From an uncultured bacterium (lineage in GTDB: Bacteria > Patescibacteriota > Dojkabacteria > SC72): 56,613 nt of DNA. The notes under the pieces are model-generated. The model was given only the letters and a program-made list of their open reading frames with translations, searched no databases and was not told the origin of the DNA. The stretch spans positions 1-56,613 of the forward strand of contig CAIMEL010000022.1 in assembly GCA_903840015.1 (NCBI GenBank), given 5' to 3'. The translations under genes and the position numbers were made by a program. This document shows positions 1 to 56,613 of this stretch, one piece after another; position 1 is the first letter of the stretch; each line of letters begins with the position of its first letter.

Positions 1-1505
1 GAAACCTCCTTACTCTTTTTTTCTACTTTAGGTAAATTTCTCAATACAAAATCAGCATCTGACTTTCCCTTAGGCTTAATTGCTTCATTAACATGACAAT
101 CTATACTACATGCCACACCATATATTTTTTGAAAAACCTCAGAAATTATATTCCTACTCTTTGGAATTTCCATTCTCTCCTTGTGGAATTTGAATGGAAC
201 ATCTAGATACATAATCCCATTTTTAAAATCTACTACAGTAGCTCCTCCCAAGAAAGCATAAAGATGACCATTAAAAGGTTTAATTTCAGTAACAAACAAC
301 TCCCACTTTGACACTATCTCTGAAACTGGGATATCCTCACATCTAATAGTTTTGTTCTCACTTTGTACATCTCCCTGCTCAACTGGTTCAACTTGCGAAA
401 TTCTTTTCTTAACATCCTTGTTTACAATCTTAACGCCACTATTTGCTCCTGCCTTCATCATGGATGGGATTATCATTTCAAGAACAAGAGCTTGGTTATT
501 TGCATATCGAATCTTGTTCTCCGCATCTAGGAATAGATTTATGAGTTGATGAAGATCCTTAATATCTATATTTATCACGAAATCATACTCTTTTCTAATT
601 TTCCCACGAATCTTTTCAGAGAGAACCTCCCTAAGAATATCCAAGATATAGCTGGTAAATTGCTGCATATTAACACCACTATTTTCCAAACTTTCAATAA
701 TCTCAAGAGACTTGGAACCATCCCCTACTAACAAACTATTAAGAAGATTCAAAACTTGTTCACTATCTGGAATTCCAAGAATCTTTCGGACCTCCTCCAT
801 TGTTATTTCCTGCTTAGTATCTTCCTGCCCAGAATATACAACATCAAGAATTGATAGTGCATCACGATAACTACCCTTCGCGTTGTTCACAATCAAATCT
901 AATGCATCGCCTTTGATATGAATCTTCTCCTTCTTAGCTATCTCCTCTATCAAGCTTTTAATTTCACCATCTGTACCCAATCTAAAATCATATCTTTGAC
1001 ATCTAGAAAGTATTGTTGGTGGTAACTTGTGGACATCAGTTGTAGCGAATATGAAAATAACATGCTTAGGAGGCTCCTCAAGGGTCTTCAACAGGGCATT
1101 AAATGCCTCTGTGGTTAACATGTGCACCTCATCCACTATATACACTTTAAATTGCCCCTCAGAAGGGGAAAACTCTATCTTCTCCTTCAACTCTCGTATC
1201 TGATCTATGCCACGATTTGAAGCAGCATCAATCTCAATTAAATCTAGAAAAGTTCCATCAGCGATACTCTTACATACAGAACATTCATTACATGGATTTC
1301 CACTGGATGTTAATGCAAGACAATTCACCGCCTTTGCCATTATACGTGCCATACTAGTCTTTCCAGTTCCTCTAGATCCAACAAAGAGATATCCATGAGA
1401 AATCTGTTTCCCTTTAACAGCATTCTTTAAAAGCCTAGTAATATGTTCCTGGCCTTTAATTTCATCAAAATTCGTAGAACGATATTTTTGGTACAAAGAA
1501 GACAT
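1..1505 (-). CDS. dnaX: DNA polymerase III subunit gamma/tau (3' end runs off the window)
   Basis: Manual minus-strand translation from ATG 1505: MSSLYQKYRSTNFDEIKGQEHI, Walker A GSRGTGKT, Zn site (PCNECSVC), DAASNRG, DEVHML, NALLKTLEEP, TILSRC. Missing from the ORF track because it is open at the window edge. Confidence 0.93.
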   Translation of the reverse strand, partial: MSSLYQKYRSTNFDEIKGQEHITRLLKNAVKGKQISHGYLFVGSRGTGKTSMARIMAKAVNCLALTSSGNPCNECSVCKSIADGTFLDLIEIDAASNRGIDQIRELKEKIEFSPSEGQFKVYIVDEVHMLTTEAFNALLKTLEEPPKHVIFIFATTDVHKLPPTILSRCQRYDFRLGTDGEIKSLIEEIAKKEKIHIKGDALDLIVNNAKGSYRDALSILDVVYSGQEDTKQEITMEEVRKILGIPDSEQVLNLLNSLLVGDGSKSLEIIESLENSGVNMQQFTSYILDILREVLSEKIRGKIRKEYDFVINIDIKDLHQLINLFLDAENKIRYANNQALVLEMIIPSMMKAGANSGVKIVNKDVKKRISQVEPVEQGDVQSENKTIRCEDIPVSEIVSKWELFVTEIKPFNGHLYAFLGGATVVDFKNGIMYLDVPFKFHKERMEIPKSRNIISEVFQKIYGVACSIDCHVNEAIKPKGKSDADFVLRNLPKVEKKSKEV

Positions 1506-1547
1506 GCATATATACTAGATGAAAGTGAGGAATTTGCCAAGTGAAAT

Positions 1548-3971
1548 TTATTTACCCATCACCTTAAGCTTCTCTACTGCCTCATTTAAAAGTTGAGTAT
1601 ACAAACCATACCCGACAGAATTAATCACTCCCGACTGATTATTCCCTAATATATCACCAGCACCTCTAATTTCTAAATCTTTACTTGAGAGCAAAAAACC
1701 CGACCCTAGCTCTGCAGATTCTTTAATAGCTTCGAGACGAAGTTCAGCAGAACCATTCAAAACATCATAATAGAAGTAGGCATAGGCTTGCCTTTCTGAC
1801 CTACCTATCCTCCCCCTTATCTGATACATCTGAGAAAGACCCAATGAGGACGCATCATCGACGATCAAGGTATTAACATTAGGAATATCCAAACCATTTT
1901 CAATAATTGTAGTACAAAGAAGAATATCACTCTCCTTTTGTATGAATCTTGCCATTCCATCATATAGTTCCTGTGAGCTCATTTGCCCATGTACTACAAC
2001 AATTTCATTGTTTGGAAAAAGTTCAGTTAATTTCCTGTACACACCCGATATTGTTGCCACCCTGTTATGCAAAAAGTACACTTGCCCTCCTCTTTCCAAT
2101 TCTTTCGATATCGCCTGCCTTACATCTTCCCAATCGAATTTTTTAAATGTATTAATAATATTCTTCCTACCTTCAGGAGGTGTCGCGAGTACTGAAATAT
2201 CACGAATACCGACCAAGGCCATATTGAGTGTCCTAGGAATTGGTGTTGCCGTAAGAGAAAGAACATTACTGTTAACACGACACCCTTTTATTTTCTCTTT
2301 CTGTTTTACTCCGAATTTCTGTTCTTCATCTATGATTAATAGCCCTAGATTTTTAAACCTTACATCTTCATTTAGAAGAGAATGTGTTCCAATGACAATA
2401 TCTACTGTACCTTTCTCCAAACCCTCAAGTACCTCTTCTCTTTCATCATTGGAAGAGAATCTAGACAAGGAGGAGATATTGAATGCATACTCTTTAAATC
2501 GCTCCTTAAATGTTGCTATGTGCTGTTGTACTAATACCGTTGTAGGAGCAAGAACTGCAACCTGATAGCCCTCGTTTACAATAGCGAAACACGCTCTCAT
2601 TGCAATTTCTGTTTTACCATAACCAACATCTCCCACCAACAATCTGTCCATAGGTGTATTTTTTTGCAAATCATCCACTATATGCTTAGTCGCTAAGAAC
2701 TGATCTTCTGTATCCCTAAATTCAAATTTCTTCACAAAAAGATCAAAATCATTTAAAGAATTTTCAGAGGATACTAATGGATCCCTCTTAGCCGTTTTAC
2801 GCAAAGCATACAATTGAAGAAGCTCTTTGGCGATATCCTCTGCTCTTTCACTAGCTTTCTTTGATATCCTACTCCAAACACCACTATTTAAACCGGTTAA
2901 TTTAGGTTTAACCCTACCTGCTCCTACATATTTAGTCAATTTCTCGGATGCACTTAATGGTACATATAGTCTATCTTTCCCAGCATAGGCAATTTCTATG
3001 TAATAGCCAGTTTCTTTTCTTGATATTTCGACATATCGTCCGATACCGTGGTCCGCATGAACAATATAGTCTCCTGGTAATATCTTCTTCAAGATATCAA
3101 CAGAAGCAGGGTCCATCTTAAGGTTTTTTTCTTGATACAAGGACAAATCTACCTCTCCAAGAACTTCAAAATCAGTAAGAAGTAGAACCTTTGCAATTGA
3201 AGAAACAAATCCCCTGATTAAAATTTTTGATAACTCGCCATCTCTTTCAAAGACATGATCTATCTTCTTGCTCAATACTTCATTACTATTTGCCTTAAAA
3301 TGCTCAAGATTCCCTGTAATATACACTATCTTGTAGCTTCTTGCCTTGTAATTATTAACTATTTCCAAAACAGATCTACTGGTAGAATAACTATCGATAT
3401 ATGGAATTCTTCGAATAGCCAAATCTACAGCATTTGAATCAAAATCTGGACCTGCAAGAACTGAAAGATTTATACTCTTTTGAGCCTCTTCATTACCTAC
3501 CAATAATTTAGATGATCCATTGACAAAGCTTTTACTCTGAACTGTCCTCACTTTCTTTCTACTTACAGCATCCACCAAGTCTATACTCTCTACAACATTA
3601 TTGTCTAAACTAATCCTAACAACCTGCTTCATACTGAAGGGCCAGATTAGAACAACATCCCCCAAGATAGCGATTTCTCCTTCACTCCAAACTCTCTCAA
3701 CTCTCTGATATCCTTGTTTTACAAAACTCTCAACATCAAAGATATCTCCTACCGAGATTGTAAAGATACTATCTTTCTGGCTGCCTTCCTCGCCCTTGAA
3801 TAGCCATACTGAAGAGTCAAACATAATACCTAGCATCTCAGATACAAACTCGTAAAAATCAGGGTCTATTCCTGTAACACATTTCCTCTCAAGAATATCT
3901 TCCTTCAAGGACTTGTACTCAGGATTCAGAAGAGAAACTAAACTTTTTATTGTATCTTTACTGCTATTCAC
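1548..3971 (-). CDS. mfd: Transcription-repair coupling factor, shortened form
   Basis: CarD/RID motif (GDYIVHADHGIGRY), RecG-like helicase motifs (DRLLVGDVGYGKTE, DEEQ, TATPIPRT, QIRGRIGR) and TRG motif DLEIRGAG. Confidence 0.9.
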   Translation of the reverse strand: MNSSKDTIKSLVSLLNPEYKSLKEDILERKCVTGIDPDFYEFVSEMLGIMFDSSVWLFKGEEGSQKDSIFTISVGDIFDVESFVKQGYQRVERVWSEGEIAILGDVVLIWPFSMKQVVRISLDNNVVESIDLVDAVSRKKVRTVQSKSFVNGSSKLLVGNEEAQKSINLSVLAGPDFDSNAVDLAIRRIPYIDSYSTSRSVLEIVNNYKARSYKIVYITGNLEHFKANSNEVLSKKIDHVFERDGELSKILIRGFVSSIAKVLLLTDFEVLGEVDLSLYQEKNLKMDPASVDILKKILPGDYIVHADHGIGRYVEISRKETGYYIEIAYAGKDRLYVPLSASEKLTKYVGAGRVKPKLTGLNSGVWSRISKKASERAEDIAKELLQLYALRKTAKRDPLVSSENSLNDFDLFVKKFEFRDTEDQFLATKHIVDDLQKNTPMDRLLVGDVGYGKTEIAMRACFAIVNEGYQVAVLAPTTVLVQQHIATFKERFKEYAFNISSLSRFSSNDEREEVLEGLEKGTVDIVIGTHSLLNEDVRFKNLGLLIIDEEQKFGVKQKEKIKGCRVNSNVLSLTATPIPRTLNMALVGIRDISVLATPPEGRKNIINTFKKFDWEDVRQAISKELERGGQVYFLHNRVATISGVYRKLTELFPNNEIVVVHGQMSSQELYDGMARFIQKESDILLCTTIIENGLDIPNVNTLIVDDASSLGLSQMYQIRGRIGRSERQAYAYFYYDVLNGSAELRLEAIKESAELGSGFLLSSKDLEIRGAGDILGNNQSGVINSVGYGLYTQLLNEAVEKLKVMGK

Positions 3972-4036
3972 AAGCCTATTTTATCAATACTAACAAAATA
4001 TGTATAATTATTAAGATAATTTGACTCATTATTTGG

Positions 4037-5263
4037 ATGTTAATTGCACACGCCCCACTGTCATATCTAGGAAACGAACTAATTCAAAGAAAGAGAATCA
4101 AAACTCTTCAATCCGGAGAACAGCTATTGATTGCCCTCTTTAGCCTCTTCTTTGGCATTTTGCCTGACTTTGACCTTTTCTTACTAACACTTTTCCGAAT
4201 TCCAACATTTCTACATCACGAAGTAATCACTCATACACCGATCTTCTACCTAATAGTATGGATAATACTGAAGTTAATATACAAAACATTCCATAATTTA
4301 CTAAACAAGAAAATCCAAAAGGTGTTAAATTTGAATTTACTAGAGATACTCATAGACACATTTCTGATTACAACCCTCTTACACCTTTTAGGAGATCTCC
4401 TAGTAACCGAAGTAATGGTTCTGTTTCCTTTAATGTCAGAGCAATTTGTAATATTGAAATATATCCTTGAGCCAAACCGCTTTTCAGGATATTCATTCAG
4501 TCCGTTATTTGCAATAGAGATTTTGATTTTGTCAATTTTCCTAGGAACAATAGTTCGAAAATATTTGAAAGAGAACAAGGTTTTAGATATTGTTTCCAAA
4601 TCAGTATTCATACTCTCCTGTATATACATACCGTTATCAATCCTAGTTAATTTCAGGACATACAACAGCAGCTATCTTTACGACAAGAACGGCAACATTA
4701 ATTATGATATGGATTACGATGGCACCGTAGATCACAATGATTTGGATATTGGAAATACTGGAAATGGAAATATTCTGCAACCTACTAGTGACAATCTCTT
4801 TGATGCTACTTTAGATATTGTCAATTCCAAGAAACTTGTAGCCCAGAAAGGCTCTCTCTCTTATATCTTGGGAGGGCTAGATTCCTACAGATTGATCTCA
4901 CAAGCCTACTATAATTTGCATCTACCGATAGAGTCTACATTAGGTAGTTACAAACAATCAAAGAGTGATTCCCAAGGTTATGAAAACGAGATTGATTACT
5001 TAGATACTTTAAGGGAATATTTAACAGAGAAAGAACTCTTAATTGAGTTGAATCTTTCATCTACTCCAAACATTCCGAGAGGGAAAATACTCTTTTTAAT
5101 AGACAAAGAGGAAAAAATTATTAATGCAGGGATATCCTTAGAGGGTAACTACATAGGGATTGTACTAGAGAGTGACAAATACTTACAGATGCATTCATAC
5201 TACAGTGTGATAGAGTATTACGAAGAAAAAGTAGACAGCATTTACATCGTTACTGACAATTAG
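4037..5263 (+). CDS. YdjM-like membrane metal-dependent hydrolase fused to a C-terminal soluble domain
   Basis: MLIAH, LPDFD, HHEVITH and HLLGD metal-ligand motifs in a multi-TM N-half. The C-half carries a DxDxDG loop. Confidence 0.7.
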   Translation: MLIAHAPLSYLGNELIQRKRIKTLQSGEQLLIALFSLFFGILPDFDLFLLTLFRIPTFLHHEVITHTPIFYLIVWIILKLIYKTFHNLLNKKIQKVLNLNLLEILIDTFLITTLLHLLGDLLVTEVMVLFPLMSEQFVILKYILEPNRFSGYSFSPLFAIEILILSIFLGTIVRKYLKENKVLDIVSKSVFILSCIYIPLSILVNFRTYNSSYLYDKNGNINYDMDYDGTVDHNDLDIGNTGNGNILQPTSDNLFDATLDIVNSKKLVAQKGSLSYILGGLDSYRLISQAYYNLHLPIESTLGSYKQSKSDSQGYENEIDYLDTLREYLTEKELLIELNLSSTPNIPRGKILFLIDKEEKIINAGISLEGNYIGIVLESDKYLQMHSYYSVIEYYEEKVDSIYIVTDN

Positions 5264-5823
5264 AGCAATATTTCTGCTAAAAGAGATTTAGTGGCTTCTT
5301 CCAAGGTTTCATCTAGGATGATACGCTCCTCTTTTGTGAAATTCATCAACACATAATCTTCTCCAGGAATCTTACTATCGTATCTGTTTTCAATGCCGAT
5401 TCTCACTCTCCGGAAATCTGTTGTCCCTACCTTTTGTTCTACACTCTTAACTCCATTATGACCCAAAGGAGATTTGCCTTGTTGAATCTTAAACTTACCA
5501 AGTTTGAGATCTAAATCATCATGAATGAGAATAAGGTTCTCGCTTGGAGATCCAACTTCATATTTCTCAATAACTTTCGACACCATTGCCCCAGAATTAT
5601 TCATATATGTTAGTGGCTTTTGTAATACGGCAAGAATCGTAGAGCCTTTTTTGATAAATGATAATAGAGAGTTAAAGGTTGTCTCTTCTCTCCATTCTGT
5701 GGCATATATATCTCCCATATACAGAAATTTCTCCTGTACTCTATCTAGAAAAAGGAAACCAGCATTATGCCTAGTATTGATATATTTTTTCTCAGGGTTA
5801 CCTAGCCCTACTATTAATTTCAT
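5260..5823 (-). CDS. pth: Peptidyl-tRNA hydrolase
   Basis: LIVGLGNP, TRHNAG, YMNNSG, HDDLD, GHNG, RVRIGI motifs. Confidence 0.96.
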   Translation of the reverse strand: MKLIVGLGNPEKKYINTRHNAGFLFLDRVQEKFLYMGDIYATEWREETTFNSLLSFIKKGSTILAVLQKPLTYMNNSGAMVSKVIEKYEVGSPSENLILIHDDLDLKLGKFKIQQGKSPLGHNGVKSVEQKVGTTDFRRVRIGIENRYDSKIPGEDYVLMNFTKEERIILDETLEEATKSLLAEILL

Positions 5824-6241
5824 CTAATATATTCTGCAATATATTCTCTTGTTTTACAAACATCTCCTCTGGAGATACATTGCCTTCTTCAAATTTACCA
5901 GTATGATCATATCCAAGAAGATGTAAAAATCCGTGAATTATGTCTCTCAAAACCTCTTCAAAAGAGTAATTCAAAGATATATATTCAGGGCATATATACA
6001 CCTCTCCAGAAAAAGGCTCCCTATCAATCTCAAAGGATAACACATCTGTAACAGAATCCACCTCCCTATACTCTCTATTCAACCTTCTGATCTCCTCACT
6101 TGTGACAAAGATTATACTCAGGTCTGAAATATTGTATACAGAAAAGATCTTCTCCAAAGAAAGTTTCAATATTTGTTTTGTAAAAGACACCTTAGGAAAA
6201 CTCTTTCTGAAAATACCCCAATTGAAAATATTCAACTTCAT
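5798..6241 (-). CDS. ybeY: rRNA maturation endoribonuclease YbeY
   Basis: LNREYR, TDVLSF and HGFLHLLGYDH motifs. Confidence 0.93.
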   Translation of the reverse strand: MKLNIFNWGIFRKSFPKVSFTKQILKLSLEKIFSVYNISDLSIIFVTSEEIRRLNREYREVDSVTDVLSFEIDREPFSGEVYICPEYISLNYSFEEVLRDIIHGFLHLLGYDHTGKFEEGNVSPEEMFVKQENILQNILDEINSRAR

Positions 6242-6242
6242 A

Positions 6243-6686
6243 CTATTGCAGAAGACTTTCTACAACATTTTTAACAAGCATACCATCAGCCTTACCATTC
6301 AATTCCTTCATAACAGAACCCATCAATCTTCCCATATCATGCTTACCACTAATTGAAAGCTCTGACATTTTAGCTTTAACCACAGCAAGAACTTCTTCCT
6401 CAGACATAAGGGTTGGGAGATATGATTGAATGACAGCCAATTGCCTCTGCTCTTTCTCAACAAGATCTTCTCTTTGCATCTTAGTAAACTGGTCGATAGA
6501 ATCCTTGACCTTCTTCTCTTCCTTTCGAAGAACTTTCTCTATTTCGCTATCTTCAAGCTCTTTGCCTATCTCTATTGAATAGTTTTTACATGCAGCTATT
6601 ACCATTTTAAGGATATCCGATCTATCAGTATCACCATCTTTCGTAGCAGAGAACATATCTTTTCTTAAGGTTTCTAGCAAAGACAT
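6243..6686 (-). CDS. GatB/YqeY domain protein
   Basis: Helical protein with YLP..MSEEE and MGRLMG..GKADG signature, directly downstream of rpsU as is typical. Confidence 0.88.
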   Translation of the reverse strand: MSLLETLRKDMFSATKDGDTDRSDILKMVIAACKNYSIEIGKELEDSEIEKVLRKEEKKVKDSIDQFTKMQREDLVEKEQRQLAVIQSYLPTLMSEEEVLAVVKAKMSELSISGKHDMGRLMGSVMKELNGKADGMLVKNVVESLLQ

Positions 6687-6702
6687 ATTAGAAAAATCAA
6701 AG

Positions 6703-6903
6703 TTATTTTGCTCTTCGTGCAGCAGATCTTCTTCTTCTCTTCATCTTAGCCCACTCTTTCCTCTTAGCAATTTCCAAATCAGCCTTTCGAACTCTGAAAG
6801 CCTTCGTTCTGTAGGTTTCTAAGATTTTTTCTCTCAAAACTTCTCTATGAAGTCTCTTAAGAGCACTATCTATATTTTCGTTGGAATGTACAATTACTGA
6901 CAT
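6703..6903 (-). CDS. rpsU: 30S ribosomal protein bS21
   Basis: ENIDSALKR start, basic C-terminus, strong AAGGAGG SD, rpsU-yqeY-ybeY synteny. Confidence 0.9.
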   Translation of the reverse strand: MSVIVHSNENIDSALKRLHREVLREKILETYRTKAFRVRKADLEIAKRKEWAKMKRRRRSAARRAK

Positions 6904-6953
6904 TTTACCTCCTTTAAATTAATAACTACGCAAGTCGATTATATCACACCATT

Positions 6954-8531
6954 TTACTTTTTTACTACCTTCTTTTCGAAATTGTTTCTCCTTTTTTTAA
7001 CATTACTCTCTTCTTTCTCCTTATTAGCCTTTTTAATATTCTTCACTATGTTCTTTGTTAGCAATACAAGACTACTCCTAGCAGAAGAGAACATATCCAT
7101 CAACAAACCCCAAAGAATACCCAAGAACAGAAGTATTGCTCCAATCTTTATGATCCTAGAGGATTCAGTAGGCAAAGCGGTATCTGGCAAAGGTTCATCA
7201 TTTGTAATGATACAATCTGCAACTATTTCTGCGGAATCAGACAGCGAAGAACCTGATTCTGGATATACCGTAACTGTATTTATATATCTACCAAAATCTA
7301 GTTTCCCTAACAGGTATGAATATGTATATGTTTTCTGTTGTCCTCCAAGGAATTCAGCATCCGTACCACTCAAATTCCAAGTGATTACGCCATTAGAAAA
7401 TGTTCCTCCCTTTGATATAGAGCCCATTTGATCTTTGCGAACTTTTGGATCTAGATTATCGACAATCTTAGTTATTTTCCTGCTACTTTGTGAGAGATTC
7501 TTAACTGCGATTACATAGGAAAGGCGGGCTTTTGGAGAGCTGGTTTTTTCATCAATACAACTCTCGACAACGTTCTTTTGGACACTCCATCCAGGTTCTC
7601 CGATTGTGAATGTTGTTGTCAATGTACAAGCAGAGCTAGCATTTCCCTTTTTATCCTTCCAAGATAGATCCAGTGTGTATGTCCCTGGTTCAAGACATTT
7701 ACTTGATGTACTGAGAGTTTCAGAAATTGTAGTTTGTGTAGCAGACTCTGATTTTTTGTATGAGGATCTACCCTGCCCATTCAATTTAACAGAAATAGTA
7801 TTGGCATCAATGCCATCACTATCCTTTGCAAGAGCATCATATTCTATTGGATCACAGTAATTGTACTGTCCAGAGGGTTTTTTGTTCCATGAACCTGAAT
7901 CGCAGACATTCTTAGTTTCCGTACAAGGATTATCAGCGTATGGGTTCTTACATTGAGAAAGCTTACCATAGCAAGGATGACCAGGTCCATAATCTTGAAT
8001 ACTAATTTGACCTGAGCTTACATTACACATAGCAACTTTCGGAGCGCAATCTTTCTTTGCCGCACTATTTACACTACTTTGAGTTCCACTTGGGAACGTG
8101 CAGTTTGTACCACATCCATCGGACCAAGAAGCACAACTACATTTTACGACTGGAGTATCGCCATCACAGTCACCATACTGACCACCATTACCTGAACAAG
8201 CATCTGAACAACTCCCACTATTAACTGTAACCCATCTCCCATCACAGCAGTGACATCGTTTTGCAGTTCCACAAGCAACTGTACCGCAAGGTTTACCGTT
8301 TTCTTCACAGGGGATGAACCCATTAGTGCTTCCACACTGAGCATAACACGCCGCCGTCGCCGCAGCAGAACAACCTTCTCCACCTCCACCTCCCGCATCG
8401 CTATCCCCGGGCCCTAAACTATCCTCTTGGTTAACTCTCCAAAGGAGATATCCTCCAGCTCCTGCAAAAAGTATACAGAAAACAATTAGAAGTATTAAAA
8501 TGGTGTTTTTCTTTGTTCTGAGCAGTACCAT
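6954..8531 (-). CDS. Cys-rich surface protein with Ig/DUF11-like domains and C-terminal LPDTA-TM-basic tail
   Basis: N-terminal TM, Gly linker, Cys-rich region, beta-sandwich-like segments (SYVIAVKN..IVDNLD..ITW..YINTVTV), then LPDTA and a hydrophobic helix. Confidence 0.65.
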   Translation of the reverse strand: MVLLRTKKNTILILLIVFCILFAGAGGYLLWRVNQEDSLGPGDSDAGGGGGEGCSAAATAACYAQCGSTNGFIPCEENGKPCGTVACGTAKRCHCCDGRWVTVNSGSCSDACSGNGGQYGDCDGDTPVVKCSCASWSDGCGTNCTFPSGTQSSVNSAAKKDCAPKVAMCNVSSGQISIQDYGPGHPCYGKLSQCKNPYADNPCTETKNVCDSGSWNKKPSGQYNYCDPIEYDALAKDSDGIDANTISVKLNGQGRSSYKKSESATQTTISETLSTSSKCLEPGTYTLDLSWKDKKGNASSACTLTTTFTIGEPGWSVQKNVVESCIDEKTSSPKARLSYVIAVKNLSQSSRKITKIVDNLDPKVRKDQMGSISKGGTFSNGVITWNLSGTDAEFLGGQQKTYTYSYLLGKLDFGRYINTVTVYPESGSSLSDSAEIVADCIITNDEPLPDTALPTESSRIIKIGAILLFLGILWGLLMDMFSSARSSLVLLTKNIVKNIKKANKEKEESNVKKRRNNFEKKVVKK

Positions 8532-8542
8532 AGTTACATAGA

Positions 8543-9685
8543 TTACATAAACATATTCTTCAAACTCTCTATATTAACAATATCTTTAATAATTACAAAG
8601 ACTATCAATACGATGAGAAGACCAAAACTAATATTTATTATCAAAGCTTCTACTCTTTCATCCAAATTCTTCCTCAACAAACCCTCTATAGTCAAGATAA
8701 AGACACGACCACCATCAAGAGCAGGTATTGGTAAGAGGTTAACTATTGCCAAAGAAAGAGATAGATCAGCAATAATGCTTAAGAAAGGTATCAATCCGAA
8801 ATCTTTAAAATAGTCTATAACAAAGTAGATACCAACTGGACCAGAAACTGAATTAGAAAGCTCTGTATAATCACCAGTATCCTGAGCCTTATTTATAATT
8901 TCACCAAATTTAATCCAAATTAATCGCAAGGTATTTACCAAGTGAACAGGCCCTGCAATCAACCTGTTATCTTCATACGACAGGATAACAAGATAGTTAC
9001 TTGGTAACGAAATACCAACCTTGCCTTCTGGAGAAACACCAACCAAATACTCTTTACACTCCTGATCTACACAGATATCCATAGATACATTCTGCCCTCG
9101 ATTCTCCCAGAGTAGAAGTCCAACCTCGTCTGAATTCTTAATATCTTGCCCTTGAATAGATACAATCTTACCCTTCTCAGGGATACCAGCCTTCTGTGCA
9201 CCCCCACCATCTAAAACTTCAAGATATTCCACATCCCCTATTCTTTCCCTGTAAAGCTCTCCTCCAATTGCATCGAATTTCTCAAATTCACTACCGATAA
9301 CAAGCTTCCATCCAGAGGCTCCAAGAACTATATAGTAAAAAAGTATTGCAAGGAAGATATTCATCGTAACTCCTGCAAGCATTACAAATATCTGTTGAAC
9401 TTTAGGCTTTTTCGATAAATTTCCCTTTGGATTAGACTTAGAATCCTCTTTTCCCGGATCTCCATCACCCAGAATCTTCACATAACCACCCAAGGGAAAC
9501 AACCTTATACTATACTGTGTACCTTTGAACTTCTTAGATATTAATTGGGGACCAAAGCCCAATGCAAATTCAAAAACTTTTGCTCCAACAATTTTCGCAG
9601 CTACAAAATGCCCCAACTCATGAACAAAAGTTAAGGTCCCTATAACTAGGATGAAAAGTAGGATATTTACAATCACAGATTCCAT
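8543..9685 (-). CDS. rseP: RIP metalloprotease RseP (M50 with PDZ-like domain)
   Basis: HELGH, GFGP, PLGGYV, SGPVGI and NLLPIPALDGG motifs. Confidence 0.92.
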   Translation of the reverse strand: MESVIVNILLFILVIGTLTFVHELGHFVAAKIVGAKVFEFALGFGPQLISKKFKGTQYSIRLFPLGGYVKILGDGDPGKEDSKSNPKGNLSKKPKVQQIFVMLAGVTMNIFLAILFYYIVLGASGWKLVIGSEFEKFDAIGGELYRERIGDVEYLEVLDGGGAQKAGIPEKGKIVSIQGQDIKNSDEVGLLLWENRGQNVSMDICVDQECKEYLVGVSPEGKVGISLPSNYLVILSYEDNRLIAGPVHLVNTLRLIWIKFGEIINKAQDTGDYTELSNSVSGPVGIYFVIDYFKDFGLIPFLSIIADLSLSLAIVNLLPIPALDGGRVFILTIEGLLRKNLDERVEALIINISFGLLIVLIVFVIIKDIVNIESLKNMFM

Positions 9686-9701
9686 TCAAGTAAAGTATAA
9701 A

Positions 9702-10262
9702 TTATATTGTTAAAAGATCCTTTTCTTTCTCCTCCCTAATATCTTCAATAGTCGTATTTGCAGATTTAACCTCTTTCTCGATCTCCTCTCGCAATCTGTC
9801 TGCTTCATCTTCAGAGAAACCTTCCTTCTGAGCTTCATCAATCTCCTTCATATACTTCTGTCTAACCTGTCTTACAGCAACTCTTCCATCTTCTATTCTC
9901 TCTTTCATAACTTTCACATACTCTCTCCTTCTTTCCTCTGTCAAATCAGGGATTTTAACCAACACCCTATCACCCTCTGTTATTGGTGAGAAACCAAGAT
10001 TTGCGGAATTTATCGCTTTAGAAATATTATCTAAAATACTCTTGTCCCATGGTTGAATAATTACAGTCTTTGCATCAAGAGCATTTATGGAAGCGAGATT
10101 TTTCAAAGGTGACGATGTCTCATAGGCATTCACCATAACATCCTCAACTAATTCAGGTGTAGCTCGACCTGTACGAATCTGTGAGAGATCCTCCTTTATA
10201 TGGGCAATACATTTAGCAATATCAATCTGAAATTGTTTGAAATCCATTTGCAAAATACTCAA
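9702..10262 (-). CDS. frr: Ribosome recycling factor (alternative ATG start at 10247)
   Basis: IRTGRA, IQPWD and PDLTEERR motifs; tsf-frr synteny. Confidence 0.95.
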   Translation of the reverse strand: MSILQMDFKQFQIDIAKCIAHIKEDLSQIRTGRATPELVEDVMVNAYETSSPLKNLASINALDAKTVIIQPWDKSILDNISKAINSANLGFSPITEGDRVLVKIPDLTEERRREYVKVMKERIEDGRVAVRQVRQKYMKEIDEAQKEGFSEDEADRLREEIEKEVKSANTTIEDIREEKEKDLLTI

Positions 10263-10301
10263 AGATTATTAGGATATTGTATCCCAATGGTATAATCTTG
10301 T

Positions 10302-11018
10302 CTACTTTTTACCTAACTCCCAAATAAGGATTCTGGAGATCTCCAAAGGCTCTCCCATTTTCTGGATTGCTTCATCTAAGAGATCTTTGATTGCTTTAGA
10401 TTCATCTTTAAACCATTTCTGCTCTAGAAGGCACTTCTCTGCATAATATTTATTTATCTTACCCTGAAGAATCTTCTCTATCATCTCCTTCGGCTTATTC
10501 TCTGACTCCAATTCCTTTGCGAATAGTGCCATAAGTTTTTCGACTTCCTCAGAAGGGACTGAATCTCTCGACACAAATTCCGGCTTCATTGCCGCAACTT
10601 GCAAAGATAACTCATGAACAAAACTTCTAAAATCCTCATTTCTTGCTACAAAGTCAGTCTTAGTCTTAACCTCAACAAGTGCTACTAACTTCTGCTCCTT
10701 ACCATGAACATAGACATCTATAACACCCTCCTGTTTCTGTTCACAATCAGGTTCTATTGGCTCATCCCAACCCCTTTCTTTTATAATTTCTACCGCCTTT
10801 TCAAAATCCTTTTCTGCCTCCTCTAATGCTAGCTTACAAAGACCTATCTTTGCACCGGTAAGATTTCGCAACCTACCGATGACATCACTTCTTTCATTTA
10901 TATACTCGATTGCCTTTGCCATATCACCATCACTCTTCACCAAAGCTTCCTTACACAACCCCATACCAGCAGAAGTTTTTGCTCGAAGCACTTTTATATC
11001 ATCTATTGTTACTCCCAT
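10302..11018 (-). CDS. tsf: Elongation factor Ts, short type, with duplicated N-terminal UBA-like domain
   Basis: LRAKTSAGMGLCKEAL, EG..YVH, TDFVARN, QVAAMKP; follows rpsB. Confidence 0.93.
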   Translation of the reverse strand: MGVTIDDIKVLRAKTSAGMGLCKEALVKSDGDMAKAIEYINERSDVIGRLRNLTGAKIGLCKLALEEAEKDFEKAVEIIKERGWDEPIEPDCEQKQEGVIDVYVHGKEQKLVALVEVKTKTDFVARNEDFRSFVHELSLQVAAMKPEFVSRDSVPSEEVEKLMALFAKELESENKPKEMIEKILQGKINKYYAEKCLLEQKWFKDESKAIKDLLDEAIQKMGEPLEISRILIWELGKK

Positions 11019-11036
11019 TAGATTGAAAACTAGAAA

Positions 11037-12173
11037 TTATTTAATTGCTTTCAAAATCTCATCAACCGCCTTCGCACCAATTCCTTTCACAGAGAGAAGC
11101 TCTTCCTTTGGAGTTGATTTCACCTTTGCCACTGTTGTAATTCCAGCATCCAGAAGAGCCTTAACTATTCGAGATGAAAGACCTAAGTCCTCCAACCCCT
11201 TGTTATCTTCCTCCTCTTTTACCTTCTCAGCTGCTTCTATCTCCGCAGAGATATCTTTCTCCTTTTTTACAACTCTAACTACAGAGCCTGTATTCTCAGC
11301 CTTAATCTTTCCTTCCCTCAAAGCTTTCATTCTCTCTCTCTCCTCTTCTTCCATCTTTGCCATTCGCATCTTCTCTTCTTCAAAATCCTTTGTCCATTTG
11401 CTCAAAAGTGCCTCCTGATCTCTCCTCAAAGACACAACAGAAAGAGATTTCTTAGATTTACCAACTACATCTCCTAGAAGATTTACCAAAAGTGATACAC
11501 TCTTCAAAGAATCATCATTCGCAGGTATTGGGTAATCTACTAAATCTGGATTACAATTAGTATCAAGGATTGCAATGATTGGTATATTCATACTCCTAGC
11601 CTCTTTGATTGCATTCTTCTCAACTTTCGTATCAATTACAACAACAGCCTCTGGTAATTTGTCCATAAATTTAATACCTTGATAGATCCTATTCAACCTC
11701 TCTACATCTCGTTACATCAACAAAACTTCCTTCTTGACCAATCCTCTAGCTCCTTTCGCAAGAAGTTCTTCCATCTTCACCAAACCTTGAACACTCTTTT
11801 TCATACCTTCGAAATTTGTAAAGAGACCACCAGGCCATCTTCTATTTACATAGAACATACCATTTTTCTCCGCAACAGCCTGAACAATGGATGCTGCTTG
11901 TCCCTTTGTCCCAACTATCAAAATATTACCAGTTTCAGAATATTTAGAAAGAACAGCAAGAGTCTCCTCAAGAAGCTCCTTCGTTTTAACCAAATCTATA
12001 ATGTGAATTCCATTTCTCTCTTCGTAGATATACTTCTTCATTCTCGGATTCCAAGCACTTTTCTTGTGACCAAAATGGGCTCCGGCTTTAAGTAAATCTA
12101 TGAGTTCTGGTGTTTGAAAACTTTTATTTTTAGTCTCTGTTTTCTCTGAGACCTTTTCTTTTAACTCGGTCAT
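11037..12173 (-). CDS. rpsB: 30S ribosomal protein uS2, interrupted by an in-frame TAA at 11712-11714, with C-terminal extension
   Basis: LLKAGAHFGH, WNPRM, VGTK and RWPGG before the stop; LP..VVVID, AIKEA, DTNCNP and PANDD after it in the same frame. ATG 12173 has an AAGGAAGG SD. Confidence 0.92.
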
Positions 12174-12196
12174 TATATTTTTCCTTCCTTTTATTA

Positions 12197-12238
12197 ATAT
12201 CTTTGTAGGACTTATGTCCAGGAATGACACAAAGATAT
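12197..12238 (-). promoter_or_regulatory. Structured rpsB 5' leader hairpin (candidate S2 autoregulatory element)
   Basis: ATATCTTTGT...ACAAAGATAT 10-bp stem enclosing GGAC-ATAA-GTCC, lying between the promoter and the rpsB SD. Confidence 0.45.
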
Positions 12239-12259
12239 ATGAGATTAATTAACTGTAGG

Positions 12260-12288
12260 ATTATACTAATTAAAGATATCTTTGACAA
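12260..12288 (-). promoter_or_regulatory. Sigma70-type promoter of rpsB-tsf
   Basis: TTGTCA-17 nt-TATAAT on the minus strand. Confidence 0.7.
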
Positions 12289-12360
12289 CCCTGTTCTACC
12301 TAGTCTTTGATTTAGGAATATGGTAGCATACGATTTGAGTAATTCCAGATAGAAATCATC

Positions 12361-12954
12361 ATGAAGATACATATTCCAAAGAAAATTAACAGAATTATCT
12401 TAATCCTAATCGTTTCGGATGTCTTGATTATCTCTGCATGGGGACTGATTTCTCCATTTCTAACAATCTTCATGACAGAACAGATCTCAGATGGGACTAT
12501 TCAAGCTGCAGGATTTGCCACTACTATCTTTCTGATTGTAAGTGGAATTTTACAAATACCCATATCTATTCACCTAGACAAGAAGGAAGGATATATGGAT
12601 GAATATTTCTTCATTGTAGCAGGCTCTTTGCTTTCCGCTATTTCATGCCTACTTTTCATACTTTCGACACAAATGATCCATATATATCTAATTCAGATAA
12701 TATATGCTCTTGGTTGTTCATTTGCATATCCAGCTTGGTATAGTCTATTTTCCCGAAATGTAGATGAAGAAAATACTGCTTTTGAGTGGACTATATACAA
12801 TACAGCTATTGCTCTAGGAACTGCAGTATCAGCCTCTATCGGAGGCTTGATGATATCAGGATTAGGATATCAAACAACATTTATATGCGTAGCAGCAGTC
12901 TCTGTCATTGGTTCTATTCTTTTGATGTCTCTCAAGAAATATCTTAAGGATTAA
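12361..12954 (+). CDS. Half-size (about 6 TM) MFS-type membrane protein
   Basis: About six hydrophobic helices, MFS-like LDKKEG loop and PAWYSLFSR segment; 197 aa. Confidence 0.65.
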   Translation: MKIHIPKKINRIILILIVSDVLIISAWGLISPFLTIFMTEQISDGTIQAAGFATTIFLIVSGILQIPISIHLDKKEGYMDEYFFIVAGSLLSAISCLLFILSTQMIHIYLIQIIYALGCSFAYPAWYSLFSRNVDEENTAFEWTIYNTAIALGTAVSASIGGLMISGLGYQTTFICVAAVSVIGSILLMSLKKYLKD

Positions 12955-13613
12955 CTCAAGTCGACCCTTTCCCACCCTTTCTCCCCTATTACAATATGGT
13001 CAAGTAAATTCAATCCGACAAGACCCAATCCTTCCGAAATACGCTTAGTAATAACGATATCATCACTACTTGGGGTATGATCTCCTGAAGGGTGATTATG
13101 CGCAAGAACAACACTGCTTGCATTTACCTCGAGTGCTGGAATTATTATATCCCGAGGCAAAACAGAAACCCCATCTAAGCTCCCAATACATATCGTTCTA
13201 CGTGCTAGCAATTCGAATCTTGAGTTTAGGAACAACGCTACAACATGCTCCTGTTTCCTTCTGGAAATATCCCGAAGCAGTGTATATGCATCATTCGATG
13301 TTTTCAAAAAAATCTTCTCACCCGAATCAACCTCATACAATCTTCTCCCCAACTCTATCCCACTTAAAATTCTCATTGCGGTAACCAACCCAATCCCTTC
13401 TACACCAACAATGTCCTTTATATCTATCTCCGTTTTCTTCTGAACAACTCTTTTCATCTGTAAAAGTACACTTTTAGAAACGTCTAAAAAATTTCTACCT
13501 TTTACACCTTTCCCTACTAGAATAGCTATCAATTCCATATCTGACAGATTCGTCAGACCTTTTTGTAGGTATTTCTCCCTTGGAAGCATGGAGAATATTT
13601 TAGAGGAGGGCAA
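12951..13613 (-). CDS. radC: RadC/JAB-domain protein
   Basis: LPREK..LSDMELIAIL, HhH GIG, HNHPSGD..PS..D, LLDHIVIG. Confidence 0.93.
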   Translation of the reverse strand: MPSSKIFSMLPREKYLQKGLTNLSDMELIAILVGKGVKGRNFLDVSKSVLLQMKRVVQKKTEIDIKDIVGVEGIGLVTAMRILSGIELGRRLYEVDSGEKIFLKTSNDAYTLLRDISRRKQEHVVALFLNSRFELLARRTICIGSLDGVSVLPRDIIIPALEVNASSVVLAHNHPSGDHTPSSDDIVITKRISEGLGLVGLNLLDHIVIGEKGWERVDLS

Positions 13614-13624
13614 TTAAGAAATTA

Positions 13625-15784
13625 TTAACTCTCGGAATCTTTCTTGGCTTTTGACTTTTTTACTTTCTTAATATACTTACAGTTTGGATAATTGCTACAC
13701 CCAGTAAAGCTTCTACCCCATTTCCCTTTTCTTTCTACTAAGTGATACCCACACTCAGGACATTTCTCGTTTAGCAGCAATGGAACCAATCCCTTACAAG
13801 TTGGATATTTCTCACAGGCCCAGAATTTACCATACTTACCATTTTTAAGTACAAGTTTTGATTTACACAAAGGGCATTCTTCAGGCTTAAAGTACTTGTT
13901 ATAGTCTAAAGTATCCTCTTTACCTTCTAAATCCTTCATACCTTTACATTCTGGAAACCTATTACAGCTTAAGAACTTACCATATCTCCCAACCCTAATA
14001 ACAGTACCACTCCCACACTCAGGGCACTTCTCCTCTGACTCGCCTAAAATCACCACATCCTCCTTCTTAACACTCTCCTGAGCTATATTAATTCCCTCTT
14101 GCAACATTTTGTACTCTCTGTCTATCACAGGGACATATTTCTTCTTCCCAAGCGCTATCCCATCTAACTCATCCTCTACCTTTGCTGTATATGCGTAGTC
14201 CATAAGCCTATCAAAGCTATTACGCAGGAAGTTGGTTACAATCCTACCAACATCTGTTGGGAACAAGGATCTTGCCTCTCTCTCAACATATCCCCTACCT
14301 TGAATAGTAGAGATAATTGTAGAGTATGTAGAAGGTCTACCAATACCAAGCTCTTCAAGCTTCTTTATCAAGGAGGCCTCTGTATACCTGGCAGGAGGCA
14401 GAGTAAACTTCTGCTCATTGACGAACTCAACCTTTTCAAGCTCATCCCCTTTGGTAATCTGACAAATTTCCTGTAAATCATCTTCCAACTCCTTGGTTCC
14501 TAAAACTTTTCTAAAGCCATCAAACATCGTTATCTCTCCACCCATTGTAAAGATATACTCTGGAGAACTAGGTTCTCTTGGTACTAAGGAAACAGTTAAA
14601 ACTTGAACTCTCTTCTCAGCCATCTGACTAGAAACTGTTCTCTTCCAAATCATTTCATACAACTTAGCTGCAGCAACTCCCAAATCTTTCTGTACAAGCT
14701 TAATATCAAGATTAAAATCTGTAGGACGAATTGCCTCATGTGCTTCCTGTGCATTCTTAGACTTGTTCTTGTAATAGTTTGGCTTCTCTGGAACATATTC
14801 CTTTCCAAAGCGAGAAGAAACCAAGGAACGAATCTCTTCAACAGCTTTACTGCTAAGAAAAACAGAATCCGTTCTCATATATGTAATATATCCTGCTTGG
14901 TACAAGATCTGCGCCAAACCCATTGTCTTTTTTGATGTATATCCAAGAGCATTATATGCTGATTGCTGCATTGTAGAGGTTGTAAAAGGAGGATATGCAT
15001 GCTTCTTCACATCTCTCTTTACAACATCTTTTACACGGAATTTTGAATCTCCCATTTTAGCTTCAAAGTCCTCCACCTCACCTTTTGATTTGGGCACATA
15101 TTTCTTTCCATCTTTCTTAGATAATTTCGCCGTCAATATCTTCCCGTTATCTTCCTTCAGTTTTACCGAAACATCCCAATACTCCTCAGAAAGAAATGCC
15201 TCCCTTTCCTCCTCTTTTTCAACAATCAACCTCAAAGCAACAGATTGCACCCTTCCAGCAGACAATCCATACCAAATCTTTTTCCAAATCAATTCAGAAA
15301 GTTTGTAACCAACTAATCGATCTAATACTCTCCTTGCCTTTTGAGCATCAACCAGGTTGACATTGACAACTGTGGGATTTGCTATCGCTTCCTCTATGGC
15401 AGTTTTAGTAATTTCATGGAAAGATACTCTTTTAGCATTTTCCAATTTCAATTCATTTGCAACATGCCAAGCAATAGCTTCTCCCTCTCTATCAGGGTCC
15501 ATTGCAAGAAAGACTGAGCCCTCTTTTGGAATTGATTTCTTCAAATCTTTCAGAATCTTACCCTTACCATATATTGTTTCAAACAGTGGTTCATATTCAT
15601 TCTCCAAATCAACCCCCAGCTTATTCTTCGGAAGATCAATAACATGGCCAACTGTTGCCATAACTTTGTAATCAGTTCCCAGATACTTATTTATAGTTTT
15701 AGCTTTGGAAGGAGACTCTACTATGAGTAGATTTCTGTATGATTTTTTCTCACTCTTTGTGGTTTTCTTTTTACTACTCATCAA
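13625..15784 (-). CDS. topA: DNA topoisomerase I
   Basis: IVESPSKAK, DPDREGE, SAGRVQS, ITYMRTDS (catalytic Tyr), AHEAIRPT, three C4 zinc ribbons. Confidence 0.97.
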   Translation of the reverse strand: MMSSKKKTTKSEKKSYRNLLIVESPSKAKTINKYLGTDYKVMATVGHVIDLPKNKLGVDLENEYEPLFETIYGKGKILKDLKKSIPKEGSVFLAMDPDREGEAIAWHVANELKLENAKRVSFHEITKTAIEEAIANPTVVNVNLVDAQKARRVLDRLVGYKLSELIWKKIWYGLSAGRVQSVALRLIVEKEEEREAFLSEEYWDVSVKLKEDNGKILTAKLSKKDGKKYVPKSKGEVEDFEAKMGDSKFRVKDVVKRDVKKHAYPPFTTSTMQQSAYNALGYTSKKTMGLAQILYQAGYITYMRTDSVFLSSKAVEEIRSLVSSRFGKEYVPEKPNYYKNKSKNAQEAHEAIRPTDFNLDIKLVQKDLGVAAAKLYEMIWKRTVSSQMAEKRVQVLTVSLVPREPSSPEYIFTMGGEITMFDGFRKVLGTKELEDDLQEICQITKGDELEKVEFVNEQKFTLPPARYTEASLIKKLEELGIGRPSTYSTIISTIQGRGYVEREARSLFPTDVGRIVTNFLRNSFDRLMDYAYTAKVEDELDGIALGKKKYVPVIDREYKMLQEGINIAQESVKKEDVVILGESEEKCPECGSGTVIRVGRYGKFLSCNRFPECKGMKDLEGKEDTLDYNKYFKPEECPLCKSKLVLKNGKYGKFWACEKYPTCKGLVPLLLNEKCPECGYHLVERKGKWGRSFTGCSNYPNCKYIKKVKKSKAKKDSES

Positions 15785-15849
15785 ATTTAAAATACCTTAA
15801 TTAGTTAATTGATGTCAAATCAAATGTCGCCAGTTATATATTATTGAAG

Positions 15850-16518
15850 CTATTTAAGCAATAGCTGCTCCTCTCGAATTGACAATATCTCCTTCATCGT
15901 ATTTACCCCTCTTACTACTTCTGCACCCTCAGCCAAGAGCATATTACATCCTTGAGAACCTACACTGTCTATCCTTCCTGGTACCACATAGATATCACGG
16001 CCATATTCTAAAGCATACCTTGCAGTATGGAGTGAACCACTATTTAACCCAGCCTCTATGAGTATTGTCGTATCAGAGATTCCTGCCAGTAACCGATTAC
16101 GCATAGAATACATACCTTTATGGAGTTTTACCCTCTCCGGGAATTCCGCCAGGATCAAGCCTTTTTTACGTAACAAATTGTATATCCCCATATTTGCTTT
16201 GGGTATCGCTGTACAGATTCCACCTGGAACTATTGCCAGGGTCTTTATACCTCTTCGTAAACAAACTCTATGAACCTCAGCGTCTACTCCCAATGCCAAA
16301 CCACTAACTATAGCAACATCTAATTTGCTCAAGAAGGAAGGCAGTAGTGAGTTAATAACTTTAATTCCATAACCTGTGATTTTTCTTGTACCTACGATAG
16401 TAATCGATCTTGCCGAGAGAAAAGAGATATCACCATAGCAGTACAATTTGGTTGGAGCTCTCTCTATCTCCCTGAAAAGAACAGGATACCTGGAATCACT
16501 TCTCATTATCTCCACCAT
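15850..16518 (-). CDS. dprA: DNA-protecting protein DprA (Rossmann domain only)
   Basis: IVGTR, IVSGLALGVD, RNRLLAG, EAGLNSGS, G.N.L; dprA-topA synteny. Confidence 0.92.
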   Translation of the reverse strand: MVEIMRSDSRYPVLFREIERAPTKLYCYGDISFLSARSITIVGTRKITGYGIKVINSLLPSFLSKLDVAIVSGLALGVDAEVHRVCLRRGIKTLAIVPGGICTAIPKANMGIYNLLRKKGLILAEFPERVKLHKGMYSMRNRLLAGISDTTILIEAGLNSGSLHTARYALEYGRDIYVVPGRIDSVGSQGCNMLLAEGAEVVRGVNTMKEILSIREEQLLLK

Positions 16519-16540
16519 ACCAAATGATATTGTGAAGATA

Positions 16541-18547
16541 TTAATTTTGGATTAACCCCTCCTTTATCATCCAAAGTATCATCTCACGAGCCATTCTCAC
16601 AGCATTTACACTTTCCCCACCATCCTCCAAGAATATTGTTAAGGCATACTTAGGATTTGCAAAAGGAAAAAACGATGTAACCCAAGCATGAGTATGTTCA
16701 TACTCTCCTTTGCTATTAAGCTTCCCAAACTCAGCTGTTCCTGTTTTAGCACCAACCTCAACCTTCATACCTGAAAGAGTACGTATTGTGGCCCTTGAGC
16801 CATTAACTGCATTCCACATTCCCTCTTTAGTAGTCCTGATAGCATCCCTGGAAGCTATCTTGGTATATATTGGCTTAAACAACAATTCATCTTTTTCGTT
16901 CTCTTCATTCTCAAAATACTTCGCAACATGAGGAGTATGTAAGGTTCCCTCATTTGCGATCGCAGATGTCCAATTAGCCATTTGTAAAGGAGTAACCAGA
17001 GTGATTCCCTGTCCAATGACAGAGTTACAGGAGTCTCCTTCAGGGTACCAGATTGGATCCAACCACGGACTCGTTGTATTAGCTAATGCTATCTTGTTTG
17101 CTGGGGAAGGTAAACGACCAGGAGCCTCTCCTGGCAGATCGATACCTGTATAACTACCAATACCAAATTTCTCTAAGTATGGAACCAATTTATTCATATC
17201 CCAATTCCTAATTACTTCACAGAAGTAGATATTTGAAGACACAGAAATAGCATCAATTAGATTAAGCGAGCCGTAAGCACTATTTCGATAGTCTTGGAAT
17301 GCAGCACCATTGGAAAAAGTATAGCCTCTACGACTAACATACCTAGTATCCCGAGTTATGGCGCCCGCATCTAGGGCCGCGACAGAGACAATTGTCTTAA
17401 ATGTAGATCCAGGAGGCATTTGTGCAGCTATGGCCCTATTCATCAATGGATTTCTCTTGTCTTTAATGATTCGTGCATACTCTTTGAAAGATATTCCACC
17501 AACAAAAAGATTGTTATCATAACCAGGGAAAGAAACCAGAGATATTAGCTCCCCCGAATTCACATCTTCCAGCACAGCAGCTCCTGCATTTGCGGAGTAT
17601 GTCTTAACACCCTCATTGACAATTGAATACAGCCTCTTTTGAACATCCGCATCAATCGTAAGATACAGATTATCCCCTGACACTGCCTCCTTGACGACAT
17701 AGCCTTCCTTGGAAAGAGTTCGACCAAGAGCGTCAACCTCCCAAGCTATCTCACCACTCTTTCCTGCCAATCTTTCATCATACTCTCTCTCCAAACCACT
17801 TCGCCCAATCTCATCCGTTGGCAAGACATAATTAACGGTATCAAGATCTTCGGCAGTTACTCTTCCAGTATATCCAAGAATATGGCCTAAAACTTCTTTC
17901 TGAGAATAGACTCGCTTACTACCATTCTCTATATATACACCAGGTAATTCTTCAGCCTTTGCTTTTATCTTGATGGCAATATCATCATTAATATCTGAAG
18001 AAATAAGGATTTCTTTAAAATACACATTATCAGCATAAACAGAATAGATCTTCTCTGAGATACTCTTAAACTGATAATTATCTTCCCCAGAGAAGCTATT
18101 CCACCTCGTACCAAGGATACCCCCAAGGGTATCAGATGTTTTCTCCAATAGCTCAGAGTCTATATCCCCCTTACTGTCCAAATAATGCTCCAAAGAGACA
18201 TAGACCTTCATAGAAGCCGAATTTTGTGCAAGCAATTTCCCATTCCTATCAAAGATGACACCCCTATATGGAGGAATCTTTCGAATTTTTACCTGATTAT
18301 TCACAGACTTAGACAACATCTCCTCCCCCTCAGTTATTTGCAATCTAGACAAATCAATTACCAAAGCACCAAAGAAAAGGAAAAACAGTAGAAAGACAAG
18401 AGAATACATCAACAAAGGGTTACCTTCTGAACTCTCGTTACCTTTCACAATCTTCTTTAAAACACCAATACCATCAATCCTTTTCGCTCCATTACGAGAC
18501 GACTTGACTCTCTTGGGAATAATGTTCTTCGAAAATTTTAAATCCAT
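16541..18547 (-). CDS. mrdA: Penicillin-binding protein 2 (class B)
   Basis: RGVIFDRNG, STFK (SxxK), SSN (SxN) and KTG motifs; downstream of mreBCD. Confidence 0.92.
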   Translation of the reverse strand: MDLKFSKNIIPKRVKSSRNGAKRIDGIGVLKKIVKGNESSEGNPLLMYSLVFLLFFLFFGALVIDLSRLQITEGEEMLSKSVNNQVKIRKIPPYRGVIFDRNGKLLAQNSASMKVYVSLEHYLDSKGDIDSELLEKTSDTLGGILGTRWNSFSGEDNYQFKSISEKIYSVYADNVYFKEILISSDINDDIAIKIKAKAEELPGVYIENGSKRVYSQKEVLGHILGYTGRVTAEDLDTVNYVLPTDEIGRSGLEREYDERLAGKSGEIAWEVDALGRTLSKEGYVVKEAVSGDNLYLTIDADVQKRLYSIVNEGVKTYSANAGAAVLEDVNSGELISLVSFPGYDNNLFVGGISFKEYARIIKDKRNPLMNRAIAAQMPPGSTFKTIVSVAALDAGAITRDTRYVSRRGYTFSNGAAFQDYRNSAYGSLNLIDAISVSSNIYFCEVIRNWDMNKLVPYLEKFGIGSYTGIDLPGEAPGRLPSPANKIALANTTSPWLDPIWYPEGDSCNSVIGQGITLVTPLQMANWTSAIANEGTLHTPHVAKYFENEENEKDELLFKPIYTKIASRDAIRTTKEGMWNAVNGSRATIRTLSGMKVEVGAKTGTAEFGKLNSKGEYEHTHAWVTSFFPFANPKYALTIFLEDGGESVNAVRMAREMILWMIKEGLIQN

Positions 18548-18549
18548 AC

Positions 18550-19050
18550 CTATTTAAATCTAAGATTACTTTTTGATTTCCCATCTCTAAACCTAACAAA
18601 TATCCTCTCTAGCAAGAAAGCCACCGAAACAGAAACTACTGCTCGCAAAATCCAACCCCATACCTGGCCCCAACCAACCAAACCACCATTACCAATGAGG
18701 AAGAAGTTCTGAGCATAGAAATATGCTATGTAGAAAAGCAGAAATCCAACAAATTTGAATATGTAAGAATAGAAACCAGTTTCAGTCGAAAGAGAGAATG
18801 AAAGCAGATTATAGATTAGAATAGAAAGAAGATATACCAACATTGTTACTCCCAGAGGGATATTAAGAACTACATCTATGAAGACAGAAAAAAGAGCAGT
18901 TCCTAAAAGTAAAAGTTTCCAATTAACCTTCTTAAACAGAAATAGACATAGAACAAAAACAATACTAATCCCAAACATTGAAAGTAGAAAACTCTCAAGG
19001 AAAAAGATTCCCAGAAAAAGCAAAATAATTAAAAGTATGTAAAGCAACAT
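18550..19050 (-). CDS. mreD: MreD-like membrane protein
   Basis: Five to six TM helices with a FIDVVLNIPLG motif, positioned between mreC and mrdA. Confidence 0.7.
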   Translation of the reverse strand: MLLYILLIILLFLGIFFLESFLLSMFGISIVFVLCLFLFKKVNWKLLLLGTALFSVFIDVVLNIPLGVTMLVYLLSILIYNLLSFSLSTETGFYSYIFKFVGFLLFYIAYFYAQNFFLIGNGGLVGWGQVWGWILRAVVSVSVAFLLERIFVRFRDGKSKSNLRFK

Positions 19051-19069
19051 TAATATATTCTAATACAAT

Positions 19070-19900
19070 TTAACGAACTCTGATAAAAACAGTTATCAGA
19101 TCATCATATTCAACAACAGGGACAACAACTCCACTACGAGAAGTCTCCGCAGGATTATTGGAAAGATTAACGATATAACCTAATACTAGAGATTCTCCAA
19201 CCTTAGAATCATTAACAACTACCAGATCACCATTTTTCACTTTCGAGTTCGCAGAGATATTCTCTATCCTTATCCCATCCGACGTACCACTAACAACAGC
19301 TTTACTTAAGATTGGAACCTTTCTATTATCCTTAACATCCATCCAGTCGCCATTAACAACAATAACCTCTAAATTATTATTCTTACTACGTGGCAACCTT
19401 ACAACAGAGCTCTTGTCATCTACCTGAACAACACTCCCTAGATACAAATTCCCAAGAACTGCAATATCCCCCATTTCGATCCCAGAAGCTTTACCCTCAT
19501 TCAAACGTAAGAATTCGACAGAATCTGTACTCAGTACCTTTACTAAAAGATACTCTTTTTCATCGTTTGCTAGGTTTACCTGTTTGCGCAGAGATTCGTT
19601 TTCCTCAACTAACATTGTAAAGTAAGAATTTTCGACATTCTTTGCGTTAAAATCCTCTTTCAAGGCATCACACTCTTTTCTAAACTCACCAAAATCCTTA
19701 AAGATTTCAAAAGAAGAAGCAACCTCTTTCCCTGCAGAGTTAGCACCAACAAATATTGGCTCAGCTATGTAAGAAATTCCACTTCGCACGAAGGAAACAC
19801 CTATCAAAGAATCTAAGAGAACAAGGGTAACAGCAAGGAATATCCCTATGGGAAAGAATAAAAGATCTTTCTCAAATATACTCAAGGCATTTCTCTTCAT
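19070..19900 (-). CDS. mreC: Rod shape-determining protein MreC
   Basis: N-terminal TM, coiled coil with ENESLRK, beta domains (G...GI..GD); follows mreB. Confidence 0.88.
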   Translation of the reverse strand: MKRNALSIFEKDLLFFPIGIFLAVTLVLLDSLIGVSFVRSGISYIAEPIFVGANSAGKEVASSFEIFKDFGEFRKECDALKEDFNAKNVENSYFTMLVEENESLRKQVNLANDEKEYLLVKVLSTDSVEFLRLNEGKASGIEMGDIAVLGNLYLGSVVQVDDKSSVVRLPRSKNNNLEVIVVNGDWMDVKDNRKVPILSKAVVSGTSDGIRIENISANSKVKNGDLVVVNDSKVGESLVLGYIVNLSNNPAETSRSGVVVPVVEYDDLITVFIRVR

Positions 19901-19916
19901 CAGATAGTAACAAAAG

Positions 19917-20972
19917 TTAAACTAACTCATCCCAAGACTTCTGGACCCTATCCAACAGTTCGATATGATCAAGCATCAAGGAAGTTCCTCTCGCAACTGT
20001 AGACATAGGATCTTCAACAACTTTAACTGGGAGATTCAATTCAGCAGAAAGGTAAGAATCAAGACCACGAATCAAAGCTCCACCACCAGTTAAACAAACC
20101 CCAGTCATCAAGATATCCTTAAGAAGTTCTGGTGGTGTATCCTCAATGGTATCCTTGATCGATTCTGTTATTATCGAAATAGTGCTAGCCATAGCTTCTC
20201 GAACCTCTATACTACTTAGCTCAACTGTTTTTGGTAACCCAGTTAACAAATCTCTACCTTGAATCCCAGATTTCTTCTCTTTCTTTAGAGGCATTGCAGA
20301 ACCCATTGTTATTTTAATATCCTCAGCTGTTCTCTCTCCTATGAGGATATTATATTTGCCTCTAATGTAGCTAATTATATCCTCATCCATCTCATCACCA
20401 GCAATTCGAACAGTACCATCTACAACTATATCGCCAAGAGAAAATACGGCAATATCGGTAGTACCACCTCCAATATCTACAATCATACTACCAGAAGCTT
20501 CCTCAATCCTCAGTCCTGCCCCGATAGCTGCAGCCATAGCTTCTTCAACAACAAAAACCTCCCTTGCACCTGCTGTCTTAGCAGCATCAATCACGGCCTG
20601 TCTCTCAACTTCTGTAACCGAAGAAGGCACGCCTATAATTACTCTAGGTCTAGGGATCTTAAATGTCTTACCAAAATATCCATGGGCTCTATGAATGAAA
20701 TGATGAATCATTGCCTGAGTCGTATCAAAATCGGAGATAACACCATCCTTCAAAGGTCTAACAGCAATAATATTCGCAGGAGTCCTACCTATCATCTGTC
20801 TTGCTTCCTTACCTACTGCCAATACAGTTTTACTCTTTTTCTCAATAGCTACAACAGATGGCTCCGAAACAACAATACCGTGATTACGCATAAAAACCAT
20901 AGTATTGGCTGTTCCTAAATCTATTCCTAAATCGTATGTAAATAAACCCCAAAGGGAATCAAATATGCCCAT
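19917..20972 (-). CDS. mreB: Rod shape-determining protein MreB
   Basis: GIDLGTANT, EPSVVA, DIGGGTT, LTGGGA and an N-terminal amphipathic helix. Confidence 0.96.
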   Translation of the reverse strand: MGIFDSLWGLFTYDLGIDLGTANTMVFMRNHGIVVSEPSVVAIEKKSKTVLAVGKEARQMIGRTPANIIAVRPLKDGVISDFDTTQAMIHHFIHRAHGYFGKTFKIPRPRVIIGVPSSVTEVERQAVIDAAKTAGAREVFVVEEAMAAAIGAGLRIEEASGSMIVDIGGGTTDIAVFSLGDIVVDGTVRIAGDEMDEDIISYIRGKYNILIGERTAEDIKITMGSAMPLKKEKKSGIQGRDLLTGLPKTVELSSIEVREAMASTISIITESIKDTIEDTPPELLKDILMTGVCLTGGGALIRGLDSYLSAELNLPVKVVEDPMSTVARGTSLMLDHIELLDRVQKSWDELV

Positions 20973-21069
20973 AACAGTATCTCAAATTATTGATGAATTG
21001 TATCACTTTAAAAAAAAGAACACGAGCTTATGTGTTCTTAAATTACACACTCCGAGTATTAAATTACCC

Positions 21070-21279
21070 CTATTCCTCTTTTCGAAGCTTCTTATAGCAT
21101 TTCATACAGGAAGAAACACGAACAGTAGCTCCATCTAATTCTAAATCTATATTCTTTAGATTTGGTTTGAATTTTCTTTTTGACTTTGGTGCTTTGTACC
21201 TCCAACCCACAGAGTGCTTGTGTTGGATTCTGTTACCAGCTACCGTAGATTTTCCACAAATTTCGCATATTTTTGACAT
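21070..21279 (-). CDS. rpmB: 50S ribosomal protein bL28
   Basis: MSKICEICGK..GN, KRKFKPNL, C..C motifs. Confidence 0.93.
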   Translation of the reverse strand: MSKICEICGKSTVAGNRIQHKHSVGWRYKAPKSKRKFKPNLKNIDLELDGATVRVSSCMKCYKKLRKEE

Positions 21280-21354
21280 AACGAGGGTATTATATATAAC
21301 TTATTAAGATACGTCAAACATTCCCAACTTAAAACAAATTGGTATAATACTAAG

Positions 21355-21981
21355 ATGTTTGAGATATCATCAGAAACAATATATTGGATACTCTTTGCAA
21401 TACCATCTATTCTCATTGCTTCTACTATTCACGAATACTCACACGGATTTGCAGCTTACAAGTTAGGTGACCCAACAGCAAAAGCTGCAGGAAGGCTTAC
21501 ATTAAATCCTTTAACCCATATTGATCCCATCGGAGCAATATGTATGATCCTTTTTCGCTTTGGATGGAGCAAACCCGTTCCAATAAATGAATATAATTTT
21601 CAAAATAGAGAGGTAGGAACTGCCATTACAGCATTTGCCGGACCACTTTCAAATATTATCATGGCTTCGTTAACTGGACTCTTAAATTTCCTGTTGAATA
21701 TAGATCCTACAAGTATATTAGGAACATTTCTCTTCACATTTGCCCTCATTAATGTTGTTCTTGCAGCATTCAATCTTTTACCAATACCACCTTTGGATGG
21801 GCATAAAATAGTTAGAGCTTTTTTACCAAGGACATTGAGATATTACTGGGAAAAACTAGAGAAATTTTCTATTGTTCTAATAATAATTCTCATACTACCA
21901 ATTTTACCAACTGGTTCCATTGCTTCCTTTCTAATCTCCTCTATTATTCCAAAAGCGCTTGCCTTACTAGGTTTTATATAG
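21355..21981 (+). CDS. Site-2 protease family protein (M50)
   Basis: HEYSH, GDPTA, AGPLSN and FNLLPIPPLDG motifs. Confidence 0.9.
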   Translation: MFEISSETIYWILFAIPSILIASTIHEYSHGFAAYKLGDPTAKAAGRLTLNPLTHIDPIGAICMILFRFGWSKPVPINEYNFQNREVGTAITAFAGPLSNIIMASLTGLLNFLLNIDPTSILGTFLFTFALINVVLAAFNLLPIPPLDGHKIVRAFLPRTLRYYWEKLEKFSIVLIIILILPILPTGSIASFLISSIIPKALALLGFI

Positions 21982-22040
21982 AATAGTCATTATAGGTCAG
22001 AATATATTTGTATTGCCCTACCCTGCATAGTAAAATATAG

Positions 22041-22180
22041 TGCTCTAGTGGGAGAAAAGGTGGTTTCATAGCTCCATACTAAAGAGCTCGGGATCCCACA
22101 AATCGCTTAACCTCGTGGGGTTAAGTTGAGGGAACCCACTTAATTGTCTGAGCTCTATGATTCCGCTTCCTGCTAGAGCA
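22041..22180 (+). ncRNA. Putative structured ncRNA, 6S RNA-like rod
   Basis: Closing stem TGCTCTAGTGGGAG/CTTCCTGCTAGAGCA, internal AGAGCTCGG/CTGAGCTCT stem, terminal CTTAACCTC-GTG-GGGTTAAG hairpin; TTGTAT-17-TAAAAT promoter at 22008-22036 immediately upstream. Confidence 0.55.
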
Positions 22181-22233
22181 TTTCCTCTTTTGTATTGATT
22201 ATCTTCTTTAAATATAATAAACTTCTCTAAGTT

Positions 22234-22310
22234 GCCGAAGTAGCTCAGTTGGTCAGAGCAACTGTTTTGTAAACAGTAGGTCGAGAGTTCGAATCTCTCC
22301 TTCGGCTCCA
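22234..22310 (+). tRNA. tRNA-Thr(UGU)
   Basis: Cloverleaf with anticodon arm ACTGT-TTTGTAA-ACAGT, TTCGAAT T-loop and encoded CCA. Confidence 0.95.
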
Positions 22311-22315
22311 GTTGT

Positions 22316-22398
22316 GCAGAGGTGGCGGAGTGGTCAAACGCATTGGACTGTAAATCCAACTCCTTCGGGATACACAGGTTCAAATCCTGTCCTCTGCA
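22316..22398 (+). tRNA. tRNA-Tyr(GUA)
   Basis: Anticodon arm TTGGA-CTGTAAA-TCCAA, long variable arm, GCAGAGG/CCTCTGC acceptor stem; CCA not encoded. Confidence 0.95.
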
Positions 22399-22424
22399 TA
22401 TATCTAAATTTACTCATAATCATC

Positions 22425-23144
22425 ATGAGTGAAGCTTTCGGCGTGGTGTTCTTCGTTCTCTCTGCACTACTTAGCCTTTTAGGCGTAGTCGGTGTTGTTT
22501 ACTTCATCTTTTTCCTAGTTAGAAATAAGGATAAAGATATAAAAATAACAACAGATACCCTACTGAAAGTATATCTGTACCTCATCACCTTCGTCACTCT
22601 ATTTGTTGCAGTTGGTGGTGCTACAGTATTCTTGAATTCAGCCTTCTCATACAAATTTGGGATACCATTTTCATTCAAATTAGAAAAAACCAATCAGTAT
22701 TACGACAAGTCTCTTAGTGAACCATCTAAACCAGATTACATGGGCCCTGAGTGCTATATGGGCAATCCAACAGTAATCGAAGACCAAACTGTATGTTTCG
22801 ACAAAGAGGCACAGAAGCAGGGGTTAATTAATGGCTTGACAATTTCCATATCAATGATCCTTCTCTTTGTAATGCACAGAGTTGGAATCTTTTTTGCAGA
22901 AAAGAAAAAGATTATGTATTGGTTAAAGAAAACTTACACCTTTACATCTCTCATTGTATTTAGTGTTGTTGGAGTAGTAACAATTCCAATCGCAGCATAT
23001 CAACTAGCTACATTCCTATTCTCTAGACCTGAGGACATCACTATGATTAATCCTCCAGGGATAGCTGTTGCAACTGTAATATTTGTACTTCCCCTTTGGA
23101 TATATTTCTTGATAAGTACAATAAAACTCAAGGAAGAAAACTAA
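22425..23144 (+). CDS. Multi-pass membrane protein of unknown function (DUF5671-like)
   Basis: Start moved to ATG 22425 because the ORF-track start overlaps tRNA-Tyr. About five TM helices with two similar Y.Y/F...F..L segments. Confidence 0.6.
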   Translation: MSEAFGVVFFVLSALLSLLGVVGVVYFIFFLVRNKDKDIKITTDTLLKVYLYLITFVTLFVAVGGATVFLNSAFSYKFGIPFSFKLEKTNQYYDKSLSEPSKPDYMGPECYMGNPTVIEDQTVCFDKEAQKQGLINGLTISISMILLFVMHRVGIFFAEKKKIMYWLKKTYTFTSLIVFSVVGVVTIPIAAYQLATFLFSRPEDITMINPPGIAVATVIFVLPLWIYFLISTIKLKEEN

Positions 23145-23172
23145 ATACAAATATAGTATAATCAATCTCAAC

Positions 23173-23249
23173 GCTGGATTAGCTCAGTTGGTTAGAGCAC
23201 ATTCATGGTAAGAATGAGGTCCTGAGTTCGACTCTCAGATCCAGCTCCA
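23173..23249 (+). tRNA. tRNA-Thr(GGU)
   Basis: Anticodon arm CATTC-ATGGTAA-GAATG, TTCGACT T-loop, CCA end. Confidence 0.95.
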
Positions 23250-23251
23250 GA

Positions 23252-24484
23252 TTAGACAGAATTCATTTCTCTCACTACCAAATCCCTGTAATAATAACCA
23301 CTTTTCTTCACCATCCTCTCTTTACTCTTAGAATCTATCTTGACTAAACCAAACTTTGGCCAAAAGCCACTATCCCATTCAAAATTATCAAGTAGAGACC
23401 AATGCATATACCCTCGCAAATCAACACCTTCCCTATTCAGTCTCCTCAGTGCCTTAAATGTTTCATCTAGCCACCACTCCCTGTGAATATCTTTTTCGTC
23501 GGCTAATCCATTTTCGGTAATAACGATTGACAATCTATATCTGTCATATATATCTCGAAGCAATTCGTAAATTTTACTTGGGTTCATATACCAACCCATA
23601 TCCGAAAATTGTCCTTTCTCTTTTTTCATAAAAAGGGTTTTAGGATCTATGTACATATAATAATTTATACCTAAAAAATCGACATGATTCTTTACCCTAT
23701 CAAGATATGACAGAACAAGGTATTTACGTAAAAACCATAATAGCGGTTTCAGCAAAATACAATCTGTAGAAAAATAGTAACAATTCTTAGCGATAGAGAC
23801 ACAAGCTTCAGGATTACTCTTTTTAATAATCTCATAAGCCCTCTTATGGGCCTCCACAAAGGTATGTAGATACAATTTGTTAAAACTAAATGGATTAAAA
23901 TGCTGTGGTGGCCACTTCCCAATCAAGTGAGATACAGCAAAGGACTCAGGTTCGTTAATAGTTATCCAGTATTTTACATCTTCACCAAGTCTTGCAACCA
24001 GAAATTCAACATACTCCAAATACTTCTCGACAAAGCACTTTGACAAAACTCCTCCTTGAGCCTCCAACCATGTCGGTACTGTCCAATGCCAAGTTGTCAG
24101 TAGTGGCTCTATATTGTTCCTTCTTAACTCTTTTATCAATTTAACATAGTAGGATATCCCTTCTTCGCGGAAAACCCCCTCTTCAGGTTCTACCCTTGCC
24201 CACTCTACAGAGAATCTGTATGCATTTAAGTTCATCTCCTTTAAACTCTCAACATCCTCCTTCCAATGGTTAAAACTGTCACATGAGAATAAAGAATTAG
24301 AGAGGAAATTCTCCTCTGATAAACCAGCCCTCTTACTCCTCTTTAACAACTTCTTAGCATTCTTCTCTTCCCACTCGGTCCAGTTATTTTTCAATCCACC
24401 TTCAATCTGATGACTCGAAGAAGCCGCCCCCCAAAAAAACTCTCTCGAGAAAGATTTTCTTTCCTTGCTTTGGATACTATTCAT
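23252..24484 (-). CDS. Glycoside hydrolase family 1 (beta-glucosidase-like)
   Basis: FFWGAASSSHQIEG, YRFSVEWARV, TINEP (acid/base), ITENG (nucleophile), WSLLDNFEW. Start set at ATG 24484 because ATG 24493 overlaps a TATAAT box. Confidence 0.93.
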   Translation of the reverse strand: MNSIQSKERKSFSREFFWGAASSSHQIEGGLKNNWTEWEEKNAKKLLKRSKRAGLSEENFLSNSLFSCDSFNHWKEDVESLKEMNLNAYRFSVEWARVEPEEGVFREEGISYYVKLIKELRRNNIEPLLTTWHWTVPTWLEAQGGVLSKCFVEKYLEYVEFLVARLGEDVKYWITINEPESFAVSHLIGKWPPQHFNPFSFNKLYLHTFVEAHKRAYEIIKKSNPEACVSIAKNCYYFSTDCILLKPLLWFLRKYLVLSYLDRVKNHVDFLGINYYMYIDPKTLFMKKEKGQFSDMGWYMNPSKIYELLRDIYDRYRLSIVITENGLADEKDIHREWWLDETFKALRRLNREGVDLRGYMHWSLLDNFEWDSGFWPKFGLVKIDSKSKERMVKKSGYYYRDLVVREMNSV

Positions 24485-24589
24485 AGCTCCCATTATACAT
24501 TTAAAAATGGATATTTAAATGTCGCCGTTTTACACTTCCCAAATATTCATATATAATCACCATTTCTAATAAATTATGTATTAAAACAA

Positions 24590-25009
24590 ATGAGAGACGA
24601 TATATTCACACCATTCAATTGCAAACCTACCCCTATGGAAATGGATCCTGATTCTCTTGCTGTAATTGCAGAGGAATTAAACGGATTCCTTGAAGAGAAT
24701 GACGTACCGGAGATGTTAGAGATGAGCGACTATGTACAAGCAACCTACGAAGCAGATAAATTCAGAGGACCACTCTTCAACATTACAAACATGGTAACAG
24801 AAGATGATGTTTTCCAAGTTATTCATTTAGGAAAAGCTATCAAACATGCTTTTCTACGAAGAAACTCAGATGGCAGTGTCGACTTCTTAGAGCACAACTT
24901 TGACAAAGGCTACAGAAATGCACTCCCGGACTGGTTTAGAGGTATATACAAAGGTATCCAGGTTGCAAAAGAGAGAGACTCTCTCAAATGGAAAGCTTCT
25001 TCAAAATAA
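24590..25009 (+). CDS. Hypothetical protein
   Basis: 139-aa ORF with natural composition, preceded by a TTTACA-17-TATAAT promoter; no recognised family. Confidence 0.6.
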   Translation: MRDDIFTPFNCKPTPMEMDPDSLAVIAEELNGFLEENDVPEMLEMSDYVQATYEADKFRGPLFNITNMVTEDDVFQVIHLGKAIKHAFLRRNSDGSVDFLEHNFDKGYRNALPDWFRGIYKGIQVAKERDSLKWKASSK

Positions 25010-25085
25010 TATTTGACCTAACAAACTATTTCCAATATAATACGAAGTATTTCCCATAATATACTAATTTTGATCCCTGAGGAAA

Positions 25086-25250
25086 ATGGCTAAAGTAAAA
25101 AGAGATATGATGGCTTTCAAGTGCGAGAAGTGTAATGAGAAAAACTACACAGCCTTCAAGACCAAAAATATCAAGGAGAAAATGCAAATTAAAAAGTACT
25201 GTTCAAGATGTCAGGAACATACAGTGCACAAGGAGACAAAGATAAAATAG
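25086..25250 (+). CDS. rpmG: 50S ribosomal protein bL33 (C+ zinc form)
   Basis: Manual translation MAKVKRDMMAFKCEKCNEKNYTAFKTKNIKEKMQIKKYCSRCQEHTVHKETKIK; rpmG-tRNA-Trp-secE-nusG synteny. Confidence 0.93.
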   Translation: MAKVKRDMMAFKCEKCNEKNYTAFKTKNIKEKMQIKKYCSRCQEHTVHKETKIK

Positions 25251-25251
25251 A

Positions 25252-25264
25252 CGCTCTTTACCAA
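25252..25264 (+). promoter_or_regulatory. boxA-like antitermination site upstream of tRNA-Trp
   Basis: CGCTCTTTACCAA, close to the rrn boxA consensus GCTCTTTAACA. Confidence 0.45.
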
Positions 25265-25268
25265 ACCT

Positions 25269-25343
25269 GGGCCCATAGTTTCAATGGTAAAATAGCGGTC
25301 TCCAAAACCGTGGTTCTCCGTTCGAATCGGAGTGGGCCTGCCA
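25269..25343 (+). tRNA. tRNA-Trp(CCA)
   Basis: Anticodon arm GCGGT-CTCCAAA-ACCGT, TTCGAAT T-loop, CCA end. Confidence 0.95.
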
Positions 25344-25353
25344 AAACAGAAAT

Positions 25354-25527
25354 ATGAAAACGATAAAAAATATAATAACAGAACTAAAATCTACAAAGTG
25401 GCCATCTAAATTAGAAATATTGCAGATGACCATATACACCATTATCCTTTGTGCTGTACTTGCAGCCATAATGGTTGGTTTAGATCTAGTACTGTTCAAA
25501 GTAAGAGATTGGTTTCTTAATATTTAA
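25354..25527 (+). CDS. secE: Preprotein translocase subunit SecE
   Basis: Manual translation MKTIKNIITELKSTKWPSKLEILQMTIYTIILCAVLAAIMVGLDLVLF..., with the EL...WP motif and one TM, upstream of nusG. Confidence 0.92.
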   Translation: MKTIKNIITELKSTKWPSKLEILQMTIYTIILCAVLAAIMVGLDLVLFKVRDWFLNI

Positions 25528-25537
25528 AATATAGAAA

Positions 25538-26101
25538 ATGGAAAAAGAAATAAAAAAGAGTAAGAAAAAAGAAAATCCTAATGCCAAGTGGTATGTACTA
25601 AATATCCGAACAGGATATGAGAATAGTATTCAGAAGGAGATAAAACAGAGAGCAGAAGCAACAGGGATGGAAGACAAAATTGTTGAGATTCTTGTACCCG
25701 TACAGAAGAAGATCTTTGTTAAAAAGGGTAAACAGGATATAAAGGAAGAGAAGATTTTTCCTGGCTATGTGTTAATAAAAATGGAATTGGAGAATAAGAC
25801 TTGGGATTTGGTACAAAATACTGAAGGAGTTAGGGGATTTGTAAAAACTGATAGATATCCAAAACCATTAGCAGAATCAGAGGTTAAGGCCATCACCAAA
25901 TTCATGGAAGTTGAACAACCATCATATCAGTCCTCATTTAGTATTGGAGAAGCAGTAAAAATTACTGAAGGTGCATTCGCAGATTTCATAGGTAGCGTAC
26001 AGGAGATTGATACAACTAAGGGTAAGATAAAAGTCCTCATCTCATTCTTAGGAAGAGAAGCTCCTGTTGAGTTAGAGCTATCTCAAGTTACAAAACTTTA
26101 A
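25538..26101 (+). CDS. nusG: Transcription termination/antitermination factor NusG
   Basis: WYV..G.E, FPGYVLI, GVRGFV and a KOW domain (GAFADFIG..FLGREAPVEL). Confidence 0.96.
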   Translation: MEKEIKKSKKKENPNAKWYVLNIRTGYENSIQKEIKQRAEATGMEDKIVEILVPVQKKIFVKKGKQDIKEEKIFPGYVLIKMELENKTWDLVQNTEGVRGFVKTDRYPKPLAESEVKAITKFMEVEQPSYQSSFSIGEAVKITEGAFADFIGSVQEIDTTKGKIKVLISFLGREAPVELELSQVTKL

Positions 26102-26118
26102 TTGATATATAAATAGCA

Positions 26119-26544
26119 ATGGCAAAACCGATAAAAAAAGTTATCAAAATAACTATTCCAGCAGGGATGGCAACTATGGCCCCCCCTATTGGCCCTACAC
26201 TTGCTCCTTACGGAATTAACACACAGGATTTCTGTGCTCAATTCAATGAGAAAACAAGAGAGAACAATGGTATCTTAACTCCAGTCATTTTGACTATCTA
26301 CGATGATAGATCTTTTTCTTTCATTCTAAAAACTCCCCCTACTTCAGAATTGATTAGGAGAGAGTTGAAGATAAGTAAGGGTTCAGACAAACCAAACTTG
26401 AACAAAGTTGGCAAACTTTCTAAAGAGCAATTACAAAGAATCATAGAAGTTAAAATGCCAGATTTAAATACATCGGATCCAAAACAGGCAGCTAAAATAA
26501 TTGCTGGTACTGCAAAACAGATGGGTATCGAGATAGAAGTTTAA
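26119..26544 (+). CDS. rplK: 50S ribosomal protein uL11
   Basis: PAGMAT.APPIGP, FCAQFN, KTPPTS, GTAKQMG. Confidence 0.96.
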   Translation: MAKPIKKVIKITIPAGMATMAPPIGPTLAPYGINTQDFCAQFNEKTRENNGILTPVILTIYDDRSFSFILKTPPTSELIRRELKISKGSDKPNLNKVGKLSKEQLQRIIEVKMPDLNTSDPKQAAKIIAGTAKQMGIEIEV

Positions 26545-26561
26545 TTGATAGAAAAACAAAC

Positions 26562-27251
26562 ATGAAAAGAGGAAAAAAACATATAAAAGTAACCAAAGAC
26601 CTAGACAGATCAAAGACATACTCTTTGGTAGATGGAATAAAAAAAGTTAAAACACTTTCTTACAGCAAATTTGTTGGGACATTAGAAATACATGTAGATA
26701 TTAAGTTACCTAAAGATAAAGATCCTAAATCTCTCAAAGGTGCAGTATCTTTACCCCACTCTAGTACGGCGAAAGACATTAAGATTGCAGTCTTTACTAC
26801 ACCAGACAGAGACGAAGAAGCTACAAATGCAGGTGCTGATTTAGTAGGTATGGATAAACTTGTCAAAGATGTTAAGGCTGGCAAGATCGAGTTTGATATT
26901 GCAATAGCATCACCATCAGTCATGCCTAAAATAGCTATAATTGGAAAAGAGTTAGGTCCAAAAGGATTAATGCCAAACCCAAAGAATGGTACAGTTACAG
27001 ATGATATTGTTAAGGCAATACAGGAATACAAGAAGGGCAAACAAACATTCGCATGCGACGCATCAGGTGTTGTACATATGAATGTTGGGAAATTGGACCT
27101 TGAGACAGAGAAATTAATAGAAAATATAGAAACTGCAATTGCTTCAATTTCCGATGTGGTTGGAAAACCAACTGAGCAAATGATACAGCGTATGCACCTT
27201 GCCCCTACTATGGGACCAAGTGTGAAAATCGCATATTCAAAACAAGTCTAA
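26562..27251 (+). CDS. rplA: 50S ribosomal protein uL1
   Basis: LPH, LGPKGLMPNPKNGTVT, TMGP motifs. Confidence 0.96.
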   Translation: MKRGKKHIKVTKDLDRSKTYSLVDGIKKVKTLSYSKFVGTLEIHVDIKLPKDKDPKSLKGAVSLPHSSTAKDIKIAVFTTPDRDEEATNAGADLVGMDKLVKDVKAGKIEFDIAIASPSVMPKIAIIGKELGPKGLMPNPKNGTVTDDIVKAIQEYKKGKQTFACDASGVVHMNVGKLDLETEKLIENIETAIASISDVVGKPTEQMIQRMHLAPTMGPSVKIAYSKQV

Positions 27252-27278
27252 CCCATAGGCTATCTTATGTGAATTTAG

Positions 27279-27305
27279 AAGACCTCCTTCGGAGGTCTTT
27301 TTCTT
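27279..27305 (+). terminator. Intrinsic terminator after rplA
   Basis: AAGACCTCC-TTC-GGAGGTCTT hairpin followed by a T-run. Confidence 0.85.
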
Positions 27306-27308
27306 TAG

Positions 27309-27337
27309 TTTACAAAAAACACAACATCCTATAGAAT
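27309..27337 (+). promoter_or_regulatory. Promoter of cassette 1
   Basis: TTTACA-17 nt-TAGAAT. Confidence 0.7.
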
Positions 27338-27383
27338 ATGGTTTGTCTTTGCTCTTTAGGGAAACAGATCACGGGAGAATTAC

Positions 27384-27728
27384 ATGGCACAGGAAATAGT
27401 AGTAAACGGTCAGACGTACACCATTTTAAAAGAGTATGGAGATGCACATCTCGCACAGCTAGGAGATGACCATTTCTTACTCATTCCACGATTAAAGGAG
27501 GTATTAAAAATCAGGAAGTGCGAAGAGATTCGCGTTACTCTCCGGAACTGCAAAACACTTCTTCTCAACGAGCTATCGTTCGTTAGAAAATCCCCAAGAG
27601 ATTTTCAAAGCTCACGAGAGAATCAAGGCAGAGAGAGCAATATCTTCGTAAAAGTTGGAAAGAAATCCATGATTATTATCTTCGACAAAGAAATGGTCTT
27701 GGATCGAATCTGCGTTCCACAGTTCTAG
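27384..27728 (+). CDS. Hypothetical protein (cassette 1)
   Basis: 114-aa ORF with GGGAG SD and its own promoter; the N-terminal part aligns by eye with the cassette 2 ORF. Confidence 0.65.
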   Translation: MAQEIVVNGQTYTILKEYGDAHLAQLGDDHFLLIPRLKEVLKIRKCEEIRVTLRNCKTLLLNELSFVRKSPRDFQSSRENQGRESNIFVKVGKKSMIIIFDKEMVLDRICVPQF

Positions 27729-27754
27729 AAATCAAACCCTAAAGACAAGACAAA

Positions 27755-27826
27755 GTGAGTCTGGTAGAAGAATGCTGATTAGCAATATAGAAGTATTTCA
27801 GCTTCATCCATTTCTACCAGACTCAC
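27755..27826. repeat. Long imperfect hairpin, copy 1
   Basis: GTGAGTCTGGTAGAA/TTCTACCAGACTCAC 15-bp perfect arms with inner GAA(T)GCTGA/TCAGCTTC stem. Confidence 0.85.
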
Positions 27827-27834
27827 CACAACCC

Positions 27835-27863
27835 TTTACAAATCCCAGTATAAAGCGTAAAAT
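27835..27863 (+). promoter_or_regulatory. Promoter of cassette 2
   Basis: TTTACA-17 nt-TAAAAT. Confidence 0.7.
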
Positions 27864-27910
27864 CACATTCCAAGCTCTTACCAATACACAGAAAAGGAGA
27901 TAACTACAGA

Positions 27911-28069
27911 ATGGTCAAGATATACACAGTATGCGGCAAGGAACGGTTTTCCTGGAATGGGAAGATATTCTTCCTCCTCTTCCACCGAAACGGTATATAC
28001 ATCGGGAAACACCAATCCAAAATCTACGTTTTCGTTGAGAAAACCGAGGAATTGATACAGATCGAATAA
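27911..28069 (+). CDS. Small hypothetical protein, 52 aa (cassette 2)
   Basis: AAAAGGAGA SD; MVKIYTVCGKERFSWNGKIFFLLFHRNGIYIGKHQSKIYVFVEKTEELIQIE; below the ORF-track size cutoff. Confidence 0.6.
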   Translation: MVKIYTVCGKERFSWNGKIFFLLFHRNGIYIGKHQSKIYVFVEKTEELIQIE

Positions 28070-28088
28070 CAGTATTGGTAAGCACAAA

Positions 28089-28163
28089 AGAGAGTCTGGT
28101 AAAGAATGCCTCGTGGGCTAAACACTTTCGCCTCATAGGCTTCATACCATTACCAGACTCTCT
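28089..28163. repeat. Long imperfect hairpin, copy 2
   Basis: AGAGAGTCTGGTAA/TTACCAGACTCTCT arms; shares GAGTCTGGTA, AAGAATGC, GCTTCAT and TACCAGACTC with copy 1. Confidence 0.85.
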
Positions 28164-28169
28164 CCTCTC

Positions 28170-28198
28170 TTTACATGGTTTGGGAATAAGGGTAAAAT
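28170..28198 (+). promoter_or_regulatory. Promoter of cassette 3
   Basis: TTTACA-17 nt-TAAAAT. Confidence 0.7.
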
Positions 28199-28258
28199 TA
28201 CTTGGCAACAAGCCTGTTGCTCTTACCAACACCCTAAAAAGAAAAGGAGATTATTATC

Positions 28259-28429
28259 ATGGAATGCAAGTTCTGTAATAAGGAATGCAATGCTAATTGT
28301 CCGTGCTTCGCACTCAAGAAGCTCATTGAAACAGAAATTCTACGAGCGGAGGTGACGAAGCTTCCAGAAGAAGAAAAGATTGTATTCCTAGAGGAAGTAT
28401 TAGTAATGGAGGGATTGGCACCAATCTAA
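28259..28429 (+). CDS. Small Cys-rich hypothetical protein, 56 aa (cassette 3)
   Basis: AAAAGGAGA SD; MECKFCNKECNANCPCFALKKLIETEILRAEVTKLPEEEKIVFLEEVLVMEGLAPI. Confidence 0.6.
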   Translation: MECKFCNKECNANCPCFALKKLIETEILRAEVTKLPEEEKIVFLEEVLVMEGLAPI

Positions 28430-28462
28430 GGTTTCAAAAATTAAAGCAACGGCTTTGTTAAG

Positions 28463-28516
28463 CAAGAGAGGATGATTGATTTCATCAACATATGTATCAC
28501 ATATCATCCTCTCTTG
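28463..28516. repeat. Long hairpin closing cassette 3
   Basis: CAAGAGAGGATGAT/ATCATCCTCTCTTG 14-bp perfect arms. Confidence 0.75.
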
Positions 28517-28542
28517 ACCCTCCCCTCTCCTACTGCTATAAT
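28514..28542 (+). promoter_or_regulatory. Promoter of rplJ-rplL
   Basis: TTGACC-17 nt-TATAAT with an extended TG. Confidence 0.75.
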
Positions 28543-28552
28543 CAGCCTAGTT

Positions 28553-28599
28553 TGTAACCAAAGAAACAGGGTATCAAAATAAATCCCTGCGAGGTTATA
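28553..28599 (+). promoter_or_regulatory. L10 leader (rplJ autoregulatory RNA)
   Basis: TGTAACC-AAAGAAA-CAGGG...CCCTG-CGA-GGTTATA fits the L10-leader pattern and sits directly upstream of rplJ. Confidence 0.7.
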
Positions 28600-28628
28600 C
28601 TACAATTCTATTTTAAAAATCTATTACA

Positions 28629-29150
28629 ATGTCTAAAACTCGTTCTCAGAAGACAGAGTTGCTGAATAAGTATAAAGAGATCCTTGAAACAAAAAAGGGA
28701 TATCTTTTGGTAAACTCTGACAAAACAAATACCTCTACAGTTACAAAGCTCAAGATACAGCTAAAAGATGTAGATGCTAACTACGCCGTTGTAAAGAACA
28801 GTATCTTTAAAGTTGCATTGCAGGAAACAAATCAACCACTTCAAACACAAGAGTTAGATGGTCCAACAGCAATAATATACTTTGAGGAAGATCCAACAGG
28901 TGCAGCGAAACTAGTTAAACAAACACAGAAAGAATCTGAGCTTTTGTCAGCAAAAGGAGGAGTCTTCGAAGGAGAATTTCTTTCAGAGGAGAGAGTTATG
29001 CAATTAGCAGAGATTCCTTCAAGAGAAGTTCTACTATCAAGATTGGTTGGGACAATGAATGCACCTCTTACAGGATTTATGAATGCTGTTACTGGCAATG
29101 TTCGAGGTTTAACTATGGTTCTGAAGGGCATATCTGAAAAGAATGCTTAA
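28629..29150 (+). CDS. rplJ: 50S ribosomal protein uL10
   Basis: VVKNS, L.GPT, LA.IPSRE.L motifs. Confidence 0.94.
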   Translation: MSKTRSQKTELLNKYKEILETKKGYLLVNSDKTNTSTVTKLKIQLKDVDANYAVVKNSIFKVALQETNQPLQTQELDGPTAIIYFEEDPTGAAKLVKQTQKESELLSAKGGVFEGEFLSEERVMQLAEIPSREVLLSRLVGTMNAPLTGFMNAVTGNVRGLTMVLKGISEKNA

Positions 29151-29186
29151 TTAGATACAAATACTTAATTTAATATACAAACTAAT

Positions 29187-29591
29187 ATGGCAGAAGAAAC
29201 AAAGACCTTACCTGAGCTATCAGAGAATGGTAATAAAGTTCTTGAAATAGTTGAGAAAATGTCTGTCTTGGAACTTGCTGATCTTGTAAAAGTGATGGAA
29301 GACAAGTTTGGAGTAAGTGCAGCAGCTCCAGTTGCAGTTGCAGCAGTTGCAGCAGCTCCAGCAGAGGAAGTAGAAGAGAAATCTACTTTTGACATCATCC
29401 TCAAGGAAGCAGGTGCAAACAAGATCGGAGTAATCAAGGCTGTTAGAGAAATAACAGAGTTGGGACTCAAAGAAGCTAAGGATCTTGTAGAAGCAGCTCC
29501 TCAGACTGTTAAAGAGGGAGTAGCAAAAGCAGATGCAGAGGCTATCAAAGCCAAATTTGAAGAAGCAGGTGCAAAAGTAGAATTAGCATAA
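29187..29591 (+). CDS. rplL: 50S ribosomal protein bL12
   Basis: Ala-rich hinge, [20 protein letters not shown]. Confidence 0.97.
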
Positions 29592-29614
29592 ATCTTCTTG
29601 AATTAGGTCATATG

Positions 29615-29642
29615 GAGGCTACCTTACGGTAGCCTCTTTTTT
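29615..29642 (+). terminator. Intrinsic terminator after rplL
   Basis: GAGGCTACC-TTAC-GGTAGCCTC followed by T6. Confidence 0.85.
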
Positions 29643-29732
29643 ATTCACCATATCGACAAAACATACTATGAAGAAGTATAATCTTAGCAATCTGCCATAA
29701 CTAAATATATCTAAGCTATTAGCGTAAAAACA

Positions 29733-30401
29733 ATGGATTACTCACCACTAACATTGTGGATTTTAGAAAATGGTGTATCTGAACAAACGCTTGACTTGTT
29801 TGTAACTATAACAATACTCGCAACCATAGTTAGTATCGCAAGATATATATTTGGTTCCAAGACATATGGAATATATGCCCCTATAATTCTAGCCATAGCT
29901 TACTCCTACACAGGTTTTCGATATGGATTAGCAATTACCTTTGTTGTCATAGCTACTACCCTACTTTCTTATTCCATACTTAAGAAGATTAGGATGCACT
30001 ACATAACTCGTATTGCCATAAATTACTGTTTACTTTCAATCTCATTGGTTATTTTCTTTCTCCTAATCGGGAAGTATAGTTTAGGCTTGGACAATATGTC
30101 ACAAATACCCTCTCTGGCAGTAATATCTATTGCCGCCCTATCCGATTTCTTCATAAAGCAGTTTGTACAAAAATCTTTCAAGACTGCAGTTATGGTTCTT
30201 TTCTCAACACTAGTTGTTGCCTCAATTGGTTGGTATGTAATATCAAGAGATGTAGTCACAGCATACACCATAAACAACCTATGGTTAGTTCCCCTATTCA
30301 TAGCAATTAATCTAGGCATTGGCCAGTTTAAAGGCTTAAGAGTAAAAGATCTTTTCCGTTTTAACTCAATATTGAAAGAGAAGGACAATGTTTCAAAGTA
30401 A
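29733..30401 (+). CDS. 7TM membrane protein of the transglutaminase-associated 7TM type
   Basis: R...G.KTYGIY.P.IL motif, about seven TMs, terminal G.F.GLR..DL.RF; overlaps the start of the ATP-grasp gene. Confidence 0.75.
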   Translation: MDYSPLTLWILENGVSEQTLDLFVTITILATIVSIARYIFGSKTYGIYAPIILAIAYSYTGFRYGLAITFVVIATTLLSYSILKKIRMHYITRIAINYCLLSISLVIFFLLIGKYSLGLDNMSQIPSLAVISIAALSDFFIKQFVQKSFKTAVMVLFSTLVVASIGWYVISRDVVTAYTINNLWLVPLFIAINLGIGQFKGLRVKDLFRFNSILKEKDNVSK

Positions 30402-31851
30402 TAGAATCAAAGAAATTCTTGGACTTAACCGAAGGAACCAAGAGTACATCCGTCCATTCAATCCACCCTCTGCAAAAAAGATTGCAGATAACAAGATACT
30501 TACAAAGAAAGTGCTAGCAACAGAAGGTATCAATACCCCCTCTGTATACAAATTGGTAAAGAACAAAAAGCAACTTCAATTTCTAGACTGGGAATCACTC
30601 CCAAAAAGTTTTGTGATTAAGCCAAACCAAGGAACTGGAGGAAATGGAATCATAGTTTTCTATGGTAAAAAGAAGGGACAGAATTCCTGGATTAGACCAA
30701 ATGGAACTGTAATGAATCAGAAAGACATAGCATTACACATAGAGAATATCCTAGAAGGGCGATTCTCTATGGGCAATCGTAGTGATATAGCCATCATTGA
30801 AGAGAGAGTGAGAACAGATCCACTCCTTAAACAGTATTCCTACAAAGGAGTTCCAGATATCAGGATAATATGCTTCAATGGAGTCCCAATAATGGCAATG
30901 ACAAGGCTTCCAACGAAAAGATCAAATGGTACAGCAAATCTACACTCTGGGGCCATATGTACAGGACTTGATATTAGTACAGGAATAACCACCTACTCTA
31001 TGCAGATGAATCCCCGAACTATTTTTAGTGATACATACGAGAGTATTGAAAGCACAACAGATCTTAAGGAAAATAAAAAACTAAGTGGCATACAGATACC
31101 AAATTGGAATGACATTTTAACAATAGCCTTGAAGTGCCAACGAGCAAGCAAACTTGGTTATGTTGGTGTCGATATAGCATTGGACATAGAGAAAGGACCT
31201 GTCGTATTTGAACTAAACGCTAGACCGGGACTAGGAATTCAGGTTGCCAACCAAGCAGGTTTAAGGTGGAGACTTGAAAAGGTCAAAGGATTAGAGATAA
31301 AGAATATAAAGCATGGAATTAGAGTCGCACAAAATCTTTTTGGGGGAGAAATCGAAGAGAGTATCGAAGCCATCAGTGGGCGAAAAGTAGTAAGTATTAC
31401 TGAAAAAGTTGTCCTCTTTCACAAAGGATATGACAGTAAGAGTAAAAAGAATTCTATGCTGAAAGAAACAACAACAGCTTTTATGGACACAGGAATTCTT
31501 ACCTCAAGGATAACAAAGAATCTCATAAGTAGAATGGGCTATTTAGATACAGTAAAATACTTTGATTCTCTTAATATACCTAAGAAATTTGAATCCCTTC
31601 AATCAGCTCAGAAATTTATCGATGAGAACCTCTCTCTTTTTCAGGATACAGATATTAAGAGGCTTGCAAAAATTATTGATAATGGTGAGATATGCGTCAG
31701 ACCTGTATTAGAAATAAAGATTAAAATATCTGGTGATATTAAAGATGTTGATATGGTAATCACTGAAGAAACAGAACACTCCGTAGTCATTGGTCGAGGA
31801 GAATTAAAAGGATATTTAATAGATACAAGTAAAACATTTAGAAAAATATGA
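30388..31851 (+). CDS. Alpha-L-glutamate ligase-like ATP-grasp protein fused to a retropepsin/RimB-like protease domain
   Basis: ILGLNRRN..YI...N, ADNK, FVIKP..G.GG.G, GVPDIRII, ANLHSG, GVD, ELNARPG; C-terminal MDTG...RP...IGR. Confidence 0.82.
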   Translation: MFQSNRIKEILGLNRRNQEYIRPFNPPSAKKIADNKILTKKVLATEGINTPSVYKLVKNKKQLQFLDWESLPKSFVIKPNQGTGGNGIIVFYGKKKGQNSWIRPNGTVMNQKDIALHIENILEGRFSMGNRSDIAIIEERVRTDPLLKQYSYKGVPDIRIICFNGVPIMAMTRLPTKRSNGTANLHSGAICTGLDISTGITTYSMQMNPRTIFSDTYESIESTTDLKENKKLSGIQIPNWNDILTIALKCQRASKLGYVGVDIALDIEKGPVVFELNARPGLGIQVANQAGLRWRLEKVKGLEIKNIKHGIRVAQNLFGGEIEESIEAISGRKVVSITEKVVLFHKGYDSKSKKNSMLKETTTAFMDTGILTSRITKNLISRMGYLDTVKYFDSLNIPKKFESLQSAQKFIDENLSLFQDTDIKRLAKIIDNGEICVRPVLEIKIKISGDIKDVDMVITEETEHSVVIGRGELKGYLIDTSKTFRKI

Positions 31852-32831
31852 AAGAATACAAAGAGTATTTAAAAGAAGCGGGCAATGTTCACTTGGCATA
31901 CTACCTTGAAGCTGCAGATTCTTTAGATATTAAATACTCTGTTTTAATACCTAGCTTACTCGCGTTGTTTGAATACAAGAATAAACATTGGTACATCATT
32001 AATACTGTAACTCCCCTAACCTCTTCTCCTAGCACAACAATCTGCAAGAGAAAACACCTTACAAATCTCATTCTGAAGAGATATGGACTTCCTGTACCAT
32101 ACCAGGAGAATATTGGAAGTGTTATAGATGCAATTAAATTTTTTAATAAACACAAGGATATTGTAATCAAACCTACACAGCAACTCGGAGGGCACGGCGT
32201 CTCAATCCTACCTCAAACAGAAGATCAGGTAATTCAGGCATATGAGAATGCTTTTAAGGAGTCACACTCCTCTGGGTCCAACAAAGTTATCGCGGAAGAG
32301 TTCTTTCATGGTGAGAATTACCGTTTCTTAGTCGTTGGCCAAAAGGTTATAGGTGTTGTCAGAAGAAAAGCAGCCCATGTTATCGGCAATAGCAAAAACA
32401 CTATAAGAGAATTAGTGCAGGCGGAGAATGACTTGCGCAAAGAGAAGCTCTTAATGCCGATCTTGATCGACAATGAAGTGAATCTAAAACTCACACGAAG
32501 CAATCTAGATTTAGACTCTATACCAGCTGAGGGAGAAGAAATTATCTTAAGATATAACTGCAATCTAACAACAGGAGGAACAACTGAAGAATGTATGCCA
32601 GAGGTTCACGACTACTACAAACAGATAGCCATCAAAGCGATTAGCTCTGTAGGATCAGAATTCGGAGGAGTTGATATCATCGCAGAGAATATCTCCAAGC
32701 CATCCAAAGTCGCAATCAATGAAATTAACTACAATCCAGGATTAAGGTTACATTACAAGGTAAATAAAGGTAATATTGTAAAAGTGGCCATACCCATTAT
32801 GGAATATATCCGAGATAAGTATATAAATTAA
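31848..32831 (+). CDS. Stand-alone ATP-grasp ligase of cyanophycin synthetase/GshAB type
   Basis: K.LT..IL...GLPVP, VIKP....GG.GV, YRFLVV, A.VIG....TI.ELV..EN, NL..GG, GVDII, EINYNPG. Confidence 0.8.
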   Translation: MKEYKEYLKEAGNVHLAYYLEAADSLDIKYSVLIPSLLALFEYKNKHWYIINTVTPLTSSPSTTICKRKHLTNLILKRYGLPVPYQENIGSVIDAIKFFNKHKDIVIKPTQQLGGHGVSILPQTEDQVIQAYENAFKESHSSGSNKVIAEEFFHGENYRFLVVGQKVIGVVRRKAAHVIGNSKNTIRELVQAENDLRKEKLLMPILIDNEVNLKLTRSNLDLDSIPAEGEEIILRYNCNLTTGGTTEECMPEVHDYYKQIAIKAISSVGSEFGGVDIIAENISKPSKVAINEINYNPGLRLHYKVNKGNIVKVAIPIMEYIRDKYIN

Positions 32832-32842
32832 TATTTACCGAA

Positions 32843-34528
32843 ATGACAGATATAAGAGTTCAACAAGGAATAAACCTAGAATCAGAGATTTCCTTAATTA
32901 CAATCCCCATTCCTTTTAACAAAAACGTTGACACCCTACTTCGTCTAATTGGATCTTTTCATCCAATTTTTATTAAGTCATATACTTACGAAAAAAACTT
33001 AACAATAAAATCTCACCTAACATCCCTCTGGAGGGAAATAGGTACTGTTCTAATTAAACTCTCAAACGAGGAGATAAAATATGAGAAAGCAAAAGAGCTT
33101 TGTGTAGACGAGATTATACGAGAACGCATATCATCGATGTCAACGATTCCTTTACTATTTACATCACACAGTATGGGGCTTGAAACAACGCCCACACTAC
33201 TTCTGGATGAAAGAGTCACATATACAAAGGCATACAACAGACACTATACAATCGGTACTGGACGGAATTCACAGATCATATATTCAATATCTTCTAGTAT
33301 GGACTCCAAGATAGCAAAGGAGGTACAGAAAGATAAATGGTCTTCGAATTTGATGATCTCTCGGCTTGGACTACCAATCCCAAAGTGGGAGGTTGTAGAT
33401 AATGTTTCAGAACTCGAACGAATCTGGGGTCAGTATCAGAAGCCGGTAGTAATCAAACCGACTGGTCTTGTCGGAGGACATGGAGTTGTGGTTGGAATAG
33501 AAACTATCGAAGAGGCAAGAAAAGCATTCAAATTTGCTCAAGACGCCTGCAATACAAATATGCGTAAAGAGTGGCAGCAGAAGATAATGATACAAGAGCA
33601 AATCAAAGGAGAAGATTATCGTCTTTTGGTAATAAATGGGAAATTGGAGATTGCTACAAAGAGAATCCCTGCATTCATAGTAGGAGATGGGAAGCACAGT
33701 ATAGAGGATCTCATAATTGAGACAAACAAAGATCCTCGTAGAGATATATCGAACCCATCACATACGCTGAAGCCAATAGTTATAGACCAGCCATTAAGAG
33801 AATATCTAAAACAACAGAATCTAACTCTTGCATCTATACCTACGAAAGAAGAGAAAATATATGTTAGAAAAGTTGCCAGCATGAGCCAAGGGGGAATAAC
33901 TGAGGATTTTACAGACAAGGTAGGACCAGAGATAAAGGCAATTGTTGAAAGTCTTGCAACCTCAATACATGCATTCACTCTCGGGGTAGATGTAATGTGC
34001 CAAGACATCTCTAAACCACTGACCAAAGAGAATGGAGCTATTCTCGAATACAATACTATGCCAGAAGCATATCTCAACATGTACCCTGTGATAGGCAAGC
34101 AGAGAGAATATGTATTTAAGAGGTATCTAGAAGCTTTAATGAAAGAAAATAGAACAAAACAGATAGCTGTTGTTGGGAACTCTTCTAAAGACATTCCTAC
34201 ACTACTTCGCCAAAAAACATTCTTCAGCTCATATATCGGTGATAATGATACTATCGGAGAATATAAGAATGGAGAGATCAAAATAAACGGATTGGATATA
34301 AATAAAGACCTAGAGAAATGGAAGGCTATTGAGGGATTAAAAGTAAACGCATCATTAGATGCAATCATAATACACCATCGAGATTGGGAAGATGTTCAAG
34401 AATCAGGTTTAGGATTTGACAGAATCGATATGTTGCTTGTTGCCAAAGAGCTTACAAGCCAGAAAGAATTTAGTATTATCAAGAAGTACCAAAGAAGGAA
34501 ATATATAAATAAAATTAAAATATTTTAA
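32843..34528 (+). CDS. Cyanophycin synthetase-like (CphA2-type architecture) ATP-grasp protein
   Basis: PVVIKP..L.GG.GV, GEDYRLLVING, RIPAFIVGDGKHSIEDLI..TN.DPRR, SQGG, GVD, EYN; short degenerate C-terminal domain lacking the Mur-ligase GTNGKT motif. Confidence 0.78.
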   Translation: MTDIRVQQGINLESEISLITIPIPFNKNVDTLLRLIGSFHPIFIKSYTYEKNLTIKSHLTSLWREIGTVLIKLSNEEIKYEKAKELCVDEIIRERISSMSTIPLLFTSHSMGLETTPTLLLDERVTYTKAYNRHYTIGTGRNSQIIYSISSSMDSKIAKEVQKDKWSSNLMISRLGLPIPKWEVVDNVSELERIWGQYQKPVVIKPTGLVGGHGVVVGIETIEEARKAFKFAQDACNTNMRKEWQQKIMIQEQIKGEDYRLLVINGKLEIATKRIPAFIVGDGKHSIEDLIIETNKDPRRDISNPSHTLKPIVIDQPLREYLKQQNLTLASIPTKEEKIYVRKVASMSQGGITEDFTDKVGPEIKAIVESLATSIHAFTLGVDVMCQDISKPLTKENGAILEYNTMPEAYLNMYPVIGKQREYVFKRYLEALMKENRTKQIAVVGNSSKDIPTLLRQKTFFSSYIGDNDTIGEYKNGEIKINGLDINKDLEKWKAIEGLKVNASLDAIIIHHRDWEDVQESGLGFDRIDMLLVAKELTSQKEFSIIKKYQRRKYINKIKIF

Positions 34529-34529
34529 A

Positions 34530-35486
34530 ATGAAATACCTCATAATTGATAAAAGACAACGAGTGGATATAGATGGTATGGGTGATATTCCTACTGCCTC
34601 TGCGAGATTACTAGAGGAACTAGCTAAAAAGAATCTCTCTGGAGATTTTGCATACAATGATCAACTTGAGTTTCTTTTTCTAGACGGGAAAGTTGCTATA
34701 AAAGCTAACGGTAAAGATATTACCGATTATTCACACATCATCTTCAGAGGCCATGCCCTACACAATGACAAAGAGTATCATTTCAAGAGGTACATCATAG
34801 AATACATAGACCAGTATAACGAAGAAAATCCTGAGAAGAAAATCATAGTACAGAATTCCGAAGCAATTAAAAGATTCCCCTATTACAACAAAATAGCCAT
34901 AGCAATGCTCTGTGCTCAAAATAACATTCCTCACTTTAACACATACTTTAGAACGGATGGCGATTATTCACAGGCGCGGGAGATGCTCAATCAATACCCT
35001 CTAATTATAAAAGAGTATTCTGGAGTAAATCGTGTAGAAATTATCGACGGAAAAGAGAAGATTAAGAAGAATGTATTCAAATTGGACACCTTAGAAGATT
35101 ATAAACAGGAAGGACTAAATGGTCAGGATCTCTCAAACTTCTTTTTGCAGGAGTTTTCTGACGCGGGAGAAGATTATCGAATATTTGTTAAACTTGGGAA
35201 AGTTATTGCAGGTTGGAAAAGGATAGCATCAGAAAGCTTTATGACTGTAAGTAAAGGGATCTATGAAATGTATAACGAACCAAATGATGAGATTAAAAAT
35301 ATTGCAGAAAAAATAGCTACTATACTTGATGCAGATTTCATGGCAGTAGACTTTATGAACATTAACGGTAAGCCATATATACAAGAAATTGGATTTCATC
35401 CAGGATATAAAGCGTACGAAACAAAGATAGAAAAAGGAGAGCCTGTAAATATTGCAGAAGCAATTGTTACTGCTTTCAAACAATAG
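34530..35486 (+). CDS. Divergent RimK-family ATP-grasp protein
   Basis: NK, PLIIK, LQEF, EDYRIFV, AVDF, EIG.HPG. Confidence 0.7.
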   Translation: MKYLIIDKRQRVDIDGMGDIPTASARLLEELAKKNLSGDFAYNDQLEFLFLDGKVAIKANGKDITDYSHIIFRGHALHNDKEYHFKRYIIEYIDQYNEENPEKKIIVQNSEAIKRFPYYNKIAIAMLCAQNNIPHFNTYFRTDGDYSQAREMLNQYPLIIKEYSGVNRVEIIDGKEKIKKNVFKLDTLEDYKQEGLNGQDLSNFFLQEFSDAGEDYRIFVKLGKVIAGWKRIASESFMTVSKGIYEMYNEPNDEIKNIAEKIATILDADFMAVDFMNINGKPYIQEIGFHPGYKAYETKIEKGEPVNIAEAIVTAFKQ

Positions 35487-36647
35487 CTATATACCAACCT
35501 TCTTGAATATCTCTTCCCAAAGAGCTTTTGAAGGAACGAGAAGAGGTTTAGGTATTAATCCGTCCTCTACCCAATCACACTGTTTGAACGATATCTTTCC
35601 TGCATACAGTGAAGAATATAGATTTGGTGATTTAGAAAGTTTCCACAAAACACGCTTGAAACCTCTGAAATAGCAGATGTCTTTAGTGTAGATACCGGGC
35701 CTATTAGTATCTGACAGGCCTCGTTTTACACGGAAAGTAACATCAAAAGCAGAATACTTTGGCAAAACACCCAATAGAGAGTTATATAGCTGTCTAAATG
35801 ACAATAATTCCCCTATATATATAGCGTAAACCATTGCAGCTTTATTCCTCAACCATCTCTCAGTTAACAGTGACATATTATGCTCATTCCAAGTTGCCAG
35901 CCCCTCCTCTATATCCAAATATTCAACCAAATTAGGCTTACTCAAGGCGTCGAATCCACTGTTAAGTCCATTGTGTGCTCGTAATACATGGGTTCCAACT
36001 TCATGCACCAAGGTTTTCCTCAACTTATACTTACTTCTCTCAATATTAGGATCTACTAAAATCTGCTTGGTTTTTACACCAACTTTCACCCCATTCTTTG
36101 CTATATTCATGGACTTACTTACTCCCCATCCCTCAAGACCTAATTCCTGAAGTACAGTGTTACAGATTTTTTCAATATCATCATATTTGAGCATTTCACC
36201 TCTTTTACCACTCTGCTCAACCAGAAGATTGTAGTTCGAGGTATTTCCTCTTAGTACCCTGCATGCATTTCTAAACAATTTTATGCTGGGTAATCCATAC
36301 CTCTTTATTGAAATGTCAGTAAATTTCTCATTCTCTCCTACTGCATTCATTAGAGAATTTGCTTCTGCTTTAGAATCGATAAGTTTGATGTAAAAATCAG
36401 ATATACGAGGATCTACATCTGTAATCTCATCAACATCAGATAATTCTTTTAATATTCTCTCATTATCATTTTTGACAATCCTGTATTCGAACTGTGGTTC
36501 ATATGTATCTGAATTGAAAAACTTCTTTTTTTCTGACTCTAAATTGGTCGGCGTAAAGACTAAAGCCGTTGGGATTCTAAGGTTATTCAAAAGAGAAGAG
36601 ACCTCCTGTAGTGTCAACTTGGTTTTCTTGCGAGAGAATATATTCAT
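35487..36647 (-). CDS. DUF1704 / MATCAP-like zinc carboxypeptidase
   Basis: HEVGTHVLR..NG (HExxxH), EEGLA, R.KRG..D...G.YTKD..Y..G and LY.GK motifs. ATG 36647 chosen; the ORF track starts at 36656. Confidence 0.85.
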   Translation of the reverse strand: MNIFSRKKTKLTLQEVSSLLNNLRIPTALVFTPTNLESEKKKFFNSDTYEPQFEYRIVKNDNERILKELSDVDEITDVDPRISDFYIKLIDSKAEANSLMNAVGENEKFTDISIKRYGLPSIKLFRNACRVLRGNTSNYNLLVEQSGKRGEMLKYDDIEKICNTVLQELGLEGWGVSKSMNIAKNGVKVGVKTKQILVDPNIERSKYKLRKTLVHEVGTHVLRAHNGLNSGFDALSKPNLVEYLDIEEGLATWNEHNMSLLTERWLRNKAAMVYAIYIGELLSFRQLYNSLLGVLPKYSAFDVTFRVKRGLSDTNRPGIYTKDICYFRGFKRVLWKLSKSPNLYSSLYAGKISFKQCDWVEDGLIPKPLLVPSKALWEEIFKKVGI

Positions 36648-36671
36648 AGTTAACAAGTATATACTAATTTA

Positions 36672-37691
36672 TTACCTTCTGTAATCTCTATTAAATGAAA
36701 ATGTTCTCTCACCGGAAGCCATCAATTCTAATGCTATACCTGTTCCATTAGCTACACAAAATATTGGATTCTCTGCAACATAGCAAGGTACATTGGTAGC
36801 TCTAGAGAACAGTTTATCTATATTCCTTAATTTTGCAGTACCTCCACTCATAACAATACCTCTATCAATTATATCTGCAGAAAGTTCGGGTGGTGTCTTC
36901 TCAAGAACATTCTGGATTGAACGAATAATACTTTTTAATGGAATTTCTAATGCATTAGCAATATCGTTTGAATTCACCACTATGGATTTTGGCATACCTG
37001 CACCAATATCTCGACCTCTTACCTCAGTTTCTTTAGGATCTTTCACTTCTACAGCAGAACCAATGCTCATTTTTATATTCTCAGCTGTCTGTTCTCCTAT
37101 TAAGATACCTTTCTTCTTCCTCATAAAAGAGATTATATATTCATTTAAGGCATCACCAGCAACCCTTAGAGACTCATAACCAACAATTCCATCAAGAGAT
37201 ATTACAGCAATTTCAGAGGTCCCCCCTCCCATATTTATAATCATATTGCCAGAAGACGTATTAATTGGTAAACCTGCTCCAAGCGCAGCAAGTAAAGGCT
37301 CTGGCAAAAGTGTAATACTTTTCGAACCCACAGCATTAGCAGCTTTTAAAACAGCCCTCTCCTCTACTGATGTTATTCCAGCAGGAACACTTATGACAAC
37401 ATCTGGTTTAAAAAATCTAGATCTTCCAAGAGCTTTATCATAGAAATATCTAAGCAGAGCTTCTGTAACCCTAGAATCAGCTATCACACCATTACGAAGA
37501 GGTCTCTTCGCTATAATGTTCTCTGGTGTTTTCCCTATCATCTCCTTGGCCTCTTTCCCTACTGCAATAACCGTAGCAGTATTAACATCTATAGCCACAA
37601 CAGTTGGTTCAGTTAATACAATACCCTCACCCTCTACAAAGGCTACGGAGTTGGCAGTTCCTAAGTCTATACCAAGTTTTTTACCAAACAT
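36672..37691 (-). CDS. mreB: Second MreB/Mbl paralogue
   Basis: GIDLGTAN, EPTVVA, NMGGGTSE, MSGGTA; not linked to mreC/mreD. Confidence 0.9.
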   Translation of the reverse strand: MFGKKLGIDLGTANSVAFVEGEGIVLTEPTVVAIDVNTATVIAVGKEAKEMIGKTPENIIAKRPLRNGVIADSRVTEALLRYFYDKALGRSRFFKPDVVISVPAGITSVEERAVLKAANAVGSKSITLLPEPLLAALGAGLPINTSSGNMIINMGGGTSEIAVISLDGIVGYESLRVAGDALNEYIISFMRKKKGILIGEQTAENIKMSIGSAVEVKDPKETEVRGRDIGAGMPKSIVVNSNDIANALEIPLKSIIRSIQNVLEKTPPELSADIIDRGIVMSGGTAKLRNIDKLFSRATNVPCYVAENPIFCVANGTGIALELMASGERTFSFNRDYRR

Positions 37692-37725
37692 GACAGCTTA
37701 CTAATTATAAGATAATTATTACAAA

Positions 37726-38727
37726 CTAAAACTTCAACTTCATCGCTTCCTTCATGCTATCGGCGATACCTCTAGCGATTGCTGAAACTTTCTGACTACC
37801 AACTACTGCTTTCTCAAGCAATTCTTTCTTCATACCCTCAGCTTCGATTCTACGCACACGTATTGGTGCCAATTTTTCATTCATAACTTCGAATAACCTC
37901 TCTTTAATTTCTACATCTTTGATCCGACCCCTTTCATACAGACATTTCATTTTAGAAACTTCCTCAACATTCGGATTAAACAAATCGTGATATACGAAAG
38001 CTATATTACCTTCTACCTTACCAGGATCTGTAGCATGAATTCGATTTGGATCTGTATATATTTTAAAAACTTTCTTCCTCAACTCCTCCTCAGAATCAGA
38101 GAGATATATACAGTTATTCAGACTCTTACCCATCTTCTCAGCACCATCAATACCTGGCACATTAATTTCTGTACCAAAAAGGGCTTGAGGTTCATTCAGT
38201 AGTTCAACTCCATACGTTCTGTTGAACTTTCTAGCCAACTGCCTTGTATCCTCTACCATTGGAGCCTGATCCTTACCAACAGGAACAAGATCTGCATTAA
38301 CACACAGAATATCTGCTGTTTGATGAATTGGATAAAGGAAAAACCCAAGAGGTGTTGAATCCCCTAAACCTTTTTGAATCAACTCCGTTTTTATCGTTGG
38401 ATTATGTTGTACCTGTTGAACAGTAGCAAAGTTGGAAAGATACATAAAGATCTCATGTATTTCTGGTACTTCACTTTGAATAAAGACTGTAGCCTTATCA
38501 AAATCCAATCCTGTAGCATAGTAATCACACAGCAATTCCTCTATATTTTCTCGAACTTTATCTGGGTTCGCAAAATTATCTGCCAAGGCTTGTATATTTG
38601 CTACTATGATAAATTCTTCATATTCGTCTTGTAGTAAAACCCTATTTTGCAAAGTACCTAATAAATGACCAATATGTAACCTACCTGTCGGCCTATCGCC
38701 TGTTAAAATTCTTTTTCTTTTTTCCAT
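37726..38727 (-). CDS. trpS: Tryptophanyl-tRNA synthetase
   Basis: TGDRPTG.LHIGH, YP..Q.ADI, VPVGKDQ, KMGKS. Confidence 0.96.
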   Translation of the reverse strand: MEKRKRILTGDRPTGRLHIGHLLGTLQNRVLLQDEYEEFIIVANIQALADNFANPDKVRENIEELLCDYYATGLDFDKATVFIQSEVPEIHEIFMYLSNFATVQQVQHNPTIKTELIQKGLGDSTPLGFFLYPIHQTADILCVNADLVPVGKDQAPMVEDTRQLARKFNRTYGVELLNEPQALFGTEINVPGIDGAEKMGKSLNNCIYLSDSEEELRKKVFKIYTDPNRIHATDPGKVEGNIAFVYHDLFNPNVEEVSKMKCLYERGRIKDVEIKERLFEVMNEKLAPIRVRRIEAEGMKKELLEKAVVGSQKVSAIARGIADSMKEAMKLKF

Positions 38728-38774
38728 AATAACCTATTCTAACAACTTATCTTCCATTATGCTATACTTTCAAA

Positions 38775-40301
38775 ATGACAAACAAATCATACACAGCTTC
38801 AACAAACCTGCTTCACATACTTTTACCAATCCTTTCAACGGTATTCATATTCGGAATATCTCTTGGTATCTATTACTTCTCCAAAGGATACCGATTCAAT
38901 ATATCTAACAGAGAAATCACAATGACTGGTGTTCTCACAGTCAAAACAGATCCCTCCTTTGCAACTCTATACATTGGGGACGAGGACACGGGAAGAACAC
39001 CAAATAGTACATCTTTGGATATTGGGGATTACAAAATAAGTGTAAAGAAGGATGGATACAACGATTGGCATAAAGACATCACAATACTGGAACAGAAATC
39101 AACACTGATATATCCATGGATGGTACTGAAGGATATTAAAAGCAATAATCTGTGGACGAATAAGAGTAAATTAGTAAAGTATTGGATTAATACAGAGTAC
39201 GACACCTTCCTATTTCTACTTCAAGTTGCTGAGAATAAATACTCTTTATGGAGCTATCGCGTCAACACATCTCTTTGGGATTTCAATACTAACCCTGTTG
39301 AAATACTTGAGTTAACAACAAAAGATATTGAGATTAAGCAATCAAATAAGGGTAACCTCATCTTGCTAACTCAGACTATTGATAAAAAGAAATCTTCATA
39401 CATTCTTGATAGTACAAAGAAGAACGAATTGAAATCTACCCCTGTATTTAATACAGATGGATATGAAAAGCATACCATTACTTGGGCAAATGATAATAGA
39501 CATTTGATTTTAGAATCAACAAACGAATTGCTCTCATACGACACAGTTAGACAAAATATGAATATATTGGCAAAGAAGACCAAAGGTAATACATATATAT
39601 GGACAACTGATGAACAGGGTTTCTTTTACATAATAAAGCAGCTTTCCGAAACAGATCAAAGCATAATATATTCACTTGTACAGTCTAAGATAGATGGCTC
39701 AAGTCCAAAGGAAATAATTGAGAAAATATATATGCGTAAGGAAGCAAAGTATGTCGAATACTACAGGGAAAACGGCTATACTTTAACACCATTTACTAAT
39801 TCTCAGGAAAGTACTCAAACAGCTGGCAAGATAATTTCCATCTTGGTAGATCAGAATGCAAAGGGTGTCTTCATCCAGACCGAATATGCATCCTACTGGT
39901 ATTACATCGATTCGCAGAAATATATAATAGCCTATCCTTACCCAGCAAAACTAATCAGTCTTGCTCCAGATTTGAGAAAAGCCTTACTGTCAGAGAATAA
40001 CAAAGTACTACTATTCACTTTTGACAAGGATGATGCAGACCACACAGAGATAATCGGTACAGAGGAAATTCAAAATATACCAGATGCAAAGAGTATTCGA
40101 TGGGTATCGAATTCGTTAAATATCTACTTTACTCGTGAGAATTCATTATACTCAGCAGATAAGGATGGCGGTAATGAGTGTAAGATTTATGATATTGGAA
40201 GCAAAAAGCTATCTACAATAAGGTCATCCCGTGACCATATCGTTTCTTTGGAAGAGACGACAGCTGGAGAGGTTGTAATAAACGAATATAGAATTCATTA
40301 A
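38775..40301 (+). CDS. Membrane-anchored PEGA domain protein with probable beta-propeller
   Basis: N-terminal TM plus GYRF, PEGA (G.LTVKTDP..A.LYI..GRTP..GDY.I.VKKDGY..W), repeated W/S-D beta blades. Confidence 0.75.
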   Translation: MTNKSYTASTNLLHILLPILSTVFIFGISLGIYYFSKGYRFNISNREITMTGVLTVKTDPSFATLYIGDEDTGRTPNSTSLDIGDYKISVKKDGYNDWHKDITILEQKSTLIYPWMVLKDIKSNNLWTNKSKLVKYWINTEYDTFLFLLQVAENKYSLWSYRVNTSLWDFNTNPVEILELTTKDIEIKQSNKGNLILLTQTIDKKKSSYILDSTKKNELKSTPVFNTDGYEKHTITWANDNRHLILESTNELLSYDTVRQNMNILAKKTKGNTYIWTTDEQGFFYIIKQLSETDQSIIYSLVQSKIDGSSPKEIIEKIYMRKEAKYVEYYRENGYTLTPFTNSQESTQTAGKIISILVDQNAKGVFIQTEYASYWYYIDSQKYIIAYPYPAKLISLAPDLRKALLSENNKVLLFTFDKDDADHTEIIGTEEIQNIPDAKSIRWVSNSLNIYFTRENSLYSADKDGGNECKIYDIGSKKLSTIRSSRDHIVSLEETTAGEVVINEYRIH

Positions 40302-40307
40302 AGTACG

Positions 40308-40381
40308 CGCACCCGGTCGGAATCGAACCAACAACCTACGCGTTAGGAGTGCGTTGCTCTATCCTATTGAGCTACGGGTGC
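40308..40381 (-). tRNA. tRNA-Arg(CCU)
   Basis: Minus strand: GCACCCG acceptor, ACGCA-CTCCTAA-CGCGT anticodon arm, TTCGATT T-loop. Confidence 0.93.
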
Positions 40382-40496
40382 ATAATCTCAGACTCAATTC
40401 TACATCAACAGAGCCCAATATACCACTATGCTAGAGACGGAAGCACACACTACAGGGCAGTAAATATATACTAATGGTGATATAATATATATCGGC

Positions 40497-43352
40497 ATGA
40501 TACAAGAATATATAAAAATAAAAGGTGCGAAAGAGAATAATCTTAAAAATATCTCTGTTAATATCCCTAAAAACAAGCTAGTTGTTCTTACTGGAGTCTC
40601 AGGGTGCGGTAAAACATCTCTAGCCTTTGATACACTCTATGCAGAAGGACAACGCAGATATGTAGAATCTCTCTCCTCCTATGCTAGACAATTTCTAGGA
40701 GTGATGAAGAAGCCAGATGTAGAGTCAATAACAGGACTCTCCCCAGCAATTGCCATAGACCAAAAAACAACATCTTCAAATCCACGATCAACAGTAGGTA
40801 CTGTAACCGAAATATATAACTATCTTCGATTATTATATGGTCACATAGGAACTGTATACTGTCCAAACTGTAGCATCCCTATTCGATCACAAACAATCAA
40901 TGAAATATCAAAAAAAGTACTCAACCATATAAAAGGTTCCACGAAAAAGGTAAGCATAGTTTCACCCTTAGTAAAAAACAGGAAAGGACAGTATTCCAAC
41001 CTCTTCCTCAAATTACTTAACCAAGGTTTCCTGCGTGTCATCGTAGATGGAAATATCCATATGCTTGATGATATAGAAGAAATAAACATTGATGAAAACA
41101 AGAAACACACCATCGACCTTATTATAGACAGACTAGATCCAAACAATATGGATGATTCTGATCTTCAAAAAAGAGTTACAGATGCTGTAGAACTAGCAAC
41201 TAATCAATCAGGAGGTGAAGTAAAAACCATAATAGAAAAAGAAGAGATACTCTACTCTGAAAAGAATACATGTTCCAAATGTGGAATATCGTATCCCAAT
41301 ATAACTCCTGCATCTTTCTCATTCAATTCACCGGAAGGTGCTTGTAATAACTGCTCAGGCTTAGGCTTCCTTCAAGAAATCGATATAAATCTAATATATA
41401 ATCCCAATTTAACAATCCAAGAGGGAGGTATATTTCCATGGGGCAACAGAACAACAAAAGACAGTTGGACCACAAGAATATTACAGAGTCTTGCAAAGGA
41501 GCACAAATTCGGATTAGCAACACCTATCAAAGACTACCCCAGAGAGATCTTTGATTTAATATTCTATGGGTCAGGCTCTAAACCATATTACAAAATCCTA
41601 TATACAAACAGATTCGGAAGAACTAGTGTATACGATGCTCAATACGAAGGAGTTATTCCAGAATTAAAGAGAAGATATAAGGAGACAACATCGGAATACT
41701 CTAGGGCAGAGATAGAGAAATATATGAGTGAAAAACAATGTCCCATATGTAACGGGGAAAGATTAAAACCTTACTCACTAGCAGTAAAAATTGACGACAA
41801 AAATATCAATGAAGTAACAAATACCTCAATCTCCGATTTAAAAACCTTCCTAAACAAATTAAAACTAAACAAAACAGCTACAACTATTGCCCAGCCAATA
41901 ATAAAAGAGATCATTCTAAGATTAGATTTCTTAATAAATGTTGGATTAGAATATTTAACACTATCTCGCAAATCAAATTCTCTCTCAGGAGGCGAATCAC
42001 AAAGGATAAGGTTAGCTTCACAGATAGGCACAGGACTCTCAGGAGTATTGTACGTGCTTGACGAGCCGTCCATTGGTCTACATCCTAGGGACATAAAAAG
42101 ATTAACAAAATCCTTGAGATCCCTTAAAGATGAAGGAAATACAGTAATAATCGTAGAGCACGACGGGGAGACTATGAGCCAATCTGACTGGATAATAGAC
42201 TTAGGTCCGAAGGCAGGCAAGCATGGAGGAGAAGTCATTGCTGAGGGCACTTTTGAACAAATCAAGCAAACAGATACCCTCACCGCCAAGTACCTAAACA
42301 AATCATTGGGAATACAACACCTAGCAACAGGCTCCTCGCAAGAGAGCAACAACAACTGGATAGAAATTCGAAACGTTAGAACCAACAATTTAAAAGATAT
42401 AAATCTAAAAATCCCATTATCTAAACTAATTTCAATCACAGGGGTTTCTGGCAGTGGCAAATCATCTTTGATAGAAAACACACTCTACCCCGTTCTATCA
42501 AATAAAATAATGCGTTCCAAATTGCTCGAAGGCAACTATACTGAAGTCATAGGAGCAGAAAAAATCAACAAAGTAATAGCCATCGACCAATCCCCTATAG
42601 GTCGAACTCCACGCTCCAATCCAGCCACATATACAGGTTTGTTCACCCCTATCCGGGAACTCTTCGCACAGACCAACGAAGCTCAAGCAAGAGGGTACAA
42701 ACCCAATAGATTTAGTTTTAATGTTAAAGGAGGAAGATGTGAGAAATGTAAGGGAGATGGACAAATAAAAATTGAAATGCAATTCCTTCCTGATATGTAT
42801 ATAACTTGCGACCTCTGTAATGGCTCAAGATACAACGAAGAGGCTCTACAAATAGATTTTAGAGGTAAGAATATCTCAGATGTTCTACACATGACAGTAG
42901 AAGAAGCTCGTCTTTTCTTCAAAAATATCCCGTCAATATACAGAAAACTCGACATTTTGAATGATGTTGGGTTAGGATATATAGAATTGGGGCAATCAGC
43001 CTTAACTCTCTCTGGTGGAGAATCCCAAAGAGTAAAACTCGCGAAAGAGCTATCAAAGATCTCAACTGGGAATACAATGTATATTTTAGATGAACCAACT
43101 ACAGGTCTTCACTACTACGATGTAGACAATTTGCTAAAAATATTGAGAACTTTAGTTGAGAAAGGTAATACGGTATTAGTTGTTGAACACAATCTAGATG
43201 TAATTAAGAATTCAGATTGGATTGTAGATCTTGGTCCAGATGGAGGAGATAACGGGGGTGAAATCATAGCAGAAGGAACCGTTGAGGATATAATCCAATC
43301 AAAACAAAGCTATACAGGGCAATTTTTACAACAATACCTCAAAGAGACTTAG
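40497..43352 (+). CDS. uvrA: Excinuclease ABC subunit A
   Basis: Two ABC modules ([23 protein letters not shown] twice), [11 protein letters not shown], zinc fingers. Confidence 0.97.
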
Positions 43353-43609
43353 AGAGAAAGAGTTTCTGAGCCATCACTTACAATTCTTTAATCATTCTAG
43401 ATAGTGAAACAACAAGACACTCTAAGGATAACAGAGTGGTTGCCCTCACCATGTACCTATGTGTAAAATTTTTCGTACAATTTAATAAGCCTTTACGGAG
43501 CAGTAAATTGCCATCTGTAAAAAATTATGTTTAGAAATTTAAAACATCGAGAACAGTAATTATCATCAGAACAGTTAGTGCACACTTTTGGAAATTTCCT
43601 ACAGTTTCA

Positions 43610-45085
43610 CTAATATGACTTAGCCCAAATCCATTCGTCGTGGGCATCCTTGCCACAGTAAATACAGTGACCATTCTTACCTTCTCCCTCAACAGTCAGA
43701 CACCTTGTAGTAGCCTTAGTCTCGTATTTGATACTGTCTTCACATTCTTTACTTCCACACCAACCTGCCACAAGAAATCCTTCATTTTCTTCGAAATGCT
43801 TCTTAAATTCATCATACGACCCAACTCTATGGGTCTTCGATATCAAATTCTGTTCAGACTTTTTCAATAGAGATTCTTGTATATCCTCAAGTAAAACACC
43901 TATCCTTTCTCTCAATTCAGCTAGACCAACCGTTAGTTTCTCATTACTATCCCTCCTAACAACAACACATGAACTTGCATTCATATCTCTCTCCCCCACT
44001 TCAATCCTTATTGGCACACCCTTTTTCTCCCATTCATTAAACTTGAAGCCTGCGGAAACAAAATCTCTAGTATCAATCTCTACATCTTCTATTCCCTCTA
44101 AAAGCTCTCCCCTCATTTCTTCACAGAATGCCAACACCTTTTCCTTGTTTTGATCATTGAAGATAGGAACTACTACTACCTTTATTGGAGCAATTTTAGG
44201 AGGCAATACAAGCCCATTGTCATCTGAATGCGACATAATTAAGGCACCTAACATTCTAGTACTGGTCCCCCAGCTTGTTTGCCACGGATTCTGCATATTA
44301 CCCTCTTTGTCAGCGAATTGAATATTAAAGACTTTCGAAAAATTCTGACCCAAATCATGAGAGGTTCCAAATTGTAAAGCTTTTCCATCCTGCATCATTG
44401 CTTCGACACCATATGTATTCAATGCTCCTGCAAATTTTTCGGATTCTGATTTCCTTCCAAAATATGTATGCATAGCAAGATATTCCCTAGCAAATGTTAC
44501 ATACATATTTAAACGATCCAAGACCTCTTTCTCGGCTTCCTCATGTCTAGAATGAACTGTATGACCTTCCTGCCACAAAAATTCGGCAGTTCTTAGGAAA
44601 GGTCGAGTCCTTTTCTCCCACCTTACAATGTTTGCCCATTGATTGATCTTCAAAGGAAGATCTCTCCACGAAGTAATCCACTTAGAGAAAGTATCATACA
44701 TTATGGTTTCCGACGTTGGTCGGACTATTAACTCCTCCTCTAATTTCGATTTCTCATCAACCTCAACACCATCTCCAGTAGAATTCTCTTTGAGCCTGTA
44801 ATGCGTCACAATTGCACACTCTTTTGCAAAACCTTTAACATGACTGGCTTCCCTTGAAAGAAAAGATTTTGGTATGAAGAGTGGAAAATATGCATTTTTT
44901 ACCCCAGCTCTCTTAATCATTTCTCCCATATTCTTCTGAATATTCTCCCAGATTGCATAACCATATGGCTTGATTACCATACAACCACGAACTGCAGAGT
45001 TCTCTGCCAAATCAGCCCTCTCTATGATATCCAGATACCATTGAGAATAGTTTTCACTTCTTGGTGTAATACCTTTGTTTGACAT
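43610..45085 (-). CDS. proS: Prolyl-tRNA synthetase, archaeal/eukaryote-like type
   Basis: GCMVIKPYG, RPTSET, QWANIVRWE, FLWQEGHT, SWG.STR, C-terminal Zn domain ending AKSY. Confidence 0.95.
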   Translation of the reverse strand: MSNKGITPRSENYSQWYLDIIERADLAENSAVRGCMVIKPYGYAIWENIQKNMGEMIKRAGVKNAYFPLFIPKSFLSREASHVKGFAKECAIVTHYRLKENSTGDGVEVDEKSKLEEELIVRPTSETIMYDTFSKWITSWRDLPLKINQWANIVRWEKRTRPFLRTAEFLWQEGHTVHSRHEEAEKEVLDRLNMYVTFAREYLAMHTYFGRKSESEKFAGALNTYGVEAMMQDGKALQFGTSHDLGQNFSKVFNIQFADKEGNMQNPWQTSWGTSTRMLGALIMSHSDDNGLVLPPKIAPIKVVVVPIFNDQNKEKVLAFCEEMRGELLEGIEDVEIDTRDFVSAGFKFNEWEKKGVPIRIEVGERDMNASSCVVVRRDSNEKLTVGLAELRERIGVLLEDIQESLLKKSEQNLISKTHRVGSYDEFKKHFEENEGFLVAGWCGSKECEDSIKYETKATTRCLTVEGEGKNGHCIYCGKDAHDEWIWAKSY

Positions 45086-45126
45086 AATTTTGTATTCTAC
45101 TACATTTTCGATATGAATTTAAACTA

Positions 45127-46488
45127 TTACGGAATTAATTTCCAATGAGCAACTGCTTTTGATAGTGCGGAGGAAGGATTAGAAGCAACCCACTCTTCTA
45201 AGGATCCCCTGCCAAGGGCTACCTCCTTAGCCTCCAACATTGCCTGAGCACCCGCCTCAAGCCCCCAGGGGTGCCCTATCACACCCTCAGATGATTGTAG
45301 AAGGATATCTCCTCCAAAATGACTTAGAGCACCTAGAACCTCTCCTGGATGTGCAAGTCTAGATACCATATACCAAACAGGCTTCATTCCAAACCAGTTC
45401 TGTCCAAGAGTTACAGCTGACTCTGGTGTTGTATCAAGTTGTAGTGCATCGCGAACAAATTTCGATTCTTTTTGGTTAGAGACATTTCCTCCATCAAAAG
45501 AATCAGCTCCAAGTAATCTGTGTATTTTTGCATTTAATACTGCTGATATTGAGAAACTTTTAACTTCACCATTCTCGTAAGATCCCTGCCCAAATTCATT
45601 TGCAAAGGAACTATTCATTCCACGACAGGCATGAATGATCAAACCAGGATTCATATCACGCAACGAATGTAAAGCTGAGAAACCGGTTGTTACAGTATCA
45701 ATCATTAACCACTCTCCTCCATAACTCTTAATCATATCCGACCTCTCTATCATCTTCTCCAAACTTGAATGAGATATATTCGGTATATATATTTTCTTTT
45801 TTGATATCTTTTCTTCAATATCTTCCTTAATATTCAATATGTATTTGCATCTTTCTTCAAATTTGTTGAAAGAGGTATCTGTAAGATTCTCTGGATCTTG
45901 GATACCATGATATTCACCCTGACAGCATGTAAAAATACTTTTAGCAATTCCAGCCTCCTCACGTGCGCTCAATCCAATCTGTGGTAATGGAACTGTTACA
46001 AACAAGGGGCCTTCCTCTTGCAGGACTTTCTCCCTAGTTCCATATATACCGAATTGGGGACCTGGGAAAGATTTGATTAAATCCTCCGGGAATCTAATAT
46101 CCAAACATCTCAACCCATTAATACCCTCTATATTCCAAAGCGATCCAACAACAGAAGAGAGTATATTGGACATATTGCCTAATTCAAAAACCTCCTTTGG
46201 ATATGCTATCTTAAAAGTCTTTTCCGCAAAGTTAAGATCAAAAGCTACAGCCTTAAGGTTTTTTGCACGCGACAGACCCGGGAGATCTTTTGTATAATCA
46301 TCGTCCCATAATCCAACAGAACTACGAGCAGCACATAAAGCAACTATCTGTTTAAATTCATCCTCAGTACATTTCTTTGGGACATCAAGATCTAGAAAAC
46401 TAATGAGAGACTCTTTGTCGGGCTTAGCTGGAGTCCAACCCTTTGAAGCAAGATACTCCTCATGCCTAAAACGTGACTTAAACATCAT
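45127..46488 (-). CDS. RuBisCO large-subunit homologue (form III-derived) with degenerate active site
   Basis: KIAYP..FE.GN, FPGPQFG..G.R, ENLT...FN.FEER, PNI, MID....GFS, GHPWG..AGA.A; QDPE in place of KDDE. Confidence 0.85.
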   Translation of the reverse strand: MMFKSRFRHEEYLASKGWTPAKPDKESLISFLDLDVPKKCTEDEFKQIVALCAARSSVGLWDDDYTKDLPGLSRAKNLKAVAFDLNFAEKTFKIAYPKEVFELGNMSNILSSVVGSLWNIEGINGLRCLDIRFPEDLIKSFPGPQFGIYGTREKVLQEEGPLFVTVPLPQIGLSAREEAGIAKSIFTCCQGEYHGIQDPENLTDTSFNKFEERCKYILNIKEDIEEKISKKKIYIPNISHSSLEKMIERSDMIKSYGGEWLMIDTVTTGFSALHSLRDMNPGLIIHACRGMNSSFANEFGQGSYENGEVKSFSISAVLNAKIHRLLGADSFDGGNVSNQKESKFVRDALQLDTTPESAVTLGQNWFGMKPVWYMVSRLAHPGEVLGALSHFGGDILLQSSEGVIGHPWGLEAGAQAMLEAKEVALGRGSLEEWVASNPSSALSKAVAHWKLIP

Positions 46489-46508
46489 AAAGTAAACAAA
46501 GTTATTCC

Positions 46509-47198
46509 TTAAAAATCCTTTTCAACACGTGACCTTCGCTTCATAGTCTCTCTCTCTTCCATCTCCTCTCTCGCAGCCTTAACCTTGCCCATAAAGAGAA
46601 CTCCCACATTTGAAACTTTGTTCCAGAACAGACCAAGAAGCATAACAACAACACCCATTACTATTAAACTTCTAGAATCATCAAATAATCCGGAATCAGG
46701 TAAACCTCCTCCTGTACCAGTATTAGGGTTTGTTGCTGAAGTCAAAGTATATGTACCTCCTGTCTTTACAGGTGCATTTGGGTCCACAGATGTAAAGGAA
46801 ATACTTGCAGTACCACTAGATGCAGTTGATTTGAAATACAGCGTTGCAATAACACCGCTGTATGCTTGACCTGTACTATGCTGGGTTGAGAGACAAAGTA
46901 TATTTAAAGTTCCAGTTCCTGGAGTAATTGTAAATGTAGAACATCTGGCAGCACCAGTTCCACTTAAATACTGTATAGAACCAGTATACGCCAAATCTAT
47001 ATCTACTCCTGCAAATTCGTCAGTACCACTATTTACATAGACAGAGATAGCTGTACTGTCTGAATATATGTTTCCTGTTGCAGGACTTACGGTAGCCGAT
47101 GTTAAAGTAAGCACCTGAGCATTAGAGTCAGTATGCATCAATGGCAAGATAAGGGCAACAAAAGCAACATACAAAACAGTTTTTCTTAGGCAGTGCAT
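46509..47198 (-). CDS. Secreted cohesin-like protein with C-terminal LPDSG-TM-basic tail
   Basis: Signal peptide, VSPATG..ISVYVNS..GVDIDLAY..G.IATLYFK..GTASISF cohesin-like pattern, Gly linker, LPDSG and TM. Confidence 0.65.
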   Translation of the reverse strand: MHCLRKTVLYVAFVALILPLMHTDSNAQVLTLTSATVSPATGNIYSDSTAISVYVNSGTDEFAGVDIDLAYTGSIQYLSGTGAARCSTFTITPGTGTLNILCLSTQHSTGQAYSGVIATLYFKSTASSGTASISFTSVDPNAPVKTGGTYTLTSATNPNTGTGGGLPDSGLFDDSRSLIVMGVVVMLLGLFWNKVSNVGVLFMGKVKAAREEMEERETMKRRSRVEKDF

Positions 47199-47337
47199 AA
47201 GATATATATTTTAAAATTACCTAATAAATATATTGCACTATCCTAGTATATTTGTCAATCAAGAATACCAATACTTTACATTGTATATTTACTCTGATAC
47301 TCTAGAATGTATAGAAATAAATTTTTAATTTTCTAAA

Positions 47338-47964
47338 ATGAAATTAAATCGGAATATGATTATGGGAGCATTTTTCGGAGCATCCTCCCTACTTCTTTTT
47401 TCTCAGAATGCATATGCGAAGGTTGATATAACCCTCGAGGACAACACGGAAGCCAAGAGCGTCACAGTGTCTGTAAACACAAATGGTAGTTATATTGATG
47501 GAGTTGATATGACTCTTGTACTTAGCGAAGATATCAATATAACAGAGATTAAACAGACTGATTCGTTCTGTACTATTGGTAAGAGTAGCAAACAATTACC
47601 TGGGAACAAATTAGCTTTAGAGTGTTTCAATGATAAGAATGTAGAAATGACTGGAATGTTTGCAGTGCTAACTTACGAGACAGAGAAAGATGATTATTTC
47701 TTCTACTTAGAGGAAGACACTTTGGATATTGGATCTTTGGTTCTTGGTACTGTAACAAATATAAACAAGCCAGAGATAACAGCTCCTGTTGAGACAGACG
47801 AAGAGGAAGCAACAACAACAGAGGAGGAAAAAGACACATTGACAGTTGTAAGAGATTTCTTAAAAGATAACTCTATGTATGTTTTAGCTGGTGTAATATT
47901 CTTAATCGCAATCACAATTGGATTGGTTGGCTTATCTTCAAGGGAAACCACTACTACGGAATAG
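47338..47964 (+). CDS. Secreted cohesin-like protein with acidic Thr-rich linker and C-terminal TM anchor
   Basis: Signal peptide ending AYA, VTVSVNT...IDGVD..L and G.FA.L.Y pattern similar to the divergently transcribed neighbour. Confidence 0.55.
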   Translation: MKLNRNMIMGAFFGASSLLLFSQNAYAKVDITLEDNTEAKSVTVSVNTNGSYIDGVDMTLVLSEDINITEIKQTDSFCTIGKSSKQLPGNKLALECFNDKNVEMTGMFAVLTYETEKDDYFFYLEEDTLDIGSLVLGTVTNINKPEITAPVETDEEEATTTEEEKDTLTVVRDFLKDNSMYVLAGVIFLIAITIGLVGLSSRETTTTE

Positions 47965-47987
47965 TAAAATTACTTGCTTAGAGAAAT

Positions 47988-48016
47988 AAAAGACCGAGGT
48001 TAACCTCGGTCTTTTT
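47988..48016. terminator. Bidirectional intrinsic terminator
   Basis: AAAAGACCGAGG-TTAA-CCTCGGTCTTTT(T) between convergent genes. Confidence 0.85.
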
Positions 48017-48039
48017 CATTCTAGTTATAACCCTACTCC

Positions 48040-49485
48040 TTATTTAGGAAACTGCTTGGAATAGAATGATGGTGTTGTAGAACCAGATATGACACTAGAG
48101 TAATATACTGCGATTCTACCTGTTCCACCTAGACCATATGTTGTCCCTCCATTTACTAAGATCTTGTTGGTCCCTAAGACCACATTATCCCCAACAAGCT
48201 TCACAGAACCACCAGAACCAGCACCTCTTGGTTGAGTTGTACTGTTTCTAACTGTACCATTTGCACCGGTTGCATTGATTGTACCATTGACATTGATATC
48301 TTTTGCCAGGATGAAGACTATTCCACCACCATTTGCTCCTGCTCTCGAGGCTCTATCACCAGACTGCTTGACGGAAGAACCACCAGAACCTAAATATAAC
48401 TTTGCCAAATCAGCCACACCATATACTAAGCCAGGACCAGTCCCATCAACTCTAGTAGCGTAAGCTCCACCAAAAGCACCCACAGCTGCACCTCCAAAGT
48501 TTGCAATTCCACTGGCAACTGAACAACTAGACATACCCTCTCCACTTGAGCCAGAAGTGTTATTCTTCAAACCACCTCTAAAACCATCAGCTGTAACACT
48601 AATACTCCCATTTATATTAACTGTACCACTAGCCTTAAATACAACAATTCCTCCTTTATCACCATTCCAAGCTTTCGCACTTAATGTTTTGTCAGCATTG
48701 ATGGTCACATCTTTAAACTGAGGAATCCTCTGCATTACAACAACTTGAGAACCACAACCCTTTCCAATACCAGCATCAGTACCTGAAGAGGAACCATAGA
48801 ATTTTACTTTTGCTGCAGTGAACTTAACAGTAGAACCAGTCACTGAATCAATCTTCAAAATCTCGTGATTTCCGACATTATCATATGTACCACCACCTTG
48901 GACATTGATAACCAGAACTTCATCCCCTGCTTTCAAACATGTACCTGGTGTGCTGTCAACTGTTGCGCTCTTTCCATCAGAGGCAAAGGACATTACATTG
49001 TAACTAGGTGCAAAACCACCAACAGTACATTTTTCAGTTTGAGCATCAATATCTACATTCCCAGAGACAACGAAATCTCCATCTGATCCATTTCCCCAGT
49101 TGTAATTTACAAGCCCAGCCAGATCACCACCACTCCCAGGTTCATTCGTCCCCTTAAACTCCCTATATGCATTCAGCCACAGTGAGAAATCCATAATGGT
49201 TATCGCTCCGTCAGAATTCAAATCAGCCCTGGCTGCAAAAGCCGCTGGATTTGCCTTGTAATCTCTGTATGAAGATAACCAAATACCGAAATCACTAATG
49301 GTAATTTTATTATCCCCATTTAAGTCAGCCTTCTTCAAAGCTTCAGGAAGTTCTTCTGTAGTTCCAGCCCTACTCCTTGTATCAAACACTCCCGCGCCAT
49401 CCAAAACATAAAATACAACCAAAGGAGTTATTAGGAAGAAAGAAAGCAATCCTAGAATGATCTTCCCTTTATTATTTATTCTCAT
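48040..49485 (-). CDS. Dockerin-domain surface protein with Gly-rich adhesin-like C-terminal domain
   Basis: N-terminal TM; duplicated Ca-binding repeat ADLNGDNKITISDF / ADLNSDGAITIMDF; GxGGG/GAGSGGS-rich region. Confidence 0.75.
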   Translation of the reverse strand: MRINNKGKIILGLLSFFLITPLVVFYVLDGAGVFDTRSRAGTTEELPEALKKADLNGDNKITISDFGIWLSSYRDYKANPAAFAARADLNSDGAITIMDFSLWLNAYREFKGTNEPGSGGDLAGLVNYNWGNGSDGDFVVSGNVDIDAQTEKCTVGGFAPSYNVMSFASDGKSATVDSTPGTCLKAGDEVLVINVQGGGTYDNVGNHEILKIDSVTGSTVKFTAAKVKFYGSSSGTDAGIGKGCGSQVVVMQRIPQFKDVTINADKTLSAKAWNGDKGGIVVFKASGTVNINGSISVTADGFRGGLKNNTSGSSGEGMSSCSVASGIANFGGAAVGAFGGAYATRVDGTGPGLVYGVADLAKLYLGSGGSSVKQSGDRASRAGANGGGIVFILAKDINVNGTINATGANGTVRNSTTQPRGAGSGGSVKLVGDNVVLGTNKILVNGGTTYGLGGTGRIAVYYSSVISGSTTPSFYSKQFPK

Positions 49486-49598
49486 ACAGAAAATATTAAA
49501 AAGTTATAATTTACTACATAGAAATACTTTACATATATAGAGGAGCACTGTCAAGAAACCAACTTTCTTTACAACCTACATTCTAGTAGAATAGCGAT

Positions 49599-50603
49599 AT
49601 GATAGATTTCCTAATGGAAAGATATAATCTTCCAAAGTATAGAAAAGAACAATTTCTGAAAGCATTCTTTCAGGAAGGTATAAATTCCTGGGACGAAATG
49701 ACTACATGGCCTACAAGCTTACGAGACATTCTTAAGAAGGAGATTCCGTTCACCACGCTACAGAACTTCACAGAAGTAACTTCCAGAGATGGAAGAACAA
49801 CAAAACTTCTCTCCTATACACAAGATGGCTATCCCATAGAAACTGTGTTGATGAGAGCACCGAAAAGGAACACAGTTTGCGTAAGTTGTATGAGTGGATG
49901 TCCCGTTGGTTGTAAATTCTGCGCAACAGGTCAAATGGGATTTAAGGAACAGCTTGATCACAGAGAAATCTTAGATCAGATTATGTATTTTAAAAGGGTC
50001 TTAAAGAAAGAATCAAAAGAATTAACTAATGTTGTATTTATGGGAATGGGAGAACCATTGTTAAATTTTGATAATGTAGTAAAAACAATAAAAGATATAA
50101 TAGATCCGAGAATGCTCGGCATCAGCCACAGAAAGATTACCCTGTCTACAGCAGGATATGTCAAAGAACTCGAGAAGTTTCTAGCTCTCAATCTAGGAGT
50201 TAAGATTGCAATAAGTTTGCACGCCCCGAATCAGCAACTAAGAGAGGAAATAATGCCAACTGTTGCCAAAGCAAATAATCTTAAAGATCTCCTACTGACA
50301 CTGAAGAGGTATCAATTGAGAACAAACAAGAGAATTACATACGAGTATCTCCTACTTAGGGATATTAACGACACAAGCTCACATGCTAAAGAATTGGCAA
50401 AGTTGTTAAGGAATCAAATATGTTTGGTAAATTTGATAAACTTTAATGAGTCTGAAGGTATCGATTTTAGACCAAGTAGTAAGAAGGATATAGATGGATT
50501 TAGAAGGATACTTGATCAGCAAGGTATTACAAATACTCTGAGGTATTCTTTTGGTGGAGAAATATCTGCAGCGTGTGGGCAATTAGCTAAGAAATCGGGG
50601 TGA
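49599..50603 (+). CDS. rlmN: 23S rRNA m2A2503 radical SAM methyltransferase RlmN
   Basis: CPVGCKFC (CxxxCxxC), MGMGEP, SLHAP, AACGQL. Confidence 0.95.
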   Translation: MIDFLMERYNLPKYRKEQFLKAFFQEGINSWDEMTTWPTSLRDILKKEIPFTTLQNFTEVTSRDGRTTKLLSYTQDGYPIETVLMRAPKRNTVCVSCMSGCPVGCKFCATGQMGFKEQLDHREILDQIMYFKRVLKKESKELTNVVFMGMGEPLLNFDNVVKTIKDIIDPRMLGISHRKITLSTAGYVKELEKFLALNLGVKIAISLHAPNQQLREEIMPTVAKANNLKDLLLTLKRYQLRTNKRITYEYLLLRDINDTSSHAKELAKLLRNQICLVNLINFNESEGIDFRPSSKKDIDGFRRILDQQGITNTLRYSFGGEISAACGQLAKKSG

Positions 50604-50668
50604 TCCGACTTGAACGGACGACCTCTACATCCCGAATGTAGCGTTCTAGCCATCTGAACTACACCCCG
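50595..50668 (-). tRNA. tRNA-Pro(CGG)
   Basis: Minus strand: CGGGGTG acceptor, CTACA-TTCGGGA-TGTAG arm; its 3' end overlaps the rlmN stop codon. Confidence 0.93.
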
Positions 50669-50671
50669 CTA

Positions 50672-52456
50672 TTACATTTTCTCAACAGTATTAATTCCCA
50701 GTCTATCCAGACCAACCCTCATTGTAGTCATCACAGCTTTCAACAGTAAAAGCAGGATCTCTCTTTCTTCTTCCCCTGCGTCAAGCACCCTAACGTTCTG
50801 ATAGAAGTTATTGAATACTTGACCCAAGGTAAACAAATAACTACATAGAATTGAGGGAGAATATCCTTCGGCAGAAGCAAGCATTAAATATCTCCCCCTG
50901 CCAATGGCCCTCACTAGCTCCTTCGTATGAGGATTATCTAAACACAGATCTAGGCACAAGTTACTTGACCCAACAGACTCAACAGAATCAAGAATCGAAC
51001 GACACCTCGAATAGACATACAGAAGATATGGGCCCGTATCTCCATCAAAGGCAACAGATTTCTCAATATCAAATATTATATTTTTACCAACACTTACTTT
51101 AAGAAATGCATATTTGATCGCTGCTATGGAGATTTTTTCGCTCACATCCTCTACATCCAAATCATCAACCCTATTACTTGCCTCCATAAGCTCCTCAACC
51201 CTACTTTGAACATCTCCCAGAAGGTACTCTGCATTTGCAAAGCCCCCTTTTCTACTACCCATTTTCTTACCATCAGGCGTTTGAATTATCCCATGTGGGA
51301 TATGCTTAGATCGCTCACTTAAAGCAGGGTCTATCTTGCTCAGGACATCAAAAACAACTTTGAAATATGGAGCCTGTTCACTACCAGTAATAACTATAGA
51401 TTCATCATACTTTATCAAACCACCTTTCTTGATAGCCAAAGCAAGCTCTTTTGCCTCGTATGTTGGTAACCCATGACTATTCACAAAAACTCTCGTATGA
51501 AGACCCAAATCTTCCTTCCCCTCATATATTATTGCCTGGCCATCCTGCTTAAAGATCTCTCCAACATTATCCAGAACCAATTTTAATCCCGCTTCTCCAA
51601 CTTCACTTTCAAAGAAATAGTAATCAAACTTCGTTCCTAGTCTTTTATATATCGTTTCAAAATAATCCAAGCACCACTGCCTGCCTTTAGTATATTTTTC
51701 AAGATATTTCTTCTCTTCGTATTCAGAGGACTCCTTGCTTGGTAGAGAGGGAATATTCTTCGAATATATGTAATAGTTGATACTGTCTATTTCTTTTTGA
51801 ACCTTCTTGTCACTCTCGACGTCGTATTGCTGGGAACCATAGATATACGAATCTCCGAGGTATCTCACCCTGTCTTCGAGTGAGTATCCTTCAATCTCTT
51901 CGAATGTTACACCCTCTAACAACATTTTTCTCTCCAACCCCCACAATGTTTTAGCCACATGCAAACCAACATCACCCTGATAGTTAGCACGCTTTACATT
52001 AGCCCCTAGCGACTCCTGAAGCCTCGCAAACGATTCGCCAACTATATTGGTATACAAATGGCCAACATGTAACACCTTAAAGGGATTGGGGTCTGTATAC
52101 TCGATAACAATATTCCTTCCTACCTTAGAATCAAATTTGAAATATTCATCTTCTTGCTCAACAATCTTAGATAGCTCGGTTAATAAATATCTACTTGAAA
52201 GGAAGAAATTAATAAAGCCTGGCGCTACAACTTCAATTTCTTCGATAGAATCATCTGTAACGATCCCAGAAACAATTTCTCTTGCCAATTCTACAGGATT
52301 CTTCCCACTCTTAGACGCCAATCTCATCGCAATATTTGTGGTGTAGTCACCCTTCTTAGGATCTCCAGGTACCTCAACAAAAATATCTCCCAACTCTGCG
52401 GAAAACCCTTTAGAATTTATCGAATCCAAGACCAACTTCGCAAGCTTAGTAACCAT
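50672..52456 (-). CDS. argS: Arginyl-tRNA synthetase
   Basis: GDY.TN, PGFINF, PNPFK.LHVGH, KMGSRKG, G.TGPYL.Y..R, terminal EKM. Start moved to ATG 52456 because the ORF-track start overlaps a tRNA. Confidence 0.95.
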   Translation of the reverse strand: MVTKLAKLVLDSINSKGFSAELGDIFVEVPGDPKKGDYTTNIAMRLASKSGKNPVELAREIVSGIVTDDSIEEIEVVAPGFINFFLSSRYLLTELSKIVEQEDEYFKFDSKVGRNIVIEYTDPNPFKVLHVGHLYTNIVGESFARLQESLGANVKRANYQGDVGLHVAKTLWGLERKMLLEGVTFEEIEGYSLEDRVRYLGDSYIYGSQQYDVESDKKVQKEIDSINYYIYSKNIPSLPSKESSEYEEKKYLEKYTKGRQWCLDYFETIYKRLGTKFDYYFFESEVGEAGLKLVLDNVGEIFKQDGQAIIYEGKEDLGLHTRVFVNSHGLPTYEAKELALAIKKGGLIKYDESIVITGSEQAPYFKVVFDVLSKIDPALSERSKHIPHGIIQTPDGKKMGSRKGGFANAEYLLGDVQSRVEELMEASNRVDDLDVEDVSEKISIAAIKYAFLKVSVGKNIIFDIEKSVAFDGDTGPYLLYVYSRCRSILDSVESVGSSNLCLDLCLDNPHTKELVRAIGRGRYLMLASAEGYSPSILCSYLFTLGQVFNNFYQNVRVLDAGEEEREILLLLLKAVMTTMRVGLDRLGINTVEKM

Positions 52457-52480
52457 ATTTAGCTTGGTTATTATATTAAG

Positions 52481-52554
52481 CGCACCCGGAGGGAGTTGAA
52501 CCCCCAACCCTCGGTTCCGAAGACCGATGCTCTATCCAGTTAAGCTACGGGTGC
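52481..52554 (-). tRNA. tRNA-Arg(UCG)
   Basis: Minus strand anticodon arm TCGGT-CTTCGGA-ACCGA. Confidence 0.93.
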
Positions 52555-52580
52555 ATGTAGCTAAAATATTCTATCACATA

Positions 52581-52654
52581 CGTACCTGGTTGGGATCGAA
52601 CCAACAACCTTTGGTTCCGCAAACCAATGCTCTATCCAATTAAGCTACAGGTAC
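52581..52654 (-). tRNA. tRNA-Arg(GCG)
   Basis: Minus strand anticodon arm TTGGT-TTGCGGA-ACCAA; GTACCTG/CAGGTAC acceptor stem. Confidence 0.93.
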
Positions 52655-52690
52655 AAAAGATCTTCTATTAAGAAGATTTTATCACAATAA

Positions 52691-53530
52691 TCAGAATTTA
52701 ATAACTATATCACCCTCTTCATATGTTACCAGATATTGCACATTGTATTTTGAAAATTTTTCTATGGTTTCATAATGAGGATGTCCGAATTTATTCTCTC
52801 TACCAACGGAACAGATGGCCACCTTCGGACCAACAGTTTTGAGAAACATCTCAGAGGTAGAAGTTCTAGAACAGTGGTGTCCAACTTTTAACATATATAT
52901 TTCTCCCAAATCCTCTCCCAACAGCTCTTCCTCCACTTCTACCTCAGCATCACCCATCAGCAGAATGCGGTAATCATCGACTTCAAGCAGAGCAACTAGA
53001 GACTCATTGTTCAGATTACTGCTTTGGGCATCATTGATATCAAAAGGATAAAGAATTTTTAAACTCAGATCCCCATATTCCACAAGATATCCGTAGGAAA
53101 CAGGGGTTAACAAATTCTCGTATTGGGTAAGGATATAATCATAGTTTTGATTATTAGCCATAGTCGGATTGTAAAGTATCTTGCCAACCTCATACCGAGA
53201 CAAGAGATGTAAAATGCCCACAAGATGATCATCATGAGGATGAGTTAAAACTACAACATCTATATAGTTATCGAACCAGGGCATATACTGGGGCAATTTA
53301 TACACGATACTATCATCTGGTCCTCCATCTATTAATATTTGGAACCTTTCTTTCTGAACTAAGATGGTGTCTCCCTGCCCAATATCAAAAAATATCAATT
53401 GAGATCTCTCCATTTCACCAATGGAACCAGAAACAACAAGAAGGACAGAGACTAGAAGCGAGAGAACATTAAGGAAATTTTCTTTTACAAACCAAAGCAG
53501 CACTTTTAATATAGTAGTTATATTTTTCAT
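52691..53530 (-). CDS. ComEC-type metallo-beta-lactamase domain as a separate gene
   Basis: FFDIGQGD, LIDGG, THPHDDH, LKVGHH.S.TS, N.FGHP motifs. Confidence 0.9.
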   Translation of the reverse strand: MKNITTILKVLLWFVKENFLNVLSLLVSVLLVVSGSIGEMERSQLIFFDIGQGDTILVQKERFQILIDGGPDDSIVYKLPQYMPWFDNYIDVVVLTHPHDDHLVGILHLLSRYEVGKILYNPTMANNQNYDYILTQYENLLTPVSYGYLVEYGDLSLKILYPFDINDAQSSNLNNESLVALLEVDDYRILLMGDAEVEVEEELLGEDLGEIYMLKVGHHCSRTSTSEMFLKTVGPKVAICSVGRENKFGHPHYETIEKFSKYNVQYLVTYEEGDIVIKF

Positions 53531-55175
53531 TTTCTAAAGGGTAGAAATATATTACAAAAACAAGAATAACCAATCCCAGCAGGATAGAAAGAATTCTTGA
53601 ATACAGAGGATCTATACTCCATACTCCCCAGTTAACCCTCCCAACATACTCCACCACCCACTGAAAATATTTCAATTGGATATTTACAATTGAAAAGAAA
53701 AAATATGATAACTGCGGCAACAGTTGTTGAGAGATAATGGCAAGGACTCCCCAAAGCATAGTCCCCTCTATTACTGGTAAAATTAAAGTATTTGCGAGAA
53801 CAGACCAAACCGAGAAAGAATTAAACACACTGAGTGTAACTGGCATTGTGGCGATAGTGCAGCTCATAGTGGGCAGAACATATCCTTTTAAAAAATCTGA
53901 TTTCCCGAAACAGGAATTAGCAACATTCTCGAAGACTGGTAAAAGATATACCAATCCCAAGGTTGCTAACAGGGATAACTGCAAACCTACACTTTCTAGG
54001 ATATACCTATCAAATATCAAAAAGGTTGCCACAGTGAACGGAATAGCTATATGTATTGAATTACTCCTACCGAATAGAACTGCAACGAGAGATACACTTG
54101 TCATTATACAGGCTCGCACTATAGACGCAGACAATCCTGAAAGCATAGCAAACATCCATATTACTACAAGACCAATTATATTCTTTGATTTTCTTTCTAA
54201 GAACGAAAAAGTTCTATTAGAAAAAACTATTAATATCGAGACGTTGTATCCAGAGGCCGCAACTATATGACTAACACCGGAATCCCGAACAGCTTTCTCG
54301 AAACTTTTACTAAATAGCCTTTCCTGACCAAACAGAATCCCTACTAACAAGGATGATTGTGGTTCAAATAGTACAGTGTCAACTTTCGATATCAGGTAAT
54401 ATTTCAGATCAACCAAAAAATTCCTTACTACAAAGCCATATCTCGCATCAGAAACGGAATCGCATTCCACAGATATAGCTTCAAATATAATATAGATACT
54501 TTTCCCTCTCAGATATTTTTTGTAGTCAAAGTCAGAAAAATTTTTAGGTTCCACAAAACTCCCATAGAAAAAACATCTCTGCCCTATGCTAAATATTTGA
54601 AAGGGGCTAGATCTTACAAGAATATTACCCTCATACTTATCCAAATTAGTACCATTTCGGGTCCCACCCCATAGTGCACGGGTTTCAACTGATTGTAATA
54701 TATGCCCTTCGCTTGGTTCGGACAGTACAAACCCAACAAAATCTGTGTTACTAAGTGTGAAACCACCCACTGCCTCATCCTGTTCTCTTTCATACCTGCA
54801 AGTCAAGAAAGCATAGACAATAGCCAGGATGCTTACTATGAGAGCGAATCCTATACCTCTGATTTTGTATACAAATTCCCTACTCCACATTTTACTCTTA
54901 GAAAGCATAGAGAGGTTCGGCATCTTGAGTAAACCGACGAAAACGAAGAGAAATATTAAAAAAGAAATGACAGATACTAGCAGAAGAACTCCCATAGTGT
55001 GGAGATGTGTAACGTTTCTCAGTACCAAAAGGCCTACAAGATAAGAAAATAGGAATAGCAGAGAATACAGAATGAGTTTGTAATCAAGAACATACGAATA
55101 CAAAGCATAAGATCTGATTGCTAGCTTTAAGATAAAAGCCTTGAAAGCGTGGAACAATCTATATGCAGACAGCAT
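53469..55175 (-). CDS. comEC: ComEC/Rec2 competence membrane protein
   Basis: N.SDFDY..YL, G.SHIVA.SGYN, S..RA.IM, G.QLS..AT motifs. Confidence 0.9.
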   Translation of the reverse strand: MLSAYRLFHAFKAFILKLAIRSYALYSYVLDYKLILYSLLFLFSYLVGLLVLRNVTHLHTMGVLLLVSVISFLIFLFVFVGLLKMPNLSMLSKSKMWSREFVYKIRGIGFALIVSILAIVYAFLTCRYEREQDEAVGGFTLSNTDFVGFVLSEPSEGHILQSVETRALWGGTRNGTNLDKYEGNILVRSSPFQIFSIGQRCFFYGSFVEPKNFSDFDYKKYLRGKSIYIIFEAISVECDSVSDARYGFVVRNFLVDLKYYLISKVDTVLFEPQSSLLVGILFGQERLFSKSFEKAVRDSGVSHIVAASGYNVSILIVFSNRTFSFLERKSKNIIGLVVIWMFAMLSGLSASIVRACIMTSVSLVAVLFGRSNSIHIAIPFTVATFLIFDRYILESVGLQLSLLATLGLVYLLPVFENVANSCFGKSDFLKGYVLPTMSCTIATMPVTLSVFNSFSVWSVLANTLILPVIEGTMLWGVLAIISQQLLPQLSYFFFSIVNIQLKYFQWVVEYVGRVNWGVWSIDPLYSRILSILLGLVILVFVIYFYPLENEKYNYYIKSAALVCKRKFP

Positions 55176-55878
55176 CTTTGAATTTGTTCAACGTTGCCTC
55201 GCCTATCCCACTTACATTTAGTAAATCTTCGATTTTTGTATAAGGCCTACCCAAAATTATTTTTTCAGCAGTAACTTCCCCAACACCATTTAAACTAGTA
55301 AGCTCTGATTTAGATGCAGTATTGATGTTCACACATTGTACCCCCTGCCCATTTGTATTACCTCCCTCAGTGGAATTAGAAGTTTGAGTACCAGAACTTT
55401 CCGCCCCTGTAGACTGATTACTACTAAAGGTCCCAACTTGGGGCAGGAAACTTAATAACTTACACTCCACCTCCTTTTCTAAAGGAAAATATATCTTTTG
55501 ATTTGCTGTTAAAGGCAGTGCAAGGTTAATGTTTCTAGAAACAAAGCTCAATGCAACTCCTTTAGAAAAACCTCCTGCTTTGTTCACAGCATCTATCATA
55601 AGAGCCTCACTATCTAAACAGTACACACCAGGCTCCCTGACAGCACCGCTGACATCTATATAGATTGAACAGCCACGCTCTATGAATAATGACTTGTCGC
55701 TCTTCACAGCCTCTACAGACAGAACTTCAGGACTCTCAACCCCAGTTTGTGTATCAACTACCTTTTCACTGAAGTCAAAATATTTAAGTAAAACATACTG
55801 AGAAAAAAATATTCCTAGAAGAAAACTGACCAAGAATACAGCTATATACTTTATACTAACTTTCTTCATATCCTTCAT
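55159..55878 (-). CDS. comEA: ComEA DNA receptor (SLBB plus HhH)
   Basis: IDVSGAV..PGVY, AGG, INLA, VNINTAS..EL..L.GVG...A..I, V.GIG. Confidence 0.92.
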   Translation of the reverse strand: MKDMKKVSIKYIAVFLVSFLLGIFFSQYVLLKYFDFSEKVVDTQTGVESPEVLSVEAVKSDKSLFIERGCSIYIDVSGAVREPGVYCLDSEALMIDAVNKAGGFSKGVALSFVSRNINLALPLTANQKIYFPLEKEVECKLLSFLPQVGTFSSNQSTGAESSGTQTSNSTEGGNTNGQGVQCVNINTASKSELTSLNGVGEVTAEKIILGRPYTKIEDLLNVSGIGEATLNKFKDAVCI

Positions 55879-55912
55879 AAGAAGAATATATAAAGAAGAG
55901 ATTAAGTTTGGA

Positions 55913-56572
55913 TTAATTCTCGATTATCTGAACACTCTCTATTACCACCTTGTTAACCGGTTTCTCTTTTGAATCCGTTTCAACTCTACCAATAGAATCA
56001 ACCACTGCAAAACCATCTACAACCTCTCCGAAGAGCGTGTATACACCACTGTTTAGAGCCTCTAGATTACCTTCCGATATATTACCAAGAGTTATGAAGA
56101 ACTGGGATCCATTGGTATTAGCACCTGCATTGGCCATCCCTACAGAGTAAGCTTTGTACTTTCTTGCAGTGACCTCATCTTTGAAAGAATATCCGGGACC
56201 TCCTGTACCTATTCCTGTAGGATCTCCACCTTGGATTACAAAACCTTCTACTACCCTGTGGAATATGATGCCGTTATAGAATTTCTCTGACGCCAAGAAG
56301 AGGAAGTTATTAACAGCTAAAGGTGTTTCCTTTTCAAACAAATCTATCTCGATATTTCCCAAAGATGTTTTCAGGATAACTCTGTAATCTACACCATCCT
56401 CCATGACATTTTTAGCCTCAGTATATTTTTTTGTTTGAACGATATTATTAGTAATATTTGTATTCATACCATTTTTTGTCATATATAGCCCTGCAATAGA
56501 GACAATCAACAGGCCAACGACAAGAAACAATATCTTCTTGTTATCCTTTACTGCCTCTCCAACCTGACTCAT
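55913..56572 (-). CDS. Membrane-anchored cyclophilin-type peptidyl-prolyl isomerase
   Basis: FHRVV.GF.IQGGDP.G.G.GG, MANAG..TNGSQFFI, FGEV..G; N-terminal TM. Confidence 0.93.
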   Translation of the reverse strand: MSQVGEAVKDNKKILFLVVGLLIVSIAGLYMTKNGMNTNITNNIVQTKKYTEAKNVMEDGVDYRVILKTSLGNIEIDLFEKETPLAVNNFLFLASEKFYNGIIFHRVVEGFVIQGGDPTGIGTGGPGYSFKDEVTARKYKAYSVGMANAGANTNGSQFFITLGNISEGNLEALNSGVYTLFGEVVDGFAVVDSIGRVETDSKEKPVNKVVIESVQIIEN

Positions 56573-56613
56573 ATATACACATTATATTTAATTTATATAC
56601 TTATATAATACTA

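What the first reader, a model, noticed from the sequence alone, without database searches (positions are those of the whole stretch)
27309..28516. Three-unit cassette array between rplA and rplJ: promoter, boxA-like site, small ORF bracketed by complementary arms, long hairpin
Seen: rplA and rplJ, usually adjacent, are separated by three units with the same layout but different cargo. Each unit opens with TTTACA-17-TA(G/A)AAT (27309, 27835, 28170), then a GCTCTT motif, a GGAGA-type SD and a small ORF (114, 52 and 56 aa), then a 3' arm complementary to its own 5' leader, then a 54-75 nt hairpin that abuts the next -35. The arms are unit-specific: 27342-27361 (TTTGTCTTTGCTCTTTAGGG) with 27737-27754 (CCCTAAAGACAAGACAAA); 27877-27887 (CTTACCAATAC) with 28072-28082 (GTATTGGTAAG); about 28207-28221 (AACAAGCCTGTTGCT) with 28445-28459 (AGCAACGGCTTTGTT). 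Pairing is therefore kept while sequence differs. Inference: a modular expression or mobility unit whose transcript closes into an ORF-containing loop. Options include a processed or circularised RNA, a 5'-3' silenced mRNA as in type I toxin messages, or an exchangeable gene cassette. I do not recognise this as a described element, and no recombinase or RT gene is in the window.
Basis: partly seen in the sequence, partly recalled or inferred. Interest (0 to 1): 0.85.

Follow-up and report, generated by a model that had tools for sequence, protein, structure and literature searches.

The report
Small-gene modules with paired mRNA ends
Between two ribosomal-protein genes of a tiny uncultured bacterium sit three self-contained small-gene units whose predicted messages fold so that their two ends pair next to a long hairpin, a design shared across the bacterial family and better conserved than the proteins it carries.

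Summary
At 27309-28516, three units each hold a promoter, a boxA-like GCTCTT leader, a Shine-Dalgarno site, a small ORF, a 3' arm complementary to the leader, and a long hairpin next to the following -35.

- **Not chance.** Own leader and own trailer share a perfect helix of 9 bp or more in 38 of 72 units across the family. The figure is 166 of 4434 for cross-genus pairs and 28 of 1440 for shuffles.
- **Folding.** Each unit's predicted fold closes through its arms (z -6.7, -4.2, -3.5).
- **RNA.** Metatranscriptome contigs from three studies cover the ORFs as separate pieces that end near the arms.
- **Relatives.** The two nearest relatives carry the same three units in the same order. More widely, the rplA-rplJ interval runs from 122 to over 4384 bp and holds different cargo types within single genera. 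Similar arrays lie between ychF and rpsF in relatives.
- **Conservation.** The non-coding scaffold is 98-100% identical where ORFs are 32-65% identical.

Best reading (0.5): these are autonomous small-gene modules. A leader-trailer helix beside a 3' stem-loop controls RNA processing and decay, as in B. subtilis hbs and in rRNA operons. I found no support for circular RNA, and no recombinase gene in the window. I rate it a new variant of a known kind.

The parts
27279..27306 (+). rplA terminator: short G+C-rich hairpin followed by a T run. It shows that canonical terminators exist at this locus.
   Evidence: weak terminator-like Rfam rows at this place
27309..27337 (+). Unit 1 promoter: -35 TTTACA (27309-27314) and extended -10 TATAGAAT (27330-27337)
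   Evidence: the same promoter form is conserved in units of other genera
27342..27361 (+). Unit 1 5' arm. It begins 5 nt after the -10 and contains the boxA-like GCTCTT (27351-27356).
27384..27728 (+). ORF1, 114 aa, with SD GGGAGAA at 27373-27379. A lineage-specific all-beta small protein.
27737..27754 (+). Unit 1 3' arm. It pairs with 27342-27361 and directly abuts hairpin 1.
27755..27826 (+). Hairpin 1: 15-bp perfect stem, 42-nt loop, no T run after it
   Evidence: (I2)
27835..27863 (+). Unit 2 promoter: TTTACA, N17, TAAAAT
27874..27887 (+). Unit 2 boxA-like GCTCTT (27874-27879) overlapping the 5' arm (27877-27887)
   Evidence: (I13)
27911..28069 (+). ORF2, 52 aa, with SD AAGGAGAT at 27894-27901
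   Evidence: dN/dS 0.18 between G009 and G015
28072..28082 (+). Unit 2 3' arm: 11 nt, 100% complementary to 27877-27887
   Evidence: (I13)
28089..28163 (+). Hairpin 2: 14-bp perfect stem, 47-nt loop. It shares the stem core GAGTCTGGTA with hairpin 1.
   Evidence: (I1, D5, D15)
28170..28198 (+). Unit 3 promoter: TTTACA, N17, TAAAAT
28207..28224 (+). Unit 3 5' arm (28207-28221; itself partly palindromic) and boxA-like GCTCTT (28219-28224)
28259..28429 (+). ORF3, 56 aa, with SD at 28244-28251. It has a Cys-rich N-terminus and a C-terminal EGLxPI motif. The family was found only upstream of rplJ.
28445..28459 (+). Unit 3 3' arm
28463..28516 (+). Hairpin 3: 14-bp perfect stem, 26-nt loop. This type is conserved in genera g1, g2, g4, g7, g41 and g43. 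Its 3' end overlaps the rplJ -35.
   Evidence: (I5)
28514..28628 (+). rplJ promoter (-35 TTGACC at 28514-28519, -10 TATAAT at 28537-28542) and conserved rplJ leader
   Evidence: RNA-library contigs begin at 28540 and 28564

Best explanation
Each unit is a self-contained small-gene module.

How it is built:
- A sigma-70-type promoter starts a transcript whose first nucleotides (the 5' arm, carrying a boxA-like GYTCTT) pair with the 3'-UTR segment lying directly in front of a long stem-loop.
- The folded message is therefore a loop holding the SD and ORF, closed by a leader-trailer helix stacked on a terminal hairpin.

What it most likely does:
- The helix and hairpin set where the RNA is cut and how long it lasts, by limiting access of RNase J, RNase Y, RNase III and 3' exonucleases.
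- They also separate the module from the next promoter.
- The cargo is a set of lineage-specific, fast-evolving small proteins of unknown role.
- The modules form a family that sits in arrays beside ribosomal-protein operons, and their cargo types are replaced among species.

Shown here: the anatomy, its conservation and covariation, the predicted fold, and the presence of ORF-spanning pieces in RNA libraries.

Inferred: the transcription starts, termination or cleavage at the hairpins, which nucleases act, and the effect on stability.
For: **Arms are specific to their own unit.** A perfect helix of 9 bp or more occurs in 38 of 72 own leader-trailer pairs, 166 of 4434 cross-genus pairs and 28 of 1440 shuffled tails.

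**Arm sequences differ but stay complementary.** This holds between genera and between cargo types. In the ORF1 family the outer helix TGTCTT/AAGACA is constant, while the inner helices change on both sides.

**The 5' arm lies inside the predicted transcript.** In 28 of 31 units with a recognisable promoter, the 5' arm core starts 5-21 nt after the -10.

**A strong hairpin follows the 3' arm.** The 100 nt after it fold with median z -5.3. That is z below -2 in 34 of 38 units, against 4 of 37 control segments inside rplA. The hairpin starts 0-10 nt after the arm.

**The whole-unit folds close through the arms.** Minimum-energy and centroid folds of all three window units do so, next to the hairpin. 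The z-scores are -6.74, -4.18 and -3.50, and no shuffle folds as well.

**The boxA-like motif is strand-specific.** GYTCTT occurs in 31 of 72 leaders, 0 of 72 reverse complements, 0 of 72 ORF segments and 42 of 1440 shuffles.

**RNA libraries of three studies hold separate contigs over each ORF:**
- Unit 1: 27362-27749, 27374-27764 and 27416-27759.
- Unit 2: 27891-28058 and 27904-28082.
- Unit 3: 28259-28464 and 28276-28473.
- Two contigs join adapter-like letters exactly at 27362 (the first base after the 5' arm) and at 27374.
- Contigs of 2-3 studies stop within 15 nt of the base of hairpins 1 and 3, where DNA contigs run on (27371-27902 and 28340-29200). This is a weak hint only.

**The scaffold is under strong constraint.** Comparing G009 with G015:
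- hairpin 1 plus promoter 2: 98-100% identical over about 120 nt
- rplA: dS 0.90
- ORF1 windows: 32-65% identical
- ORF3 windows: 32-45% identical

**The relevant nucleases are encoded.** RNase J, RNase Y, RNase III and NusB genes are present.

**A direct precedent exists.** B. subtilis hbs mRNA has a 14-bp interaction between its 5' UTR and a sequence just upstream of its terminator, and this interaction limits RNase cleavage (PMC5737220; abstract and section 16 read).

**The genome's own 16S has the same layout.** Its leader has a boxA-like motif inside the 5' strand of the leader-trailer helix.
Against: - The RNA-library contigs do not include the 5' arms (except one read-through contig, 27021-27374, in X16) or the hairpins. 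The abundant species may therefore lack the closure, which would make the paired form at most a precursor.
- Contigs show neither strand nor true ends, and RNA libraries can hold DNA.
- Mismatches in extended arms are 5 G.U-type against 3 A.C-type. The pairing could therefore equally be a DNA-level inverted repeat.
- 34 of 72 units have a perfect helix below 9 bp. Some of these pair only with bulges.
- The hairpins lack the T run that the neighbouring rplA terminator has, so termination there is unproven.
- Across the genome, gene-flanking helices are barely enriched: 20 of 624 own pairs against 10 of 624 control pairs at 9 bp or more. This is a special design, not a general one.
- The units are related to each other, so the counts are not independent.
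Confidence: 0.5

Rival explanations
1. The modules work like miniature rRNA operons. NusB/S10 binds the boxA-like leader during transcription. The modified polymerase carries the leader along until the trailer is made. The leader-trailer helix plus the stacked hairpin is then cut by RNase III, releasing a defined small mRNA. The arms serve as a processing signal, not as a shield. This would tie output to free S10/NusB, and so to ribosome supply.
For: - The layout promoter, boxA-like motif, 5' strand, cargo, 3' strand matches the genome's own 16S flanks, where a boxA-like motif lies inside the leader strand.
- The GYTCTT enrichment is strand-specific.
- nusB and rnc are present, and adjacent, at C4:152139-153213.
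- One RNA contig end with adapter-like letters falls exactly at the inner edge of the unit 1 5' arm, at 27362. Contigs stop at or just inside the hairpin stems.
- The modules sit beside r-protein operons.
- BoxA is known to regulate genes other than rRNA (PMC5725501, passages read).
- The leader-trailer helix is essential for 16S maturation (PMC10250234, abstract read).
Against: - The motif matches the gamma-proteobacterial consensus GYTCTTTAANA (PMC5725501) only in part. That consensus may not apply in this lineage.
- The observed 5' boundary (inner edge of the helix) and 3' boundaries (outer edge, or inside the hairpin) are not the staggered pair that one RNase III cut across the arm helix would give.
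- Each unit has its own promoter, so excision from a long precursor is not needed.
- No binding or cleavage data exist.
Confidence: 0.2
2. The arms and hairpins act in DNA. They would be recombination or exchange sites of a gene-cassette system that inserts, deletes or swaps small genes at fixed slots next to r-protein promoters.
For: - The interval is hypervariable: 122 to 4384 bp in 75 genomes, and 456 to over 7000 bp within the genus.
- Arrays are present between ychF and rpsF in G009, G015 and G036 but absent in G000.
- Different cargo types occupy the rplJ-proximal slot within genera g2, g7 and g43, each type with its own arm sequence.
- G009 ORF3 groups with a g43 protein at 100/100 support, and monophyly of the genus's ORF3 is rejected at p-AU 0.0011.
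- The flanks are far better conserved than the cargo.
- The G.U versus A.C count does not favour RNA.
Against: - No recombinase lies in the window. The genome's two tyrosine recombinase hits are on other contigs, C3 and C17. No reverse transcriptase was found.
- The ORF1 and ORF3 families were found only at this one locus, apart from two weak hits (E 0.002 and 0.009) for ORF1 and one (E 0.002) for ORF3. That covers 14 strong ORF1 hits and 17 genomes with ORF3, of 100 genomes searched each.
- The 5' arm is always inside the transcribed leader and never includes the promoter.
- The laid DNA run shows no deletion or inversion joints.
- Cargo divergence is compatible with fast vertical evolution at rplA dS 0.90.
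- The patchiness can also come from homologous recombination through rplA and rplJ, or from loss of old paralogues.
- The AU-test group was noticed before the tree was built, and the alignment has only 60 columns.
Confidence: 0.12
3. The inverted repeats are operator sites for DNA-binding regulators that control the adjacent promoters. The hairpin would act before each -35. The palindromic unit 3 arm would be repeated after the promoter and before the rplJ promoter.
For: - The unit 3 5' arm is itself a near-palindrome, and its 3' partner is therefore a second copy. G092 has a perfect palindrome at the same place.
- Every hairpin ends 0-8 nt from a -35.
- Hairpin and promoter are 98-100% identical between G009 and G015.
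- A preprint reports that palindromes encoding terminator stems can double as factor binding sites (10.64898/2026.08.19.745784; I saw only the section heading in the outline, plus the abstract and section 5).
Against: - The arms of units 1 and 2, and of most family units, are not palindromes. They differ between units while staying complementary to their own partner. That fits pairing, not a shared protein site.
- Stem halves 26-47 nt apart are far apart for a dimer operator.
- No regulator is known.
Confidence: 0.05
4. The paired ends serve RNA circularisation, or a type I toxin-style fold-back that keeps a toxic message silent until it is processed.
For: - In the predicted fold, the 5' end lies next to the base of the terminal hairpin, with a gap of 0-10 nt.
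- Fold-back of mRNA ends is known for hok-type toxin messages (recalled, not read here).
Against: - No back-joint was seen in three RNA-library runs (contigs can miss rare forms).
- No RtcB was found in the genome.
- The ORFs are not short hydrophobic peptides.
- No antisense gene was seen.
Confidence: 0.03

Closest known systems
5'/3'-UTR long-range interaction of Bacillus subtilis hbs mRNA (PMC5737220)
   Same: - A small, monocistronic gene.
- A 5'-UTR segment pairs with a fully complementary segment just upstream of the 3' stem-loop (14 bp in hbs; 11-20 nt here).
- The host has the RNase J and RNase Y type of decay machinery.
- The observed RNA pieces begin about 20 nt before the start codon in two units (27362 and 27891). 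This recalls trimming up to an initiating ribosome.
   Different: - Here the 5' arm lies at the very start of the predicted transcript, whereas in hbs it follows leader hairpins.
- The 3' structure is a long-loop hairpin without a T run.
- The design is repeated as a family of modules in tandem arrays, with covarying arms.
- No experiment has been done.
rRNA operon leader-trailer helix with boxA (PMC10250234, PMC5725501)
   Same: - A promoter, a boxA-like motif in the leader, and complementary flanks that enclose the cargo.
- The genome's own 16S flanks show the same nesting of the motif in the helix.
   Different: - The cargo is a translated ORF with an SD, not an rRNA.
- The helices are shorter.
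- An extra terminal hairpin follows.
- The motif fits the published consensus only in part.
Integron gene cassettes
   Same: - Arrays of small, mostly unknown genes, each followed by an imperfect hairpin-forming site.
- Variable content at a fixed chromosomal place.
   Different: - Every unit has its own promoter.
- The hairpin is preceded by an arm that pairs with the unit's own leader.
- No integrase gene lies beside the array.
Promoter-coupled terminators (preprint 10.64898/2026.08.19.745784)
   Same: The 3' stem-loop of one unit lies directly against the promoter of the next.
   Different: - In that work, termination sites lie about 10 bp before the next start and share the -10 region (section 5 read).
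- Here the hairpin ends before or at the -35, and there is no T run.
hok-type type I toxin mRNAs (recalled, not read here)
   Same: The 5' and 3' ends of the message fold back on each other.
   Different: The cargo is not a small hydrophobic toxin, and no antisense RNA gene was seen.

Membership tests
hbs-type 5'/3'-UTR long-range interaction | A complementary segment in the 5' UTR and just upstream of the 3' stem-loop of the same mRNA | tested here: met
hbs-type 5'/3'-UTR long-range interaction | Pairing occurs in the cell (compensatory changes restore the behaviour) | tested here: inconclusive
   Natural compensatory changes occur between genera and cargo types. The G.U versus A.C count is 5 against 3. 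No experiment was possible.
hbs-type 5'/3'-UTR long-range interaction | The interaction modulates RNase Y/J cleavage and mRNA stability | not testable with these tools
   Only the presence of the RNase J and RNase Y genes is shown.
rRNA-type boxA plus leader-trailer helix | A BoxA sequence bound by NusB/S10 (published gamma-proteobacterial consensus GYTCTTTAANA, PMC5725501) | tested here: inconclusive
   GYTCTT occurs in 31 of 72 leaders, on the sense strand only. The full consensus is met only in part, and binding is untested.
rRNA-type boxA plus leader-trailer helix | Complementary leader and trailer enclosing the cargo | tested here: met
   the genome's own 16S flanks for comparison
rRNA-type boxA plus leader-trailer helix | The cargo is a stable RNA | tested here: not met
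   The cargo is an ORF with an SD, conserved as protein. There is no Rfam match in 25000-30000 except a tRNA.
Integron gene cassette array | Promoterless cassettes expressed from a common promoter | tested here: not met
   Each unit has its own -35/-10.
Integron gene cassette array | An integron integrase gene next to the array | tested here: not met
   The PF00589 hits lie only on contigs C3 and C17, not on the window's contig.
Integron gene cassette array | attC sites with their conserved core motifs and extrahelical bases | not tested
   No attC model was available. I did not compare the hairpins formally with the consensus.
Type I toxin-antitoxin message | A small hydrophobic toxic peptide | tested here: not met
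   ORF sequences. ORF1 models as all-beta and ORF3 as two helices. Toxicity itself is untested.
Type I toxin-antitoxin message | A cis-encoded antisense RNA | not tested
   The contigs give no strand.
Any Rfam RNA family | Match at E of 1 or less to a curated covariance model | tested here: not met
   within 27340-28630 there are no rows. Weak rows appear only at the rplA terminator.

The most novel reading that the evidence does not exclude
The modules are portable 'gene capsules' built on the plan of an rRNA operon.

- A boxA-like leader recruits the Nus complex.
- A leader-trailer helix stacked on a long hairpin then defines, seals or excises a small mRNA.
- This non-coding scaffold, more conserved than its protein cargo, is the unit that is duplicated into arrays beside ribosomal-protein operons and into which different small-protein genes are swapped over evolutionary time.

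If so, it would be a recombinase-free cassette system in an ultra-small genome, with expression tied to ribosome supply.
Probability: 0.2. Interest if true: 0.8.

Novelty: new variant of a known kind. Interest (0 to 1): 0.62.

Why it matters
[quoted passage not shown] Here it appears as a repeated, evolving design principle:

- The module family is conserved across at least nine genera of one family of ultra-small genomes.
- The arms covary between units.
- The scaffold is under stronger constraint than the proteins it expresses.
- The modules sit next to ribosomal-protein promoters.

This offers a natural series of compensatory variants for studying how the ends of an mRNA control its processing and decay in organisms that cannot yet be grown alone. 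It also flags a set of fast-evolving, expressed small proteins with no known relatives. Finally, it shows that the rplA-rplJ junction, normally treated as a fixed marker region, is a variable slot in this lineage.

Tried and rejected
**Protein annotation of the cargo gave nothing usable.**
- Pfam had no hit above threshold.
- PHROGs gave one weak row for a relative's protein. PADLOC gave none.
- The ORF3 profile found only 10 proteins among 5.8 billion, none with a name or a Pfam family.
- The ORF1 model had no PDB match at E of 0.001 or less by Foldseek. Its best Z by VIA-align was 4.2 over 47 residues.

**RNA versus DNA pairing.** The G.U versus A.C count was too small to decide, 5 against 3.

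**Genome-wide scans in G000.**
- Gene-flanking helices and arm-plus-hairpin combinations showed no general enrichment.
- They did yield one clear further module (C4:109617-109175) and some chance hits. For example, the C4:13333 partner lies inside a coding region.

**Pattern searches.**
- ATAGAAT-N(4-9)-GTCTTT over 100 family genomes gave counts similar to the reversed-pattern control. I used it only to spot tandem hits.
The one locus I read (L133) is not a module. This scan says nothing about distribution.
- The search for related loci could not use alignments A1 or A2.

**Read laying.**
- The stretches 27765-27890, 28083-28258 and 28474-28539 have no cover in the listed RNA-library contigs.
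- No back-joint, inversion or deletion joint was listed.
- The single joint (X16, 28597 to 28785, side 29) comes from a record with 5 other letters. I did not follow it and take it to be another organism or a strain.
- Depths were not used to rank genes.

**Literature.** Searches found no description of these modules. Supplements were not consulted.

**Taxonomy.** I did not establish it. 'Patescibacteria-like' is my inference from genome size (0.68 Mb), G+C content (about 36%) and habitat labels.

**Rows left out.**
- Of the 88 other genomes with an RplJ match, 76 were fetched.
- G001 and G011 had no rplA within 7 kb.
- G016 (208 N) was excluded from the unit calling.
- ORFs under 40 aa or over 190 aa, and ORFs overlapping a longer one, were dropped before the 72-unit counts.


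Full report
**Context**

The window is contig C22 of a 680,604-base, 25-contig genome with about 36% G+C. The region lies in the usual rpmG-tRNA-secE-nusG-rplK-rplA / rplJ-rplL cluster. rplA ends at 27251 and is followed by a canonical terminator, a hairpin plus T run at 27279-27306. rplJ starts at 28629. The 1377 bases between them hold the finding.

**Checking the observation**

- Three TTTACA-N17-TA(G/A)AAT promoters lie at 27309, 27835 and 28170. Each is followed by GCTCTT (27351, 27874, 28219), a Shine-Dalgarno site and an ORF of 114, 52 or 56 aa.
- A search for promoter plus GCTCTT finds 3 places in the whole genome, all here.
- The three hairpins have perfect stems of 15, 14 and 14 bp with loops of 42, 47 and 26 nt. 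Only 4 hairpins with a stem of 14 bp or more were found in the genome, and 3 of them are these.
- Hairpins 1 and 2 share the stem core GAGTCTGGTA, which occurs nowhere else in the genome.
- The unit 2 arms are an exact 11-nt inverted repeat (I13).
- The arms of units 1 and 3 are imperfect. They form the closing helix in both the minimum-energy and the centroid folds of the predicted transcripts, directly next to the terminal hairpin. The z-scores are -6.74, -4.18 and -3.50, and no shuffle folds as well.
- No Rfam family matches the region.

**Relatives**

I located rplJ in 89 of 100 genomes of the family. I fetched the upstream DNA of 76 of the 88 other genomes and measured the rplA-rplJ interval in 75, including G000.

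- The interval runs from 122 to 4384 bp with a median of 755. In two more genomes rplA is not within 7 kb.
- In the window's own genus alone it runs from 456 bp upward.
- The two nearest relatives, G009 and G015, carry the same three units in the same order, with homologous ORFs.
- Other congeners have one such unit (G018, G004), two (G003), unrelated genes such as a 326-329-aa ORF, or nothing recognisable.
- In most genera the common plan is: rplA terminator, promoter, 5' arm, boxA-like motif, SD, small and often Cys-rich ORF, 3' arm, hairpin, rplJ promoter, conserved rplJ leader.
- The hairpin type of unit 3 (stem beginning CAAGAGAGG) recurs in genera g1, g2, g4, g7, g41 and g43. Its 3' end is always at the rplJ -35.

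**Are the arms real?**

I called 72 small-ORF units (40-190 aa, with an SD, non-overlapping) in 51 genomes.

- The longest perfect helix between a unit's own leader and own trailer is 9 bp or more in 38 of 72. The same holds for 166 of 4434 cross-genus pairs and 28 of 1440 shuffled trailers.
- Arm sequences differ between genera and cargo types but stay complementary. Examples:
  - TTGACAGACTAA with TTAGTCTGTCAA
  - CAAACCAACC with GGTTGGTTTG
  - GTCTACCGAGA with TCTCGGTAGAC
  - TTAGTAGTTTT with AAAACTACTAA
- Within the ORF1 family, the outer helix TGTCTT/AAGACA is constant and the inner helices change on both sides.
- The 5' arm core starts 5-21 nt after the -10 in 28 of 31 units with a recognisable promoter. 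The other three values are mis-assigned helices. The arm therefore lies at the very start of the predicted transcript.
- The 100 nt after the 3' arm fold far better than shuffles. Median z is -5.3, and 34 of 38 units fall below -2, against 4 of 37 control segments inside rplA. The hairpin begins 0-10 nt after the arm.
- GYTCTT is strand-specific: 31 of 72 leaders, 0 of 72 reverse complements, 0 of 72 ORF segments and 42 of 1440 shuffles.
- The units are related to one another, so these counts overstate independence.
- A count of G.U-type against A.C-type mismatches (5 against 3) does not tell RNA pairing from a DNA inverted repeat.

**RNA evidence**

Twenty public runs hold the stretch, six of them RNA libraries. 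I laid three RNA libraries from three studies and one DNA run. All are contigs, so strand, level and true ends are not shown, and RNA libraries can contain DNA.

| Region | RNA-library contigs |
|---|---|
| ORF1 | 27362-27749, 27374-27764, 27416-27759 |
| ORF2 | 27891-28058, 27904-28082 |
| ORF3 | 28259-28464, 28276-28473 |
| rplJ | from 28540 and from 28564 |

- Two contigs carry adapter-like loose letters directly before 27362 and before 27374. Position 27362 is the first base after the unit 1 5' arm. This suggests many fragments begin at those two places.
- Contigs of two or three studies stop within about 15 nt of the base of hairpins 1 and 3, where DNA contigs run on (27371-27902 and 28340-29200). 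The tool rates this as a weak hint.
- One RNA-library contig reads from rplA through the terminator and promoter 1 to 27374.
- No back-joint was listed.

Taken together, the pieces fit separately accumulating small RNAs bounded near the arms. They also suggest that the abundant form lacks the 5' arm and the hairpin.

**The cargo**

- *ORF1.* It belongs to a family with 14 strong hits in 100 family genomes (genera g1, g15, g40), all at this locus. Its model is confident (pLDDT 85.7, pTM 0.77, all-beta), with no convincing fold match.
- *ORF3.* It belongs to a family with a Cys-rich N-terminus and a C-terminal EGLxPI motif. The model has pLDDT 85.6. The family was found in 17 of 100 family genomes, always upstream of rplJ apart from one weak hit. 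Only 10 relatives turned up among 5.8 billion proteins, none named.
- *Rate of change.* The proteins evolve very fast. The table compares G009 with G015.

| Segment | dN | dS | Windowed nt identity |
|---|---|---|---|
| rplA | 0.05 | 0.90 | 70-95% |
| ORF1 | 0.70 | 1.30 | 32-65% |
| ORF2 | 0.15 | 0.82 | 70-90% |
| ORF3 | 0.95 | saturated | 32-45% |
| Hairpin 1 + promoter 2 (about 120 nt) | - | - | 98-100% |

By my own Jukes-Cantor estimate, neutral sites at dS 0.90 would be about 48% identical. The non-coding scaffold is therefore the most constrained part of the locus.

**Cassette-like behaviour**

- The slot next to rplJ holds different cargo types within genera g2, g7 and g43. Each type travels with its own arm sequence and hairpin type across genera. 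The classes were set by my own motif rules.
- In a tree of 13 ORF3-family proteins, G009 groups with a g43 protein at 100/100 support. Holding the three g1 proteins together is rejected at p-AU 0.0011, and holding G009 with G015 at p-AU 0.0018. I had noticed the resemblance before the test, and only 60 columns were used.
- Modules with the same promoter, a TGTCTTT start, a boxA-like motif, a trailer ending AAAGACA and a long hairpin also form a three-unit array between ychF and rpsF in G009, and apparently in G015, where I saw only three tandem promoter-leader pattern hits with the same spacing and did not read the fetched DNA. At least two units lie upstream of rpsF in G036. G000 has none there.
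- G000 has one more module elsewhere: C4:109617-109175 on the minus strand. It encodes a 112-aa membrane protein, with 12-bp arms abutting the hairpin.
- No recombinase gene lies on the window's contig. No reverse transcriptase and no RtcB was found in the 96.6%-complete genome.

**Mechanism**

The best-supported reading is an RNA-level one: autonomous small-gene modules whose message is closed by a leader-trailer helix next to a 3' stem-loop.

- *hbs precedent.* The closest studied case is B. subtilis hbs. There, a 14-bp interaction between the 5' UTR and a sequence just upstream of the terminator restrains RNase Y cleavage, and compensatory mutations restore the behaviour (PMC5737220; abstract and section 16 read).
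- *Decay machinery.* This genome encodes RNase J, RNase Y (split over two contig ends) and RNase III.
- *rRNA operon precedent.* The second precedent is the rRNA operon. In this genome's own 16S flanks, a boxA-like motif lies inside the 5' strand of the leader-trailer helix, just as GCTCTT lies inside or beside the 5' arms. nusB is present, next to rnc. BoxA is known to regulate mRNAs as well as rRNA (PMC5725501, passages read). The leader-trailer helix is essential for 16S maturation (PMC10250234, abstract read).
- *Open question.* Whether the helix protects the message (hbs-like) or marks it for excision (rRNA-like) cannot be decided from contigs. The observed boundaries are a 5' end at the inner edge of the helix and 3' ends at or just inside the hairpin. 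They fit neither a simple sealed transcript nor a single staggered RNase III cut.
- *Hairpins.* They lack a T run, so they are not canonical terminators. Their position against the next -35 recalls promoter-coupled terminators (preprint 10.64898/2026.08.19.745784; abstract and section 5 read), although the geometry differs.

**Novelty**

My literature searches found no description of such modules, and Rfam has no model for them. The principle of 5'/3' pairing beside a 3' stem-loop is known. What appears new is the rest:

- its use as a repeated, arrayed module family beside ribosomal-protein operons;
- the covarying arms;
- a scaffold more conserved than its fast-evolving cargo.

I therefore rate it a new variant of a known kind.

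Noticed in passing
G000 contig C4:109617-109175 (minus strand; outside the window): A further module of the same design. A 5' arm directly follows a -10-like TATATT, then a 112-aa membrane-protein ORF, a 12-nt fully complementary 3' arm abutting a long-loop hairpin, and a stem beginning AAGAGGGGAAT.
   Followed up: partly
L096 (G009:C43:1-2100, minus strand); L097 (G015:C2:7700-10500); L092/L098 (G036:C2): Tandem arrays of modules between ychF and rpsF: three units in G009, and at least two in G036. In G015 I saw only three tandem promoter-leader pattern hits with the same spacing and did not read the fetched DNA. The G009 units share near-identical arms (TGTCTTTTTGCAG with CTGCAAAAAGACA) and ORFs of 139-146 aa. 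G000's ychF-rpsF interval is about 130 nt and has none.
   Followed up: partly
window 28544-28628: The rplJ leader is conserved across the family (a run like CCTAAGAAACAGGGTA ... AAATCCCTGCGAGG, with a small stem). It gives no Rfam L10-leader match at E of 1 or less.
   Followed up: no
G000 contig C17, flanks of the 16S gene at 9486-11034 (minus strand): The 16S leader-trailer helix (GTGACAGGAAGTC with GACTTTCCTGTCAC) extends to include a boxA-like AGCTCCTTAAAAG in the leader strand. tRNA genes follow the 16S.
   Followed up: partly
G000 contig C4:152139-153213: nusB (152139-152519) lies directly upstream of the RNase III gene (152560-153213).
   Followed up: no
G000 contig C4:39850-40260: A small predicted membrane peptide gene with a boxA-like leader (CTGCTCTTTA) and a long-loop hairpin after the stop, but no clear arms.
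   Followed up: no
window 28206-28221; L031 (G092): The unit 3 5' arm is itself a near-palindrome (GCAACAAGCCTGTTGC; a perfect one in G092). It could form a local hairpin or a protein site as an alternative to the long-range pairing.
   Followed up: no
rplA-rplJ intervals of G008, G013, G017, G019 and G010 (loci L016, L022, L020, L017, L023): A 326-329-aa ORF with an N-terminal GGSGHIGN motif occupies the interval in these congeners, plus a second 327-aa ORF in G010. I did not search either against any library.
   Followed up: no
window 25269-25340: A tRNA gene (53.2 bits) lies between rpmG and secE.
   Followed up: no
window 26900-29200, DNA runs X2-X14: Sludge and wastewater DNA runs from many studies hold only 0.68-0.86 of the sampled words. 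The laid DNA run shows two contig variants at 27270-27400 and at 27961-28075. This is strain-level variation inside the array.
   Followed up: no

Follow-up and report, generated by a model that had tools for sequence, protein, structure and literature searches.

Among ATP-grasp enzymes, to which TTL/TTLL also belong, RimK of E. coli has the -Glu-Glu end of ribosomal protein S6 as its acceptor. This end is given as GDSEE in Table 1 of PMC11957791, where an active RimB-RimK hybrid is also described, and, as summarised in PMC12239564, glutamate residues are added to the RpsF C-terminus by RimK and taken off again by its binding partner, the retropepsin RimB. The MATCAP-family peptidases TMCP1/2 are reported to remove C-terminal Tyr and Glu and to shorten polyglutamate chains (PMC10499314). 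A 7TM protein, a ligase and a RimB-like protease had been named in the first-pass annotation as a known triad, for which RloABC of Pseudomonas aeruginosa now provides a prototype that has been characterised in part (Lormand et al., mBio 2025; PMC12239564). In that paper, genetic analysis places all three components in one process, RloA cleaves glutamate-rich sequences, and the authors could not tell whether the target was a protein or free polyglutamate.

The window, i.e., the whole stretch of 56,613 nucleotides analysed, belongs to a 0.68 Mb genome of the Patescibacteria (CPR) with a completeness of 96.6%, and contains at 29733-36656 a six-gene locus of five packed plus-strand genes (g1-g5) and a convergent DUF1704/MATCAP peptidase gene (g6), encoding one membrane protein, four ATP-grasp ligases and two peptidase activities:

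29614..29645, plus strand: intrinsic-terminator-like hairpin (10-pair stem, 6 GC pairs) with a T-run, TTTTTATT
29653..29682, plus strand: best promoter-like site (TCGACA, 18 nt spacer, TATAAT; 11/12 matches), about 50 nt 5' of g1
29733..30401, plus strand: g1, 222 aa, seven-helix membrane protein of the 7TM_transglut family (PF14402 at 1.7e-17)
30388..31851, plus strand: g2, 487 aa, RloC-type ATP-grasp ligase fused to a retropepsin (PF14397 at 2.8e-67; TIGR02291 at 2.3e-87)
31848..32831, plus strand: g3, 327 aa, stand-alone ATP-grasp of the cyanophycin-synthetase G-domain type (NF010623 at 1.6e-63)
32843..34528, plus strand: g4, 561 aa, cyanophycin-synthetase-2-like protein (cyanophycin-synthetase models, NF010623 as for g3, at 4.3e-72)
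34530..35486, plus strand: g5, 318 aa, RimK-family ATP-grasp ligase (PF08443 at 4.3e-10)
35487..36656, minus strand: g6, 389 aa from TTG, DUF1704/MATCAP-family gluzincin peptidase (PF08014 at 1.7e-29, 103.4 bits against a cut-off of 27)
36672..37691, minus strand: mreB (PF06723 at 1.1e-126), immediately upstream of g6

The five coupled genes described in the first-pass annotation were found as open reading frames with the junctions claimed: g1/g2 and g2/g3 overlap by 14 and 4 nt, gaps of 11 and 1 nt separate g3-g4 and g4-g5, and the TAG stop of g5 (35484-35486) directly adjoins that of g6 (35487-35489), as had been noted. The locus end had been placed at 36647, where an in-frame ATG (residue 4 of g6) coincides with the beginning of the orthologues and is the likely start, although a TTG-started frame reaches 36656. 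The genes 5' of the operon were assigned by family to L10 and L7/L12 (rplJ-rplL), and the terminator-like hairpin would end this unit and set the operon's 5' boundary. The site at 29653..29682 is a candidate promoter only, because shuffled sequence gives as many promoter-like sites (mean 32) as the region itself (30). The strand of g6 also carries mreB, 15 nt upstream of it, and the neighbours include a PEGA surface-domain gene.

Membrane protein g1 matches the RloB model (7.6e-13) over positions 310-508, i.e., the RloB C-terminal module, and has no extracellular domain. Hydropathy and the positive-inside rule give an N-out, C-in topology, by which the C-terminal tail (...RFNSILKEKDNVSK) is predicted to be cytoplasmic; no transmembrane segment or signal peptide was found in g2-g6. 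In g2, the ligase occupies aa 5-303 and a RimB/RloA-type retropepsin about aa 340-487, with the motif MDTGILTSR (Asp at 367). The fused DTG protease domain proposed earlier was confirmed by a PDB profile match (RloA2 9g59, E 8.6e-4) and an AlphaFold2 model (pLDDT 87.4; best Foldseek matches DUF785 2pma and RloA 9g58/9g59, E about 1e-5), despite a Pfam search of this region that returned no match. Mg-site residues E275 and N277 are invariant in the alignment and D367 is present in at least 90% of sequences, and the ligase scores 17.6 bits against the RimK model NF007764 (cut-off 331). A g2-g1 complex receives weak support from structure prediction, with a score of 0.48 (best control 0.00) that passes a mark reached by 116/157 solved complexes and 2/215 mismatched pairs, in a range (up to 0.60) that holds only 18/157 solved complexes and both passing mismatches; runs agreed in at least 82% of contacts, with a partner pLDDT of at least 77.

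The two genes g3 and g4, previously called cyanophycin-synthetase-type ATP-grasps, do match that family; g4, however, is a whole CphA2-like protein rather than an ATP-grasp domain alone, comprising N and ATP-grasp G domains together with the stub of a Mur-ligase-like M domain. Its profile matched CphA2 (8fxh, 7ta5) and CphA1 in the PDB at E 1e-68 to 1e-63, and its AlphaFold2 model (pLDDT 90.1) matched CphA2 7ta5 best in Foldseek (E 4.6e-39, TM 0.71/0.68 over about 600 columns). The NF010623 match of g3 covers positions 167-470 of 871, its conserved residues are K108, D276, E292 and N294, and it shares 31% identity with the g4 G domain; both proteins score 209-243 bits against the CphA models, far under the cut-offs of 850-877. 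The PF08443 match of g5 and its further matches (MptN 1.2e-15, rimK_fam 2.9e-13) all lie below their curated cut-offs; K161, D274 and E286 are invariant, and the Asn of the E-x-N motif is replaced by Gly/Ser in this genus. Peptidase g6 matches human MATCAP 7z5g (profile E 5.7e-43), and its HExxxH motif and EEGLA Glu (H218, E219, H223, E251) are invariant across 27 sequences.

The locus thus shares with RloABC a 7TM_transglut protein, an ATPgrasp_ST/TIGR02291 ligase and a RimB-type retropepsin in one operon, but g1 lacks the periplasmic inactive-transglutaminase domain of the Rlo membrane protein, the retropepsin is ligase-fused and cytoplasmic rather than secreted, and a MATCAP-type metallopeptidase and three further ATP-grasp ligases are added. 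The proposed scheme resembles that of RimK-RimB, in which glutamate is attached C-terminally to a protein by an ATP-grasp ligase and taken off by its retropepsin partner, a pair known also as a hybrid; the g2 ligase, however, is of the RloC and not the RimK type, the two domains stand in the opposite order, the S6 end in this genome is not acidic, and the proposed acceptor is a membrane protein. Gene g4 superposes on full-length CphA2, and g3 and g4 match the backbone-extending (C-terminal) G domain, but they lack a functional M domain, score under the equivalog cut-offs, are embedded in a 7TM/RloC/peptidase operon and have no cyanophycinase beside them (the genome, at its completeness of 96.6%, yielded no S51 cyanophycinase). 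In proteobacterial QEGLA (TIGR02421) loci, too, DUF1704 has an ATP-grasp ligase as partner, along with another hydrolase, as in Shinella, and an FGase~MATCAP fusion occurs in Vibrio; the ligase of these loci, however, is of the glutathione-synthetase type, another family than here, and no 7TM_transglut partner was found in the four records searched. One CPR locus (L027) carries a 7TM protein, a ligase, MATCAP, an FGase-like gene and two ATP-grasps.

Within the order, PF08014 was present in 38/41 genomes, and in 17 of the 20 loci fetched at least three ligase genes adjoin DUF1704 (all five plus-strand genes in 14 of the 17); in each of the three genomes without this adjacency, the RloC-type ligase is encoded elsewhere. 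The gene arrangement is not due to chance, because it recurs in 17/20 related loci; the genomes compared are related and not independent samples, so that locus counts overstate the evidence. In a phylum sample of 301 genomes, DUF1704 was detected in 59 and ATPgrasp_ST in 99; by hand counts from the two tables, both occurred in 56 of the 59 DUF1704 genomes and lay within 10 kb in 43/59. Other CPR lineages contain Pfam-confirmed ATPgrasp_ST~MATCAP fusion proteins of 784-800 aa; among 80 loci scanned there, the ligase lay directly 5' of DUF1704 in 75 and in the same open frame in 73, and a 7TM gene, whose product carries an outward PKD domain, precedes the fused RloC-type ligase-DUF1704. All 20 of the 20 order-level loci have mreB upstream of DUF1704 and in the same orientation, and rplJ-rplL adjoins g1 in 7/20 of them as well as in the window; in the sister family and other CPR lineages the mreB adjacency is missing but the 7TM-ligase-DUF1704 core stays. 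In CPR, DUF1704 is a core partner of the RloC-type ligase rather than an addition to it, and the three extra ligases are variable accessories. Since the genes are co-conserved in relatives, DUF1704 is linked to a ligase elsewhere, and the ligases do not map to a known pathway (Ddl is encoded separately, and none of the four ligases reached a curated NCBIfam cut-off), as the first-pass annotation had supposed, a dedicated ligase/peptidase system is favoured.

A candidate acceptor was approached through the C-termini of the 7TM partners. Outside the window's order, 71/82 of these end in -EE (67/76 after 6 duplicate loci were dropped), whereas of the remaining ORFs with 150 aa or more in these loci only 3/963 do; cluster representatives, sampled independently, gave 58 such ends among the best 150. 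This end, shared with E. coli S6, occurred in 0/20 control loci with ligase and retropepsin but no DUF1704 and in 0/120 members of a proteobacterial RloB-type clade. In the window's order, the aligned tails are hydrophilic and poorly conserved, with 0/13 ending in -EE and 2/13 in a single E, so that the case for this acceptor is drawn from other lineages. The -EE ends of relatives favour a protein tail as the product, borne by the 7TM protein, more weakly so for the window's order. Loci with non-EE tails tend to carry extra ligases or retropepsin, with which a product other than the 7TM tail also fits.

Our preferred reading, to which we assign a probability of roughly 0.45, is that the locus is an expanded member of a CPR-wide Rim/Rlo-like module (its components being a 7TM membrane protein, an RloC-type ATP-grasp ligase and, in fusion with that ligase or from an adjacent gene, a peptidase) that extends and trims a C-terminal chain, likeliest on the g1 tail. 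Domain identities, intact catalytic motifs, co-conservation, ligase-DUF1704 fusions and the -EE ends of relatives are observed; what serves as acceptor, which residues are added and how the four ligases share the work we infer as follows. The cytoplasmic ligases would use ATP to add amino acids stepwise to a free C-terminal carboxylate kept on the inner side of the membrane, most likely that of the cytoplasmic tail of g1; judging from their families, glutamate would come from g2 and g5, and aspartate or preformed peptide units from the CphA-like g3 and g4. Two cytoplasmic peptidases would shorten the chain back, the g2 retropepsin domain cutting within acidic runs, as RimB and RloA do, and the MATCAP-type g6 taking residues off the C-terminal end. 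The writer/eraser idea put forward earlier is partly supported: the ligase/peptidase unit is conserved, and its product, then left open, would be an acidic C-terminal chain on the cytoplasmic side of the 7TM protein, probably carried by that protein's own tail.

A serious rival, possible if on the unlikely side, is that the product of the four ligases is a poly-amino acid or oligopeptide, soluble or exported, such as poly-alpha-glutamate or -aspartate, or a cyanophycin-like chain from preformed units via g4, as an amino-acid or nitrogen store, osmolyte or surface coat, which the peptidases would mobilise and the 7TM protein export, anchor or sense. The full-length CphA2 match of g4 and the second CphA-type G domain in g3 agree with it, and the complete CphA2 architecture of g4 speaks against a tail, as does g5 without its usual Asn; the N domain favours a free polymer because that of CphA1 holds the polymer. 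DUF1704 in Shinella is flanked by an FGase-like amidohydrolase and, on its other side, a glutathione-synthetase-type ATP-grasp, and in Photobacterium a QEGLA/DUF1704 gene and the gene of the adjacent locus tag (annotated GshB) are listed as up 27- and 38-fold at low salt (PMC10308900). RimK is also described as making free poly-alpha-glutamate (PMC12239564, PMC11957791), and loss of the secreted Rlo proteases as harmful in hypo-osmotic stress and rescued by rloB or rloC mutations (PMC12239564). Against a polymer stand the low CphA scores, the missing cyanophycinase and the M domain for side chains reduced to a stub; an exported product could not be trimmed by g2 and g6, because both are predicted to be cytoplasmic, and the -EE ends of 67/76 7TM partners of the fused ligase-peptidase would be left unexplained.

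Tailing of another C-terminus, that of a cytoskeletal or ribosomal protein encoded nearby (such as MreB, L7/L12, S6 or S3), with the 7TM protein as regulator, appears improbable. The constant mreB neighbour, the rplJ-rplL genes before g1, the S3 ORF ending in ...DIDREE (identified by eye), the tubulin analogy, with an ATP-grasp TTL and MATCAP as the matching eraser, and the cell-shape defects noted in Rlo protease mutants (PMC12239564) would suit it, but the C-termini of MreB in the 20 loci lack both acidity and conservation (...DYRR in this genus; KE, SN, SS, NG, LE, SE, NK, SW and TD elsewhere), S6 of this genome ends in KKKELEI, acid-rich ends occur in only 4/669 genome ORFs, and the core persists where the mreB adjacency is lost. 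Still less credence is given to cell-wall chemistry, in which the ligases would make or modify an envelope peptide, such as a peptidoglycan stem or cross-bridge, that is attached to a sugar or lipid carrier and flipped by the 7TM protein: Pfam names PF14397 'sugar-transfer associated', mreB and the PEGA gene adjoin, the PKD domain of other lineages faces outward and sensitivity of Rlo mutants to cell-wall antibiotics is mentioned in PMC12239564, yet a canonical Ddl and Mur ligase are encoded elsewhere in the genome, the operon holds no glycosyltransferase or lipid-carrier gene, and cytoplasmic ligase-fused peptidases are ill-suited to a one-way biosynthetic path.

Extension and trimming of the 7TM tail would resemble the tubulin tail cycle in logic and in eraser homology: g6 is homologous to human MATCAP and is genetically coupled, often fused, to an ATP-grasp-superfamily ligase, and the candidate acceptor tail of relatives ends in -EE, although tubulin is absent, the ligases are not of the TTL family and the acceptor here is a putative one. 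The relatives suggest that a bacterium with a tiny genome may add and trim a short amino-acid tail at the inner end of a membrane protein, as eukaryotes do on tubulin.

ORF analysis re-found the gene list of the first-pass annotation, which had proposed a writer/eraser operon, with g1–g5 on the forward strand and g6 on the reverse strand of the window, which is contig C22 of a genome of 680,604 bases (25 contigs, 96.6% complete). The features of the locus were as follows:

29614–29637: terminator-like hairpin, closing the rplJ-rplL unit upstream of g1
29653–29682: candidate promoter-like site after the hairpin, the best of the region (11/12 matches)
29733–30401, + strand: g1, ORF of the 7TM protein
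30388–31851, + strand: g2, ORF of the RloC-type ligase with a retropepsin domain
31848–32831, + strand: g3, ORF of a CphA-like ligase
32843–34528, + strand: g4, ORF of a second CphA-like ligase
34530–35486, + strand: g5, ORF of a RimK-like ligase
35487–36656, − strand: g6, ORF of the DUF1704/MATCAP peptidase

Adjacent genes overlapped by 4 nt (g2/g3) or were separated by 11 nt (g3/g4) and 1 nt (g4/g5), the stop codons of g5 and g6 abutted, and trpS and mreB on the reverse strand ran into g6. It should be noted that the region as a whole showed no excess of promoter-like sites and that the RNA runs contained only 0.06–0.18 of the stretch. A 250-aa ORF without family evidence, antisense within g4 (33616–34368, − strand), is most probably open by chance, in AT-rich DNA.

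DUF1704 was found in 38 of the 41 genomes of the order to which the window's genome belongs (this genome counted), and at least three ligase genes stood directly beside it in 17 of the 20 order-level loci fetched, 14 of which showed all five forward-strand genes, the remaining three ending at a contig or region end. The gene order at this level was that of the window, namely rplJ-rplL, the five genes, the convergent DUF1704-mreB-trpS, and a PEGA-domain gene. In the three loci where the adjacency was missing (L007, L010, and L011), the RloC-type ligase and its neighbours were kept 12–40 kb away or on another contig. Thus, the co-conservation in relatives on which the first-pass annotation had made its proposal depend holds, and genes g1–g6 are a real, conserved system, as had been observed there. 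The trpS-mreB-DUF1704 genes and the divergent PEGA gene form a block of their own (36672–38727, − strand, and 38775–40301, + strand, in the window); mreB lay 5′ of DUF1704 on the same strand in 20/20 order-level loci (L002–L021), with 15 nt between them in the window, a PEGA match was present in 19/20 and trpS in 13/20, and the MreB link was absent from the sister-family locus L036 and from other lineages of Patescibacteria (CPR).

Across 301 evenly sampled genomes of the phylum, with PF14397 (the ligase family, ATPgrasp_ST) counted at E-values up to 1e-20, PF08014 (DUF1704) was present in 59 genomes and PF14397 in 99. Both occurred in 56 of the 59 (hand count; the ligase match was missing in three), and the best DUF1704 match lay less than 10 kb from the ligase in 43/59 and apart from it or on a separate contig in 13. 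Many CPR matches to DUF1704 fell within open frames of 760–860 aa; in 16 of 20 such long-frame loci, the ligase adjoined DUF1704 or was fused with it, and a tblastn match to the 7TM protein was obtained in 15 of these 16, L032 being the one without. According to Pfam, the ATPgrasp_ST–MATCAP fusion proteins are 784–800 aa long and are preceded by a PKD and 7TM_transglut protein of 512–523 aa. Scanning a single genome from each species gave 212 relatives, the best 80 of which were all Patescibacteria; among these 80, the ligase was directly upstream in 75 (in the same open frame in 73), five started at a contig end, and the 7TM gene was visible in 67. The linkage of DUF1704 with the ligase elsewhere, the second point on which the proposal had hung, was therefore sustained, both by proximity and by the CPR fusions, although the counts overstate independence because they were drawn from related genomes.

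A more complex arrangement, in which the ligase is fused to a retropepsin and MATCAP is encoded separately alongside further ATP-grasps, was found in loci L037/L038, L027, L096, and L036, and in locus L035 a ligase–MATCAP fusion was followed by four further ATP-grasps. The order of the window belongs to this complex grade: its ligase carries a fused retropepsin, its MATCAP stands alone, and three more ligases are present. In L055, L068, L101, and L102, the linker of the ligase–MATCAP proteins weakly matched (17–20 bits) the retropepsin profile in its C-terminal half. The ligase–MATCAP fusions may descend from a ligase-retropepsin-MATCAP arrangement. In locus L026 (10547–14004, − strand), a second, divergent MATCAP paralogue (486 aa) adjoined the 7TM gene and the ligase–MATCAP fusion, followed on the opposite strand by a group-1 glycosyltransferase and a RimK-like ligase; the arrangement with a second paralogue recurred in L085 and L093, and the 7TM tails of all three loci ended in HDKSA, not in -EE.

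The context outside CPR was taken from plasmid and chromid records. In Shinella, an FGase-like gene (N-formylglutamate amidohydrolase family) was followed by QEGLA and then by a glutathione-synthetase-type ATP-grasp, and a Vibrio record contained an FGase–MATCAP fusion. The FGase-like domain recurred with DUF1704 in L027 (10504–12339, + strand), L122 (6113–8101), and L123 (5457–8137), being a separate 612-aa protein in the CPR locus L027. The PF14402 search gave no match in four proteobacterial plasmid/chromid records, though it matched nothing anywhere and hence is not evidence of absence. A full-text search for QEGLA returned one paper, a transcriptome table, and that for DUF1704 or MATCAP returned none pairing them with an ATP-grasp, although Iyer et al. 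2009 (amidoligases, Mol Biosyst) may cover some of the neighbourhoods. In Photobacterium damselae, the QEGLA gene was reported to rise 27-fold and the gene with the neighbouring tag, annotated GshB, 38-fold at low salinity (PMC10308900).

The g2 protein matched PF14397 with 227.3 bits (cut-off 31.4; 2.8e-67) and TIGR02291 with 293 bits (2.3e-87), slightly below the equivalog cut-off of 314.2. Pfam searches at E-values up to 10 gave no match for its C-terminal domain of 170 residues or for the end regions of g4 and g5. In 15–17 g2 orthologues, the motifs MDTGxLTSR (Asp at least 90%, Thr invariant) and, C-terminally, IGRxELKGYLIDTSKTF were kept, and a profile of the domain found RloA2 (9g59, E 8.6e-4) and RloA (9g58, E 3.9e-3), with both motifs aligned in order. 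The AlphaFold2 model of the domain (pLDDT 87.4) had DUF785 (2pma) and RloA/RloA2 as its best Foldseek matches (E about 1e-5), with Ddi1 and retroviral proteases ranking next. Because of these motif, profile, and fold matches, the domain is a RimB/RloA-type retropepsin with a helical insert, which bears out the DTG protease domain that the first-pass annotation had placed on g2. It differs from RloA of RloABC, which is a separate, secreted protein with a signal peptide, whereas here the retropepsin is the C-terminal domain of a cytoplasmic ligase. As in RloABC, a 7TM_transglut gene stands beside the ligase gene, g1 and g2 overlapping by 14 nt.

The g1 protein (222 aa) matched PF14402 (7TM_transglut) with 64.2 bits (cut-off 25; 1.7e-17) and consists of the 7TM module only, corresponding to the C-terminal half of RloB alone; the RloB model gave 48 bits against a cut-off of 900, over positions 310–508 only. 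Unlike RloB, which carries a periplasmic inactive-transglutaminase domain (PF14400), g1 has no such domain, and in the 7TM proteins of the order the extracellular domain is absent. In other CPR lineages (L022, L027, and L037; also the protein P0001), an N-terminal outward-facing PKD domain sits where proteobacterial RloB has the inactive transglutaminase. Hydropathy and the positive-inside rule placed the N-terminus of g1 outside and the C-terminal tail inside, with no Lys/Arg in the first 21 residues and seven in the last 30. A complex of g2 with g1 is weakly supported by prediction: the score was 0.48 (runs 0.50, 0.48, and 0.46) with a best control of 0.00, the runs shared at least 82% of contacts, the partner pLDDT was at least 77, and no interface was reported. 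Of 157 solved complexes, 116 reached the mark applied, as did 2 of 215 mismatched pairs; the range at 0.60 or under contained only 18 of the 157, together with both passing mismatches.

The version of the system in this order is enlarged by three further ligases. Both g3 (327 aa; 1.6e-63) and g4 (561 aa; 4.3e-72) matched the G domain of cyanophycin synthetase, far under the curated cut-offs, and were 31% identical to each other. In contrast to CphA1, which has N, G, and complete Mur-ligase-like M domains above the equivalog cut-off, their TIGR02068 matches (209 and 239 bits, cut-off 850) stopped at model position 470–571 of about 870. The g4 model (AlphaFold2, pLDDT 90.1) superposed over its whole length on CphA2 7ta5 (E 4.6e-39, TM 0.71/0.68, about 600 columns; identity about 21%), so g4 shares the CphA2 architecture of N and G domains with a truncated M domain, reduced to a stub. 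The description of g3 and g4 as two cyanophycin-synthetase-type ATP-grasps was thus accurate as regards the G domain and fell short for g4, which has the whole CphA2 fold. The g5 protein is a RimK-family ligase with invariant catalytic Lys, Asp, and Glu, in which the Asn of the E-x-N motif is replaced by Gly or Ser within the genus. None of the ligases qualified as RimK by the equivalog NF007764 (g2 17.6, g3 23.2, and g5 18.6 bits; cut-off 331). A fifth RimK-family ATP-grasp lies outside the window (G000:C4:42164–42655, + strand, G000 being the genome of the window; 313-aa frame, PF08443 5.3e-17), about 9 kb from a canonical Ddl (C4:51715–52251), and one Mur_ligase_M match was reported genome-wide.

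The g6 protein matched PF08014 with 103.4 bits (cut-off 27), its profile found human MATCAP (7z5g, E 5.7e-43), and H218, E219, H223, and E251 (HExxxH and the Glu of EEGLA) were invariant in 27 sequences; the proteobacterial equivalog QEGLA (TIGR02421) gave 120.1 bits, under its cut-off of 338.65. Human MATCAP is a tubulin detyrosinase, and detyrosination exposes -EE on tubulin; TTL/TTLL, like the ligases described here, are ATP-grasp enzymes. To our knowledge, no biochemical role has been assigned to bacterial DUF1704 proteins. TMCP1/2 of the MATCAP family strip Tyr and Glu from C-termini and also shorten chains of polyglutamate (PMC10499314), and by analogy g6 would trim an acidic tail from its C-terminal end.

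Since RimK-type enzymes extend the C-terminal carboxylate of a protein, C-termini were examined for an acceptor. The MreB tail was rejected as the leading candidate, its C-termini being neither acidic nor conserved. S6 was likewise rejected: in the RimK/RimB system, S6 offers an acidic C-terminal acceptor (E. coli S6 ends in GDSEE; PMC11957791), whereas S6 of the window's genome lacks it, ending in KKKELEI. An ORF outside the window, S3-like by eye (G000:C5:17441–18088, + strand; end ...DIDREE), had one of the four acid-rich C-termini detected in the genome.

Outside the order, the 7TM proteins beside an RloC-type ligase ended in -EE in 71 of 82 cases (67/76 after dropping six loci duplicated between sets), typically as ...RFREVxRHxEE, and the same ending was seen in 3 of the 963 remaining ORFs (150 aa or longer) of those loci. 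When 1.84 billion cluster representatives were searched independently, 2,201 family members were obtained, and among the best 150 of these, 58 ended in -EE (43/81 of those of at least 400 aa); a protein search for longer 7TM forms gave three proteins. As a control set, 20 CPR genomes with the ligase and no DUF1704 match were used. In all 20 loci, the 7TM gene was present together with the ligase in an open frame of 430–500 aa, a retropepsin part was found in 15 (a full-length ligase-retropepsin profile match in eight, a separate retropepsin match in seven), extra RimK- or CphA-like ligases lay nearby in 10, and no 7TM tail ended in -EE. One proteobacterial RloB-type clade (at least 78% identity) gave 0/120, a value that holds for that clade only. 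From the comparison of the fused loci with the two control sets, the -EE end goes with a fused exopeptidase-type partner, which fits a ligase needing an acidic primer and a carboxypeptidase trimming back to it. The exceptions without -EE among fused or DUF1704 loci (L026, L027, L035, L037, L038, and L096) mostly had extra ligases or a retropepsin. In the order of the window, -EE was found in 0/13 tails, which were hydrophilic with an acidic patch usually 2–6 residues before the end (e.g., KEKDNVSK, KNDDTKR, NKDDISN, and VIKDE), and the tail of the sister-family locus L036 ended in SEEEEEEEREEE.

The system is a membrane-anchored ligase/peptidase module of the Rim/Rlo kind, in which the putative MATCAP-type carboxypeptidase is the dedicated partner of the ligase. 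The Rlo system matters for stress, biofilm formation, and antibiotic tolerance in Pseudomonas. RloA proteases cut glutamate-rich sequences, and the defects of a triple protease mutant are suppressed by rloB or rloC mutations (PMC12239564). RimB binds RimK and takes off the added residues (PMC12239564). It is described as cleaving only Glu stretches at least five to six residues long, on any carrier protein, and an active RimB-RimK hybrid exists (PMC11957791). The leading reading, to which we give a probability of roughly 45%, is that the C-terminus of the 7TM protein is tailed by the system. For the order of the window, one inferred course is that g6 or the retropepsin would first expose an acidic residue on the 7TM tail, much as in tubulin detyrosination, and the four ligases would then build a mixed chain on the exposed tail. 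In the complex grade, another reading is that the product is something other than the tail.

The main alternative, somewhat less probable, is a free cyanophycin- or polyglutamate-like product. CphA2 polymerises β-Asp-Arg dipeptides and the N domain of CphA1 holds the polymer; a search of the genome (96.6% complete) turned up no S51 cyanophycinase. RimK extends the RpsF C-terminus with Glu (PMC12239564) and also makes free poly-α-glutamate (PMC12239564, PMC11957791). Modification of other protein targets is improbable, the genome-wide search for acid-rich C-termini having given 4 of 669 ORFs, none compelling. Genes g2–g6 encode no TM segment and no signal peptide; cell-wall chemistry appears the most improbable outcome of those considered.

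Tailing of the 7TM protein may extend to a prokaryotic tail code, an idea that we put forward tentatively: the ligase and the MATCAP carboxypeptidase, in many cases joined in a single protein, would write and erase a Glu-based tail on the cytoplasmic end of the 7TM protein, its length or composition encoding the state of the envelope, and in this order three further ligases and the retropepsin would turn the tail into a cleavable heteropolymer. Through the fusions, bacterial DUF1704 is linked to one particular ATP-grasp ligase and one particular membrane protein, and the -EE ends provide a concrete substrate hypothesis for it. The operon likely matters for the envelope or an epibiotic lifestyle, because it takes up about 1% of a 0.68 Mb genome and the ligase occurs in 99/301 sampled genomes. 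The Rlo product may be most simply worked out in the CPR versions, whose enzymes are all cytoplasmic and fused. If true, the tail code would be the bacterial counterpart of the tyrosination/glutamylation cycle of tubulin, and the eraser of that cycle may have evolved from it.
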